A DNA stretch of 64,000 bases. It comes from Camelus dromedarius. Taxonomy: Eukaryota. Location: positions 121,148,001 through 121,212,000 of the forward strand of contig NC_087437.1 of the NCBI RefSeq assembly GCF_036321535.1, written 5' to 3'. The notes beneath the pieces are model-generated. The model had not been told where the DNA came from, ran no database searches, and worked only from the letters and a program-made list of their open reading frames with translations. Both the position numbers and the translations under genes were made by a program. This document shows positions 1 to 64,000 of this stretch, in pieces; the first letter of the stretch is position 1; the number at the start of each line of letters is the position of its first letter.

Positions 1-1129
1 GTGTTGCACACTCTGACCAAATCCGAGAGCAGATCCTGGAACTGGGACTGCTGAGCAGAGGGTGCAGCCCGTGGGAATGTGCTGATCGCCACAGCACCCA
101 CAAGAGGTTCTGGTCCCCTTAACAGCAGTGTAAGTTCACAACAGAGGGGCACACGGTTTTCTATCTTTGACAATTTGATAAACAAAAACCTCATCCTGGT
201 TTCTTTTGCCTAGAGCATCCCAAAGTGTGGAGCCACCAGTACTGAGTTATTTACCCCAGTGAACAAGCATTCCAGGTCTCCTTTCTGACCATCACAAACA
301 CCGCCGCTGCGAGGGTCCTCACCACGCACCTGTGTGCACTAGTGTACGTTCTCACGGTGCCTAAATTTCTAGACATGGGATTTCCAGGCCAGAATATTTG
401 CCAATTTTAAATTCTGGAGGATACTGATAAATGCCCTCAAAAGGACTTTTCAAAATTGTGCCTGCTAAGAATGATGTCAGGAAAGCGAGGGAACAGGGAG
501 CTCTAAGGGGCCACCCTGCTCCCCACAGAAACACTGAAGAAACTGGCGAGGCTCCTGCAGTCAACCTCATCTGAACTCTGGACATGGTCAGAGGTTGACA
601 ACAGCCAAGAGGATGCCTCATCCAGGAAAGAGCAAGTGCATCCCGGCACGAGCCAGTGCGGCAGGAGCTCTGCAGCATTTCGGTGATGCTCGCCCCCACC
701 CCATCCCCCCACCCTGGTCCCCAGCTCAGTAGCAGTCTTGAAGATGGCAGCCTGTGTCCGGGTGAGGTTTCTGGCACTGGAGGGAACAGAGTGGACCTTG
801 TTCTGAAAGAAGTGTGGTTGTCCTGACCTGCTGGTGGCTTCTAGAAGGATTCACACTAAGGGCTTGTCTTCATTTCTTGTAAGTCAGAACTCTCTGAAGG
901 CAGAGAGGCAAATACACGGAGGATGTTTGTCAAATCCACCAGTCATTGCTCCTCAGAAAGATATCAGTTGTGGCCAACAGAAGACACAATGCTGGGACGT
1001 GAGATGCTTTGAGGAGCAGGGCTTTCAAATCTTCCACAGATTCCTGGGCGTCTAGGAGACCTCGTGCATACTCATGAGGGGGCATGTGCTCCAGAAGGAT
1101 CTGAGAAGTCCCTACACACTCACCTCCGG

Positions 1130-1700
1130 CTCCACTTCCAGGTCTGAGCCAGCAGGAAGTGGAGGTGAAGGCAGAGTTGGAAAGTACTTAGCTGAGGGTT
1201 GAAGGCGTTCCTTGACACACACACAGCCCAGCGACAAAGACTGGAAAAAATGTTTTTTGGCTCCAGTGTTTAAGGAACTCTGTCAGATCACTATCTGACC
1301 ACTAAGCTAATGCAACAGTGACCACACATGACAAAGACTACAGTCATTACAAAACTAGTTTAGAAGAATCGGCGAATAAAACAACAACAACAACGTGCCA
1401 CAACAATCAGCAACAACCAGCTACAGGGAAGGGGGAAAGCCGGATGTCCAAAGTCGCCACACTCTCTCAGTGCACTTGATTAAAGGGAAGCACAAGGAAA
1501 GAACTATGGGAAACTGAGAGAATGATATCTCACCAAATGAAGAATATCAACAAAGAGAGAGAAACTTTGTTTTTTTAAAAAAGGACCAAAAAGAATGTCT
1601 GGAGCTGAAAACTTCAGTGGAGGGGCTCAATAGCACATTTGAGGAGTCAGGAGAAAGATAGTAAATGTGAAGATAGGTCAGTTGAAAGACTCCAGTCTGA
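1130..1700 (+). mobile_element. Ancient L1 5'/ORF1 relic
   Basis: Degenerate L1M-type 5'/ORF1-like sequence (…gaatgtctggagctgaaaa…gggctcaatagcacatttgag…). Boundaries approximate. Confidence 0.55.
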
Positions 1701-3500
1701 CATTGTATCAGAAAGAACAAAATACCTAGGAATAAACCTACCTAAGGAGGTAACTGTATTGTGAAAACTGTAAGACACTGATGAGAGAAATTGAAGACAA
1801 CACAAGCAGATGGGAGACACACGGCACTCGAATTGGAAGGCTCAGTACTGTTAAAATGGCCGTACTACCCACGGCAACCTAGAGTCAATGCAGTCCCTAC
1901 CAAATTGCCAATGACATTTTTCACAGGACTAGAATAAAAATTTTTTGATCTGTATGGAAGCACAAAAGACCCCAAATAGCAAAATCAACCTTAAGAAAGA
2001 AGAATGGAGCCCGAGGCGTCATGCCCACTGACCTCAGACTACACTACAAAGCTACAGCAATCAAAGCAGTATGGTACTGGCATAAAAACAGACACACAGA
2101 TCAATGGACCAGGATAGAAAGTCCAGAAAGAAACTCATGCATTTATGGTGAATTGATCTATGACAAAGGAAGCAAGAATATACAATGAAGAAAAGGCAGT
2201 CCCTTCAGTAAGTGGTGTTGGGAAAACTGGACAGCTACATGTAAAATAATGAAATTAAAACATTCTCTAACACCATATACAAAATAAACACAAAATGGAC
2301 TAAAGACCTAAATGTAAGACCAGACGCTATACAACTCCTAGAGGAAAACATAGGCAGAACACTCTTTGACATAAATTTCAGCAATATTTTTTTCAAACCA
2401 GCTCTTAGAGTAATAGAAATAAAAGCAGAAATAAACAAATGGGATCTAATTAAACTTAAAAGGTTTTATACAGCAAAGGAAACCATAAACAAAACAAAAA
2501 GATAACCTACAGAATGGGAGAAAATATTTGTGAATGACATGACACACAAGGGACTAATTTTCAAAATATACAAACAGCTCATACACCTTAATATTAAAAA
2601 AAAACCCAATCAAAANNNNNNNNNNNNNNNNNNNNNNNNNNNNNNNNNNNNNNNNNNNNNNNNNNNNNNNNNNNNNNNNNNNNNNNNNNNNNNNNNNNNN
2701 NNNNNNNNNNNNNNNNNNNNNNNNNNNNNNNNNNNNNNNNNNNNNNNNNNNNNNNNNNNNNNNNNNNATCAAAAAGAACACAAATNNNNNNNNNNNNNNN
2801 NNNNNNNNNNNNNNNNNNNNNNNNNNNNNNNNNNNNNNNNNNNNNNNNNNNNNNNNNNNNNNNNNNNNNNNNNNNNNNNNNNNNNNNNNNNNNNNNNNNN
2901 NNNNNNNNNNNNNNNNNNNNNNNNNNNNNNNNNNNNNNNNNNNAAAAATAATGAAAGCAGTAATTTTAAAAGATACATGCATCCCAAGGTTCATAGCAGC
3001 GTTCTTTANNNNNNNNNNNNNNNNNNNNNNNNNNNNNNNNNNNNNNNNNNNNNNNNNNNNNNNNNNNNNNNNNNNNNNNNNNNNNNNNNNNNNNNNNNNN
3101 NNNNNNNNNNNNNNNNNNNNNNNNNNNNNNNNNNNNNNNNNNNNNNNNNNNNNNNNNNNNNNNNNNNNNNNNNNNNNNNNNNNNNNNNNNNNNNNNNNNN
3201 NNNNNNNNNNNNNNNNNNNNNNNNNNNNNNNNNNNNNNNNNNNNNNNNNGACTATAACAAAAAAGAAGCAAACTCACAGATATAGAGAATAAACTAGTGG
3301 TTCCCAGTGGGGAGAGGGACGGGGTTCAGGCAATATAGGGGCAAGGAATTAAAAGGTACAAACTATTACATATAAAATAAGTTACAAGGATATACTGTAT
3401 GACACAGGGAACATAGCCAATACTTTATAATAACTATAAGTGGAGTATAACCTTTAAAACTGTGAATTACTATATTGTACATCTGTATTGTACACCATAC
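1701..3500 (+). mobile_element. 5'-truncated L1 (ORF2 C-terminal part + 3' UTR), with three N-runs
   Basis: aaatacctaggaataaacctacctaaggagg (KYLGINLPKE), then tggtactggcataaaaacagacac, ggagaaaatatttgtga and an L1 3'-UTR-like end. Contains stops and frameshifts. Confidence 0.85.
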
Positions 3501-3640
3501 TTGAAAGAAAATAAATAGACATAAAACAACTAACAAGATTAAATCAGTAATTGAACATTTCCCCAAAAATAAAAGCCCAGGATAAAATGGTTAAATGCTG
3601 AATTCTACTAAACATTTATAGAATAATCAACACCAATCCC

Positions 3641-3820
3641 TTTTTTAAAACCTGCTTTTGTCCAGCTATTTTATTTTTTACTTTTATTTATTTTTTTCAT
3701 TTTTTGAGGGGGGAGGTCATTGGGTTTATTCATTTTTTTTTAACAGAGGTACTGGGGATTGAACCCAGGACCTCAGGCACATGGGGCATGCACTCTACCA
3801 CTGAGCTATGCTCTCATCCC
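3641..3820 (-). mobile_element. tRNA-derived SINE (camelid-type)
   Basis: T-rich tail followed by gaggtactggggattgaacccaggacctc…cactctaccactgagcta (reverse complement of A/B-box head). Confidence 0.85.
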
Positions 3821-4286
3821 CAGCGCTAATCTTCCTTAAACTTCCCCCACAGCAGAAGATGAGGGAACACTTTCTCATTCTATGAGGTCAGTATCATCCT
3901 GATACCAAAACCAGACAAAGAAAAAAAAAGAAAACCTCAGACTGAAATTTCTTATAGATAAAAAATCTCCAACAAAATACAATCATACAAAATCCAGCAG
4001 CATATTAAAAGGATTATACACCACAACCAAGTGGGATTTATACAAAGAATGCAAAAGTGATTGAATGTATGAAAACCAGTCAACGTAATGCACCACATAA
4101 ATAAAATGAAGGAAAACAACCACACGATTATCTCAACTGATAACAGGAAAAGAATTTCACAAAAGCCAACACTCTTTCACGATAAAAATACTCAATAAAC
4201 TAGGAACAGAAGGAACTTCCTCAACATCGTAGCGAGCATATGGAAAACCCACAGCCAACGTCATGCGCATCGGTGAGACGGAAAAC

Positions 4287-4472
4287 GTCCCCCCTCCAAT
4301 CAGGAACAAGGCAAGGAGTCCCCCCTCCAATCAGGAACAAGGCAAGGGGTCCCCCCTCCAATCAGGAGCAAGGCAAGGGGTCCCCCCTCCAATCAGGAAC
4401 AAGGCAAGGGGTCCCCCCTTCAATCAGGAACAAAGCAAGGGGTCCCCCCTCCAATCAGGAACAAGGCAAGGA
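4287..4472 (+). repeat. Minisatellite, 6 x 31 bp (gtcccccctccaatcaggaacaaggcaaggg)
   Basis: Units start at 4287, 4318, 4349, 4380, 4411 and 4442, with 0-2 mismatches each. The last unit runs into L1 ORF2 …gcaaggatgcccact. Confidence 0.95.
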
Positions 4473-4529
4473 TGCCCACTTTCACCACTTCTAGTCAACG
4501 CTGTCCTGGAAGTTCCAGCAAGAATCATA

Positions 4530-5790
4530 TGCAAAAGAATAAAGTTGAACCCTGTCTCACACCATATGCAAAAATTAACTCCAAGTACATCAAAACCTTA
4601 ACTATAAGACCTAAAACTACAACTCTTAGAAGAAAACATAGGGGTAAATCTGCATAACCTTAGATTTGGCAACAGTTTCTTAGATATGACGCCAAAAACA
4701 CAAGCCACGTGGGAAAAATAGATCAATTTGACTTCACCAAAATTAGAAAATTTTGTATATTGAAGGATACTGTCAAGAAAGTGAAAAGGCAACCCACAGA
4801 ATGGAAGACGTTATTAGCAAATCATACTCCTGATAAAGATCTAGTATTCGGAAAGCATAAAGAAATCCTAAAATTGGACAACAATTAAAAATGGGCAAAG
4901 CACCTTGATAGACATTTCCTCAAAGAAGATATATGGACAGCTAAGAAGCACATGAAAGGGAGAACAAAATCATTGGCGTTCCAGAAATACAGATCAGAAC
5001 CAAAAGGAGATGACCCTCATTAGGGTGGCTATAGGCAAGAGGAAGAAATAAGAGAAAAATGAGAGCAAGTGTGAGGAGGTTGGAATCCTTGTTTGTTGCT
5101 GGTGGGAACGTAAAACGGTGCAGCTGCTGTGGAAAACTGTCTGGCAGTTCCTCAAAATGTTAAACATAGGGTTATCATCTGAGCCNNNNNNNNNNNNNNN
5201 NNNNNNNNNNNNNNNNNNNNNNNNNNNNNNNNNNNNNNNNNNNNNNNNNNNNNNNNNNNNNNNNNNNNNNNNNNNNNNNNNNNNNNNNNNNNNNNNNNNN
5301 NNNNNNNNNNNNNNNNNNNNNNNNNNNNNNNNNNNNNNNNNNNNNNNNNNNNNNNNNNCAATTAGCCCTAAAAAGGAGTGAAGCACTGATCCATGCTCCA
5401 ACGTTGATGAACTTGGAAACATCCTGCTGAGCGAAAGGAGTCAGACACAAAATGCTACAGATTGTATGACTCCATCTACATGAAATGTGCAAAACAGGCA
5501 ACACTGTAGAGACAGAAAGCACATTAGTGATTGAAGGGGGCAGGGAGGGACTCTTAATAGCACAGGATTTCCTTTTTTTTTTTTTTGGAGGCACTGGGGA
5601 TTGAACCCAGGATCTCCTGCATGCTAAGCATGTGCTCTACCACTGAGCTATTTCCCTCCCTCAAGGATTTCCTTTTAAAGTAATGAGAATGTTCTGGATG
5701 GTGGGCATGGCTGTGCATGTGACTGTACTAAATGCCACTGAATTCTGCACTTCAAAATGGATAAAATCATAAACTTTGTATTATTTGTTA
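4530..5790 (+). mobile_element. L1 ORF2 3' end/3' UTR relic (L1MA/MB-like)
   Basis: ctcacaccatatgcaaaaattaactcc, ggcaacccacagaatggaag, tgctggtgggaacgtaaaacggtgcagctgctgtggaaaac. Contains an N-run and a SINE. Confidence 0.75.
5577..5663 (-). mobile_element. Short tRNA-derived SINE with perfect 13-bp TSD
   Basis: TSD aggatttcctttt at 5564-5576 and 5664-5676. Body ggaggcactggggattgaacccagg…ctaccactgagcta. Confidence 0.92.
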
Positions 5791-6852
5791 TCACAATTTT
5801 TAAAAATTATGTCAGCTAAGGGGCTTCTAAGGGTGAGGCCCTCATGGCCAGCGGCACTGGAAGTTATCCGAGTTGTAAATCTTGGATGATCTTACAGGTG
5901 AGATATTTATGTTTTAATTTGGGAAACTATTTATTGAGATCAAGTAGTTTTTCATATGATTATTGGAAATTTGAATATTTTAAATTTTGTTTGATTCTTT
6001 TATATCTTTATTGTTCTAGTTTAAGGTCTTTAAAATTTTCATATTAACCTTTTATCTATTGCACAAATTGCAAACATTTCCTGGCAGTTCAATATCCTCA
6101 ATTTGTCCATGAAAAAGATTCCCTGTGGGTTTTGATGGAAATTACATCAATGATGGGTCTTCCTTCAGCTTCATACCACCCGGACCCTCTCTTGTCTCCG
6201 GATGAAAGCACGACACAGGACCTGCCTCTCTCAGGTAACTGACCATGGCTCTGCGGAACATGGCTTAGGACTCAAATTTCAGTCCCTGAATCTGGTTCTC
6301 CTAATGAACCAGGGAGCTCTGACTTCGATAGAAAGTTCCATTTCCTTCTTCTGGAAGGGAAGGTCCTCTCCTGTCCTCAGGCCTCATCCGTCTTGCTCAC
6401 ATGGGTACCACGGAAGCTCACAGAGCCCACCAGGAGGGGTCTGTCCTCACGTTGCCTTTTCCCCTAATAGACACACCATCGATTTCTCCCCAATCGCAGG
6501 CCAGGCCAGCTGTCCCAGGTGAGGCTCTAAACACAAAATGCGGACCGACAGAGCACATGTCACCATGGGCCCGGAGCTGTCTCCCCAGCTCTGGGGAGGG
6601 CCCCTGGCACATGACCCACCAGGGGAAGCCATGGGGTCAGCCACGGGGAGGTTGCACGTTTCTGCCAGGTGTCTGGCGGGGCCAGACTCAGGCCAGGATT
6701 CGGTGCCCTGCCAGCATCATCAGTGTCAGGAGTTGAGCAAGGACATCTCATGACAGTGGAACCAGCTGAATGAGAGTCCTCACCAGGAAACACATCAAAC
6801 AGGAAGTGACGGCATGGGGCCTCCTTCAGGGACAACATACACACCTGGAGGG

Positions 6853-6859
6853 TATAAAA
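6853..6859 (+). promoter_or_regulatory. TATA box of KRTAP10 gene A
   Basis: TATAAAA 113 bp before the ATG, followed by a (CA)n-rich 5' UTR typical of these genes. Confidence 0.85.
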
Positions 6860-6873
6860 GCTGACAGCAGGAG

Positions 6874-6910
<37 letters not shown>

Positions 6911-6965
6911 CACACACACACACTCACTCACACACTCACCCTCCTCCAGCCCCACCGCCCACACC

Positions 6966-7556
6966 ATGGCCGCGCCTGCCCTGTCCGTCTGTTCCAGCAA
7001 CCTGAGCTACGGCAGCCGGGTCTGCCTGCCCGGTCCCTGTGACTCCTGCACCGGCTCCTCCTGGCAGGTGGACGACTGCCCAGAGAGCTGCTGCGAGCCC
7101 CCCTGCTGCGCCCCGGCCCCCTGCCTGAGCCTCCTCTGCACCCCAGCGAGCTGTGAGCCCTGTCCTTGCCCATCTGCCTGCACCAGCTCCTGCACGGCCT
7201 TGTGCTGCCCGCAGTCTAGCTGCCAGCCCTCCTGCTGCACCTCCTCCCTCTGCCAGCAGGACTGCTGTGCGCCCCTCTGCTGCAGGCCCGTGTGCTGCAC
7301 ACCTGTCTGCTGCAGGCCCGTGTGCTGCAGGCCTGTCTGCTGCAGGCCCGTGTGCTGTGAGCCCACCCCCTGCCCCTCGTCCTGCTGCAGACCCTCCTCC
7401 TGTGTGTCCCTGCTCTGCCGCCCCGTGTGCAGACCCACCTGCTGTGCCCCCGCCCCCTCCTGCCAGCCCAGCTGCTGCCACCCAGCCTCCTGCGTGTCCC
7501 TGCTCTGCCGCCCCAGGTGCTCCCGCTCAGCCTGCTGTGTCCCCGATTCAGCCTAG
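6966..7556 (+). CDS. KRTAP10: Keratin-associated protein, KRTAP10 family (gene A), 196 aa, single exon
   Basis: MAAPALSVCSSNLSYGSRVCLPGPCDSCTGSSWQVDDCPESCCEPPCC is a KRTAP10-type N-terminus, followed by CCRPV/CCTPV pentamers. Kozak accATGg, TATA at 6853, AATAAA at 7850. Member number cannot be assigned. Confidence 0.95.
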   Translation: MAAPALSVCSSNLSYGSRVCLPGPCDSCTGSSWQVDDCPESCCEPPCCAPAPCLSLLCTPASCEPCPCPSACTSSCTALCCPQSSCQPSCCTSSLCQQDCCAPLCCRPVCCTPVCCRPVCCRPVCCRPVCCEPTPCPSSCCRPSSCVSLLCRPVCRPTCCAPAPSCQPSCCHPASCVSLLCRPRCSRSACCVPDSA

Positions 7557-7849
7557 AAGTCCGGCTGCTGACCCTTCCTGCTTTTATCCAGGGTCCTTTC
7601 CCTAGCAGGAGGCCACCCTCCCAGCCAGCTGCACCCTCTCTCGCTTTAACAACCACAGGGAACAGAATGTGAGCCCCTTCACCTGGCCCCGCCCCTCATC
7701 TCAAGGACTCGAGCTGCTCACCAAGTCCCTTCTGATGCTGGTCCCTCGGGTGCCCCAGGAGACGCACTGCACCCCCTGAACCCTAGGGTGCTGTCCTCAC
7801 CGCAGCAGGCCTGTTCCCACCCCAGGACGTGACATAACCTCTGAGTCCT

Positions 7850-7855
7850 AATAAA
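7850..7855 (+). terminator. Polyadenylation signal of gene A
   Basis: AATAAA about 295 nt after the stop, followed by a GT-rich element (ctgtcctgtctgtgg). Confidence 0.75.
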
Positions 7856-8209
7856 GCCACCTCCATCTCAATGACCTGTCCTGTCTGTGGATTCGCGGTG
7901 GCAGGGTGAAGGGGACGCCTGGTGCTGGCCTCTGTGACCCCCACAGGCCAGGCCCACTCTGAGGCCCGTAGCCCCCTGAGCTCCAGCACGCAGCCCTGGG
8001 GTCCATCTCAAGAAAACTGCCTCTGGACCCATGGCCAGTGGTCGTGGGACAATGGTGGACCCCAGTTCGCTGCAGTTCAGACAGCGGCCTGCCTCGCTCC
8101 TTCCTGAAGCAGACCCCTCAGGACAGGCAGCAGGGGCTGCCCCCAGGGCCAGAGACCAAGCCGACTCAGCCTTGTCCACCCTCCTGGCGGCAAAGGCAGG
8201 TCCTTATGA

Positions 8210-8742
8210 AGGGAGAAAGTGAGGGTCCCAAGGACAGAGATGTTGCTTGCCTGCTGCGGTCCTAGCGTGTCTGCAGGGGCCCTAGCCTTCGTCCTGTGGC
8301 TTGAATAAGGAAATGTTCACATCCTGAGACGTAAGGGGGTCATTCTGGCTTGTGCGTGGGCGCCCTTGAACTTGATGCTGACTGAAACGGCATCTGCGGC
8401 CTGTCAAACACGCACCGTCCATCAGCTTTAATTATTACAGAAAAGGGCACATTGACCAGGAGTAAATAAGGTCCGTGTTGAAAACACAGATGAAGCACCC
8501 CTCCCAGGGCGCCAGTGCCGGTCCTCCTTTGATGATAAGACCCCGCCCAGGTGCCGAGGCCGCGCCGTCTGTGCCTATGAGACCTTGAACACATGGATCC
8601 CTGACTTGTTTAAAGTTCTTTCTTTTGACAAGATACAAAACTCTGCTGGGGGGGCGGGGGGTGGAGCTCAGAGGTAGAGCGTGTGCTCAGCATGCACAAG
8701 GTCCTGGGTTCAGTCCCCGGTCCCTCCATTAAAAAATAAACA

Positions 8743-8778
<36 letters not shown>

Positions 8779-8924
8779 AAACTGTGCTGAAAAGCCTGCT
8801 TCTCCAGACCAGTTTCTTGGAGGAGTCTGGGAAGCGGACTTCTGGGCTAGTCCTCAACCTGGCTCAAATAAAACTCTTTTCTATTCTTACTATATTGATT
8901 ATTTATTGATCATTTCCGTCAGCA
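8210..8924 (+). mobile_element. ERV1-type LTR relic (MER4-group-like), interrupted by a SINE
   Basis: gtcctcaacctggctcaaataaaactc (R-region/polyA-like) and terminal …tttccgtcagca. The 5' boundary is uncertain. Confidence 0.5.
8649..8778 (+). mobile_element. tRNA-derived SINE with (TA)n tail
   Basis: ggagctcagaggtagagcg…gtcctgggttcagtcccc. TSD aaactctgctg / aaactgtgctg. Confidence 0.9.
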
Positions 8925-9184
8925 CGCTCAAGCGTCTCTGTGCGCTGGAGGCGACGCTGACACTGCGGGTCTGAGCCCTCCTCCCCGTGGCCTCAGCCAC
9001 CGCAGGGTCGGACAGCAGCGACTCACTCCCTAGACCCTGCACTCGGCCCGGCTGCTTGCACGCTGTCAGCGGCGCGGCCGGGCCCCGAGAGCGCGGCTCC
9101 CTGGGACGCCGTCCCCGCCACCTCGGCCAGCGCCCCGTTGGATGCTTGCCTCTGCTTCGCCAGGACTGCAGTCCCAGGACAGCC

Positions 9185-10090
9185 ACTTTGGAAAACAGTT
9201 TCTCAAAACTTTAGACTTCGAATATGACCCTGCAAGTCCACTTCTGGGCGTCTACCCGGAAGAACTGAAAACAGGTGTGCCAGCAAAAGTGTGTGCATCA
9301 GCGTTCAAGCAGCTCTGCTCACAATAATCCAAAAGTGGAAGCAGCCCACAGGCCCATCGGCTGAAGGTGGATAAAAATGTGCCCCGCCGCTCAGCGGAGT
9401 ATCACTCAGCCACGGAAAGCAGGGAAGCGCCGATCACGTTGCAGCCGGAAGAGCCTCGAGAACGTGGCACCAAATGACACAAATGCACTTGCTCACAAGA
9501 CACAGACTCACAGACACAGAAAACAAACTTACGGTTCCCGGGGGGAACGGGGTGGGTGGAGGGATAAACTGGCAGTTCGGGATTTGCAGACACTAACTAC
9601 TACATATAAAATAGATACACAACAAGGTCTTACTGGACAGCCCAGGGAACTACATTCACTACCTCGTAACAGCCTGTAATGAAAAAGAGCGTGAAAAGGA
9701 ACATATATACATTCGTGTGACTGACTCACTCCGCTGTGCACCAGAAATTAACACAACACTGTAAACTGACCACACTGCAGTAGGAGAAAAGAAACAGAAA
9801 AAGAAAAATTCCTAAAGAAAAAGGAAAATGTGATGTTCAGCGAGGGAAGCCAGACCCCAAAGGCCACGTGGTGTGTGATTCCACTGACAGGAAACGCCCA
9901 GAACAGGCCACTCCAGGGACAGCCCCTGGGAGCCAGGGGACAGGCGAGGGGAGGACGGGAGCCACTGCTGATGGCTTTGGGGGGATGGGCTGTGAAAATG
10001 TTCCAAAGGAAAATAACGGTGACGGTTGATGGCTGCACAACTCTGAATACGGTGACACCCGTAAATCGTGTGCTTTAGTGGGTGGACTTT
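9185..10090 (+). mobile_element. Old L1 3' end containing a nested younger L1 3' UTR (about 9467-9823)
   Basis: Outer: tatgaccctgcaagtccacttctgggcgtctacc…aaggccacgtggtgtgtgattccac. Inner: cagactcacagacacagaaaacaaacttacgg…cactgtaaactgac with A-rich tail, flanked by gagaacgtg / gaaaatgtg. Confidence 0.75.
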
Positions 10091-11849
10091 ACAGCATGTG
10101 AATTATATCTCCGTAAATCTGCTAAAAGCAAAACGTTTCATTCCATCCCCGGTTCTGATGGATTCCGAGGCTTTTATCTCGCCTGTATCCGAGTGGAAAT
10201 CAGTGACTCCGGGGCAGTGAGAGGAGCCCCAGGAGGCCAGCCGTGGCCCGAGTCCTTGAGGGGTTTCCGGGAATGACAGGGTAGAACCCTCAGGCTGACT
10301 TTAAAATCAACAGAAAGAAGGAGGTGGTGACAGGACTGTGAAAGATTTTCCCAGGGGACCCGGAGCCACCCCAAAGTGGGTGTCGGCAGGGGCTGCACAT
10401 GAGGTCAGGCTGTGTGTCACCCTGGGTCATCAACTCCTGGCTTCAAGCTGTGAGGGACACTGCCCAGGGCATCCAGCTGACTCCCAGGGGACACGGGAGA
10501 AGAGCTAGCCAGGGTGGGTGGGCTGGAGGGTCCCAGCCAGGGTCACAGGATGGAGAGGACAGGCAATGCTCTAGGAAAGTTCTAGACAAGGGGGAGCCCT
10601 GCATCCTGCGGACAAGCTCCCCCACTCCTCAGGGCCCGGCTGTCAGCTCCCCACGCAGGAAGGTGTGTTTGCCTGTGCAGCGGATGAGGCATCAGTGAGC
10701 ACTGAACAGCCCAGACCCTCGCTTACAAATAGGAATAATAAGGGTCCCCAGACACTTAAGGAAATCAACACGAAAGGGAAGCAAAACTCTGAACGAACGA
10801 TAAAGCAAGGAAATGGAGGGGCTACCACTTCCTAAAATAAGAACAAGATGTGGGTTTAAAACAACAAAAAAGGAAGGAAGAAAAGAAGGAAAGAGGCAGA
10901 GGGGAGGGAGGGAAACACTCAGAGTTTCTGGAAACTAAAAGCATGACTCTCCGAACAAACAGGAAACCAACAGACAGTCTGCGTATGGACTGCATGTGGT
11001 AAGAGGTGACCGGGAAGATCAGGCAAGGATTTTCCCAGAATGCAACGCGGGACAAAGAGCTGAGGACGGGAAGAGGTTAACCACAAGGCGGGTACGTCTA
11101 GGGGACCCAGTATCTGTGATCCTAACCCGCGCCGCCGCAGGAGACACAGCCTCCGGGACGGAAGGAGGTCATCCCGCAACAGAGTAAATGTGCCTTGCAC
11201 TCAAAGACGATGTGAACAACGAGGTCGAAACAAGCCAGCAAAGGCCTACAGCAACGTCTGGAGCGCGGGGCGTCTGGGGACGTTAAAGAGCGACACGACG
11301 CACACACCTCCACAAGGTTCCAGGAGGAGAAGTGGTCACTGAAAGAACCAGTCGTACCAACAGGAGACCCAGCAGCGGGGCCACCTCTCCCCGACGCGGA
11401 GGGCGACCCACCCTGCCCCAGGCTCAGCCTTGCACCCTTCAAACACCAGGAACCCGGGACGGTTACTACCCAGGAGGCTTCTGAAACTGCCACTCAGAAG
11501 AGTACTCGTTTCTCCTACAAAACGAACAGTGGCGCTGCCTTTCCAACCGTCCACAGCGCGCTCACAGGTGCCCGGCACGGCGCCTCAAGCCCAGAGAGCA
11601 GGGGCCGCAGAGGTGTCCTCCGGTGACAGCACGGCCGTCGGTCCCGCTTCCTAAGTACACGCTCACCCCCTGGGAAACTTTAAAGTCCCTTTCTACGTGA
11701 CTTCTGATCGATGGTGCAACTAAGACGGACTGACAGACCATTGAGAAGCTGATGCCCCTGAAATCAGCGGGCGCCGGGAGCGAGAGGAAATGGCGAAGCG
11801 GCGCGAACGGACATCTACTCTCTCCACTGTACAGGCCGGAAAGCAAAAT

Positions 11850-12600
11850 GTAAGCATTCAACTCAGTAAGCCAGGGAAAACGCCTTAAAAAATGTTTAAA
11901 GAGTAGGAGAAAGGAGCTTTAAAAGATTTAAAGTAAAAACTAATGAAATATAAAACAAAGACTGTCACTTTAAAAATATCGATAAAATGTTAAAAGCTCT
12001 GGCAAGTCTAATAAAAATTACGTTAAAAATGGGAAAAAAGAATATGCTTGCAGATTCAGGTTATTTTTGCTTTTAAGTATAAGAAGGTAGTATGAGTATA
12101 TTTATCCTAAAATTTGAAAATATAAATGAAATATACCATGTTCAAAAAACATATAAACTACCTACATTGACTGACAAAGTGAAAGAAAAATTTTTAGTCC
12201 AATAGGATTATTACCTTTATTTGGCAAATATACTGAAGATCTGTTCTGTTTCAAATATGGAAATGGATTTTTTCCTAGTCAAACAAATTTTATTGAAAAA
12301 AATTTTAATACAACACAATCCAAAGAAAATTTGAAAAGATGTTGAAAGATCTGATTCTCCAAAAGGCACAGACTCAGTTCTCAAGGTGTAGGGAACCCAA
12401 TAGCCTTCAGCACGGAGGCCTTTCCTGTAATACTGCAAACATCCAGAGCTCAGAAAGAAACAGAAGTTTTCTGGGCTTATCTCATAAGGCTGGCAAAACC
12501 CCGATGCCAAAACCAGCCGGGAGAGAGAGAAACTGACTAGTGACCTATGTCATGTAAGAGATTGTAAATAATGTTTTAGCAAATTTAATATGGAGATACA
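11850..12600 (+). mobile_element. Degenerate L1 ORF2 relic
   Basis: A-rich L1-like sequence (atcgataaaatgttaaaagctctggcaag; ctcataaggctggcaaaaccccgatgccaaaaccag). Confidence 0.5.
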
Positions 12601-12618
12601 TTAAAAGAACAACATGCC

Positions 12619-12820
12619 GGGGGGAGGGTATAGCTCAGTGGTTAGAGTGCGTGCTTAGCACACATGAGGTCCTGGGTTCAATCCCCAGCACCTCCATTAA
12701 AAATAAATAAATAAACCTAATTACCTCACCCTAAAAACTAATAAAAATAAATCTATAACAAAAAGCAAAAACAAAGTGGAGGACAAAATTTAAAGTCTAT
12801 TAATTTCTTAAAGATCAGAA
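12619..12820 (+). mobile_element. Full-length tRNA-derived SINE
   Basis: ggggggagggtatagctcagtggttagagtgcgtgcttagc…gtcctgggttcaatccccagcacctcc plus A-rich tail. Imperfect TSD aaaaga…atgcc. Confidence 0.92.
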
Positions 12821-12944
12821 AAAAAGAATATGCCATTGTCAAGCAGAGTAGTTCTCAGAAATGATAGTTCTCAGAAATGATATAATTAACAATGCTAGTA
12901 GGTGGAAACAGAAAAGTCATTGAGAGTTAGAACTCTCAACACAC

Positions 12945-13510
12945 ACACACGTACACACATATACACACATACATGCACACGCATGCACACACATGTACAC
13001 ATACACACATACACTTGTACAGACACATGTACACATGCATATACACATATCCACCTACATACAGATATACACGTATACACATACACACATACATGTACAC
13101 ACATGTACACATGGACACGCATACACACGTGCATGTGTACACACAGANNNNNNNNNNNNNNNNNNNNNNNNNNNNNNNNNNNNNNNNNNNNNNNNNNNNN
13201 NNNNNNNNNNNNNNNNNNNNNNNNNNNNNNNNNNNNNNNNNNNNNNNNNNNNNNNNNNNNNNNNNNNNNNNNNNNNNNNNNNNNNNACGTATACATGCAC
13301 ACACATACGTATATGCATGTACACACATACACGTGTATACACACGTACACATATATGTACATACACCTGGATACATGTGTACACACATACACAGATACAT
13401 TCACATAAGGCATATACGCATATACATACCCATACACACATGTACACACATGCATGCACACATATATACATACACACATACACATGTACACCCACGTACA
13501 TACACAAAGA
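12945..13510. repeat. Long imperfect (CA/TA/CG)n alternating purine-pyrimidine tract, with an internal N-run (13148-13286)
   Basis: acacacacgtacacacatatacacacatacatgcacac… continues for about 570 bp. Confidence 0.95.
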
Positions 13511-14779
13511 CACGCATGAGCTGCCAAAGGCACCGCCATCACCTTCAGGACCCGGACAACAGGGCCTGTCCCACCGGTCCCGGCTGGGGCTCTACTGCAT
13601 CCCCGTCGTGGCGTGGCAGGGAAGCAGAAGGACAGCACAGCCGAGGGGCCGGGGGCAGCGCGCTGTCAGCCACACTGTCTGCTGGGCCCTCATTCCCTCC
13701 CAGCACCTATTCCATCTGCCCGGCCGGCACCAGAGGACACTGCCCTTCTGCTCACACTCAAATGCCCAGAGATTCCTTTTTTTGTATGTTTTTAAAAGTC
13801 ATTTGGTCATTTGACCTTCCACCGACCCGCCAGCCCCGACCACAGGCTCCCAGCCCCAGCCCAGGGCTGGGAAGAGCTGAGGTGAGAGCAGTGACTGCTG
13901 AGAGACGCTCTGAGCTGGGACGCAGACAGCTCACAGGCTAAGGAGGAGGCCGCTGCCGAACAGGGCGTGAGCCGTGAGTGAGGAAGAGCCCTGACACCTG
14001 CTAGATCAGGCTGGACCCAGCACAGTCCTGGGAAGAGCGGAGAACATCTTTACATCTGCCGTGGCTTGTCCCAGACCCAGTGCCACCCCCATCCTTCCCA
14101 CTCACAAAACCCAAGGCTTCCCGGGAGCAGGCATGGGGGAGGTTGGGAAGGGGTGCGGGGTGCCATGAGCAGAGCCCTTCGCGGCCGGGCGCTCAGTCTC
14201 CCCCGCCACCACCGTCCCTTTCATAGCTTGCTGCCCTCCGAACCCGATTTTTGCATCTGTACAAGGGGGTCCCAAAGGGGCGCCTCGCACAGGGGCTGAC
14301 CTCAGGAAGCACTCAGGTGTGACTGTGCATGTCGGAAAGGTCAAGTGCCATGCCTCATGCAGACCAGAGACGTTCTTAGTGTCCCGATCATTCCCCTAAA
14401 GCAGCGCTGACTTCCTCAGCTCTGGGACATGGATGAAGCGCACAGTTCTCTCACCACCCCTAGAAGAGCCACCGAGAGGACGTGTAAAAGTTATAAGAAA
14501 AACTAAACAAAGTAGTACGTAAACAAGAAGGAGGCCCAGTAGGACCCTGCATGTGTTCATCAAAGAGAAACAGGTATGTGTGTAAACTGGAACAAGATCT
14601 CCAATGCACAAGAATAAAACAGCTTAGTCTAAAACCAGACAGGTGACATCAAGGAGCTGGCCTTATCTGGTGTCCAAGCAAGAGACTGCTGGAGGAGCGG
14701 TGCAAAGCTTGTGAAAACGCACACTGACGGCCCCAGCGGTGACAGAGGACGTATCCCATTCACATCACAAGACAAAGTC

Positions 14780-15430
14780 AAGCTGCTGTGAGAAAGAATT
14801 AATCAGATGTTTGAAAATTTTAAATTTGGAAATAAGTTGATAAAGGCCAAAAAAGAGCCTGGAAATAAATGGCAAAAGACTGAAATGTGGTCTGAAAGAT
14901 AAAAATCAAGAAAATGTCCTAGAGCAAAGGATAAACATTTGGAAAGTGAGAGAAGAATTAAGAGATGGGAAGGCTAGTTCCAGGAGATCTGACATCTAAT
15001 GGGAGCCACAAAAGGAGAGACCAGGAGAGACTAAATAATTTTCTAAATAGCACAAAACGTTTCCCGAGATGAGCTTTCATATCAAAAGTCTTGGTGCATC
15101 CCAACCACAGAAAGGAAAGTGACACACAAGCCCAGAAACACAAAACACGGCATTTGAGAACAAGGATAGAAAGAAAACCCAAATGCTCCTGGAGAGTTAA
15201 CAAAGATACACTATGCATCTAACTGCGAATGACAGATGACAGCTTCAGACTCTCCCCAGGAAATCTGGACATCACAAGGCAATGGAAATATGTCCCACCG
15301 CTTTGGGGAAACAGTTATTTAAAACCAGAATTCTGGAAACCATCATAAACTGGAAAGGAAAAGTGGCTGTGTTCTCGGTCACATGAGAGATCTTAAAACG
15401 TAAAGCCACCAGCATATATGAAAAAGTCTG
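14780..15430 (+). mobile_element. Degenerate L1 ORF1 relic
   Basis: gttccaggagatctgacatctaatgggagcc…tttcccgagatgagctttcatatc; atttaaaaccagaattctgg resembles L1 ORF1. Confidence 0.5.
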
Positions 15431-15719
15431 ATACTTCACCACAGCAAGATGAAAACAGAAACAACACCGAGTATAGCTTGATAGGCAACAGAGGAAGGCA
15501 CCTGTGTGTGTCACAGAAGAGGAGGAAGCTCACAGACCCCGTCGTGGGTCCTGAAACTCCCAGCACCTGCTCAGGGAGACACAGGTGCCTGGAAGGCAGC
15601 GGGCCCTTGGCTTCCTGTGAACCGGTCCTCTGTTCCACTCATATTTTGTAAAATGTGCAAGTTTCACTTTATAGTTACATTTTTAAAGGCTTACATGTAA
15701 TTTAGAAAATACTTAAAGC

Positions 15720-16541
15720 GTCCCATACACCAGCCAGAATGGTCATCATCCAAAAGTCCACAAATGATAAGTGCTGGAGAGGCTGTGGAGAACAGGGGAC
15801 CCTCCTCCCCTGCTGCTGGGAATGTAGTCTGGTGCAGTCATTATGGAGGACAGTATGGAGATTCTTCAAAACACTAAAAACAGACTTACCCTATGAACCA
15901 GCAATCCCACTCCTAGGCATATGTCTGGAGGAAACTCGAATTTGAAAAGACACCTGCACCCCAATGTTCATAGCAGCACTATTTACAATAGTCAAGACAT
16001 GGAAACAACCTAAATGTCCATCCACAGATGACTGGNNNNNNNNNNNNNNNNNNNNNNNNNNNNNNNNNNNNNNNNNNNNNNNNNNNNNNNNNNNNNNNNN
16101 NNNNNNNNNNNNNNNNNNNNNNNNNNNNNNNNNNNNNNNNNNNNNNNNNNNNNNNNNNNNNNNNNNNNNNNNNNNNNNNNNNNNNNNNNNNNNNNNNNNN
16201 NNNNNNNNNNNNNNNNNNNNNNNNNNNTGAACTCATCTACAAAACAGAAACAGACTCACAGACATAGTAAACAATCCTATGGTTACTGGGGGGGAAGAGG
16301 TGGGAGGGGATAAATTTGGTAGTTTGAGATTTGCAAATATTAACCACTATATATAAAAATAGATTAAAAATGAGTTTCTTCTCTATAGCACAGAGAACTA
16401 TATTTGGTACCTTGTAATTACCTTTAATGAAAAAGAATATGAAAACGAATATATGTATGTATACGTATGACTGAAACAGATGCTGTACACCAGAAATTGA
16501 CACACTGTAACTGACTATATTTCAATTTTTAAAAAATTAAA
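15720..16541 (+). mobile_element. Lineage-specific 5'-truncated L1 (ORF2 C-terminus + 3' UTR)
   Basis: ORF 15739-15945 (…[33 protein letters not shown]…) is the L1 ORF2 Cys-rich C-terminus. The 3' UTR matches the 24.1-kb copy and ends in an A-rich tail 300 bp before the gene B TATA. Confidence 0.9.
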
Positions 16542-16841
16542 ATGAAGCACACCACACACAGGAGAGATGGAACCACAATTCATCACTTCTCAGAAATGTT
16601 CACCTCTAGGCCTCAACTCAGCATAACCTTGCCTCAAATGTTTTCCATAACTTTTCTGGAGCCAAACACAGGAGAGACGGGAAACATCCTGCAACTCAGG
16701 ACATTCATACTCACAAGTTTAGTGAGTAAAACTATTGAAAATACGCCAGCATTAATGAAGGCTCCCGCAACCAGCTGTCAACACCAACAAGGAAGGGCGG
16801 GCGTGGAGCCTCCTGCTGGGACGACACAGGCCAGGGAGGGG

Positions 16842-16848
16842 TATAAAA
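16842..16848 (+). promoter_or_regulatory. TATA box of KRTAP10 gene B
   Basis: TATAAAA 93 bp before the ATG at 16935. Confidence 0.85.
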
Positions 16849-16934
16849 GCCCAGCACCCCTAGGCACCTCACACTCCCTCACACTCGCACTCAGGCTCAC
16901 ACACTCACCCTCCTCCAGCCCCACTGCCCCCACC

Positions 16935-17570
16935 ATGGCCGCGCCCGCCCTGTCCACCTGCTCCGGCGACCTGAGCTACGGCAGCCGGGTCTGCCTGGCC
17001 GGTCCCTGTGACTCCTGCACCGGCTCCTCCTGGCAGGTGGACGACTGCCCAGAGAGCTGCTGCGAGCCCCCCTGCTGCGCCCCGACCCCCTGCCTGAGCC
17101 TCCTCTGCGCCCCAGCGAGCTGTGAGCCCTGCCCCTGCCCATCTGCCTGCACCAGCTCCTGCACGGCCTTGTGCTGCCCGCAGTCTAGCTGCCAGCCCCC
17201 CTGCTGCACCTCCTCTCCCTGCCAGCAGGACTGCTGTGCGCCCCTCTACTGCAGGCCCGTGTGCTGCACGCCCGTGTGCTGCACACCTGTCTCCTGCAGG
17301 CCCGTGTGCTGCACACCTGTCTCCTGCAGGCCTGTGTGCTGCAGGCCCGTCTGCTGCAGGCCCGTGTGCTGTGAGCCCACCCTCTGCCACTCGTCCTGCT
17401 GCAGACCCTCCTCCTGTGTGTCCCTGCTCTGCCGCCCTGTGTGCAGACCCGCCTGCTGTGCCCCCGCCCCCTCCTGCCAGCCCAGCTGCTGCCGCCCGGC
17501 CTCATGCGTGTCCCTGCTCTGCCGCCCCAGGTGCTCCCGCTTGGCCTGGTGTGTCCCCGACTCGGCCTAG
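16935..17570 (+). CDS. KRTAP10: KRTAP10-family protein (gene B), 211 aa
   Basis: The true start is caccATGgcc at 16935 (homologous to gene A), not the track's 16542, which lies upstream of the TATA. Eight xCxPV-type pentamers. The nearest downstream AATAAA seen is at 18776. Confidence 0.93.
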   Translation: MAAPALSTCSGDLSYGSRVCLAGPCDSCTGSSWQVDDCPESCCEPPCCAPTPCLSLLCAPASCEPCPCPSACTSSCTALCCPQSSCQPPCCTSSPCQQDCCAPLYCRPVCCTPVCCTPVSCRPVCCTPVSCRPVCCRPVCCRPVCCEPTLCHSSCCRPSSCVSLLCRPVCRPACCAPAPSCQPSCCRPASCVSLLCRPRCSRLAWCVPDSA

Positions 17571-17847
17571 AAGTCCTGCTGCTGACCGGGCCCGTCCCCC
17601 CGAGGGCCAGCCGGTCTCTAGGGTCCCTCAGCAGAGGGGCTGAGCTCAGCGATACTAGCATTTGGCGTCCTCCCGGAGTTTAACCCCCAGAAAGGACCTG
17701 GAGACCATCTCCTCTGTGTCACCAAGAACAGGGACTCCACGTCCCCTGGGGTCTCTCAGGAGTTGCTGCCACGGTCATCCCAGAACCTAAGCGCAGGCCT
17801 GAGTCGTGGAAGCGAGCCCTGTCTCTCCTAGCCCAGTCGCTTCTCCC

Positions 17848-17990
17848 AGCCCCGCCCCTCCCCCAGCCCCGCCCCTCCCCCAGCCCCGCCCCCTCTCCAA
17901 GCCAAGCCTTTCCTGCAGCCCCGCCCCTCGACACCCCGCCCTTTCTCCCTGCCCCGTCCCCCCTCCGGCCCCACCCCTTCTCCCAGCCCC
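17848..17990. repeat. C-rich tandem repeat (cagccccgcccctcccc)n, degenerating downstream
   Basis: Three near-perfect 17-bp units at about 17848-17895, then looser copies. The minus strand is made of G4-G5 runs. Confidence 0.85.
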
Positions 17991-19329
17991 ACCTCTTCTC
18001 TGCTCCCGGGGAAGGACCTGCCTACCTGGCCTGATGGCCTTACTTCTCGACTTCATAAGCTTCTTCATCTGTCATCCCTACTGCTCTGAGTACGGTGGCG
18101 GCAGGGGCTGGGGGGAGGGTGCATACAACCCCCAGGACTCCCAGCGGAACCTCCCGTGACCTTTCATGGTAAGAGAACCAGGAAGACCTCGGAGTCGGGG
18201 CCTGGCAAGACCCGGAGCAGCCACCCTGAGTTCCCATCGAGATCTGCGCTGCCCAGCCCTCCCGCCGCTCCCCGTGGCTGAGAGGTGGCCCGGCACCCCG
18301 CCGTCAACCATAAGGCCCCAGGAGGCCTGCGCTCTGCAGCCCAGCCACATCCCGCCCTCTCCTCCGCGGCCGTGGCCCTCCCTCTAGGGTGGGATCCTGG
18401 GGGCAGTGAACAGTGTTTCCTTTGCGCCTCCATGCTGGGGCCATCCTGGCCAGGCAGACCACCCCCATGAGAACCCGCAATGGGTTCCTGCTGCCACTCT
18501 TGGATGGACCACGGCATCCACGCCAGGCCACCCCCAGCAGTTGACCAAGCACAGCAGGAGTGCGAGGGCAGGGCCATTCCTGACAGACACCCGCCCTTTG
18601 CTCAGGGCACCCCATCCACCTGCCCCAGGCCTTCTCAGAGCTGTGCCAGGGGCGGAGCCACTGCTCATCTGGCCCTCCCTCCTTACAGCTCACTCACATG
18701 AGTATGGTCAGCCTGGCCACGTTAAGGCTCTTCCCCACTCCCACTCCCCCATTACTCTTTCATGGGCATCCCCACAATAAACTGCTAAAAAACTTATCCC
18801 ACTTGGCATCAGCTTCTTGGAGAATACAAACTGACTCACGCACNNNNNNNNNNNNNNNNNNNNNNNNNNNNNNNNNNNNNNNNNNNNNNNNNNNNNNNNN
18901 NNNNNNNNNNNNNNNNNNNNNNNNNNNNNNNNNNNNNNNNNNNNNNNNNNNNNNNNNNNNNNNNNNNNNNNNNNNNNNNNNNNNNNNNNNNNNNNNNNNN
19001 NNNNNNNNNNNNNNNAGATGGGGGAGGGAGGGAGGGAGGAAGGAAGGAAGGAAGTGCCCATACTAGAGCAACACGCTTACATGGAAAACTCACACCAGCC
19101 TCTGGTTGCCTTTAAATTACTTCAATTGATTCTGAGGAATTTGGGCACAATTTTCACCTTGATTTGCATGTATCTCAATTTAAAAACAAAATGGCTTCAT
19201 CTACTTGTTATTCATCGGTATCATCTTTTTTTGGATCCTGGAAAGATCTTAGTTGTTTATACACAATTACAATAACTCCTCCAGAGTGAGTATGTGCCCC
19301 ATCCAGGGAGAAATGGCAACGTCTCTCTG

Positions 19330-21000
19330 AGGTGCTTGCAGGACGAAGTAGCCACTGTTGTTTCAAGACAGACCGTGATAAGTTAAAGACGGTAGACTAT
19401 AAACCCTAAGATGCAAAACAAGGAGCTGTGCTAATGAGGCAACAAAGGGAAAAATGGAATCATACATAAAAGCAACAAATCCAAAAGAAGGCGGAAAAGG
19501 GGGAAAGCAGAAGAAGGACGTGCGACAAGCTGGCAGCAACAGCAAGAGGAAAGGTGAAACCCACTGCATCAGTAGTCACACTAAACCCAAGTTGTCCACA
19601 CACTTCAGTCAAAAGTCAGAGACTAGTGGACCGAGTTTAAAAAAAAAAAAAAAAAAAAGACCCAACATTATGCTGCCTATGAGAAATGCAGTTTAAATAT
19701 AAGAAGAAAACAGGTTAAAAGTAAAAAGAGGGGAAAAGCTATATTAAGCTAACGTTAATCAAAAGAAAGCTGCAGCAGTTGTGTTAATTCCATAAAATAG
19801 ATTCAGGATCAAAGCATACGGCCAGGGACTGTTAATGAGGATCATGTCATAAAGATCAAAGAGTCAAACGACCCTAAATGTGTGTGCGCCTGATAGCAGG
19901 CCTTTAAAATGTATGAAGCAAAGCGTGGCTGACCTGCAGAATCAGACAAACCTTAACGGGCTCCTACAGCCTGAGATTCGAATAGCCCTTCTCGGTAACC
20001 CACAGCACAGGCAGACGGAAAATCAGAGGACGCGGAGTATTCCAACATCATTAGCCAATTTGAGCTATTTGACGTTGAAAGACTCCACCCTCAAACAGAA
20101 CAAACCTTCTTTTTAAGTGAATGCAGAACATGTACCAAGATAAATCACATTTGCTAAGATAGACCTACAAAGGCTACAAAGCAAATTTCTACGGCTTTGA
20201 AAAAATTCAAATAACAAATTGGGTATTTTCTGACCACGGTGGAATTAAATGAAAAATGCAGTAACAGAAAGACCTTGTAAAATCCCCAACTATTTAGAGA
20301 AGAAATAGACTTCTAAATAACCCGTAAATCAAAAAATAATGAAGAAAGGAGGAAATCAGAAAATATTTTGACTCATATGAAAGTGAAAATACAACATGTC
20401 AAAACGTGGGGGACGCTGCCGAAGCAATTCCGAGGGAGAAGTTTGTGGCACTGCGTGTGCTTGTTAGAGAAGAAGAGAGGTCTCAACTAAATGGCCTCAG
20501 CTTCCAGCTGAAGAAACTAGGAAGCAGATTACACTGAAAGAAGAAAGACAGCAGCAAAGACAAAGTGGAAAGTCAGTGGAACGGATAACAGAAAGGAAGA
20601 TAAAAATCAAATAAGCCAAGGGCTCTTTCCTTGAGAAGACTGATAAAGCTGGTAAGCCATCAGCCGCACTGGACAGCAAGTCAGGCAGAGACAGTGCCGC
20701 TCACCACGCCGGGGGTGGGAGCCGTGGCACCGCGAGAGGGCCTGCAGGTGGTGGGAGGATAACCAGGGAACATCCGGACCCGCTTTAAGCCCAGGAATCT
20801 GACAGCCTAAGCAAAATGGGCAAATTCCATGGAAGACACAAACTACCAAAGCTCACTTGAGAAGAAGTATACACACGGAATAACACATCCACCAAAGAAA
20901 CTGAACTGCAGTTAAAACCTTCCCACAGCCCACCTGTCCTTTGACAGGTAAACGGTGAGCAAACAAAAACACCCACGCCTCGGAGTCTTCCTCTTCCGAC
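19330..21000 (+). mobile_element. Old L1 ORF2 relic (endonuclease to linker region)
   Basis: gacccaacattatgctgcctatgagaaatgcagtttaaat (DPTICCLQET-like), tctgaccacggtggaattaaat, ctctttccttgagaagactgataaagctgg. Confidence 0.75.
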
Positions 21001-21019
21001 AGAAAGGAGCAAATTATTG

Positions 21020-21480
21020 ACACACACCACAGCTTGAGTGGATCTCAGGGGAACTGTGCAAGTGGAAAGTCAGTCTCAAAGGAATGATGCTATTTACGTA
21101 ACATTCTCAATTTGACAAGAGGATAGAGACAGAAAAGAGCTCAGTGGTCCTCAGGGGTCAGGGATGAGAGTGCGGTGGGCGTGGTTCTAACCAGGTAGCT
21201 GAGGGAGCTTTGTGGCAGGATGGATGGTACCATCCTGTGTCTGACTGTGGTGGTGCCGACGTGACCTACGAACGTGAACACGCCGCATAGAACCACACAG
21301 CACACAAGTGCCTGTAAAACTGATGAAATGGGAGTCAGATCTGTGGGCTGTCAATCTGGTGATTTGCCCTCATTACGCAAAGTGCTATCATTGAGGGAAA
21401 CTGGGCAAAGGGTAGTCAGGAATTCCTTCCACTTTCTTTTGACAACTTCTTAGAAATCTATAATTACTTCAAAATTTTAA
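21020..21480 (+). mobile_element. Old L1 3' UTR (L1MC/ME-like)
   Basis: ttgagtggatctcagggaactgtg…gaaactgggcaaagggta…aatctataattacttcaaaatttt. Confidence 0.6.
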
Positions 21481-22319
21481 AAAAGCAACTTTTCACCAAG
21501 AAAACTCCAGGCAACTTGACTTGTGAATTCTATCAGATGTGACATGAAACACCAGAGCATCGAACAAGCCCCCTGTCCACCTGCCGCTGGGCCCTGGGAG
21601 GAGGCCACAGGAAACGCTGTGTCACCAGCATCTTCTGGAGCTTAAACCGGGGAGCTGCCCTAGACCCCCGTCACTGTCGCACAACCTCTGAGATCTCCAG
21701 GAATCTGCCTTCTACTCTCAACATTGTTCCCCGTCACCCGGAGCCCAGGGCCCCTCCCCAACACGGTGTGCCAGCAGGCATGAGGAACACTGCCCTGGCT
21801 GCCTCCCCCACTCCCCAGACGGTCCATCTGCCCCCTGAGACTGCTCCAGTCCGCCTCCCACCACCCACGCCCCCCCCAGGTGAAGGTGTAAGGACGGATG
21901 AATCAGGCAGCATCTGGCTGAGCCTCACAGCGCCGCCCTCTGCCCTGCCCGTTCCTGGCCTCTCCCCTTGGGGACCAGCTGTCCTCCGCGCCCCAACCCA
22001 GGAGCACCAGGATCAGGCCAACAATAAACCCTCACAGCCACAGCAACCCCACCAGGAGCCACCACGGCACTCCTCCCCGAAGGAATCATGGCCACAAGTG
22101 TCCCCTGACCCACCATCAGGGAACCTGCAGGAGGAACAGCTTGACCACAACTCGGCCCCAACACCAGCTTCCCTAAGGGCCATACCCTGGTCAGGTGGTC
22201 ATCGAGGTATCCAGCCAGCAACTGACTCATCTTATGAGGCTTCCAGGCCCCCCAGGCACTAACAAGGAAGGGCAGGCTTGGGAGCCTCGTGCAGGGACAA
22301 CACACCTACCCAGTAGGGG

Positions 22320-22326
22320 TATAAAA
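22320..22326 (+). promoter_or_regulatory. TATA box of KRTAP10 gene C
   Basis: TATAAAA 82 bp before the ATG. AP-1 site TGACTCA at 22223-22229. Confidence 0.85.
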
Positions 22327-22401
22327 CTGACAGCTTGAGCACATCACACACACACACTCACACACTCACACTCACCCTCCTCCAGCCCCACCACCCCCAC
22401 T

Positions 22402-22977
22402 ATGGCCGCGTCCGCCCTGTCCACCTGCTCCGGCGACCTGAGCTATGGCAGCTGGGTCTGCCTGCCCGGTCCCTGTGACTCCTGCACCGGCTCCTCCTGG
22501 CAGGTGGACGACTGCCCAGAGAGCTGCTGCGAGCCCCGCTGCTGCGCCCCGGCCCCCTGCCTGAGCCTCCTCTGCGCCCCAGCGAGCTGTGAGCCCTGCC
22601 CCTGCCCATCTGCCTGCACCAGCTCCTGCATGGCCTTGTGCTGCCCGCAGTCTAGCTGCCAGCCCTCCTGCTGCACCTCCTCTCCCTGCCAGCAGGACTG
22701 CTGTGAGCCTGTGTGCTGCAGGCCTGTCTGCTGCAGGCCCGTGTGCTGCACACCTGTCTGTTACAGGCCTGTGTGCTATGAGCCCACCACCTGCCCCTCG
22801 TCCTGCTGCAGACCCTCCTCCTCTGTGTCCCTGCTCTGCCGCCCCATGTGTAGACCCGCCTGCTGTGCCCCCGCCCCCTCCTGCCAGCCCAGCTGCTGCC
22901 GCCCGGCCTCCTGCGTGTCCCTGCTCTGCCGCCCCAGGTGCTCCCGCTCGGCCTGCTGCGTCCCCAACTCGGCCTAG
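22402..22977 (+). CDS. KRTAP10: KRTAP10-family protein (gene C), 191 aa
   Basis: MAASALSTCSGDLSYGSWVCLPGPCDSC…; four central pentamers; TATA at 22320; AATAAA at 23249-23254. Confidence 0.95.
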   Translation: MAASALSTCSGDLSYGSWVCLPGPCDSCTGSSWQVDDCPESCCEPRCCAPAPCLSLLCAPASCEPCPCPSACTSSCMALCCPQSSCQPSCCTSSPCQQDCCEPVCCRPVCCRPVCCTPVCYRPVCYEPTTCPSSCCRPSSSVSLLCRPMCRPACCAPAPSCQPSCCRPASCVSLLCRPRCSRSACCVPNSA

Positions 22978-24100
22978 AAGTCTGGCTGCTGACCGGCTGG
23001 TCTGCCGGCCTCTCTCCAGCTGCTGTCTTTGACCCTGAGCCCAGCTGTCCTCTCTCAGGAGCCCCGGAGCCCCTCTGCTGGCACCAGGACCTCCCCTCTC
23101 TCGTCGGTGGACACACAGCTGCTGCCTAGAGGGGACTTGAACATGCCGCCCACAAACCCCTCAGCTGGGGGGACTGCCGGCCCCGGGAGCCCTCCTCTGC
23201 AGGGTTAGGTGCTTGTATTTCATGTGTCAAAGGTCAACTGCCATCGTCAATAAAATGTTTGTGTGGGGAAATACGGACCCATGTCTATTTCATCCTCCTC
23301 CCCAAGCCACTTTGACCGCTCCGTGTCCGGGCAGTCGGGCTCTGTCTGGTAAAAACCAGGCAATAAGGACATCGTCTCAAACCTGAGCGCAAAGCAGCTG
23401 AGAAACAATAGGGTCTCAAAGAGGACGCCAAGTGCAGGCTCCACGTCCCCTCCTCCCCCAGGGCTCCCTCCCCATGGCAGACAGCCTGCCAAGGCCAGCA
23501 CAGGGCTCGAGCCGGGTGCAGAAGGCTTAGACCCCAAGTGCACCTTGGGCCTCTGCTCACGCCCACCCCCTGCCCGTCCAGGTGAGAGGTGACTTGGGGA
23601 GCAGCTGAAACCCTGTTTGGTCAGGATCTGAGAGTCCAAGACTAGCCCTGTGCTGACTTCTGCTGGAGAGAGGCGCCCGCATGGAGGCCTGCCTGTGTGC
23701 CGGGCTGCGTATGAGTCCCTGTGGGCCTCAAGGGGGTCCAGGGGTTGGTTCAGACATAACTCGTTCTGCTCAGGGTTTCAAGGTCTGATTGGGAAGGCAC
23801 AGAGAAGAAAGACAGCTTGGGAACAAACCCTCAGGACAGTGGGCAAGGGTGAGCCGGCCATCTCAGTGGAGCTGGAGTCACGTGGGCAGCACTCAGACTG
23901 ACCGGGTCAGCACCGGGCACCCTTCCTATCCCTTCATCAGGAACGAAGTGATGAGCCCACTGGATCAGGAGGATAGTGGAGACCAGGAGCAGAAGGCACC
24001 CCCCGGGTGGGGGGTTGTAAACCCCACCCCAACCCCAGTTTAGCTCTAACCAGGGAAGCGAGGACAGAGCAAAGGACCCTGAAACAGAGAGTGGCTGGAT

Positions 24101-24687
24101 ACATGCACCCCAGTGCTAAGAGCAGCACTGCAAACAACAGCCAAGACATGGAAACAGCCTCAGTGTCCATCGACAGATGACTGGATAAAGAAGCTGTGGT
24201 GTATGTACACAATGGAATACTACTCAGCTATAAAAAAGAATAAAATAATGCCATTTGCAGCCACATGGATGGACCTAGAGATCGTCATTCTAGGTGAACT
24301 AAGCCAGAAAAAGAAAGAAAAATACCATAGGATATCACTCATAATTGGACTCTAAAAAAGAGAAGAAAAGAGGACACTATGAACTCATCTACAAAACAGA
24401 AACAGACTCGCAGACATAGTAAACAGTCTTATGGCCACCAGGGGAAAGGGGGTGGGAAGAGATACATTTGGGAGTCTGAGATTTGCAAATGTTGGCCATT
24501 ATATATAAAAATAGATTTTTAAAAGTTTCTTCTGTACAGCCCAGGGAACTATATTCAATATCTTGTAATAACCTTTAATGAAAAAAATATGAAAATGAAT
24601 ATATGTATGTATACACATGACTGGGCCATTGGGCTGAACGCCAGAAATTGACACACTGTAACCGACTATACTTCAATTAACAAAACA
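24101..24687 (+). mobile_element. Young 5'-truncated L1 with 19-bp TSD
   Basis: TSD aaacagagagtggctggat (24082-24100) / aaacagaaagtggctggat (24688-24706). The ORF2 C-terminal peptide …CPSTDDWIKKLWCMYTMEYYSAIKKNKIMPFAATWMDLE… is present. Confidence 0.93.
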
Positions 24688-25215
24688 AAACAGAAAGTGG
24701 CTGGATGGTAGGCCTGCCTTAACTCTTAAATCTCTCAGCTTGCTGGAGTTCATTCAGACCTGGACCCTTGTCGGTTCAAACTTAAGAAACTATGATCGTC
24801 TCCACAGATAAGCGGATAAAGGCCTTGAGGGACTCTTCACAGCACAGGGTTAGAAAGACATGGGGAAGGATCCAGTTCACCTGCCCCAGGAAAAGTGAAA
24901 GGAGGGACGTTGGCACACGTGGAAATCAGAACCTACCACCCACCGCGACGCCAAAATGGTCCATCAGGGGGATGAGCGGGGCGTGGGCGGCTCCTGGCCC
25001 CCCTCCACCCCTGGTGGACATTGGGACCCTCGGCGGCTCCTGACAGGAAGGCCGTGTGGGTGGTGGCCAGGTGCCCACGACTCACTGAGCGTTAGGAGGC
25101 GGATGCTCAGAGTGCACTCTGCCGTCTCAGGTGCCACCAAACAAAGGAAGACCGGCGTGGCTGTGCGGGGCGCAAAGGAGGGGCCAGACAGGCCTTGCAG
25201 CTTGGGGCTGCCCCC

Positions 25216-25641
25216 GTGATGGGATGAACTGTGTCCCTCCAAAGCAGATATGCTGGAGTCTGACCTCCACAACCTCTGAATGTGATCTTACTTGGAAATG
25301 GGGTCTTTGTACATGCTAAAATGAGGACAGTGAGGTGGGCCCCAACCCAGAGGACACAGGACCGTGTCCTCATTACAAAAAAGGAAGCTGCAGACACAGA
25401 GCCATGCACATAGGGAAGACGGGAGAGGATGCAGGCGGGGATCAGGGTGGTGCCTGGAGCCAAGGACACCAGAGATGCCTGCAAACACAGGGAGCCGGGA
25501 GAGGGGATGGAGCGGATTCCCTGCCGCCCTTGGAAGGGACCAGCCTCCCACACCTTGGCCTCCAGACTGTGAGACCATGTGTTTGTGCGGTTGAAGCCGC
25601 CCAGTCTGGGTGCTTTGCATGATAGCCCAAAGAGGATGCTG
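25216..25641 (+). mobile_element. MaLR solo LTR (MLT1A/B-like)
   Basis: gaactgtgtccctccaaa…gaatgtgatcttacttggaaatggggtctttg…cctccagactgtgag…aagccgcccagtctgggtgctttg…atagccc. Confidence 0.75.
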
Positions 25642-27371
25642 CAGCCCCTCCCCAACTCTGGCCGTTGCAGAGGGTGGAGAGGCTAAGAAGAGGGTGCCTG
25701 TGGGTCAGGGACCCAGGCCCTGGGGTGCTGAGCCCTGGAGAACATGTCCTTGGAGAAAGCTGTCCTTGAGGGAGGGAGGTGGGGCCTTTACATCCTCTGC
25801 AGGCAAGGGAGGGGGCTCCCAGGGGGTCACCACGAGGGCAGCAGAGTCCCCTGCAGGGAGGACCACCAATGCCCCGGGCCGTGATGCCGAGAATCTGTGC
25901 TGGATGCTCGGGGAGGGGGCACAGGTGTGGGCCAAGGGGGATGCCGCCCGAGAGTCCCCGCGGCCCCAGTGTGGACCCAAGGGAGAGAGGGCAGGGTGGA
26001 CTCAGGCCAGGGGAGAGAGCCGGGAGCAGGACAGACCTGGGCAGGAAGACCATCAGCCTCCGAGTGACCGAGGAGGGAAGGTCTGGCTGGAGGGGCTCTT
26101 CCCCCGGCTGGGGGCACAGGGCAGGAAGAGCCCCGAGGGGGAGAATGGGCTCCGAGACCGGCAGCAGGGCCGGGGAGCCGGCTCCGCAGCCCCCGCGTGG
26201 CTCTCCTCCCTGCCCTTTGTGTCCCCACTTCCACCCACAACCCTGAAGGTCACCACACAGTTGAAGGATCACAGACAGAGTGTGGAAGTGGGGGGCTGTG
26301 CCACCGAGAAGCGGGCCGTCCTGTGGCTGCCGTAAAAGTGACCACGAACGTGGCTGAAGCAGCTCAAAAGTGTTGCCCCCCAGCCGTGGAGGCAGAATGG
26401 GAAGGGAGTCTCCTGGCCACAGCTGGGGTGTGAGAGGGCGGGCTCCCCCGGAGGCTCCAGGGCAGAGTGTGACCCCCGTCCTTTCAGCTTCTAGAGGCAC
26501 TGCATCCTCGGCTTGTGGCCTCGAGTCTTGCTTCCCCCTCCTGGGGCCTCCCCTTCTGTGGCCGTCTCCCCGCCCCCCATCAGTCCCACCTGGAGGACTC
26601 AGACCATCTCCCATCTCACGGCCCTCAATTTACTCCCGTCCGCAAAGTCGCTTTGCCGTGTAAGGGGACGTATCGCAGGTCCTGAGGACAGGACATGGCA
26701 TCCCTGGGGAACCACAGAAGTCCTCCCCGCCCCGCCAGGCTCTTTCCCACCCACGGGGAGGGGGAGGAGCCCTGCGTGTCTGCAGAGCATCCGGGTTTAA
26801 TTTAGTGGTGTGAGCGCCACCTATCAATGCTGCACAGAAGGACATTTTACACAAAAGGGGTAAGTTCAGGACCTTAATGCCCTCGGTCCACCCAGAGCAG
26901 GGTGAGGACTGGCCTCATAAGTTCAGGGGACAGAGTGGGGTCCCTTGCTGAGCGCTGGGAGTTCACCTTCGGCATGAGCTTGGTCACCCACACGGCCATC
27001 TGGTGACCTGACCTGCTCTGTAAAAGGAATTTTCTAGAATCCGGGGGAACCACCCCTGGAGGAAGCAGTTTAGGGAATGACGGGGGGGAGAGACACTGCT
27101 CTGCGAGCATCGCGCTCTGACGTTTACTAGACCTTTGGTGCAGGAGGCTGCCGAGCCTGGACGCCGCCCCAGCCGGCGTGGGCGCCGGGCAGGTGACCCC
27201 GCCGGGGACGAGGCCCTCGGCCTGGCCGGCTGGGATCGAGCAGCCTCGCTGCAACGCAGTCTCGTTGGGCACGGAAGGTGTGGAGAGGACGATGTCTGGG
27301 CCGCCCCCTGGGAATTCAGAGTTGGCTGCTTCTGACCCACACACGGGCAGGGGTCCTGGCAGGGCCTGGGC

Positions 27372-27631
27372 TCAGCAGCAGGAAGGGACACCACAGGGGA
27401 TGGGTCTGCAGACCAGGGCGGGGCAGGAGGGCGGGCAGCACCCGGAGGACTGGCGGGAGGGGGCCACACACACAGGGGCTTGCAGCTCACGGGCAGGCGT
27501 GTGGTCAGCTTGCAGCTCACAGGCACACACACGACAGGCCTGCTGCTCAGTGACACATAGCAAGTCTCCCGGCAGGGGCTGGGCGCACGGCAGGCCGGCC
27601 GGCAGCCCTCAGAGCAGCTAGTGTGGCACCT
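27372..27631 (-). pseudogene. KRTAP12: KRTAP12-family unprocessed pseudogene
   Basis: Start codon ATG>AGG (27631-27629, cacc-AGG-TGC-CAC-ACT). N-terminus CHTSCSEGCRPAC…PVSCK and C-terminus PVCVAPS.QSSGCCPPSCPALVCRP…SCC* are in different frames (1-bp deletion near 27475). TATAAA is degraded to CGTAAA (27705-27700). Confidence 0.88.
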
Positions 27632-29051
27632 GGTGAGGCGCTGAGGTGGGGTCAGGACTGAGTACAGGGCTGGTCTGGAGGCTCCTCCCCTGGGTGACAT
27701 TTACGCCCAGGCCATGGCATCCTGGCCACAAGGCATGCGAGTGCCCTCCTCCTGGCCGCCTGCTGTTTTTCCTCCTCGTCCCTCTCCACAGTCTCTTCCT
27801 GGAGTTCCCGGTGGAAGTGACCCAGTTCAGGAAGCTCCTTCTCAGCGGGAGGTACCCAGTGACACAGTGGTCCTGTGACTTCTGTAATTGGAGCCTGGGT
27901 TGGATAGGGAAGGGCCATCATGTGGGGACAGAAGTCTCACATCATATTCTCAGGGTCCTCCCCAGTTGTAAAGACCCTGTGTCTGTCCGCACAAGCACAG
28001 TGTCCCCCACTTTGATTTGGAAACTCAGTGATCCAGAAGGTTCTTCCACAGGGCTGGGCTCCTCACTGGGAGCTGCAGCCACACTACTGCCATGATCACA
28101 GCGACGGGGTTCCAGCTTCGAGCCGGGGCTGAGTTAAGTGTTTCACGTGGACCCCCTCGTAACTGATTGATGACCAGTCCTGCCACCGCCTGGGGGCGGC
28201 GGGAGCCCCGTGTGCACAGGCGGTCCCTCAGGGCGATTCAGAAGGAGCCCATGACGGGTGCACAGTCTCAGCGCTGAGACGGAGACACTTGAAGGTGTCA
28301 GCCCCCTGGGTCCCCAGTCCTCACATTGTGCTGCGTGCGCTGGGGCCCTGGGCGTGTGCTCTGAGATTCCTGCATCTGCCAATTGGAATTTTTTTTTAAA
28401 AAGTCAAATTTGGGAATTTTGTCTGCTATTTCTTCCCAGTTTTCTTATAGGTCAGTGTCATTCTCCTCTCCTCCCCGGGCAGAAATCACTCGCACGTTAG
28501 CCTCTCTGATGTTGTCTCACAGGCCTCCCCGTCTTTCTTAGCTCCTTGTCCCCCTTCTTCAGGTTGGATGATTTCCACTGACGTGTCCTCAGGTCCACCG
28601 AGCCTTCCCTCTATCAGCCCAGGGTGGTGACGCCTGCTCCTCGGTTCCCACGGTCGGAATCCTCCACCGGCCCCCGCACCCTGTCAGCCCGAGCTGTGGG
28701 ATTCCCCGCTGCCCCTGGAACTGCCCGTTTCTGCAGCCGTGTCCTCACAGCCCCCTGGCTGCCTCTGCCTGGAGCGCCGCCCCGACCCCTTCTCTGGACG
28801 CAGAGCCAGCTCAGCGCCACCTCCCCGCTGAGGCCCCCACACCACCCACCAGCTCCCCACTTCTCTCCATCTGCTGAGCCTGCTGTCCTTTCCGGGTCTC
28901 AGCCCCTCTGGAATCATCTCATGCATGAATGTTTCATGCACTCATTTGCTCACTGCCCTGGAAGGCTCAGGTGGCGGGGGCATCTCCCTCGCCAGCACGT
29001 AGTGTAATTTGTTGCATGAACGAATCAGCTCTTATACTGATTACTATGAAG

Positions 29052-29250
29052 CAGGAGCCGGCAAACTTTCTGTAAAGGGCAGAGAGCGAGACTCTCAGGC
29101 TCTGCGGTCACGCGGCCTCCCTCAGCACAGCTCAGCGTGGCCGGGGGAGCGGCCCCGGATGCTAAGCACGCAGGCAGGCTGTGCCCACGGAGCTCCGCTC
29201 CCACACAGGCAGCAGGCCAGCGCTGTCCCACAGGCTCCCGCTTCGGCGTT
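29052..29250. mobile_element. MER58A-like hAT-Charlie DNA transposon relic
   Basis: caggagccggcaaactttctgtaaagggc…ggctgtgcccac resembles the MER58 consensus as recalled. Confidence 0.65.
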
Positions 29251-29573
29251 GTCCTCTGCAAAAAACCCTCAAAATACAGTATTGCCTCAAAGTCTTCGCT
29301 GACATCACGAGACCTAAAGGAGTAAGAGGTTACGTCTCTGAGTCCATGCAAGGGTGTGCTGCGCACAGTGATGGCCGGAGGAACAGCACACACCCCACGT
29401 AAATTCAGACCAGAACATCCTGTTTACAGGAGGAGGAATTGGCCTCAAAGCCAAACTAATTTGTGGTGAAGAACAATACAGGAAAGCGCGTCCCAGGATA
29501 ATAAGATGTTGGCAACAACCTCGAGGAAGTCAGCAGGTGAGCTTCTGCGCTGCTGGGACGCCCACGGCCCGGG

Positions 29574-29579
29574 TATAAA
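29574..29579 (+). promoter_or_regulatory. TATA box of KRTAP12 gene D
   Basis: gggTATAAAgg, 75 bp before the ATG. Confidence 0.85.
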
Positions 29580-29648
29580 GGCCGCCCGGGCAGGGAGGCT
29601 GCAGACATCACCGCCCTCCTCCCGACGCCAGCCCAGCCCTAAGCCACC

Positions 29649-29969
29649 ATGTGCCACACCAGCTGCCCCTCCGGCTGCCCGGCTGCCTGCTACGTGCCCA
29701 GCTCCGGCCAGGCGTCCTGCTGCACGGCCAGGCCCTGCCAGGCGTCCTGCTATGTGCCCCTGACCTGTAAGCCAGCTGTGTGCGTGCCCGTGAGCTGCAA
29801 GCCCACCGTGGGTGTGGCCCCCTCCTGCCAGTCCTTTGTGCGTGTGCCCGTGAGCTACAAACAGGTTGTGTATGTGGCCCCCTCCTGCCAGTCCTCCGGG
29901 TGCTACCAGCCCCCCTGCCCCACCCTGGTCTGCAGACCCACCTCCTGTAGCACCCCCTCGTGCCTTTGA
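29649..29969 (+). CDS. KRTAP12: KRTAP12-family protein (gene D), 106 aa
   Basis: MCHTSCPSGC…VCVPVSCKP…APSCQSSGCYQPPCPTLVCRPTSC is a KRTAP12 signature. Kozak gccaccATG; AATAAA at 30225-30230. Confidence 0.93.
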   Translation: MCHTSCPSGCPAACYVPSSGQASCCTARPCQASCYVPLTCKPAVCVPVSCKPTVGVAPSCQSFVRVPVSYKQVVYVAPSCQSSGCYQPPCPTLVCRPTSCSTPSCL

Positions 29970-30293
29970 CCGTGAGCCTCCTCCCAGCTGCTCCCAGTGA
30001 AGACGGGGCCACACCTGTGCCCCTCCAGGCACGAGTCCTCGGTGGACCTCCAGTTTCTGCACGTGGCAGATGGAAAGCGTGCTCCACCAACCCCCTGACC
30101 TCCGCGGTGAGAATGTGGACGGATGACCTGGACCCTTCCGTGAACTTGTGCACCCCCGTCAGGAAGCCCTGGCTCCCGGGGTCCCTCTCGGTCTCCAGCA
30201 GGAAACCACACACCGTGTGTGACAAATAAACTCTGCTTTCTCAGTGCAGTGTGTCCCTCCATTTTATCTTCATGTATTTTGAAGTTTTCTTCT

Positions 30294-31823
30294 ATTATTT
30301 TTTCCCCACTAGAGAGCAGTTTATCATCTTTAGACTCAAGGAATTAAAGGCGTGGGTGCCGACTATGCCAGGCCCAGGGCTTTGCGGCTCCTGGGGGCAG
30401 GCCCAGCTGCAGCAACGTGCAGGGAAATGGCGGGGCAGCAGTTAGCAGATTTGGTCTTCAATGTGGGGGGAAGGAGCGATGATTTTGGGGGCTGGGGAGC
30501 AGCAGGAAGAAGAAAGTGGTCTGAGGAGGCGGTGGGGCCCAGAGGGGCAGAGTTGAAAGGATAGAGAAAGGAGGCCCCTCCCCGCGGTGCTGAGGAGAAG
30601 GCACTCAGCTCAGTCTCCTCCTGCCCCGCCCCCACCCCCACCCACGGAAGACGGGGGGGGGGGGGGGGAGGTCCTTGTCTCCTCCTCCTTTCAGGGGCCC
30701 AGAGGCTGTTTCCGGCTGAGCCTTTAAAAGATTCTGTCAAACTCATTTGTGCTGATCACGGTGGCGGTGGCACAGGAGGGAGCAGCCTGGAGGGTCCTCA
30801 GGAGGAAGCCTGTGAAGAGTCCCCTGGTGCCCGGCTCGGCCCGGGTCCCCCGCAGCAGCAGCCAGGGGGAGGCGGCGTGCGGGGGCATCGTTCTCACTGC
30901 CTCCACGGCTCCCCGCGTGACCTGGCCTTGAGTCTTCACCACATCGAAGGGTAGAGTCGGGGTGGCCACCACCATCCCTGAGATGCCGCCAGCCACAGAG
31001 CTGACGCCCACGGAGGTCTGGTCCTTTGGCCTGCGCCCGCTCAGCCAGCCCTTCACCAGCTCATGATTGAACCAGCACAGGGCTGAGAAGGGCACATCCC
31101 GAAGGGCAGTGGGACCCCAGCACAGCCACAGCGAGCGCCAGCCGCCCTGAGCCACAGCAGCTCGGACACCGGCGCCCAGCTCCCGGGACGCCAGATGCCG
31201 AGCCTGCAGCTTTGTCCGCACCAGCTCCAGGGGACTGGCCACAGTCACCGTGCCCAGGCGGGCCAGTGCACCGGCCACCATGGGTGCGCAGAGGTCTGAG
31301 GTCAGGGCTCGCCCACACAGGAAGGCCTTGAGCTGGCCATCGGCGGTGGAGCAGACGGCGGCCGCTGGCACAGTCACACCAGGGCGGCTGGGAGGCCGCT
31401 CCACAGGGTCCTGGTGCCCTCGTGTCCCACGGTCTTCACAGAGGCACCCGTGGTGCCAGCGAAGCGAGTGGGGTCCTGACACCCGGCGGCACAGCGGGCG
31501 CCACTCAGGCCCGGGACGGCGCTGAGCACAGGAGGCGCTTCCCCGCGGGCTGGGGGGAGCAGGGCAGTTTGGTGCCGGAGAGGCTCCAGAGTCCGGGGGG
31601 GGGGGGCAGTAGCTCACGGGCCCCCAAGGGGCCATGAAGAGGGAGGGCACCACCACAGCCCCAGCGCCCGAGGCCGCCATCTGTTGGAGGGGGCCGATGG
31701 CCCCGGCCCTGGTCACCGCCTTGCGGCCTGGGGTCTGGCTCCAGGCCGTTGCCCGCGCGGCGGGTGCTCGGGGGCCGGGCGGGCCCGCGGCGGCTCCGCG
31801 GCCAGCGTGGGGTCCGCGCCCGC
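30294..31823 (-). pseudogene. SLC25A39: Processed pseudogene (retrocopy) of mitochondrial carrier SLC25A39
   Basis: Intronless match to SLC25A39: PLQQMAASGAGAVV, QLKAFLCGRALTSDL.APMVAGALARLGTVTV.SPLEL, GWRSLWL.WGPTALRDVPFSAL, LPFDVVKTQ, AAPSCA..ISTNEF. Includes 5'/3'-UTR-like flanks, a degraded A tail and a 15-bp TSD (30279-30293 / 31824-31838, 1 mismatch). The start codon is lost, an out-of-frame segment is present, and there is a premature TAA at 30726-30724 before the native-position TGA (30693-30691). Confidence 0.92.
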
Positions 31824-31838
31824 TTGAAGTTTCCTTCT

Positions 31839-31975
31839 TTTTTTTTTTAAAGTTTTTTATTTGTTTGTTTTTTGGAAGGAGGAGGTAATTAGGTTTATTT
31901 ATTTGCTTGTTTTCTGTAATGGAGGCACTGGGGATTGTGCCCAGGACCTCCTGCATGCTAAGCGCGCGCTCTTCG
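31839..31975 (-). mobile_element. 5'-truncated tRNA-derived SINE abutting the retrocopy TSD
   Basis: Minus strand: agagcgcgcgcttagcatgcaggaggtcctgggcacaatccccagtgcctcc…aaataaataaacctaattacctcc…A tail. Confidence 0.88.
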
Positions 31976-32679
31976 AAGTTCTCTCCTTGGAGGTGCGAAC
32001 AAAGCACAGCGCAGCGGCCCCTCGCAGAGCCTCCTCCTGGCGGCCCGGCTGGGGTGGGGGGCCTTGGTGAGTGGAGGGTCAGGAAGGTGTGCCCCCATGT
32101 CCACCCCTCGAGGCTCATGCTGTGGGTGGGGGAGGACTTCCCTCCCTCTGAGTGGCGGACGGGAAACAGGCCTGGGTCCCACCTGGTCCCTAAAGGATGA
32201 CTACACAGGGAGGGCCAGAAACACCCACACAAACCCACCACACTTACAAAGGGGAGGCTGGATGTCCCAGGAGAAGAGGCAGGAAGTCTGAGAAAGCCTC
32301 ACCCTCCAAGCCCCAGGCACACAGGGCCTGCCAAGGCTGGCCCTGGACCAGGACCAGAGAGCCCTCCTGGCTCCCGACTCCAGCCCGGCCAGCGCAGCTG
32401 CCTGAACTGTGTCAGTCTCCACTGGGGAAAGGCAGATACGTGTAGAGGTCCCTTCTGTGTGCCAGGCAAGCAGGGCCAGCTGAAAACATAGGGCAGAGCA
32501 AAACACTGTGTCCCCCAGCCCTTGTCCTAAGCACAAGACACTGGCAGCGCCCTGGAATCTGAAGATACTGGTATCCTGAAAGTCCCAAACTGAGGCCAAC
32601 ACCTGAGCAGGTTGATTCAAACCTCCCTCCCACACATTGATGCCTTACAGAAGAGACACGGCCATTCCCAGGAGGAAAC

Positions 32680-34610
32680 ACTTTATGTCCATTGAAATGA
32701 ACACATGATATCTGAAATTCAACAAAACTTAGAAGACATACAAAAAAAGCGGGGTAGTGGTGGTGGTAATAAATCCACTGTCAAGAGAGAAAGCAATCAA
32801 CACAACTAGACTCCAAGTGACCCAGAGGTTGGAGCTGTCGGGCTGGAATTTTAAAATAACTATGACTAATATGTTAAAGGATTGCATGTAAAACATAGAC
32901 TACACATATGAACAGATGGGAATTGCAGCAGAGACATGGAAACCATGAGAGAGAGTCACATGGAGAGTGCAGAATCAAATACAACATCAAAGGCGAATTC
33001 CTTCAGTGTGCTCTTCAGCAGACATGACACAGCCAAGTGTGCAATCACTGAGTTTGAAGACAGGGAAATAGAGCCCTATTAAAACACAGAAAGTACGATG
33101 GGTGGGGGGAGAACAGAACACCAAGACTCCAGGGCAATATCAAGTTATCACTGATGCACATAATTAGAGTCCTCGAGAGAGAGTAAGGCTCAGAAATTAC
33201 TTATCTGTAGAAGGGATATTTGAAGAAATAATATGAGAAATTTTCTAAAAATGATGAAAGACATCAGACCATGAATTCAAACATATCAGAGTACTTAAGG
33301 TAGGATAAATGTCCCCCTCCCCATAAAATGAACTGGAAACACCATATTAAAACTGTGGCTGTCAAAAACCAAAAGTAAAGGGGAAATCTTGACAGCATCC
33401 ACACGGAAAAGACATGCTATATACAGAACAAAGATAGGAATTATATCAGAGTTCTGATTAGAAATTATACAATCCAAAAGACAGTGGAATGATATCTTTA
33501 AAACACTAAAAGAAAAATCTGTCAGTCCTATGAAGCAGAGTATCTTTCAAAAATGAAAGTCAAATAAGCACTTTTTCAGATAAACAAAAAACGAGAGTGA
33601 TTAACGGAAGATATTCACTACAAGAAATATTAAGAGAAAATCTTCAAGCCAAGGACTATGATAGCGTGGAGAAACCTGGATCTACACAAGGAAAAGAATG
33701 GTTCTAGAAGTGATTTTAAAGAGGAGATAAATACAAAAAGGATTACAAGATAACTGACACTTAGAGCAAATATAGTAACAGTTCTCAGCATACATAAAAG
33801 TAAAATATGACAATCACACAGAGGACAGGGAAGGGAAGCAGAAGTGCACTGCTGTGAAGTCCTGATGCTACAGATGACACGGCGTGAGACTAGTTGGAGG
33901 TAGACTGTGTTACATTAAAGCTGTGTGTTATAAACTCTAGATCTATCAGCTTCCAAAAGATCAACAAGTAATGAGCCAAAAGTAGAGATGAAATGGAGTA
34001 AATAAAAATATCAAACCTAAAAAGAAGGAAAAGAGAAAAAGGAACAGATGGTTCTTTAATATAACTAGCAAGATGGTATTGTTACATTTAAATATATTAA
34101 CAATTATATTAAATGCGAAATATCTAAACATCAAAATCAAAAGACAGATTTTCAAATTGGATAAAAAAACAAGAGCCAACTATGAGCTACCTATCAGAAA
34201 TCCCACTTTAATTATAAAAATATAGACAGGTTAAAAGTAAACAAATGGAAAAATATACCACACAAACACTAATCAGATGAAGTTGGAATGTCTATATTAA
34301 TATCAATAAAGTATATTTCAGAGCAAGACATATTACCAGGGATAAAGAGAGAGATGATATAATAATAAAGGGGCTGACTCACCAGGAAAACTTAACAATT
34401 CTAAATGTGTAAGCACCTAACAAAAGTTTCAAACACATAAAACAAACAAAATGATAGAACTAAAGGGAGAAACAGACAAATCCACAATTATCGCCTGACT
34501 TCAGCTTCTCAGCAATCAAACAAGTAGACAGAAAGTCAGTAAGGACAGAAGAGCCTGAATATGCTGTTAACCTGCTCGACCAGCTGATATTTACAGAATT
34601 CTCTTGCAAT
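32680..34610 (+). mobile_element. Old L1 fragment (ORF1 + ORF2 endonuclease)
   Basis: gggaaatcttgacagca…gacagtggaatgatatctttaaaacact (ORF1). agagccaactatgagctacctatcagaaatcccacttta and cttaacaattctaaatgtgtaagcacctaac (endonuclease). Confidence 0.8.
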
Positions 34611-35899
34611 TCTTACCTCCACCTGTGCGCGTGTCTGTAACTGACGTCTGCCGAGACAACGGCGCACGTGTGCTCGGCGGGGACGCCTGCGGCACGTGTG
34701 TCCCAGTTCCCAGCTCACATACATGTCCGCAAAGCCCAGAAGCGTGGGGACCAGGACGTGTGGGGGTCGGTGAGGTCCAGGTGGGTGCAGGGGGGGCGTG
34801 TTCTGCCCTGACTGAGCGAGCCAGGGTGTGAGGGCCCCAGCACCTCCTTGGAACATAGGAAGGGAGTGACGGCATTGCAGACACCAGGAGCCCCGTCCAC
34901 TCCTTGTGCCGTGGCCCCCCGACCGGCCAACCACTTACGCAGAGAATGATGAGTCAGGATGGGGGAGGATGGGGCGGCCCTGGTCCTTCTCCTGGGCAAG
35001 TGGGAGGCAGTGTGCACACTGAGACGTGAACAGCTGACTGGGCACATTTTGTGGGGCGTTTTCACTGTCCTGGTGGAACTTGCTCCCAAGAGTCCAGCAT
35101 CTTGGACATGGGGACCCTTTGGAATCCACATTGTGCCAGTGTCCCCCTCCAGATGTCCTCGTCAGCCGCCATCTGGCCTGCATCCCAGCTCATGACCTCT
35201 CTCAGACTCAGATGCCTCAACTCTACCAAGGGGAGTAAGAATTGCTTCCTCAGAGATGTGAAGGGAAGGTTTCTGGAAATCGTGGGTGGAGAAGACCACG
35301 CAGGGCCTGGTGCGAGGGGGCTGGCAGGGACACGCGGGGCTGAATTCCGTCACTCTCAGTGGTGACCTGCTGGTCTGCTCTCCCCAGGGGCTGTGGGGCC
35401 CTGGGCCCCAGTCATCCTGGTGGGACAGTCCTGTCGTGGGCCAGCTCCGGGTGGTCCCCGCGGGTGGGAGTCTGGGCGCATCACGCCGGTGCCCTCCCCT
35501 CCTTTCCAATAGCAGGACCCCACGCCAGCCGGCAGGACGCCCAAACATCCCCACAGGAAGAAGCCCCAGGTGGGGCCCCGGGCCGGGGGCTGCCATGCAC
35601 AGACACTGGGGCATGCGAGGGTGGGCGCCCACCCGGGACACTCAGGGACTCGGTGGACAAGGGCACAGGACTCTGACTCCCTGGGGACCATCTGTCCACC
35701 CCCTGCAGTAGGACCCAGTGTCCAGCCCAGCAGAGCCCAGCCTGGTGTGGGCTGCGGCCGCTCCCGGCTCAGGGGCTGTGCTTCGTGTGCGGGGTCTCCT
35801 TGTGGGACCGGCTTCACGGGGCCCCCAAAACAGGAAGAGGAAAGTGCAACCAGCGCCAGCAGCACACAGTGGACCTGTTGCCGGGACACAGGGCCCGGG

Positions 35900-35906
35900 T
35901 AATAAA
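35900..35906 (+). promoter_or_regulatory. Variant TATA box (TAATAAA) in a KRTAP12-type promoter
   Basis: cccgggTAATAAAggctgcccggg aligns with cccgggTATAAAggccgcccggg of genes D and F. Confidence 0.65.
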
Positions 35907-35953
35907 GGCTGCCCGGGAAAGGAGCTGCCAGACCCGCCCAGCCCTACACCACC

Positions 35954-36262
35954 ATGTGCTGGACCATCGGCCCCGAGGGCTGCCAGCCGGGCTGCGCTGG
36001 TCGCCCAGGCTGCGTCCCCATCTGCTGCCCTCCCCTGTGCTGTGGGGTGGCCACCCCCAACGAGGCCACGCTGTGCTGTCCTCTGGGCTCCATGACCACC
36101 TCCTGCCACCCAGGCTGCGACCCTCAGTCCCTGTGCAGCCCCGCCTGCAGCCCCGCCTGCTGCACATCCCTGAGCTGCCAGCCCGAGGCCTGTGAGGCGG
36201 CCTCCTGCCCCACCTGCGTCTGCCTGCCCTCCTTCCTCTGCGCCATCCTCCCCTGCTGCTGA
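35954..36262 (+). CDS. Divergent Cys-rich keratin-associated-protein-like gene (gene E), 102 aa, 24 Cys
   Basis: Intact ORF MCWTIGPEGCQPGC…AILPCC*. Kozak caccaccATG, KRTAP12-homologous promoter and 5' UTR, AATAAA at 36437-36442. Lacks the KRTAP10 and KRTAP12 repeat motifs. Confidence 0.75.
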   Translation: MCWTIGPEGCQPGCAGRPGCVPICCPPLCCGVATPNEATLCCPLGSMTTSCHPGCDPQSLCSPACSPACCTSLSCQPEACEAASCPTCVCLPSFLCAILPCC

Positions 36263-37489
36263 AGCTGCGTCTCCCTGGTCACGGCAGCCGAGCCTTGCCA
36301 CGAAGGTCTCCACCCTCCTGCTCTGCCCTTCACGGGAGCGCGCCCCCAGGGCCCCACACTGATCTCTAGCTAGTCACCGAAGACGGAGCCCAGCTCCCAG
36401 AGGGAGCCTGAGCCAGGAACCCCGCAGAGGCTGGCTAATAAATGGGTCCATCTAACATCCCCTCCAAGGAAACCATCACTAGCACACGGCTGGGGACGGC
36501 GTCCCGGGAGGAGACCTGAGGGGCAGCGCAGTGAGGTCACAACTCGGTAGGTGTGCGGATAAACAGATACTAACCGAATAGATCAATGAGAAAGCTGACC
36601 AAGTAGTGGGGCTAGGAAAAACTCGGGGTAAAACGAGGGCCCTGGACAGACGTTGTGGGTCAGTGGACGACTTCTGCTTTCATTCACAGGGTAGGGGTGT
36701 GGCCAGCCCCTAAAACGTAGAGAGCAGAAAGGCTGAAAGTAAAAGGAGAGAAAAAAGCACGTCCAACCGAAGCCATCCGGTGCAATTATCTCAGCAGGCA
36801 AAGCGCACTTTACGGGAGAAACACTGCCCCGGATGGAGATGCACTCTGGCCCGTGGTAACACAGTTCAGTGCGCCAGAGACGCAACAGTATTCAACCTCG
36901 ATGCGCCACAAACGGTAGCCTCAAAATGGCAAAACCTGGTGCATTCCAAGGAGGAAAGATGAATCCTGCGTCACGGGAGAGACTGTGACACACTTTCCTC
37001 AGAGCAAGCTGACCAACAGCGTTAAAGGTCAATTTATTCAGAACCTGAGACTTTTCCAGTATTTTTCTTCACTTTAGACAAAGCTTGCTGAAATGAGACT
37101 TTGGCTAATTAATATTTAGGGAACATTTTGTCACAAAGAACTTCCAAATTTATGTGGAAACATCCATTTGTGGCCTAAAACTTGTGCTCGTGGTATGTGC
37201 ACATTTGAATCTTTACATCCGTTAAAGAAAAGTGTCAGCTCTGTTGCCCCAAAACAGCTCCCGTCACAAGGCGCTGCTCAGCTGTGACGCATCAGAACCT
37301 GACTTTACTGTCACCTTAACCCAGGGGACTGCCTTGCCCTTTTTGCTTTTTTCCACAGTATGACTTGTGGAAAGCACTTCTGCTGTTTTCCAAAGTTCTC
37401 GTATGAAAAGTGTCACGGAAAAGCGGTTAAAACCGTTTAACTGACACAACGCTGTAAACTGACTACACTTCAATTGAAAAAACATTCAG

Positions 37490-38050
37490 TACAGAAATAG
37501 CAGAATCGTGGGCAGAAATTAATGAAATGGGAAACACATCACCCAACAGAGCAAGGACGGTTCTCCGAGAAGACGGACCCTTGGCCTGTGGGATTGGCTG
37601 GTGGGGCAAAGGGGAAGGCGCCCCAAAGACTCCTGGGAAATGAGAAATTACAGCAGAGCCACAGACATAACAATTTTAAAAAATTATCAGTGACCATTAC
37701 AACTTTATCCCAATAAATTATCTAAAACACATAAAACTTACCAAAACAATTTTTTTAGAAATCTGAGGTGAGGAGGGTACTGCTCAGTGGCAGAGCGCAG
37801 GCTTAGCGTGCACAAGGTCCTGGGTTCCATCCCCAGTGCTTCCGCTACAATAAATTAAGTGAATAAACAGACAAATCTAATTGCCTCTCCCCCCAAAAAA
37901 CAAATGAAAAAAGAAATGTGATAACCTGTAACCACTAAAAATTTGAATCAAGAGTTAGAATCCACCAGCCAAGCTGATACCAGACCCAGACATTCAAGGA
38001 GTAAATAGCTCCAAACTGCTATAAACTCCTCCAGGGAATTCAAAACTAAG
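37490..38050 (+). mobile_element. Degenerate L1 ORF2 relic interrupted by a SINE
   Basis: aatagcagaatc…ttctccgagaagacggac…cccaataaattatctaaaac…agaaatgtgataacctg. Confidence 0.5.
37767..37911 (+). mobile_element. tRNA-derived SINE
   Basis: ggagggtactgctcagtggcagagcg…gtcctgggttccatcccc. TSD agaaatctga / agaaatgtga. Confidence 0.9.
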
Positions 38051-39881
38051 ATAGCTCCTGCCCGCCCTCCCTCCCTCCGAGAGCTGGACCCACTCGAGCG
38101 CCAAAACGAAGACAGCTGATAAAAGAAACGTGTGCAGGTGGCTCCACTTACAGAAGCTCAGAACCACTCAAATCATTGCTGCCGGAGGTCCGGGCAGCGG
38201 TCCCTCTGGAAGGTGGGGGCTGGGAGGGGGACTGGAGAGTCCAGGACCGGCCCTGGAGAGCTGGCCTGCCACGGCTCTGGCCCTGACTGGGATCTCAGGC
38301 TGTGGCGTGACATCTGGTCCCCTGCGGGCTGGAGGGGAGGGCGGGCCCGCTGGAGGCTCTCCGGGCTGGCCGGGGGTGGGGGTGGGGGCGATGGTCTCAT
38401 CCACAGGGCGGGGCTCTCTCTACTGCTGACAAAGTATATCTCAAGCCCCACCCATCTTGGGTCTTAGAAAAGCTCCAAGGAAAACTCATCACAAGAAAGC
38501 CCCAAAACAAAGAGTCTGGAGCCCATGGGTGCTTCTGAGGAGCGGGTGGGGAAGTCAGTTTCCTGGTCTCCGGCCGCTGCCTGTAGCTTCACCTGCAGGC
38601 TGGGCTCCCCCTGGGGCCTGAGGCGGGCTCCGTGCACACGGCTCCCTGCCCTGCGCTCCTGCACGCCGTCCTCCCCTCTGCCGGACAGACAGACGGAACG
38701 TGAGCGCTTTGCATGCCGCGGAGGTTGGCTTGCCCCACACAGAAAGGTCATGGATGCCAGCGGGTGGGGACGGGACAAGGACAGTCCACAGCCAGGCCCT
38801 CCCGCCCACAGTCCCCTCGGCACCCACACCCGGCCACCCACTGGGCAGATTTAAGCTGACACAGGCCCACAACAGGGCAGCCGGAGGGGCCCAGACCAAC
38901 GCACCGCGCACGGGAGGGAACAGCCGTAGCACAGAGTGAGAAGGGCGAGTCCCCCCGAAGGTCACAGTCAGGGTGATGTCCTATCACCATGCAAACTGCT
39001 GAATCCGAATTACACCTTTTGGGAACACAAAGAGACGTGACTCAACTCCGTTTTTTCAAAGGTGACAGACAGCGAGCACACGTTCCCAGCCTAAGTCACT
39101 GATGTTCTGCTGTCCACGTGAGGGTTATTATAGCACAATCAGCAATAATTGATCATCAGTTGATTGATTAAAAATGAGTCATACGTGGACCGGTGATGGA
39201 AGTGAGTCACGAGCTGAGGACCAGAGCTGCCCCAGTTCTGCAACCCTGATGCCCAAAGGAGCCAAAGCTGCCCCCCTGGGCTCAACTCTCCCTGACACAG
39301 GACACAGGACATCTTCCGACAAGATGGGGCAGCCCGCACTCACTCCAGGAGGCAGGACCCCACAGCTGAGGGGAAGATCAGCCACGGAAAGACGGCGAGT
39401 CCCTGCCCGCGCCACTTGCTGAGCACAGAAGGTATGACGTCCCGGGCCACTCCCTCCTCCCAAGACCGCCCTTCCCCCACCCCCCCACCATGAGCCACAG
39501 TGGAGCAGCAGGGATCACTGCAGAGGGGACCAGCCCCAAATCCTGGGTAACAGACTGGCCAGCCAGAAAACTGAGAGATGAAAGAAAGACAGGAAGAGAT
39601 TGCTGCCTCGGAAAAGCTCGATTTATTTGGCTCGTGAGGTGTGGCTTCCTGTCGGAGCCAGAGAAAGCTGCTGGGAACCAGGGCTTCCCAGAGGGGATGT
39701 ACAAGTTTACTGAAGGATCCAGATCATCTCAGCACATTTCCCTCCCCCGGAGGTCAGGGGGTTGGCAGAGCACGCTTTCCATCTGCCACGTGCAGAACCT
39801 GGAGGTCAGTCGAGGACTCGTGCCAGGAGGGACACAGGTGTGGCCCCATCTGCACTGGAGATGCTGGGAGGAGGCTCGCGG

Positions 39882-40109
39882 TCAAAGGTAGGAGGGGGTG
39901 CTACAGGAGGTGGGTCTGCAGACCAGGGTGGGGCAGGAGGGCTGGAAGCACCCGGAGGACAGGCAGGAGGGGGTCACACACACGACTGGCTTGTAGCTCA
40001 CGGGCACATGCACTGGCCTGTATCTCACGGGGACATATACAGCTGGCCTGTAGGTCACAGGCACGCAGCTGGACGCCTGGCAGCCGGAGGAGCAGCTGGT
40101 GTGGCACAT
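39882..40109 (-). CDS. KRTAP12: KRTAP12-family protein (gene F), 75 aa
   Basis: MCHTSCSSGCQASSCVPV…TPSCLSSGCFQPSCPTLVCRPTSCSTPSYL. TATAAA at 40184-40179; AATAAA at 39627-39622; inverted paralog of gene D. Confidence 0.88.
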   Translation of the reverse strand: MCHTSCSSGCQASSCVPVTYRPAVYVPVRYRPVHVPVSYKPVVCVTPSCLSSGCFQPSCPTLVCRPTSCSTPSYL

Positions 40110-40178
40110 GGTGGCTTAGGTCTGGGCTGGCGTCGGGAGGAGGGCGGTGATGTCTGCAGCCTCCCTCCCCGGGCGGCC

Positions 40179-40184
40179 TTTATA
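40179..40184 (-). promoter_or_regulatory. TATA box of KRTAP12 gene F
   Basis: Minus strand gggTATAAAgg, 75 bp before the ATG, same context as gene D. Confidence 0.85.
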
Positions 40185-41699
40185 CCCGGGCCGTGGGCGT
40201 CCCGACCACACAGACCCAGCTGTTGACTTCCTTGTTTCTGCTTCTTCCTGGCAGTTTCCTAGGACGCAGTTTTCTGCTGTAGATTTTCTGACTAATTAAT
40301 TAGACCCCCTGCGAGCTCTTGTTACACGTGGCAGCCTGCCCAGCTGTCTTACTGGCGCCGTCTGGATTCTGCCTTGTTCCTCAAAATTTCATCTGAGCAA
40401 CTTTTGAATGACTCTCCAGACCTCCCTCCCTCTGGGATGCTGGTCCTCCTCCCCATGTCCAGCTGGCTCCCCAGCGGATCCCCAGAGTGTGTCTGCCTGG
40501 TCCCGGGGTGTCTGGGCCGCCAAGCAGGAGGTGGAGTGCCAGCGGACACACAGGAAGGATGCAGGGACCCCTTGCCCATGGGGTCCTGAGGATAAAGGGC
40601 GCAGGTCACAGAGAACTTATGGTGGGTGGTGACCTTGGCTGCTTGTCCTGAGAAAGCCTTGCAGTTAGAAAAGCAGTATGAGAAGCCACCGAGATACAGC
40701 TCCGGGAATAGCAGGAGCCAGCATATCCCTAGGGAAGTGTGTACGAAGCAGGGGCCTTGGGGCGGCGGCAGGCGGGGTGCAGGTGGCTTGTGGATGGTCC
40801 GCGGGCGCCACCTGCACCCCAGCAGCCGGCACAGTCTCTGGCCTACAGAGGTCAAGGTGGGCCCCGTGGGACTCGGGCGAGGGGCCAGCTCGTCTGGCAG
40901 CATGTTGACCAGCCACGGTGAGGGCGCGCAGCTGCTTGCGCTGGACACCGCCCGCTCCCTCTTCCCTGGGGCTCTGGCCTGTCCCCTGCGTCCCCAGAGC
41001 TGCCTCCGGCACCACTCTGCCCGCCCGGATGCTCTGGCTGTAAAATCTGGATGTGCACTTGGATAGCCCTCCCTACCGCTTTTATCAAGAATTCAAGGGT
41101 CTCCACCTCCACCCTTGACAGCGAGGAAGCTTTGAGAATCTAATGCAGACAATGGTGTTTCTGAAAAAACCCTTGTAAGAGGCTGCTGAGTTGAAATGTA
41201 AGAGGCTTTATGAAATTTTCTCCTAAGGCCAGGTCCCTGACGTCTGGCGCACAGCTCCACACAGTTCAGGCACCACACAAATGCACACACGGCTGAGGCC
41301 AGACAAACACTCCCGCGCAGGGCCTGTCCGTGAGGGGAACACTGTTGCCCACGCCTGAGCTCTCGTCCATAAAGAGACACCCTCCAGCACTCCCGCCCCT
41401 CGGCTCCCTCCACTGCAGGCGGGAGAGGGTCACCCGCTGGGTGACTCTGGGACAAGGAGGGGACCAGTCTGCCTGGGGAGAGCGCTTGCTGTGGTCAGCC
41501 TGGCCAGGGCATTCCCAGCACAAAGACCTCCCTGCCTGGGGCTGGGGGTCCCCGGGACGGCCTGACGGGAGAGCCTGCCTCATTCTGTCCTAGAAGCCAC
41601 ATGCCTGTCCGAGTCCTCCACTCGCAGGCGAGTTTACCCCTGCCTGCCTGATAGCTGCCTCTCCACTGGCTCCTCACTGAAGCAAAGACGAGAGACACC

Positions 41700-43560
41700 C
41701 AAAGACCTGCTCCAACCACAGCCTCTGCTGCAGGGCCCAGGAACCTTCTGGTACAGACAGGAGTTGAACATGGAGATCAAAATAATACTGGGAAAACTCG
41801 ATGGAGTGACTGGTACCAGACCACTGAAGAAAACACATGAGACATCCACTTCTGGGCAGTGGTCAAGACACAGCAGTGACTGTGACTCCTGAGAGGGAGG
41901 AAACCCGCAAGACGGCCTCCACACGTGCCCAGCTCCCAGCCTGGGGTCAGCCTCCCAGGTGCAGTGCAGTGAGCTGGGGTTTGGGCAGGACATGAGGCCG
42001 CACTCTGCTGAAGAGGAAAAGACCCGTGGTTGGCACTGGAAGCACCTAGAATCTGAGGAGTCGAGCATCAGAAAGGAGGGGCTGCGTGCAAGTCCCCTGT
42101 AAATCTGCCGGAGGGAGGGGCTGTCTATACGTAAGGCAAGGCCACTGGAGGCTGCCAAGAAACTGCTACAGGACTGAGAGTGGAGCTCCTCTGGCATCCC
42201 ACTGACACCCCATCTAATCAGCACCCAAGGAATAGGGGTCCCACTCTAGATCTGCCCTAACGAAGCCCAGCCAATCCATGACAGGATTTCCAGGGAAGAC
42301 AGCTTGGAAGTTGAATCTCACCAACACATAGAGCTTTCCACAGGTCTGCTCCAACAAAGTGTAAAAGCAATCCTGCACAAACAAGTTCAAGGTGGTCAGT
42401 TAGTAATTGACTGTCTGCTAGAACAAAAGTGAACAATCAGTAAAACAAGAGAATGCAGGCTCTCCAAATGTATTATCATAATTGCTAATATACAATCAAA
42501 AATCACTAGACATAAAAAGATGCAGGAAAATGTAATCCGCAGTTAAAGAACAAAACAATAGTAATGCAGCCTCAGCTGGTCCAAATATTGGTTTTGCAAG
42601 CCATGGCATTAGAGCAGCTATTTGTTTAAAGACTCAAAGGAAGATATGCTCAAAGAAGTAAAGGAAAATGTTATGTTCATGAGTGAATAGGTTCTCATGA
42701 GGGAATCTCAGCAGAGGAATGGAAACATTAAAAACGGGAATTCTAGAACCAAAACCACAATAGCTGAAATAAAATATCCACTTGGTGGACCTAACAGCAG
42801 ACTGAAGACAGAAACAGAAAGAGTGAGTGAAAGCAAAGATGCAGCAGGAGAAATTATCCAGTCTGACGGGAAAGAATGCACAAAAGTGACAAGACCTGCG
42901 ACCTGCGACAGCATCAAACAGTCTGACACACACGTAAGCTCAGCCTCAGAATGATATCAGCAAGAATGATATCGAAGCACAGAAGTGTTTTGAAGAAATA
43001 ATAGACAATTTTCCCAAACTTGATTTAAAGCAACTTACAGATCCAAGAATCTTAGTAAACCCAAAGCAGGATAAATACAAAGAACACCACACCTGGCCAC
43101 TGAATAGTGATAAAAACCAAAAGTTAAAAAAGAAAAAAGAAAAGAAAAGAAAGAAAAATAAAAAACTTCAAAGCAGTGAGAGAAAAAACACTCCACAAAC
43201 AAGAGAAAAGACAACAACAGCTGACTTTTTGTCAGAAACAATGGGAGACAGAGGACAATGGAATGATATCAGTAAAAAGCTGAAGACAAAAATTGCCCAT
43301 CAGGAATTCTGTATCTAGAAAGAAAACCAATAAAATGCACCTAAACTATCCAAAAACAGAGAATTCTATATCCAGCACTCCACCTTCAAACCTGAGGGCG
43401 AAGTGAAACAGTTTCAGAGAAACAAAAGTGAGAGAACGCCTCAGCAGCGGACTTGCCCTCAAGAAATACCAAAGGAGGTCCTTTAGGCGGAGCAGAAATG
43501 GGCCCAGGGAGGGTCCGCGGGAAGGGCCGGGGCCCAGGGACGCTGGGAGGCACGTACGGA
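41700..43560 (+). mobile_element. Old L1 5' region + ORF1 relic
   Basis: aatagctgaaataaaatatccacttggtggacctaacagcagact, gaaataatagacaattttcccaaacttg, gacaatggaatgatatc, caggaattctgtatctag (ORF1 motifs). Confidence 0.75.
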
Positions 43561-44214
43561 CAGGAGCCTCGCTCTCCCTCTCCCAGTGACTGCCAGGAAC
43601 GAGGTCGCATACGGACATGCGGTCACACTGGGCTGCCCTAAACTCTCTCTGCTTTCCGCGTGATTTTGACTTGTGGTAAGAGCCAGAGGAGGCGCTGAGC
43701 CCACGGGTCGTGGCCTGTGCAGAGGCTCCAGGTCATTCGCCGTGTGGTCTCAGATCAGCTTGGTCCCTCAGGTTTCCAAGTTCTGACCATGTTTTAGCCC
43801 CTGAGCCTTGGGGTGACATCATTACCGTGGTGTCCGACTCGTCACGGGGCTCCCTAGGGGAGGCCCCTCCACCCACAGCAGCAGTCACGGGGGCCTCGCA
43901 CAGGCACGAGGGCCTCAGGGACACAGCCTCGGAGGAGGCTGCAGCACTGCCCTGAGAGATGGCCACACCCTGTGAGCGGCACCCACCGGAGAATGACGTG
44001 TGGCTGGCGTGTAGAGAGAACACAGGGCAGGCACACATGAGGAGCGCGTAATCCACGCTCCTGCCAGCTGCCCAGCCCGGGGAGGGGCACCGGGGCGTCT
44101 GACGCTGGCTGCAAGGCCGGGCTGATCAGACCCTCGGGTGGGGAAAGGAATCTGGAGGGTGGCTTAGCCCCCCCCCCCACTCAGGTCCCCCGGGATCCAC
44201 CCAGTGCTGCCTGA

Positions 44215-44612
44215 CGTGGGCGGACAATTCTGAGTTAGAAGCTCACGGTGGTCACCCAGTGAACTCTGATTAAGGACCTAGACCTGGGAGGTTATCCTGG
44301 GTGAGTGAGTGGGCCCGAAACTCCACCACAAGTGTCCTCAAAACGGAAGCAGCGCCTCCATCTTCACACAGACAAGGACAGGCAGCCAGCAGAGATGGGA
44401 GGGACGTGGCCACAAGCCAAGGATGCCTGGAGCCCCAGAGGTGGGAAGGGCCTCCCCTCCAGCCACACGCCCCCTGACGTCGGCTCAGTAAACCTGCTGT
44501 CAGACTTCCGGCCTCCAGGACCGGGGAGGGGGCAGATTTCTGTGGTTTTATCAATTTTATATGAGCAAGTGTGGGATCGTCTGTTACAGCAGCCACAGGG
44601 AACGGGTGCGAA
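44215..44612 (+). mobile_element. MaLR solo LTR (MLT1C/D-like)
   Basis: gattaaggacctagacctgggaggttatcctggg…ggccacaagccaaggatgcctggagcc…cagacttccggcctccagga…ttacagcagccacagggaac. Confidence 0.75.
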
Positions 44613-45838
44613 CGTATATGATAAACGTAGCTTCCATACTTTCTAAGTGTTCTGGCTTAAAATGTCATCAAGATGATACAGAAGTGATCATCACTGCAGA
44701 AACCCTCCACCCAAGGGGTCCCAGCCAGCTTCCCTCAGCCCCGCAGACGGCGCTCTTCACCTGTTCCCTGAGCCTGGCCTTCAGGGTCCACCCGATGTCC
44801 TGACCAGCCCCCTCACTTCCACAGTGGCTGTGCTGTCCCAGCCGCCCTGCCTGCCGGCCTCGCTGACCAGCGGAGGCCCCACGGGCACACTGCCACCACC
44901 CCCGACCTGTGCAGCTGCCCTGCCCGTCGCACCTGGCAGCATCTGACGCGAAGAGCATTGTGACACTGTTCCCTGGACCCCTGAGTGTCCCACTGGAGTG
45001 TCCCAAGAGCCCATGGACAGAGTCCAGGCTCAGCCCCCAGGAAAGATGCAGTGGAGGTGGGGCTGAGTCTGAGAAGACAGACGGAGAGGAGGGAGGGAAG
45101 GCAGAGAGAGCCCCAGCAAGCACGAGGCCTGATCGATCCTCAGGCACCGGGAAGCCTGAGCGGGAGCCCCGCTGTGGGGGTGAGAGGGGAACGCTGCCAG
45201 CCCCACCTGACTGAGCCTCGGCTGGGCCACCATGCCGGCTGCTGCGGCCAAAGCCACAGAGGTGCAGAGAGCCCGCAGGGTGGAAAGGAGACACACTCTG
45301 AGCAAGGGGGCCACAAACATCCCAGCCTCGGAGACGCAGGCTGTGTGGAAAACAGCAGAGAGTCTGCTTGTCTCGGCCGCGTCCTTCCCTCCGGCCAGGG
45401 CCCAAAACAGGGCAGCCGGCCACCGCCACCACCAGGACCTGCCCTGGTATCTCCACCCTCCCTCGTCTGCAAGGACTCGATGACAAATGCAAAAGAAAGG
45501 GAACCTCACGCCCCAGAAAGGAGCCACTTCCAGGTCCTAGAATCCAAGTTACCCCCCTTTCCGGATCACCAGGTCCCCAGGATGAGCGCCCAATGGCCGA
45601 GAGCACCCCGACACCCCCTGCCTCGTCTCCAGCTGACCTGGTTCTCCCACACCCACTCAGCACGTGGTCAGGACCCGCCCTGTGGCCCCAACACACAGCC
45701 GGGGCTTTTACGAGCTGGGCCGCATCTCCTGGGAAAACAAGCAGCCCTAATGAGGGAGCGCAGGACCCGGACCCAAACACCAACCGGGAAGGGCGGGCAT
45801 GGGGCCTCTGCTGGGGCAGCACGCGACACAGAGCGGGG

Positions 45839-45845
45839 TATAAAA
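45839..45845 (+). promoter_or_regulatory. TATA box of KRTAP10 gene G
   Basis: TATAAAA 87 bp before the ATG at 45926. Confidence 0.85.
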
Positions 45846-45925
45846 GCCGACCATCTGAGCACCTCACCCACACTCACACACACACACTCACACACACACC
45901 CTCCTCCAGCCCCATCGCCCCCGCC

Positions 45926-46591
45926 ATGGCCGCGCCCGCCCTGTCCACCTGCTCCGGCGACCTGAGCTACGGCAGCCGGGTCTGCCTGCCCGGTCCCTGT
46001 GACTCCTGCACCGGCTCCTCCTGGCAGGTAGACGACTGCCCAGAGAGCTGCTGCGAGCCCCCCTGCTGCGAGCCCCCCTGCTGCGCCCCGACCCCCTGCC
46101 TGAGCCTCCTCTGCGCCCCATCGAGCTGTGAGCCCTGCCCCTGCCCATCTGCCTGCACCAGCTCCTGCACAGCCTTGTGCTGCCCACAGTCTAGCTGCCA
46201 GCCCTCCTGCTGCACCTCCTCCCCCTGCCAGCAGGACTGCTGTGAGCCTGTGTGCTGCAGGCCTGTGTGCTGCAGGCCCATGTGCTGCAGGCCCGTGTGC
46301 TGCACACCTGTCTGCTGCAGGCCCGTGTGCTGCAGGCCCGTGTGCTGCACACCTGTCTGCTGCAGGCCTGTCTGCTGCAGGCCCGTGTGCTGTGAGCCCA
46401 CCCTCTGCCCCTCGTCCTGCTGCAGACCCTCCTCCTCCGTGTCCCTGCTCTGCCGCCCCGTGTGCAGACCTGCCTGCTGTGCCCCTGTCCCCTCCTGCCA
46501 GCCCAGCTGCTGCCGCCCGGCCTCCTGCGTGTCCCTGCTCTGCCGCCCCAGGTGCTCCCGCTCGGCCTGCTGTGTCCCCAACTCGGCCTAG
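45926..46591 (+). CDS. KRTAP10: KRTAP10-family protein (gene G), 221 aa
   Basis: The true start is gccATGgcc at 45926 (the track ORF from 45368 runs through the promoter). Nine central pentamers plus a duplicated CCEPP. AATAAA at 46954-46959. Confidence 0.94.
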   Translation: MAAPALSTCSGDLSYGSRVCLPGPCDSCTGSSWQVDDCPESCCEPPCCEPPCCAPTPCLSLLCAPSSCEPCPCPSACTSSCTALCCPQSSCQPSCCTSSPCQQDCCEPVCCRPVCCRPMCCRPVCCTPVCCRPVCCRPVCCTPVCCRPVCCRPVCCEPTLCPSSCCRPSSSVSLLCRPVCRPACCAPVPSCQPSCCRPASCVSLLCRPRCSRSACCVPNSA

Positions 46592-49500
46592 AAGTCCTGC
46601 TGCTGACCGGGCCTGTACCCTCAGGGCCAGCTGGGTGCTATGGGCACCCCCTGACCATTGCTGGCCCCCCCACGCCATCCTCAGAAAGCACCCCAGCCTG
46701 AGCTCTGGTATGCACCTCTGCACGAATGTTCACTGACCTCAGACCCCAACAAACAGGGCTTAGCCCGTCTGTGGCCTCCACATTAGGCGCAGATGGATGT
46801 GAGATGGCCCTCCCCTACTACCGGGGGTCCCCAGGTTACCCCTGACAACCACCGACCCAGCTCTTCCTCCCAGCCTTGGGGCCGTACTCTGCCCCGTCGC
46901 CCCCTCCTGCTGCTCTGCGCCCCCTCTTTCCTGCAGGCATCTTGAGCTGAATGAATAAACATCCTTGTCTCAATTAGTTCTCTCTCCCAACTAGTTTTAT
47001 TCCATTATTCCCGGCCCTTGGGGAACATAAATAACTCTAGCCTCAGCAAGCTTGGAGACAAGCCACGTCCTGGGAGCACTTCCGAGGGTTCTGAGGTCTG
47101 AGGCCCAGCTGGTCGTTTCCAGGGCCCTTGACTCCCGCGTCTGTACGCCAGGCAGCTCTGGGTGGCTGTGCCATGTGTCTGAGACTCTGGTGGCCAACAC
47201 CACCTGGTGAGCAGGCCCCTAGGTGAGAAGGCCCCCCGCCACAGGCCTGGCTCTCCCTGGTCACTCTGCAGACATGCAGGGGCCAGGGCCCACGTTGGCT
47301 TCTGGCCCGGAGGCAGGCTGGGACTGTCACCCACTGGGACACAGCTGACGCTGGCATTTCTGCCGTCCACCAGCGTCCTGTGCTCGTCCTCCACCTCCCC
47401 TTGAACTCTGCACTTTATTCAATGCTCAAATGTCCCAACCTGCTTTGTCTGTGCCAGACAGGCTGGTGACAACACCCCCTCCCTGCCCCAGGTCCAAGCT
47501 GGGTGTGGCCGAGGTCAAGGGGAAGAGGCCAGGGGGTAGGTGACTCCCAGGCCCACACTCCAGGGTCTGAGGGCCAGGCTTGCTGCCTGAGGTTCACCCC
47601 GGGGGTGCCCCACGTTTCCTGGAGCCCCAAGCTTCCGATGCCCAGCCCTCGCTCCTGAACAGAGCCACTCCCTCACCTTCCTTCCAGCTGCCTCCACTCT
47701 CCACTGGCCCTACCTCTTAGCTCGTGACCCTACCCTGCCCTGCTATTGACATGAAGCGCTGCCCTCCCTCCCCAGAGGCCTCAAAGTCCAGCAAGGTGGT
47801 CCCCAAGGGGAGGGAGCAACGGCAAACGCCCGCGCACTCAGAGCAGGTCTGAGACATCGCCTGACCCGCCCACGGTCTCCCCTGGAGAACCTGGTCCAGA
47901 CTCCCTGGGCTGAGCTGGCTGTTCCAGGGTCACTGTGCCCCCCACCCAATAAAAGGAGGTCCCCAGAGAAGCTGTCAGTGGAAGGAGGGCCCCCCGCGAC
48001 TAGAGTCGGGCGGTGGGAATGGGTGCAGACAGACCAGCACCCAGCCCTGCCCCCACATTCCGGGGCTGCAGAGGCCGGTGGGAGTGCTGGCCCCTGCTTG
48101 CCCGGGGCCCCTGCCCATCTCCTGGGACCCTCCCAAGGAGGTGGAGGTGTGAGAAATCAACTCCCCCGGCTGTCACAGGGCTCCGCCCACCAGGGCCCCC
48201 TCTGCCCCTTCACAAGTCACCCTCAGGCCAACTTCAGCAGCCCCGCCCCCCAGAGAACTGAGGCGGCCCCGACTTCCTGTGCACCCTGCCCCTCTGGCCA
48301 GCTAATGAAACCTTTGGGCACCTTCTCAGAAACACGAATTTCAATGCACAAAATATAATGCTCCAGATTTCCAGGGGAGACCACTGTGTGCAAACACAGT
48401 TACTAAAAAGGAATTTGTTTAGAACGACGCAGTGAGACGTGGGCCTTTCCATCAAGGCGTTAACTAACCAGGGGAGCGGGGGCCTCAGGCGGACAGCGGA
48501 CGGAAGTCTGCTCGCATCTGTGATGGGACACGAGGGTGCCGGCAGCTCCGCAGGTGACAGTCCCGGGTGTTACCCTCGCTGGGAGCTGCTGCGTCTGGTT
48601 AGTTATGAAGACGAAGGCACAGTGCCTCCCACCCAAGTTCAAGGCCCCTGGATTCCATCCCCCGATCCTGGATGGAGCCAACTGGGTCGGGGACAGTGCC
48701 CACTGAGATGGGGGCAGCGGCCAGTCACCGATCCAATGACTGGTGACCCTCCCCCAGGGCACCCCAAGCTCAGCACTTGACCCCCAGAGGCATCCCGGGG
48801 GGGTCGTTCCCTAGTGCAGGGGCTCCTCCAAGCGCCCGCCAGCGCCCCACCCCCACGCGGCTGCACCCGAGCCGGGACACCCGCGGACCCCAGAACCCGA
48901 GCCCCGGCCCGTGCAGCTGGCCCACCCACCTGGGGCCGAAGACCCTTGAAGAATTTCCCATCTACCTCAGTCTTCTGCGCTGCCACGGCCACTGCAGAAA
49001 CCACTGGAAGGCACGTGGCCAAAAAGACACCAGAACCTGGCTACCTGCGTGGATGTGCACTGGGTTCTTCCCTGCGTGGGCACAGATGCCCACGTAGTCA
49101 CACACCTGCGCACTCACATCCATGTGCACGAACACTGCCCGCCCTCCCCTCAGCGCAGGACGACCCTGGTCCTCGCGCCCCGCAGACCCTCCAGGCTGGC
49201 AGCCGCCCCCCCCCCACCCGTTCAGCGGGTGCACCGGCGAGGCCCACGTGGTGCAGCCAGCCCGAGAGGAGCAGGCAGTCGGAGCTGCCCCACCCCGCCC
49301 CACCCAGAGGTGGGCAGCCTTCGGGGTCGCTTCTCCTTCCCCCTCCATCACCAGAGGCCCGAGCTAGGGCAGGGGGGCTCATGGGCTGCAAACCATCCGT
49401 GGAGTCACCTTGGAGGCGAGGCGGGCATTCTTTCCCCCGCCCACCTCCCAGCGGTGGGCGGGTGAGTGTCCCTGACACTGCCTGAGATGTTCATCAGACC

Positions 49501-50188
49501 TGACTCCCTGGAGACTCCCACGAATTCCCTCCCCCAGCGCAGAGCTGCCCGGGCCTCCTCAGCACCACTCCCGGGCCCGACCCGGGATGGGATGAAAGGT
49601 GAGACGCTAACAGAGGCGTCCCCCACCCAAGCCCCAGCCTCTCCAAGGACCAAGGCCGGCAGGGAGGAACCAGCTCTCAGGTCAGAAGCACCTCTCCCTC
49701 TGCTTTCTGAGCAGAGCTCTGGACGGGGCGCATGAGGCATCAGTGTGGTCGTGGTCCCGGGTGCTCCCCCAGACTCAGGATATGGAGAGCAGTGGGCGCC
49801 CTCCCAGCCCTAGCCGATTCCAGCCCAGAGCTCAGAACCCACCTGGGAGGAGGGGAGGGGAGATGAGGGAGGGGCTGGAGGGGGTGGGAGGATCCGGGCT
49901 GAGGGCTGAGGCCTCTGACCTGGTGTTTGGTGGGGGTGGGGCGTGGGAGGCGCCTCCAGTCCCAGAAGCGTGACCTGGGGGTTTCCTAGATTTTATCCTG
50001 GAAAAAGGCTGCCTGGAAATCCATGATTTCCTCTTAAAATTCAAAACCATAGAACCAGCATATAGTGTGTGAGGTCCCATTATAAAAAGGAAGATTCTTT
50101 TTTTCCTACTTTCTGTGCAGACAGACAATGCCCTGGCCTAACGGATGGGAATTTTTGGAAAAGGAACGGTGTGAGGGTCACAGTGCAC

Positions 50189-50268
50189 GGGCTCCGCGTG
50201 GCGGGGCTCCGCGTGGTGGGGCTCTGTGTGTGCGGGCTCCGTGTGTGCGGGCTCCGTGTGGCGGGGCT
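50189..50268. repeat. Minisatellite, about 5.3 x 15 bp (gggctccgygtg…)
   Basis: Units start at 50189, 50204, 50219, 50234 and 50249. Confidence 0.9.
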
Positions 50269-53200
50269 GTGAGCTGGCCGGGGGGAGGCTCTGCTGTGCT
50301 TGCCAGTGAAGCCTGCTTTGTTCTGAAGACTTGTTTCTGGAGAAAGGGCGGTGAGAGGTGAGGTGGGTCTCTTCCAGAGCACAGGTGACTGACCTGCATC
50401 GATGGGGTCGGGGAGGGGAGTGGTCATTCATTTAATGGCATGTACGGACTTTTGCTAAAAGTGACAAAAACAAAAAGCCTCATTATTTCTTTGGGGAGTC
50501 TGTGCCCAGTTGCCCACCACTCCCCAGCCCTGCAAAGCCGTCAAGCAGGTGAAGTGGGTCTTTTGGCCTCAGTCCCCCTATGACCCCGACTTGGCACCTC
50601 TCCTCCCTGTGACACACGCCCACGTGCCCAGCTCCAGGGGTGCCCGGGGCGTGACTCCGAGGGTGCCGGCCTGGGGCTGGAGCTGCGCAGATGCAGCCTC
50701 ACGGCCGCCAGCACCAGAGGACAGGGTGGAAGCCACTCCCACGGGGACAAAGCACAGCCCACCAGGAAACAAGCAGCGGCTTCCTCACTGCAGACCACTC
50801 AAGGGCCTTGAGCCAGGCGGCGTGAGCCCAGCAGGGGGCGTCGTGCCCACACAGGACTCCCGGCAGTGACTGGGGCCTCGCCGGCGGACGCCAGGGTTCC
50901 CACCTGCCTTTCCCGCAGCATTCTCCTTAAAGGAATGCTTTAAGGAGGGCAGGGAGGAGGACTTCCTGGGAGCCGCCCCACCGTGGCCCCCCCACCCCGG
51001 GCAGCTTTTAAAATGGTGTGACTGCGCCTCCCCTACAAGGGTGTCGAGCGAGTGAAGGAAGGAAGGAAGGTGGGTGACGAGGGCGCCACGTCCATCAGGT
51101 ACAGACACCTCAGCACCACCCCGACTCCTGGGTGAGAAGCCGCCTCTGACTGTCTCCAGGCTAACAGAGGACACGGTTCTGACACCTGCAGCAGGTCACC
51201 CCGCTCCGAGCCCCCACCCCGCCCCTTCTCTCTGCCCCGCCCCCTGCACCCAGCAGTGTCCAGCCCCTTGGGGTACTGCTCTCCCTATTATCGCCCCACA
51301 GAACCCCTCTGCCTTGGCCTCCTGTCCACGTGGAGATGACACTGGGTTGGGACAGGCTGAGTCTGGGGTGGACAAAGGCTCTTCGGCCCGCAGCTGCCAC
51401 TCACTCCCTGACCGAGATCCTGGCTCAGAACTCGGGCCACCAAGCTGTCCCCCGCAGGGCACCCCTGCCACTTTCCTGGCACCACACACATCAGGCACCC
51501 CAGAGTGGTGGGCCTCTTGTGGGAGCTGGAAGGTCTTATGATCGTATTGCACCCTCTGTCCCAGGGCAGCTGGCCCAGCTCAGGGGGGCAGCAGAGGGGT
51601 CTCAGGATCAGAAGACTCAGGCTGGCTCTGGGGTCAGGGGGCCAACAGCTTATTCAAGGCATCTCGGCCCAGAACCCTGCCGGCCACTCGTCCCAGGGGA
51701 GCCCAGCCCACACGCACATGCCTGCCCTGAGCCCTGGCCGCTGTGTTCCAGAGCCTCTCCCCTGCCGTCCTCCACCCTGAGTCTGGTCCTGTGTCCACAG
51801 CTGGTTCCCCAGCTGCACCTCCCACCTGGCCCCCGCCACCTCGTTTGTGCTGACTGCCTGCCGGGGTCCTCTCTCTGGCTTGACTGAGGCTCTCTGAGAC
51901 CTGACTCATCCTCAGACACACCTGTGTAGACGGGCCAGGCCCCAGGCCCCACCCCTCATCAGAGGGTCCACACCAGACCCCGGGCAGACACGTAAGCTCA
52001 ATTTCCCCATTGGCAAAACGGGCCACACCACCTCCTGCAGGAGGGGCCCTGGAGCCTACTGACCAGTACACCTGCGAGATTCTGACCACAGGTTCCCGAC
52101 CAGCCCCACCCAGGCCCCACGCCCACCTCAGCTGTCAGGACGCAGCCCCTGCTGTCCAGTTCTTATGAAGGCCGGGCAGAAGAGGCCAGCTCCGTGTCCA
52201 CACAAGGCCCCCTCTCCGTTCCCAGGCTTCCTCACTGTTGAACTTGAAGCCCCCCAGATGTGCATCCCCTGTTCCCCCAGCTCCTGGGCCACTCTGGCGC
52301 CCCACCGTCACCTGGATGGGGTTAACTTTCTACGTGCAGGGCAAAGGTCCAGTCCTTCCCTCCACTGCTCCGCTGGGTTGGGGACACCTGAAAATCCCAG
52401 CCCATAGTGACCCACAGCCTTCCAGCGACCTTACTTGCTTACTAAGTGAGTCTGTGCCCCAGGGCAGAGAGAGACTGGACAGTGCTGGAAGCAGAGCCCC
52501 TCCGCAGCACAGCCCCTCCGCAGCACAGCGCCCCCGGGGAAGGGGTATGGCGCCCAGGGGCACAGAGGCCCTGAGGCCCTCACTGCCACAGTCACACTCC
52601 AGGCCACCGGCTGGTGGTCGCAGACTCGGGGGGCAGGATCTCAAAACCCGGGGCGGTCACAGCCAAGGCCTGGGCGCCTCGTGCGCAGGCCCAGCAAGGG
52701 CGCAGGGAAGGTGAAGCCCAACCGCACACACTGTCCGGTGTGAACACCCGTGCCTTCCACACCCGAGCGCGTCAGGGCGACCTCCTTAACTGCCTGTGTC
52801 CTGGCTGGCTGCTCCCCAGTGCCTCGGGAGCGCTCCAGGTTTAGTTCACGACTACTTACTTGCTTTCATCTTTCTTCCCTCCTTCCTGCCAGTGCAACTA
52901 GGTCATCTTTTAACTGTTTGCAACGTGCCTTCAGGGGAGAGGGGGCGGGCTTTATAAATAACCTTTATCATTACAGATGCAGGGTGATTCTGTTCCCAGC
53001 GCTGAAGGAACATGAAGATACATGTCTCTGACTCACCCCCACCGGGGAGACTCCGTGCGCTCAGGACGCTGCACCCTGGACCCCGCGTGTAGGTCTGTCC
53101 TTGAAGATGGGGATTCATGGCTACAGGCTGACTTGGCTTCTGCGCCGTGCAAACCACCCACCCCAAGGCTGTGATTGCGACAGGCGCGGCCGCCTCAGGG

Positions 53201-53579
53201 CCTGGGAGCGGGCGCTTCAGTCCTTCCCGACACCCCCGCCCCAGGGCCTGCTCACCTCCACTCGCACGTCCCGGTTGCTCCCTGGGGAGCTGGGGACCTC
53301 TATGGACCACCCCCAACCCACGCAGGCCAGTGTTCCGAACTGGGGACATCATCGGTCAGCTCCTGGTCACATCATTGGGAGCCAAGTGCCGCCAGAGCAA
53401 AGAGCTGTGACATGCAGGGGACTTCGGAGAATCCCAGGGACCCGCGCACACACTGCCTCCACGCCTCCCTCGCCGCCCACACTGCTGCTCCCACGAGGCC
53501 GCACGCGCCCAACACTCACTCCCGTCCCCGAGCCCAGCTGCTGCTCCCGGGTCTCCCGTCCCTGGCGCTCTGTGCTTTA

Positions 53580-54800
53580 CTGTTAGGTGTGGTACGTAAA
53601 GTCCCCCGGGAGAAGCTCCAGAAAGGCGTGATCGGGCGTGGCGGCCGGCAGGTCAACGTCCTTCCTAGGGAGGCAGGATCGGAACGCCCCCCACCCCCGA
53701 CAGGGCTCTCCACCTCGGAGGGGGGCGTGCCTGGGGCTTCTCCGCGGCCCAGACTGCCGTTTCTGTGCTGCGCTGCGCTCAGGCGGGCCTGGGCTCTGCT
53801 CACAGGGACCCGCCAGCGGCTGCGCTTCATTCCTCAGGCAGGTGCAAGGCCTCTCCCGGGAGGCCCAGCAGGTAAGTACTTGCGAAGGGCCTCGGGTGGG
53901 GGAGGTTAACTCTTTGAAGGAGCCCCCACCCCGCAACGTCTCCACTGTGACGGCCGCCACCCCTTTCGTCTTCTCCGCCGCCTCCCTCGCGAAGCCCAAG
54001 CCCGGCTGCTCCCCAGCCAGCCCAGCACCGGTGGCCTTGAACCAGCCGCGGAAAGGGCAGCACCGTCCTGGAGCCCGGCGCATCCCCGCCCCACCCCACG
54101 TCCCCCGCTTACCCGTGCAGGGCTCCCATTGCCGGGTGCCTCGGCCTGGGGTCGCCAGGGGCAGGAGCGCGACACACAGGGCCAGCAGGACAGACATGAG
54201 GGGCCCCAGTCCCAAGCTCCATCCAGGGCTCCGCACGCGCCCACGCCCGGGAAGCAGCTGCTCCTCGTGCACCTGGGTCGGCCCTGCCGGCGGTCACTGC
54301 AGGGGCCACATCCCCGAGGCCGTGCAGGGGCGGCGACGCGCAGCCGGGCGGCAGCGGGCTGCTCTACCTCCTCATCTCCAGCTGCGCGGGGTCCCGTCCT
54401 GCAGGTGACAGCTGCCAGCACCTGCGAGGCTGCGATCAGTCACTGGCCAAGCGCCTTTTCCCCGAAGGAGGAGAGAAGTGAAGCATCCAGGAGGGCGGAG
54501 AGCAAGCCAGAGGCCCCAGGACCTGTGCAGGCCCCTCTGGGGTGCGAGCGCGGGCCACCAGGTGGGGGGCGGGCGGGAGCAGAGCCAACGCAGTCCCCGC
54601 GGTCCCGGGCCGGCAGTGGCCGTCGGGAGGGTGGGGCTCCTGTGGAGGGCTTTTATCTGGCGCCCAGCCCTCCGGAGGGTGTGTGGGTTTGTCAACTGCT
54701 GGGTTTCAGGAATTTCCCTCCTGAGGGAAGTCAGTCCTTCAAGGGAACAGCTAATGAGACGCGAGCGTCGCCCGGGGGAGGGGAGTGGCCGCGAGGCGGG
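53580..54800. promoter_or_regulatory. CpG/GC-rich region spanning the TSPEAR promoter, exon 1 and proximal intron 1
   Basis: Dense CG dinucleotides around exon 1 (judged by eye, not computed). CTTTGAAG TCF/LEF motif at 53912-53919. Confidence 0.6.
54113..54197 (-). CDS. TSPEAR: TSPEAR coding exon 1 (signal peptide), 85 nt, phase-1 donor
   Basis: MSVLLALCVALLPLATPGRGTRQWEPCT-G|GTAAG matches human [33 protein letters not shown]. Its position just beyond the last KRTAP10 fits human synteny. Confidence 0.92.
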
Positions 54801-55767
54801 TGGTTCATTTCATCAGGCTCCTGGTCACTGGGGTCTGACCTGCCCAAACCACGGTCAGTCCACCTGCAGGCTGCCCCAGGTGGACGGTTATCACGCGTGG
54901 TGGTTCTTTCGTGAGACACCCTGCCCGCCTGTCCCTCAGAGACAGTGCACAGACAAACGGGCTTGGGGGGCGCACAGGGCCCTGAGAGGCACCTTTCCTT
55001 GTCTCAGATGGCGGGCAGCAGCTGGTCCTGAACCCCAAGCTCTGCCCCGAAGCCCCAGCTCCGAGGTCTACGCAGAGGATGGTGACACAGAAGGCATTTA
55101 CGGGGGCACAGATGCCCCCTACCCTGGTCAGGGCTTGTTGGGAGGCGGGGGGGGGGGGAGCCGGAGAGGAAGGGAGGGAGGGGCATGTCAAAGGCCTCCA
55201 CGCGTGGCCCGAGACGGTCTCCCTCCCCTCTGTCTGAACACACACGGACGGTTTGCATCCTGGTCATGGGTCCCGGTTTTCCGGGTCCATATGAAGAAAA
55301 CCTGCAAGGCCCGTCTTACCCTGGGCCCTTCCCATCGCAGGGAGCCCCTGCTCCTGGACCCTGAACCCCCGGCCGGCCGGGCACTCAGACTCTGCCGCCC
55401 CAGATCCTGGGGGCTGTGAAACACAGACCCAGCACAGATCATCTGGTCAGAGGAAGGACCCAACCCCCCACAGAGAGAAGGCCTAGTCTTTGCGGAAAAG
55501 ACAGCAGTTTAAACTGAACAACTCGAGCTCTTCTCTTTTCTTTCTCAATTGATGAGAAGTTTGAGCTCACAGCGGCCCTGGGTGGGGGTGGGGGGGCAGG
55601 CAGGCCAGGACCGGTGACGTCCCACAGGACGGGCAGGTGGCACCTGCGCAGGGCCACAAGCCCAGATCACGTCGCTGGGGCGCCACAGACTTCGCCACGT
55701 GACCACTGACCTCTGACCCCAAGGCTCTTGCTGACCTTCGCAGTTTGATAAAAGTAAAATCATGTAC

Positions 55768-55897
55768 TTTTTTGTTCTGTTTGTGGCAGGGAAGTAATTA
55801 GATTGATTCTTTTTTTTTTAAACGGAGGTGCTGGGGAGTGAACTCAGGGCCTCCTGCGTGCTAGGCACGCCCTCTGTCACTGAGCTGTACCCACTCC
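55768..55897 (-). mobile_element. tRNA-derived SINE
   Basis: gaagtaattagattga…ggaggtgctggggagtgaactcagggcctcctgcgtgctaggc…cactgagctgtaccc, flanked by tgtacttt / tgtatttc. Confidence 0.85.
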
Positions 55898-57214
55898 TGT
55901 ATTTCTTTTTTAACAACCAGATCTGAAAAGTCAAAATCACATTACCTTGAACCTTTCCAAAAAATCTCTCTTCTGTTACATTTAATCCAGTAACACCAGG
56001 AAGATTCTCGATGATTAACAAGGGTTAATTAGTAAAAAGTTACCCATTTTGAAAACGGCAAAAATATGTGCCTGGACGCAGAAAAAGCTCAGAGTTTCCC
56101 GTCCAGCCTGGTCCCTGTGCAGCCCTGGACAAGCCTCACGCGTGCTCTGAGTCTGGTGCCACGTCTGCGGGCCGCGCCGCCAGAGGACCCCCGCGGCACG
56201 TCCTGTGCGTTACGGGGTGTGGTCCCCATGGGGCAGCGCTTCGCCAGGGTGGCCGGGCACACCGGCTCCCAGGGCCCCTGCAAGAGGGGCAGGGCCACGG
56301 GCCCTCCCTTGGGACACACGCTCCCACAAGCCGATGTCACTGAGGCTTCGGCAGCAAAGAAAGCTGCATACAATTTGCTACCCTGGGTCCCCCGAGCTCC
56401 TCTGCTGCGGAAACCACCTCTCCCACATCACAGGCACTGGAGTCACGGAGCTGCGTCCCAGGAGCCCGCTACGACATATGAGCTTGCGAAGGTCAGAGGT
56501 GGCCCGGCCACCGTCTCATAGGTCAGAGCGAGTTCTGTGATTGTTCGAACCTGCCCGAACAAACCTTACATTGTCGGGATTTCCCTCCCGGCAAGCAGGC
56601 TGGGTGAATTCCATCTCTGTGTGGCCCGAGCGCATCCTCGCCTCTTCGGGGCTGGTTAGCGCATCCCAAACAGCGGCGATGCCTTCTCGAGGCAACCGGG
56701 AGATGTGGCAGGTAAAGGAGAAATTTGAAATGGTGACTTCGTGTTACAGAAATGCGCTGATTCCGCCCAGCCCCCCCCCCCCCCCGAACTAACCCTTCAC
56801 TTACGCAGACCATTAAAGCTCCGTGGTTTTTAATCGTTTAAAGACACAAACGCTCCTCCGGGAATAGGCTGTAATTCGGAATTGAATGACCGCTGTCCTA
56901 AGGATGCTTGGAGAGGTCTGTGGGGAACAGAAGAGAACACTTGGCAGGTGACAGCGAGTCCAGATCGACTTGGGAGGACCTGGCGAGCTCGGACAGTGAG
57001 CAGTCACGGCCGGGCTGGCTGCTCCTGGGCCAGGTCCCCACCTGGGCCGGGCCCCCACCTGGCGCCCAGCTGTGAGCTCGTCAGCCGTCAGCCACTGACT
57101 CACCCGGAGCAGGCGAGGCTCAGAGTCTCCGGGAAATGCAGGCGGGAAGTCACTTCGAAAGTGATCTAAGAAGAGAGGGCTCATTGGGTTACTGAAGAAG
57201 GGACTGAGTTTGTT

Positions 57215-58500
57215 TTCCTGTCATGAGAAAAGTTCTTTGGATGGTCGGGCCATTAACCCTTTGTCTGCTAAAGGGTTACTGCATATATTTTCTCCCTATG
57301 ATTTCTTTTTTGATGCTTTGGTTTAAATGGTTTTGTTTTGTTTTTGATACTTTTTGATGATTTTGTCTTTTGCCAGGTATTTCAATTTTTTATTTAGTCA
57401 GCAACATTCTCCTTAAGCCATGTGGGCATTCTCTGCTGCTCTGCTGTGTGCTTCGCCCTCCGGCTCATCCGAAGTGTGGTCCTGAACACTGGAACTCAGT
57501 GAGTAGGACTCTGTTTCCAGAAGGCTGCTGTGTGCACACCGTTTATTAAGTACCGCCCCCTCCCACCATCTCGAAATGTCCAGTCCAGAGGGGTCAGACT
57601 AATCTCGGTTCCACTAGTCTGTCTCTCTCCTTTGCCAGCACGTGATTCTGACAACAGGGTTTATGGAAAGCATTCACACAGAGACGAAGGGTGCACGCGC
57701 TCGTTTTCCCTTTTCAAAAACGTATGAGCAGTTCTCACGTGTTTTCTTATACGAACTTAAAAAATGATTGGTTCTTACCTTCATCTTCCAAATGAAAATC
57801 GAACAAACGAGCAAAAAGCATTGCAGGAAAACCTACTGGAGTGACAGTGAGTTCACAGAGTAAACTCAGAACACGGGCTTTCTATGATGTGAAGTCTCCC
57901 CACTCAAGGATATGTGTGTCTGTTTATTCCGAAGTTGAAATAAATTCATCCCTCAAATTTCAGTTTTGACTATAGAGATCCTATACTTTTTCTGTAAAGT
58001 TACTCCTGTAAATGTCCTATAAGTTTATAATTTTATCATCATCGTGAACATAAACCCCCACTTCCACCTGTAATTGGTTACTGCTCATATAAAGAAGACT
58101 GGTCCATTTTGTACAGTTATCTCGTGTCCAGCAACCTTAAATTTAGTAAGTGATTTTACAATCTCTTGTTTTTCTAGACGAACATTGTCTGCAAGTAACA
58201 GTAACTGTGGCCCTGTTGCGTTAGCGTGTGCACCAGGCTATCTTCTTCTTACGGCACAAACCAGGGCCTTCAAAGCCGAGTCGGAAGCAGCGACAGCCCT
58301 GGGCTTATCCAGGCCCAAGCCTGGTGAGACTGGCCGCCGAGTTTGGAAGCCTCATCATGTTAAAGAATTACTCCTCTTTTCCTCTTTTCCTCAGAGGAGG
58401 AATGGCTGCTGCGTTTTGTCAGACGCTTTTGTACATCGATTAATATGATTTGCAGATTTTCTATTTTAGCTTTCTAAGTTTGTCGGTGGAATTCATCACA
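57215..58500 (-). mobile_element. Old antisense L1 ORF2 relics
   Basis: ccctttgtctgctaaagggttactgcatatattttctccc; ttttgtacagttatctcgtgtccagcaacctt; cattgtctgcaagtaacagtaac. Confidence 0.6.
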
Positions 58501-59317
58501 AGGTCCTTTTCCAAGTGCTGAGCCGCCCTGACCCTCCCGGGGTGACACACACAGGAGCAGGGTACATTTTCCTCCTGACTCACTGCAGACCTGACCCAAC
58601 GTTTCATTTAGAACACTTGCTTCCGCACCACATTCTTCTCTTCCCAGGCAGCCTGCTGGGCCCCAGATGCTCCCCGGGCGCTGCAGGCTGAGAGCTGTGT
58701 GTCCCAGCCCACACCTCTGTGCCCAGCGTCAGGCCACATGCAGATACTCACCTGGCGTCCTACCAGGGTCTCTGTGCCCCTGGCTCAGAGCAGGCACCGT
58801 CCTGGGTGCAGGCCAGAAACTGGGAACTCATCCTTGGCACCCCCACCCCAGGAAGTCCCACTGAGTTCACCCCAAACACTCCTGCCTCCCACCCCCACCT
58901 TCCCGGCCCAGCCACCTTCACTCCACACTGTTGCTGCCCAGCCACGTCCCGTCTCCACACCCCCCGGGCCTCTGCACCTGCTCCTAGCGACCTGGCCTCT
59001 CAGAACCCAAGCCTGGCCTGACTGGCCTCCCATCGGGGGCTTCCGGCCCAGAATAAAGACAATATCGGAGTGTGGCCTCCAAGCCTGAGGTGTGGCCCTG
59101 CCCTCCACCCAGCTGCACGTCTCCCTCCACTCACACGCACACACACGCACGCACACGCCTGGGGCTTCTGTCAGACCCACGTCTGCGATGTGCCTCCTCC
59201 CACCCGTGGCTGCTCCCAGGTGGGCCCGCTCCCTGCACCTCCACCTCAGCCTGATTAACTCCTGGGGGGCCTCCTTGCAGAAGCTCTCAGCACCTTGAGT
59301 GCCTCTCCTTCAGGGAG

Positions 59318-59894
59318 TGAGGCGGGAAGCCCCATAAAAAGACCAGCAGGACCCGCAGGCAGGGCCACTACTCTCCTGCCGGCACCATCCGGTTCCCTGG
59401 CCCAGAGGCTCTATCTCACTTTTTGCTTCTGAAACTGTTTACTTACCCCTAAAATGCTATTCGTTCCCTGAGCTCACTTCTGATTGGTTATTTCCTTCAC
59501 TCCTGATTGGTTATTACTCTCACTTCTGATTGGTCCACTTCCCTAACTTCTGATTGGTCCATTTGTATTACTTCATTTGTATGGAGCTCACTCCTGATTG
59601 GTTATTTCTCTCCCTCCTGATTGGTCCATTTCTACAAAGCTTGTTCCTGGTTGGTCAACTTCTGTTATACTTTATTTGCATATGATGTTGCAAAGTGTAA
59701 AACTGGCAGCCTTTAAAGGCCTGTGTAGACCTACAGATGGGGTCCAGAGCTTGGAATGTTAACTCCTCTGGGCCCGCTCGTGTGATAAGCCTGAGTTCTC
59801 CAGCTCTCCGAGTGCCGCTTGGTCTCTCGCCCAGATCCAGGTTGCTGGCACAACCGAGCTGTAACACTGAGCTGTAACACATTTTTCCACAACA
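59318..59894 (+). mobile_element. ERV1-class solo LTR, 577 bp, with 4-bp TSD
   Basis: TG…CA termini with GGAG on both sides (59314-59317 and 59895-59898). U3 carries six CTGATTGG boxes and ATTTGCAT. Ends …gagctgtaacactgagctgtaacac…ccacaaca. Orientation is inferred. Confidence 0.85.
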
Positions 59895-60129
59895 GGAGGT
59901 CTTGGTCACTTGTTCAGGTGACCCTTTGAATGATGTCTGCCCTCCTCCCCAGGCCGGGGGCACCAGGCTTCAACGTGTGCCGTCGACTAGCGAGCTTACT
60001 GTCTTGATCATGGGTGACGCCAAGCTATGCCAGCTTTATACAGTCATCTGGTGCTTTCCAGACGTCCTGGTCTGGACACTTGTCTCCTGGCGAGAAACTG
60101 GGCCTCGTTTGCAAGAGCGTTTCAGCCTT

Positions 60130-60860
60130 CTTCCCTTTGCAATTTTTTAAAACACTTTTCAAGCCTACAGCAAATTTGACAGAAAACGTGCTTCGACGTG
60201 GCAGGCGGTGACCCTGTGTCACACATGCTCCGCTCTCCCATCTGCATGTGCCTGTGTGAGCACTTCTCCTTGCTGGACCTCTTGGGTGTAAACTGTTAAC
60301 ATGACCTTCACTCTGGGTGTTTCTGCATGTGTTTCCTAAAACAAGGACATGCTCCAACATTTCTATAATGAGATTATCATATCTAAGAAAAATACCATGA
60401 ATCCAGCATGATTAGCTGATACAGTGACCAAGTTTAAGTTCCAGGTTGAGACTCTTTCAATGAGAAATGTTTCAAACTTCCAGTTTCTTTTATGTTTGTT
60501 TATTCTTCATTCTTCATAATTTATGTTGATGACTTCTGTTTTACTGGGAAATCACCCACTTCCTCTAAATTCTCCAATTTACTGCCAAAGAATTAACATT
60601 ACATCCTTATTCTTTAAAATAAAATTAATCCGTTCCAAGCCTCCGATTGTGCTCTTGTATTTAATGTGTGTAGTTTGTGTTTCTTTACTTTTACTTTAAG
60701 GTTTGCTATGAAGTCACGTAATTCATTCATCCTTTGAATGCCTGGGTTTTCTTACATAGACGTGTATGAAAATCTCTTGTTAAATGATGTTTCACCAGTT
60801 CCTTAGGTTTTTTCCAGACCTGACATTTTATTAGCTTTGTGTTCTTCCTTTCAGTCTGGG
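60130..60860 (-). mobile_element. Degenerate antisense L1 relics
   Basis: T-rich L1-like tracts (cacccacttcctctaaattctccaatttactgccaaag). Confidence 0.4.
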
Positions 60861-63800
60861 ACCCTCATCCATTTATACACCTACAAGCACACAAGTGCAT
60901 TTTTCCCTCCATGCAGCAGTTTACCGGCAGTAAACGCAGACCCACCCATCCTCCGGCTGAGCGCGTTTGTGTGCGTGTGAGCTCTCTGCTCTCTTCCGTT
61001 TCTCCCGGAAACCCTGTCCCTTGCTGCATCATAAACTCCGACACCACGCCGTCAGGGGCATGGGTGTTTGTGATCACTGTATGCCCTCGACTTCCTTTCC
61101 CCCCGCTGGTGTGCAACATTCCTCTTATTCCTCTTTATCCACAAGTTTGTGTATTTCTAGGAGTTTGTTTAATGTGTTTTGCTACTTTGGTTGTGGTGCA
61201 TTTTTTTTTGTATCATTAGAAAAGTTGCATCTTTGTCTCACTGCCCAGTGTTGGCGCTTTTTTACTGTGAATATGGAATCCATGCCAGAAAGGGGGAAGG
61301 ACCCCCTGTTACGAGGAGCCCGCCCGGAGGAAGGCACACTGAATTTCTAGTACCAACCCCGTGTCCCAGCACCAGGTAATTGTTTCGGGAAGCACGTGTA
61401 CCGCGGGGGTAGGCATCCCTGAGGACCCCGCTCGTCACGCCTTCCTGCGGAGAAGCAGACGTGGGAAGGGGCGCAGGAGGGCTGAGAAGGAAGCCTGTCC
61501 CTGCTTTTCCCCCACTGGCTGGCTTTTGGCTCCTTCCACATACCAAACGCTGCATTCATACAGTCACTCGAGTTAGTTTTGTTAACTAGTTATAAAAAAG
61601 GAGCAGATGAGGGAGTGTTGACGGGCCGGGCCCTCTGCTCTGCGCTGTTCCTGTGGCTGCTGCGCGGTAAGGCGGGACAGGGGACGCCGCACATCCGCTC
61701 TGTGAAGGACGGAAGGCACCAGTGCTGAGGGCCCCAGGCTGCTTCTCTCCCTCCGTCACCAAGCCTGCCATTTCCAGCTTGCCGGGGCACCAGTTCCCAC
61801 CTCCAGGCAAAGCCCATCCTTACCACACAGAGCATGTTCTTAAAAAATTCTTCACAGGTTAACCCACATTAATCTAAACCCGATAAAAGCACAGGTTTTC
61901 CCTTCTACTCGCTGCTGCACTGTAATTTCCCCAGCAACCTGCTGAAAAGAGCAAGGGAAACTTAGCAACTGGGCCTGAAGGGAAGCTGCAATTACCGGGT
62001 GCGAGGCCGGCGGGGCAGCAGCACCCACTTCAAAGGTGCGGGGCGGGGGGGGGGGTGCAGGCAGAGCTGTAATTAGCGGGGCCGGAGGAGCAAGAAAGCC
62101 CCATGTGCACTCGCAGTGCGGCAGGAACAAAGGGACCTCTGTTTGATGTGAATCACCAAGTCCGGGAGGGGAGGTGTGCACCTCCGCCCTCCGCCCTGCA
62201 ACCGGGGACCCCGCGGCTCCCGCCCTCCACCGGTCCCTGCAGACTCAGGGGTGCGGAAAGCCAGGCTTTGGCGACTCATCCCCTCCCTCTCAGTGCTGGC
62301 CCTGGGAGGCCCAGAGCAGGATGGAGAAGCATGGCCCGCCCACGCTTGGGGGGTGGGGTCTGTGAGCCTGTGGGCCCGCAGCCACCCGTTGCAGGCAGAG
62401 CAGGCCTCCCTGGGGCTGGATCCTGGGCACCTGAGGAGCTGGGGCCCCACCCTCCCCACACAGGACCTTGGAGCCTGGGGAGGGAAGCCTCCAGAAGTTC
62501 CCACCTGGAGAGAAGAGTGTGTGGGCTTCAGGGTGGCCACCCACTGGCCACTTCCCTGATGGCCAGTTGGGCCCAGTCAGGCCCCAAATCAGAGTCTTTG
62601 GCCTCTGTGTTGGTGTCGGATCCTTGTCATCTTGAGACATTTTCAAAACCACATTTTCCAAGGACACGGGGTGTGTGGACACTGGCCCTGAGGCACCATG
62701 CGCTGGATTTAAAGTCAGTTTTGTGCCAGCGGGGGCGAGTCTCCAAGTGGTGAGTGCACAGCCTTAGCTCCAGTAGAAACGGGCTTTGGGGCGCTTGTGG
62801 GTTCTCAGCCTCGCACAGGGGCTGTCTTGACGACGCCTTCTTGCCCGTGTGGGCTTGGCGTCTCTCTGCCTGGTCAGTGAGGTGGCCCGGGTCGTGACCC
62901 AGCCACCCCTGGGGTCAGAGTGATGCAGTCTCGTCATTGGTACGAGCAGCACCACCCCGTCCTCAGCCTCTTGCTGGATGTGGGGCCCCCAGCAGTCAGA
63001 GGTTGTGTCCTCCCTGGGGCTCCCTGCACCCCAGCTCTTCTCCTCACTGAGTGCCCTCACCTTTGCTGGGGAACGGGGACCCACGGCCGGCAGCGCCCGC
63101 ACCTTCCTCCACCAGGTCCACATGCCGGTGCCGCTGCCGCTCCGCACTGTGGGGAAGGCCGTGTCCCATCTCAGTCCACGGTCACTGCAGCCCCTGGACT
63201 GTCCATCCCCACTCCTCTCCAGGGTCCTCATTCCTGAGGGTGCCCCTCCCTCCTCAGCCCTGCCACCTCCTCCCTCTCAGGGCCCTTCACTCCATCTGCT
63301 AAGGGGCTGCTCCGGACAGCAGTTCTCAAAGTCCATGCACAGGAACCCGGTGCCCTGGCCCCGCTTTGAGAACGGCTTCAGCTCTGCCCTCTCCCTAGAG
63401 ACGCTGGCTCCCGGGGGCCCCTCCACCCTGGAGAGTCGTGCCCTCACTCGGGCTCGTGTCCCCACATCTACCCGCCCCCTCCCGCTCCTCCAGCTCCTCC
63501 TGCCCTCTCGGTGCAGACTTCCAGCTCCTGGCTCCCCTGAGCCTGGTTCCTTGACCCCCAGGTCCAGGTGCTCAGTAAGCGTGCAATGCCTGAGCCCGGA
63601 TGTGTGATGGGGCCCAGCTAAGGTCACCGAGGTCGGAGGACGACCGAGGCCTTCCTGTCACCAGACCCCATGGACTTCCCCCAGAAAACAGATGCCCAGT
63701 GGGTGTAAGTTACAGCATGGGGTGCTTGCCAGCAGAGCTGCTGCCAACTTCCCAAATCACGTCTCGTCCTCGCGCTCCACAAACACTGACGGGGACTCAC

Positions 63801-63864
63801 TCCACTCCAGCCACAGTCCAGGCGCTGGGCTGCAGCGACGAGAGGCAGATGGCCGTCCCACCCA

Positions 63865-64000
63865 GTGTCCCCCTGGTGTCCTCCGGGTATCCTCCCGATG
63901 TCCCCCCATGTCCTCCTGGTGTCCCTCTGTGTCCTCCTGTGGTTTCCCTCTGTGTGTCCTCCTGGTCTCCCTGGTGTCCCCCTGGGGTCCCTCCGTGTCC
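63865..64000. repeat. Imperfect low-complexity repeat (gtgtcc(c/t)cct(g)g)n, running off the window end
   Basis: gtgtccccctggtgtcctccggg…gtgtcctcctggtctccctggtgtccccctgg. Confidence 0.85.

Follow-up and report, generated by a model that had tools for sequence, protein, structure and literature searches.

Which kind of KAP gene lies between two KRTAP12 genes of this cluster, and is it still a gene? The window (the whole stretch of 64,000 nucleotides analysed here) contains four KRTAP10-type and three KRTAP12-type genes besides the one under study, gene E, which stands between the KRTAP12-type genes D and F. A sequence-only reading had seen in gene E a KAP gene that looks intact and joins a KRTAP12 promoter to a different body, and had taken it for a KAP lineage in its own right that human may have lost. 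In fibre-producing livestock, KAP genes from the KRTAP10/12 cluster have so far remained uncharacterised, and according to a 2021 review nearly all known sheep and goat KRTAPs belong to two other large clusters (PMC8657448). We find it reasonably likely that gene E is a diverged, still-open copy of the KRTAP12-4 sublineage, located in the KRTAP10/12 cluster inside TSPEAR.

Reading frame and signals of gene E

Gene E (35954-36262, + strand) is an uninterrupted single-exon frame of 102 codons, running from an ATG in a good Kozak context (caccaccATG, with A at -3) to a TGA stop. Of the 102 residues of the encoded protein, 24 are Cys (23.5 mol%) and 16 are Pro; the sequence ends in ...LPCC-stop. 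This Cys content places it in the high-sulphur class, defined by at most 30 mol% Cys (PMC3269608); the mean for the KRTAP12 family is 22.5% (PMC4180150). The frame with its 24 Cys and CC C-terminus, the Kozak context, and an AATAAA 175 nt past the stop had all been claimed from the letters and are borne out. The same holds for the motifs CCPPLCC, CSPACSPACC and CPTCVC, all three found in the protein, and for the absence of repeats of two kinds, VCVPVSCKP as in D and F and CCRPV as in KRTAP10.

The coding sequence can be divided into several parts. Codons 16-35 (GRPGCVPICCPPLCCGVATP; 35999-36058, +) have a specific counterpart in the primate KRTAP12-4-position gene (SPCCVPSTCYPPQGCG). They are followed by the most diverged, middle portion of the gene, codons 36-72 (36059-36169, +), and by a KRTAP12-type C-terminus, codons 73-102 (SCQPEACEAASCPTCVCLPSFLCAILPCC; 36170-36259, +), recognised by alignment with KRTAP12 genes. 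Tandem Repeats Finder detected an in-frame 12-nt tandem duplication (TGCAGCCCCGCC x2.2; 36134-36160, +), which encodes CSPACSPAC. Upstream, a KRTAP12-type proximal promoter and a short 5'UTR (35825-35953, +), delimited by homology to KRTAP12 promoters, include a CCAGAC element and a TATA-like TAATAAA (35900-35906); the 5'UTR is 22-28 nt shorter than that of the family. Downstream, a 3'UTR is predicted at 36263-36460 (+), with its AATAAA at 36437-36442. The distance from the stop to this signal is 255 nt in D and F, and the 3'UTRs of these two genes cannot be aligned with that of gene E.

An open frame of 102 codons is by itself not significant: 30% of random sequences with the composition of gene E are open over this length, and five further ORFs, of 100-223 aa, overlap the gene. 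The number of in-frame Cys codons is far beyond chance, with 24 in the frame against 5 and 0 in the remaining two phases; random sequences had 3.3 on average and at most 12 in 20,000. GC3 is 0.89, versus 0.70 in the KRTAP12 pseudogene C of the window. The sequence is real and stable, since six DNA runs of the species carry 100% of the sampled gene E words and NCBI nr already contains the exact 102-aa protein, as a single-member cluster.

Kinship with the KRTAP12 family and probable place in its 12-4 sublineage

The promoter of gene E has homologues in front of KRTAP12 genes elsewhere in the window and in pig, mustelids, sea lion and monkeys, and the promoter and 5'UTR identities with D and F quoted in the sequence-only reading were correct on alignment. 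In a promoter tree, the genes at the 12-3 and 12-2 positions are separated from a group made of the 12-4-position genes and gene E (support 97/96), with gene E on a long branch. Among the 13 promoters compared, that of gene E deviates most: it carries 9 private changes at columns invariant elsewhere, against 7 for pseudogene C and 0-3 for the others. These changes affect the proximal GAGGAAG motif and the TATA box, into which one nucleotide is inserted, and include the loss of 22-28 nt from the 5'UTR.

At the N-terminus, MCWTIGPEGCQ in gene E keeps 6 of the 11 residues of the family sequence MCHTSCSSGCQ, with loss of Cys6. KRTAP12 likeness had been thought to stop after the first ~14 codons. 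It was also found over the last ~30, which follow the pattern SCQ..C..SCPT.VC.P..C..P.CC-stop and align with KRTAP12 C-termini: SCQPEACEAASCPTCVCLPSFLCAILPCC-stop is colinear with KRTAP12 SCQSSGCCQPSCPTLVCRP.SCSTPSCC-stop, with one gap, and gene E ends exactly at the CC-stop position of the family. At the DNA level, comparing codons 73-102 with pseudogene C and with the genes at the KRTAP12-4 position gave z=3.3-4.6. Protein shuffle tests gave z=8.3 against Aotus 12-1 and z=7.3 against the KRTAP12-4-position ORF of Cercocebus. Atlas features placed gene E nearest to KRTAP12-2-like and 12-1-like clusters (0.94), and the Atlas clusters of its protein coincide with those of the KRTAP12-4-position protein.

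Compared with KRTAP12-1, -2 and -3 (D, F, pig KRTAP12-1-like and Aotus KRTAP12-1), gene E shares the cluster, the promoter architecture, an N-terminal MC.T....GCQP.C, the high-sulphur class and a C-terminal SCQ...C...SCPT.VC.P..C..P.CC-stop. It differs from them by the lack of VCVPVSC(K/R)P repeats, by a CDS identity of 52-59%, and by a promoter that falls into the opposite group at the 97/96 split. No internal repeat of the VCVPVSC(K/R)P type was found in gene E. The monkey KRTAP12-4-position gene itself has a single such unit (VSVSCKPVLCVAS), so that these repeats are not a KRTAP12-wide feature. Overall, gene E very likely belongs to the KRTAP12 family.

Within the family, its closest relative is an uncalled ORF of 110 aa in Cercocebus atys (L007:6473-6805, - strand), at the KRTAP12-4 position. 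The human gene order is KRTAP10-11, 12-4, 12-3, 12-2, 12-1, 10-12 (PMC4962380). The monkey ORF adjoins KRTAP12-3, as checked by synteny, on the side where this order puts KRTAP12-4. Over the whole CDS, gene E and this ORF share 68.4% nucleotide identity (51.0+-3.4 with shuffled codons), and BLASTP gives 42% aa identity over 100 aa (E=5e-8). The mustelid 12-4-position gene comes second, at 64.4%, and all remaining KRTAP12 genes fall at 52-60%. Recognised orthologues at the KRTAP12-4 position are 70-71% identical to each other in nucleotides, a value near that of the gene E-monkey pair. The dS between gene E and the monkey gene is 0.55; it is 0.48 between gene D and 12-3, and 0.44-0.49 for other primate-to-laurasiatherian pairs. 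The divergence of gene E from the monkey and mustelid 12-4-position genes is of the orthologue level.

A specific local signal comes from codons 16-35, which in a codon-shuffle test against the Cercocebus 12-4-position gene scored 46 (z=7.5, reached in 0/300 shuffles), against z<2.5 for all other KRTAP12 and KRTAP10 genes. The match is in frame and lies at an equal distance from the ATG in both genes. Taken alone, codons 36-72 matched no gene significantly at the DNA level (z<=2.9), and they resemble the KRTAP12-4-type gene solely within the full-length alignment (LC.PL....T.C.P.C). Other shared traits are the single exon, the KRTAP12 promoter with CCAGAC, the start MC.T....GC, the segment G.P.CVP..C.PP..CG (codons 16-35 of gene E), few or no VCVPVSCKP repeats, a C-terminal part SC.P..C.A..CP, and a similar size and Cys content (102 aa with 23.5% Cys in gene E, 110 aa with 25.5% in the Cercocebus ORF). 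On the other hand, gene E is located elsewhere and in the opposite orientation, its flanks and 3'UTR cannot be aligned, Cys6 and several more Cys are replaced, the promoter is deviant, and the CSPACSPAC duplication is peculiar to it; its amino-acid sequence also evolves faster, with a dN of 0.47 where the monkey and mustelid genes have 0.31 between them. Membership of the 12-4 sublineage is, all considered, quite likely. The sequence-only reading was right that the KAP gene looks intact and has a KRTAP12-type promoter, and what it called a "different body" turns out to be a diverged body of the KRTAP12-4 type. Given this body and the placement in the promoter tree, the lineage of gene E was not lost in primates.

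Two other origins have to be weighed against this assignment. That gene E represents a KAP family or lineage of its own, distinct from KRTAP10 and KRTAP12 and lost in human, is very improbable and already refuted in large part, its best CDS match being the Cercocebus KRTAP12-4-position ORF. In its favour, the protein had no match at E<=10 in Pfam, including Keratin_B2_2 (PF13885), and matched itself alone, with no annotated relative, when 5.8 billion clusters were searched by word index and 1.84 billion representatives with HMMER; the missing stand-alone match of codons 36-72 and the long branch in the promoter tree point the same way. A Pfam match is, however, a weak membership criterion, since 5 of 10 named KRTAP12 matches carry no Pfam domain either. 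Moreover, promoter, N-terminus and C-terminus are all of the KRTAP12 type, the full-length alignment with the primate KRTAP12-4-position gene shows a divergence expected of orthologues, and the two proteins fall into the same Atlas clusters.

It is also unlikely, though less so, that gene E is a mosaic, in which past gene conversion or unequal exchange has combined a 3' half derived from KRTAP10 with a promoter, a 5' end and an extreme 3' end from KRTAP12. Over codons 61-102, gene E shows in-frame similarity to the 'CRPVCC...CCEASPC' region in pig and sheep KRTAP10 (z=6.2 and 5.9), hhalign pairs residues 51-92 with the C-terminal part of KRTAP10 at 48% identity, and high gene conversion rates have been reported for high-cysteine KRTAPs (PMC4180150). 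But identity with KRTAP10 genes lies at only ~70-75%, over ~120 nt of low-complexity sequence, the KRTAP10 genes of the window itself score lower (z 1.5-2.2), and codons 61-102 align equally well with the KRTAP12-4-type gene, colinear over the full length to the common stop. The two families are related, and their common motifs may be ancestral. In hhalign, the KRTAP12 and KRTAP10 profiles both gave weak, low-complexity-driven matches to gene E, which do not discriminate between them. With the four KRTAP10 copies of the window, gene E shares the cluster, a Cys-Pro-rich composition and the weak similarity over codons 61-102. It lacks their N-terminal domain MAAS..SVCSSDLSYGSRVC (test pattern MAAS.LS.CS.DLSYGSRVCLPG.C) and their CC(R/T/K)PV repeat array, has a different promoter and is half as large.

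Three further identities were rejected. A frameshift origin of the body was dismissed, as the other two frames give no KRTAP12-like peptide. Gene E is not a recent duplicate of D or F: the match to these genes is confined to the promoter and ~45 nt at the start, flanks and 3'UTR differ, and CDS identity is 52%. KRTAP28, a small high-sulphur KAP of sheep and goat that is likewise outside the human set (PMC6523819, PMC7074440), is unrelated; it belongs to another cluster, near the KRTAP25 region (21q22.1 homologue), and the KRTAP28 of Khan et al., with 38% Cys and 31% Gly, is very unlike gene E in composition.

Position of gene E in the cluster

Synteny links the cluster in the window to loci of pig, Cercocebus and mustelids at which named KRTAP12 genes occur together with TSPEAR models; in pig, monkey and mole-rat, the orthologous loci fall within TSPEAR (EPTP) gene models. 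In the window, the place that corresponds to KRTAP12-4 (beside KRTAP12-3 in head-to-head orientation, towards KRTAP10-11) holds pseudogene C (27372-27640, -), inactivated by ATG -> AGG plus a frameshift. By synteny, it corresponds in position to primate KRTAP12-4 and to a remnant on the (-) strand in pig. Gene D (29649-29969, +; 106 aa, 18 Cys) occupies the KRTAP12-3 position, as judged from synteny and a CDS identity of 79-82% with its monkey, pig and mustelid counterparts. Gene F (39882-40109, -; 75 aa, 10 Cys, ending in SYL) has the KRTAP12-2 position by synteny, and is 87% identical to gene D.

Gene E is found beyond D, on the + strand. A conserved intergenic block (32157-34557) is common to Cercocebus (L007 11103-14401), and pig (L001 11316-12831) matches its first part alone (window 32002-32958). 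After this block comes the non-aligned stretch 34557-39510, in which gene E lies, and no alignment partners were found for the flanks of the gene. Neither pig nor Cercocebus showed a counterpart at the syntenic place, and in mustelids, sea lion, Aotus and Fukomys none was detected up to 10 kb to either side of KRTAP12 genes. Tblastn and blastn revealed no remnant of it in the monkey syntenic gap (L007 14301-17900), and no further KAP remnants surround it between 30.3 and 39.5 kb. At the sheep and muskox loci examined, KRTAP10 genes alone were seen.

Constraint, decay and possible function

The dN/dS between gene E and the monkey gene is 0.86 (pN/pS CI 0.64-1.28), and a three-taxon split assigns ~1.0 to the gene E branch. 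Part of what the sequence-only reading had named as speaking against its proposal was found: a dN/dS near 1, and no intact orthologue where synteny would place one in pig and monkey. Other traits of the sequence speak for constraint. The alignment of the gene E and Cercocebus CDS, made on DNA and hence not codon-aware, contains six gaps, all of them multiples of 3. At sites conserved between monkey and mustelids, gene E kept 14 of 18 Cys, versus 11 of 28 other residues (p=0.016). Since its split from the 12-4-position genes, gene E has kept its frame through six in-frame indels and has retained Cys preferentially. In substitution-only simulations of neutral decay, with d=0.25-0.5, Cys content fell to 10-16%, and the probability of being both open and at least as Cys-rich as gene E (>=23.5%) was at most 0.0006.

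It is quite possible, if short of probable, that gene E is a former KRTAP12-4-type gene, long selected and now silent or nearly so, which drifts and whose frame is open merely because stop codons are rare in GC-rich sequence. The pairwise dN/dS of ~0.9, with ~1 on its own branch, agrees with such a relic, as do a promoter that deviates as much as that of pseudogene C, the 30% of random sequences of the same composition that stay open across 102 codons, and the 17-31% of KRTAP12-type ancestors that remain open under neutral substitution at d=0.25-0.5. Pig and monkey lack gene E at the syntenic place, and no annotated orthologue was found in the 5.8 billion clusters and 1.84 billion representatives; both observations agree with a relic too. 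Against it stand a Cys content of 23.5%, which greatly exceeds the neutral expectation, the preferential retention of ancestral Cys, the in-frame nature of every indel, the GC3 of 0.89, the preserved ATG, Kozak context, TATA-like box and AATAAA, and a sequence that is the same in six DNA runs. These retained features oppose only a gene dead for long, not a recently silenced one.

Gene E, which we propose to be a strongly diverged, still-open copy from the KRTAP12-4 sublineage within the high-sulphur KRTAP12 family, placed between D and F, could on its sequence features equally well be functional today or not. The more specific idea of a functional, lineage-restricted and relocated KRTAP12-4 duplicate, rapidly evolved and possibly under diversifying selection, is doubtful. 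KAPs in general cross-link keratin intermediate filaments through disulphide bonds (PMC3269608). If transcribed in the hair follicle, the gene E product would presumably act like other high-sulphur KAPs, as a disordered matrix protein and disulphide cross-linker of keratin intermediate filaments. KAP10 and KAP12 were reportedly found by Rogers et al. in 2004 to be expressed in the fibre cuticle, which would make the cuticle the likely site for gene E as well. A functional gene E would be the sole KRTAP12-type gene of the genome to keep the full high-sulphur character: with C dead, and D and F Cys-depleted (17% and 13%), it could supply the cuticle or matrix with a species-specific component that bears on fibre properties. 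If expressed, it would offer an additional fast-evolving matrix gene for fibre-trait association and proteomics, and would illustrate how a KAP can alter most of its sequence yet retain frame and Cys content. If silent, it would exemplify the ordinary birth-and-death turnover of the KRTAP12 family. Expressed or silent, it is no new kind of gene.

In the RNA runs of one study, into which DNA carry-over is possible, the word share was 0.29-0.69 for gene E and 0.53-0.56 for KRTAP10. In DNA runs, it was 1.00 for gene E and 0.56-0.61 for KRTAP10.

Identity of the gene E body

The basic features of gene E, a KAP-type ORF at 35954-36262 (+), are as the sequence-only reading had described them: 102 codons from an ATG in the context caccaccATG to LPCC and TGA, 24 Cys (with 16 Pro), promoter and 5'UTR strings shared with the KRTAP12-type genes D (29649-29969, +) and F (39882-40109, -), and an AATAAA at 36437-36442, beginning 175 nt 3' of the stop. 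A TATA-like TAATAAA (35900-35906, +) lies 54 nt 5' of the ATG. The open frame alone means little, since 30% of random sequences of E's composition are open across 102 codons and the region has five further, overlapping ORFs of 100-223 aa. The in-frame Cys signal is real: the reading frame has 24 Cys codons and the remaining two phases have 5 and 0, whereas random expectation is 3.3 (maximum 12 in 20,000 trials).

E had been read as having a different body, KRTAP12-like in its first ~14 codons only, and as a lineage possibly lost in human. Its best match is an uncalled 110-aa ORF of the monkey Cercocebus atys (locus L007, 6473-6805, -), which adjoins KRTAP12-3 at the KRTAP12-4 position and aligns over the whole CDS (42% of 100 aa identical at E=5e-8 in BLASTP with compositional adjustment). 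At the DNA level, 203 of 297 positions (68.4%) are identical in the MAFFT alignment, versus 51.0+-3.4% for codon-shuffled controls; the second-best match is the mustelid KRTAP12-4-position gene (64.4%), and other tested KRTAP12 genes reach 52-60%. Recognised KRTAP12-4-position genes are themselves merely 70-71% identical between orders. Codons 16-35 of E, RPGCVPICCPPLCCG, match SPCCVPSTCYPPQGCG of the Cercocebus ORF in frame and at equal distance from the ATG (score 46, z=7.5, 0/300 shuffles), and match no other compared gene (every z<2.5). The dS between E and the monkey gene is 0.55, to be compared with 0.48 for D versus KRTAP12-3 and 0.49 for mustelid versus monkey. A tree built on promoter, 5'UTR and first 15 codons separates, with support 97/96, D, F and the other 12-3/12-2-position genes from the 12-4-position genes plus E, whose branch is long (0.53). 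In Atlas features, E and the monkey ORF fall in the same KRTAP12 clusters. From these comparisons the body is a diverged KRTAP12-4-type one, and E belongs, on sequence criteria, to the KRTAP12-4 sublineage, as a divergent member that has changed its place; the Cercocebus ORF shows that this lineage persists in primates.

The KRTAP12 likeness also extends beyond the start, as the last ~30 codons align colinearly with the C-terminal ends of KRTAP12 genes and stop at the same position. The 3' half may nevertheless be of old mosaic origin, because codons 36-72 gave no significant stand-alone match to the compared genes and codons 61-102 are also similar to a KRTAP10 segment (z about 6). Two other origins were rejected. 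Against recent copying from D or F, nothing is alignable beyond the promoter and first ~45 nt, and CDS identity is 52%; against a frameshifted KRTAP12, the remaining frames of E are unlike KRTAP12.

E is already known as a predicted protein, since NCBI nr contains the identical 102 aa as a cluster of one member. Besides itself, no significant match was found among 5.8 billion clusters and 1.84 billion representatives, and these protein collections contain no annotated orthologue. The exact D and F proteins as read here are absent from the protein collection.

Position in the KRTAP10/KRTAP12 cluster

The window is a KRTAP10/KRTAP12 cluster, with four KRTAP10-type genes (at 6966, 16935, 22402 and 45926, +), genes D and F, and a KRTAP12 pseudogene, C (27372-27640, -), absent from the sequence-only reading, whose ATG has become AGG and which has at least one frameshift. 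The orthologous loci of pig, Cercocebus and Fukomys sit within an opposite-strand TSPEAR (EPTP-domain) gene model. By synteny, C corresponds to the monkey gene adjoining KRTAP12-3 and to a pig (-) remnant, D to monkey KRTAP12-3, pig KRTAP12-1-like and a mustelid (+) gene, and F to the monkey gene on the far side of KRTAP12-3. Given the human order KRTAP10-11, 12-4, 12-3, 12-2, 12-1, 10-12 (PMC4962380), C thus occupies the place of KRTAP12-4 and F that of KRTAP12-2.

A conserved intergenic block (32157-34557) is followed by the stretch containing E (34557-39510), which lacks a counterpart at the syntenic place both in monkey (L007 14401-17848) and in pig; in the latter, KRTAP10 genes come next after the block. 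For the orthologue search proposed in the sequence-only reading, the pig and monkey loci gave none at the syntenic site, and the monkey locus a homologous ORF at the KRTAP12-4 position. E was the only further KAP-like sequence found in 30.3-39.5 kb. Just 5' of it, ~1.4 kb (34500-35900) is GC-rich (60-68%), without KAP-like coding signal or homologue in the other loci; its several long ORFs look driven by composition. The pig locus, as read, has neither an E nor an F counterpart; its conserved block comes after the KRTAP12-3-type gene.

Past selection and present function

Selection on frame and Cys clearly acted through most of E's history. Although the aligner took no account of codons, each of the six gaps between E and the monkey gene has a length divisible by 3, versus gaps of 3, 8, 10, 13 and 18 between E and pseudogene C. 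In simulated neutral decay (substitution-only, KRTAP12-type ancestors, 0.25-0.5 changes per site), Cys falls to 10-16%, with P<=0.0006 for a frame both open and at >=23.5% Cys. E keeps 14 of 18 Cys common to the monkey and mustelid genes versus 11 of 28 other conserved residues (Fisher p=0.016, somewhat inflated by the aligner favouring C-C pairs). Its GC3 is 0.89, as in intact KAP genes, versus 0.70 in C, and it retains start, Kozak context, TATA-like box and AATAAA.

Against present function, dN/dS between E and the monkey gene, a check the sequence-only reading had called for, is 0.86 (pN/pS CI 0.64-1.28), and a three-taxon decomposition assigns ~1.06 to the branch of E, versus 0.73 for mustelid and 0.49 for monkey. 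Counted over columns of promoter and 5'UTR that are otherwise invariant among the 13 genes, E has 9 private deviations, C 7 and the rest 0-3; those of E strike the proximal GAGGAAG and GA(T/C)GCC motifs. The 5'UTR has a 22-28 nt deletion, the TATA box a 1-nt insertion, and Cys6, conserved N-terminally in the family, is absent. The empty syntenic site in pig and monkey also counts against function. E may have been silenced recently, and that it would be functional today appears an evenly balanced proposition. On the side of function, all sampled words of the E stretch are present in six DNA runs (1.00, versus 0.56-0.61 for a KRTAP10 gene). The RNA runs of one study contain 0.29-0.69 of E words, versus 0.53-0.56 for the KRTAP10 gene, a pattern consistent with low-level transcription in hair-bearing material and likewise with DNA carry-over.

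If expressed, the E protein would behave as a high-sulphur KAP, a class with <=30 mol% Cys (PMC3269608). Such a protein would be part of the disulphide-cross-linked matrix surrounding keratin intermediate filaments. Human KAP10 and KAP12 are reportedly expressed in the fibre cuticle. Among the KRTAP12-type genes in the window, E alone keeps full Cys content (17% in D and 13% in F; C is dead), so that follicle expression, if shown, would matter somewhat more. E exemplifies the birth-and-death and fast sequence turnover for which high-cysteine KRTAPs are known (PMC4180150).

Neighbouring genes and other loci

Pseudogene C has a degraded TATA box (ggcgtaaatg) and a canonical VCVPVSCK-type body despite its primate KRTAP12-4 position. 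D and F have open frames with many Cys replaced by Y, G or R; F, at 75 aa, lacks repeats and ends in SYL instead of SCC. Their 87% mutual identity suggests a putative inverted duplication or gene conversion. Window 42818-43994 aligns reversed to the monkey KRTAP12-4/12-3 intergenic region (L007 7940-9133), which suggests that an inverted duplication may have created F plus its upstream region.

The Cercocebus KRTAP12-4-position ORF (L007 6467-6805, -), uncalled in the assembly's annotation, has a TGA two codons ahead of the family's usual CC-stop (...ACC TGA TGC TGA). In pig, 6700-6860 (+) of locus L001 is a KRTAP10 C-terminal fragment, its 5' side truncated by an apparent SINE insertion. In the sea lion Zalophus (L009 10001-10501, +), the annotated product is 94 aa versus a continuous ORF of 166 aa, and the gene model apparently treats part of the CQTSCC repeat array as intron. 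In the window, a TG/TA-rich simple-sequence tract broken by an N run (12895-13540) yields spurious Cys/Val-rich ORFs on the - strand. Unlike its three paralogues, the KRTAP10-type copy at 16935-17570 (+) has several Cys replaced (PLYCRP, PVSCRP, LAWCVP).
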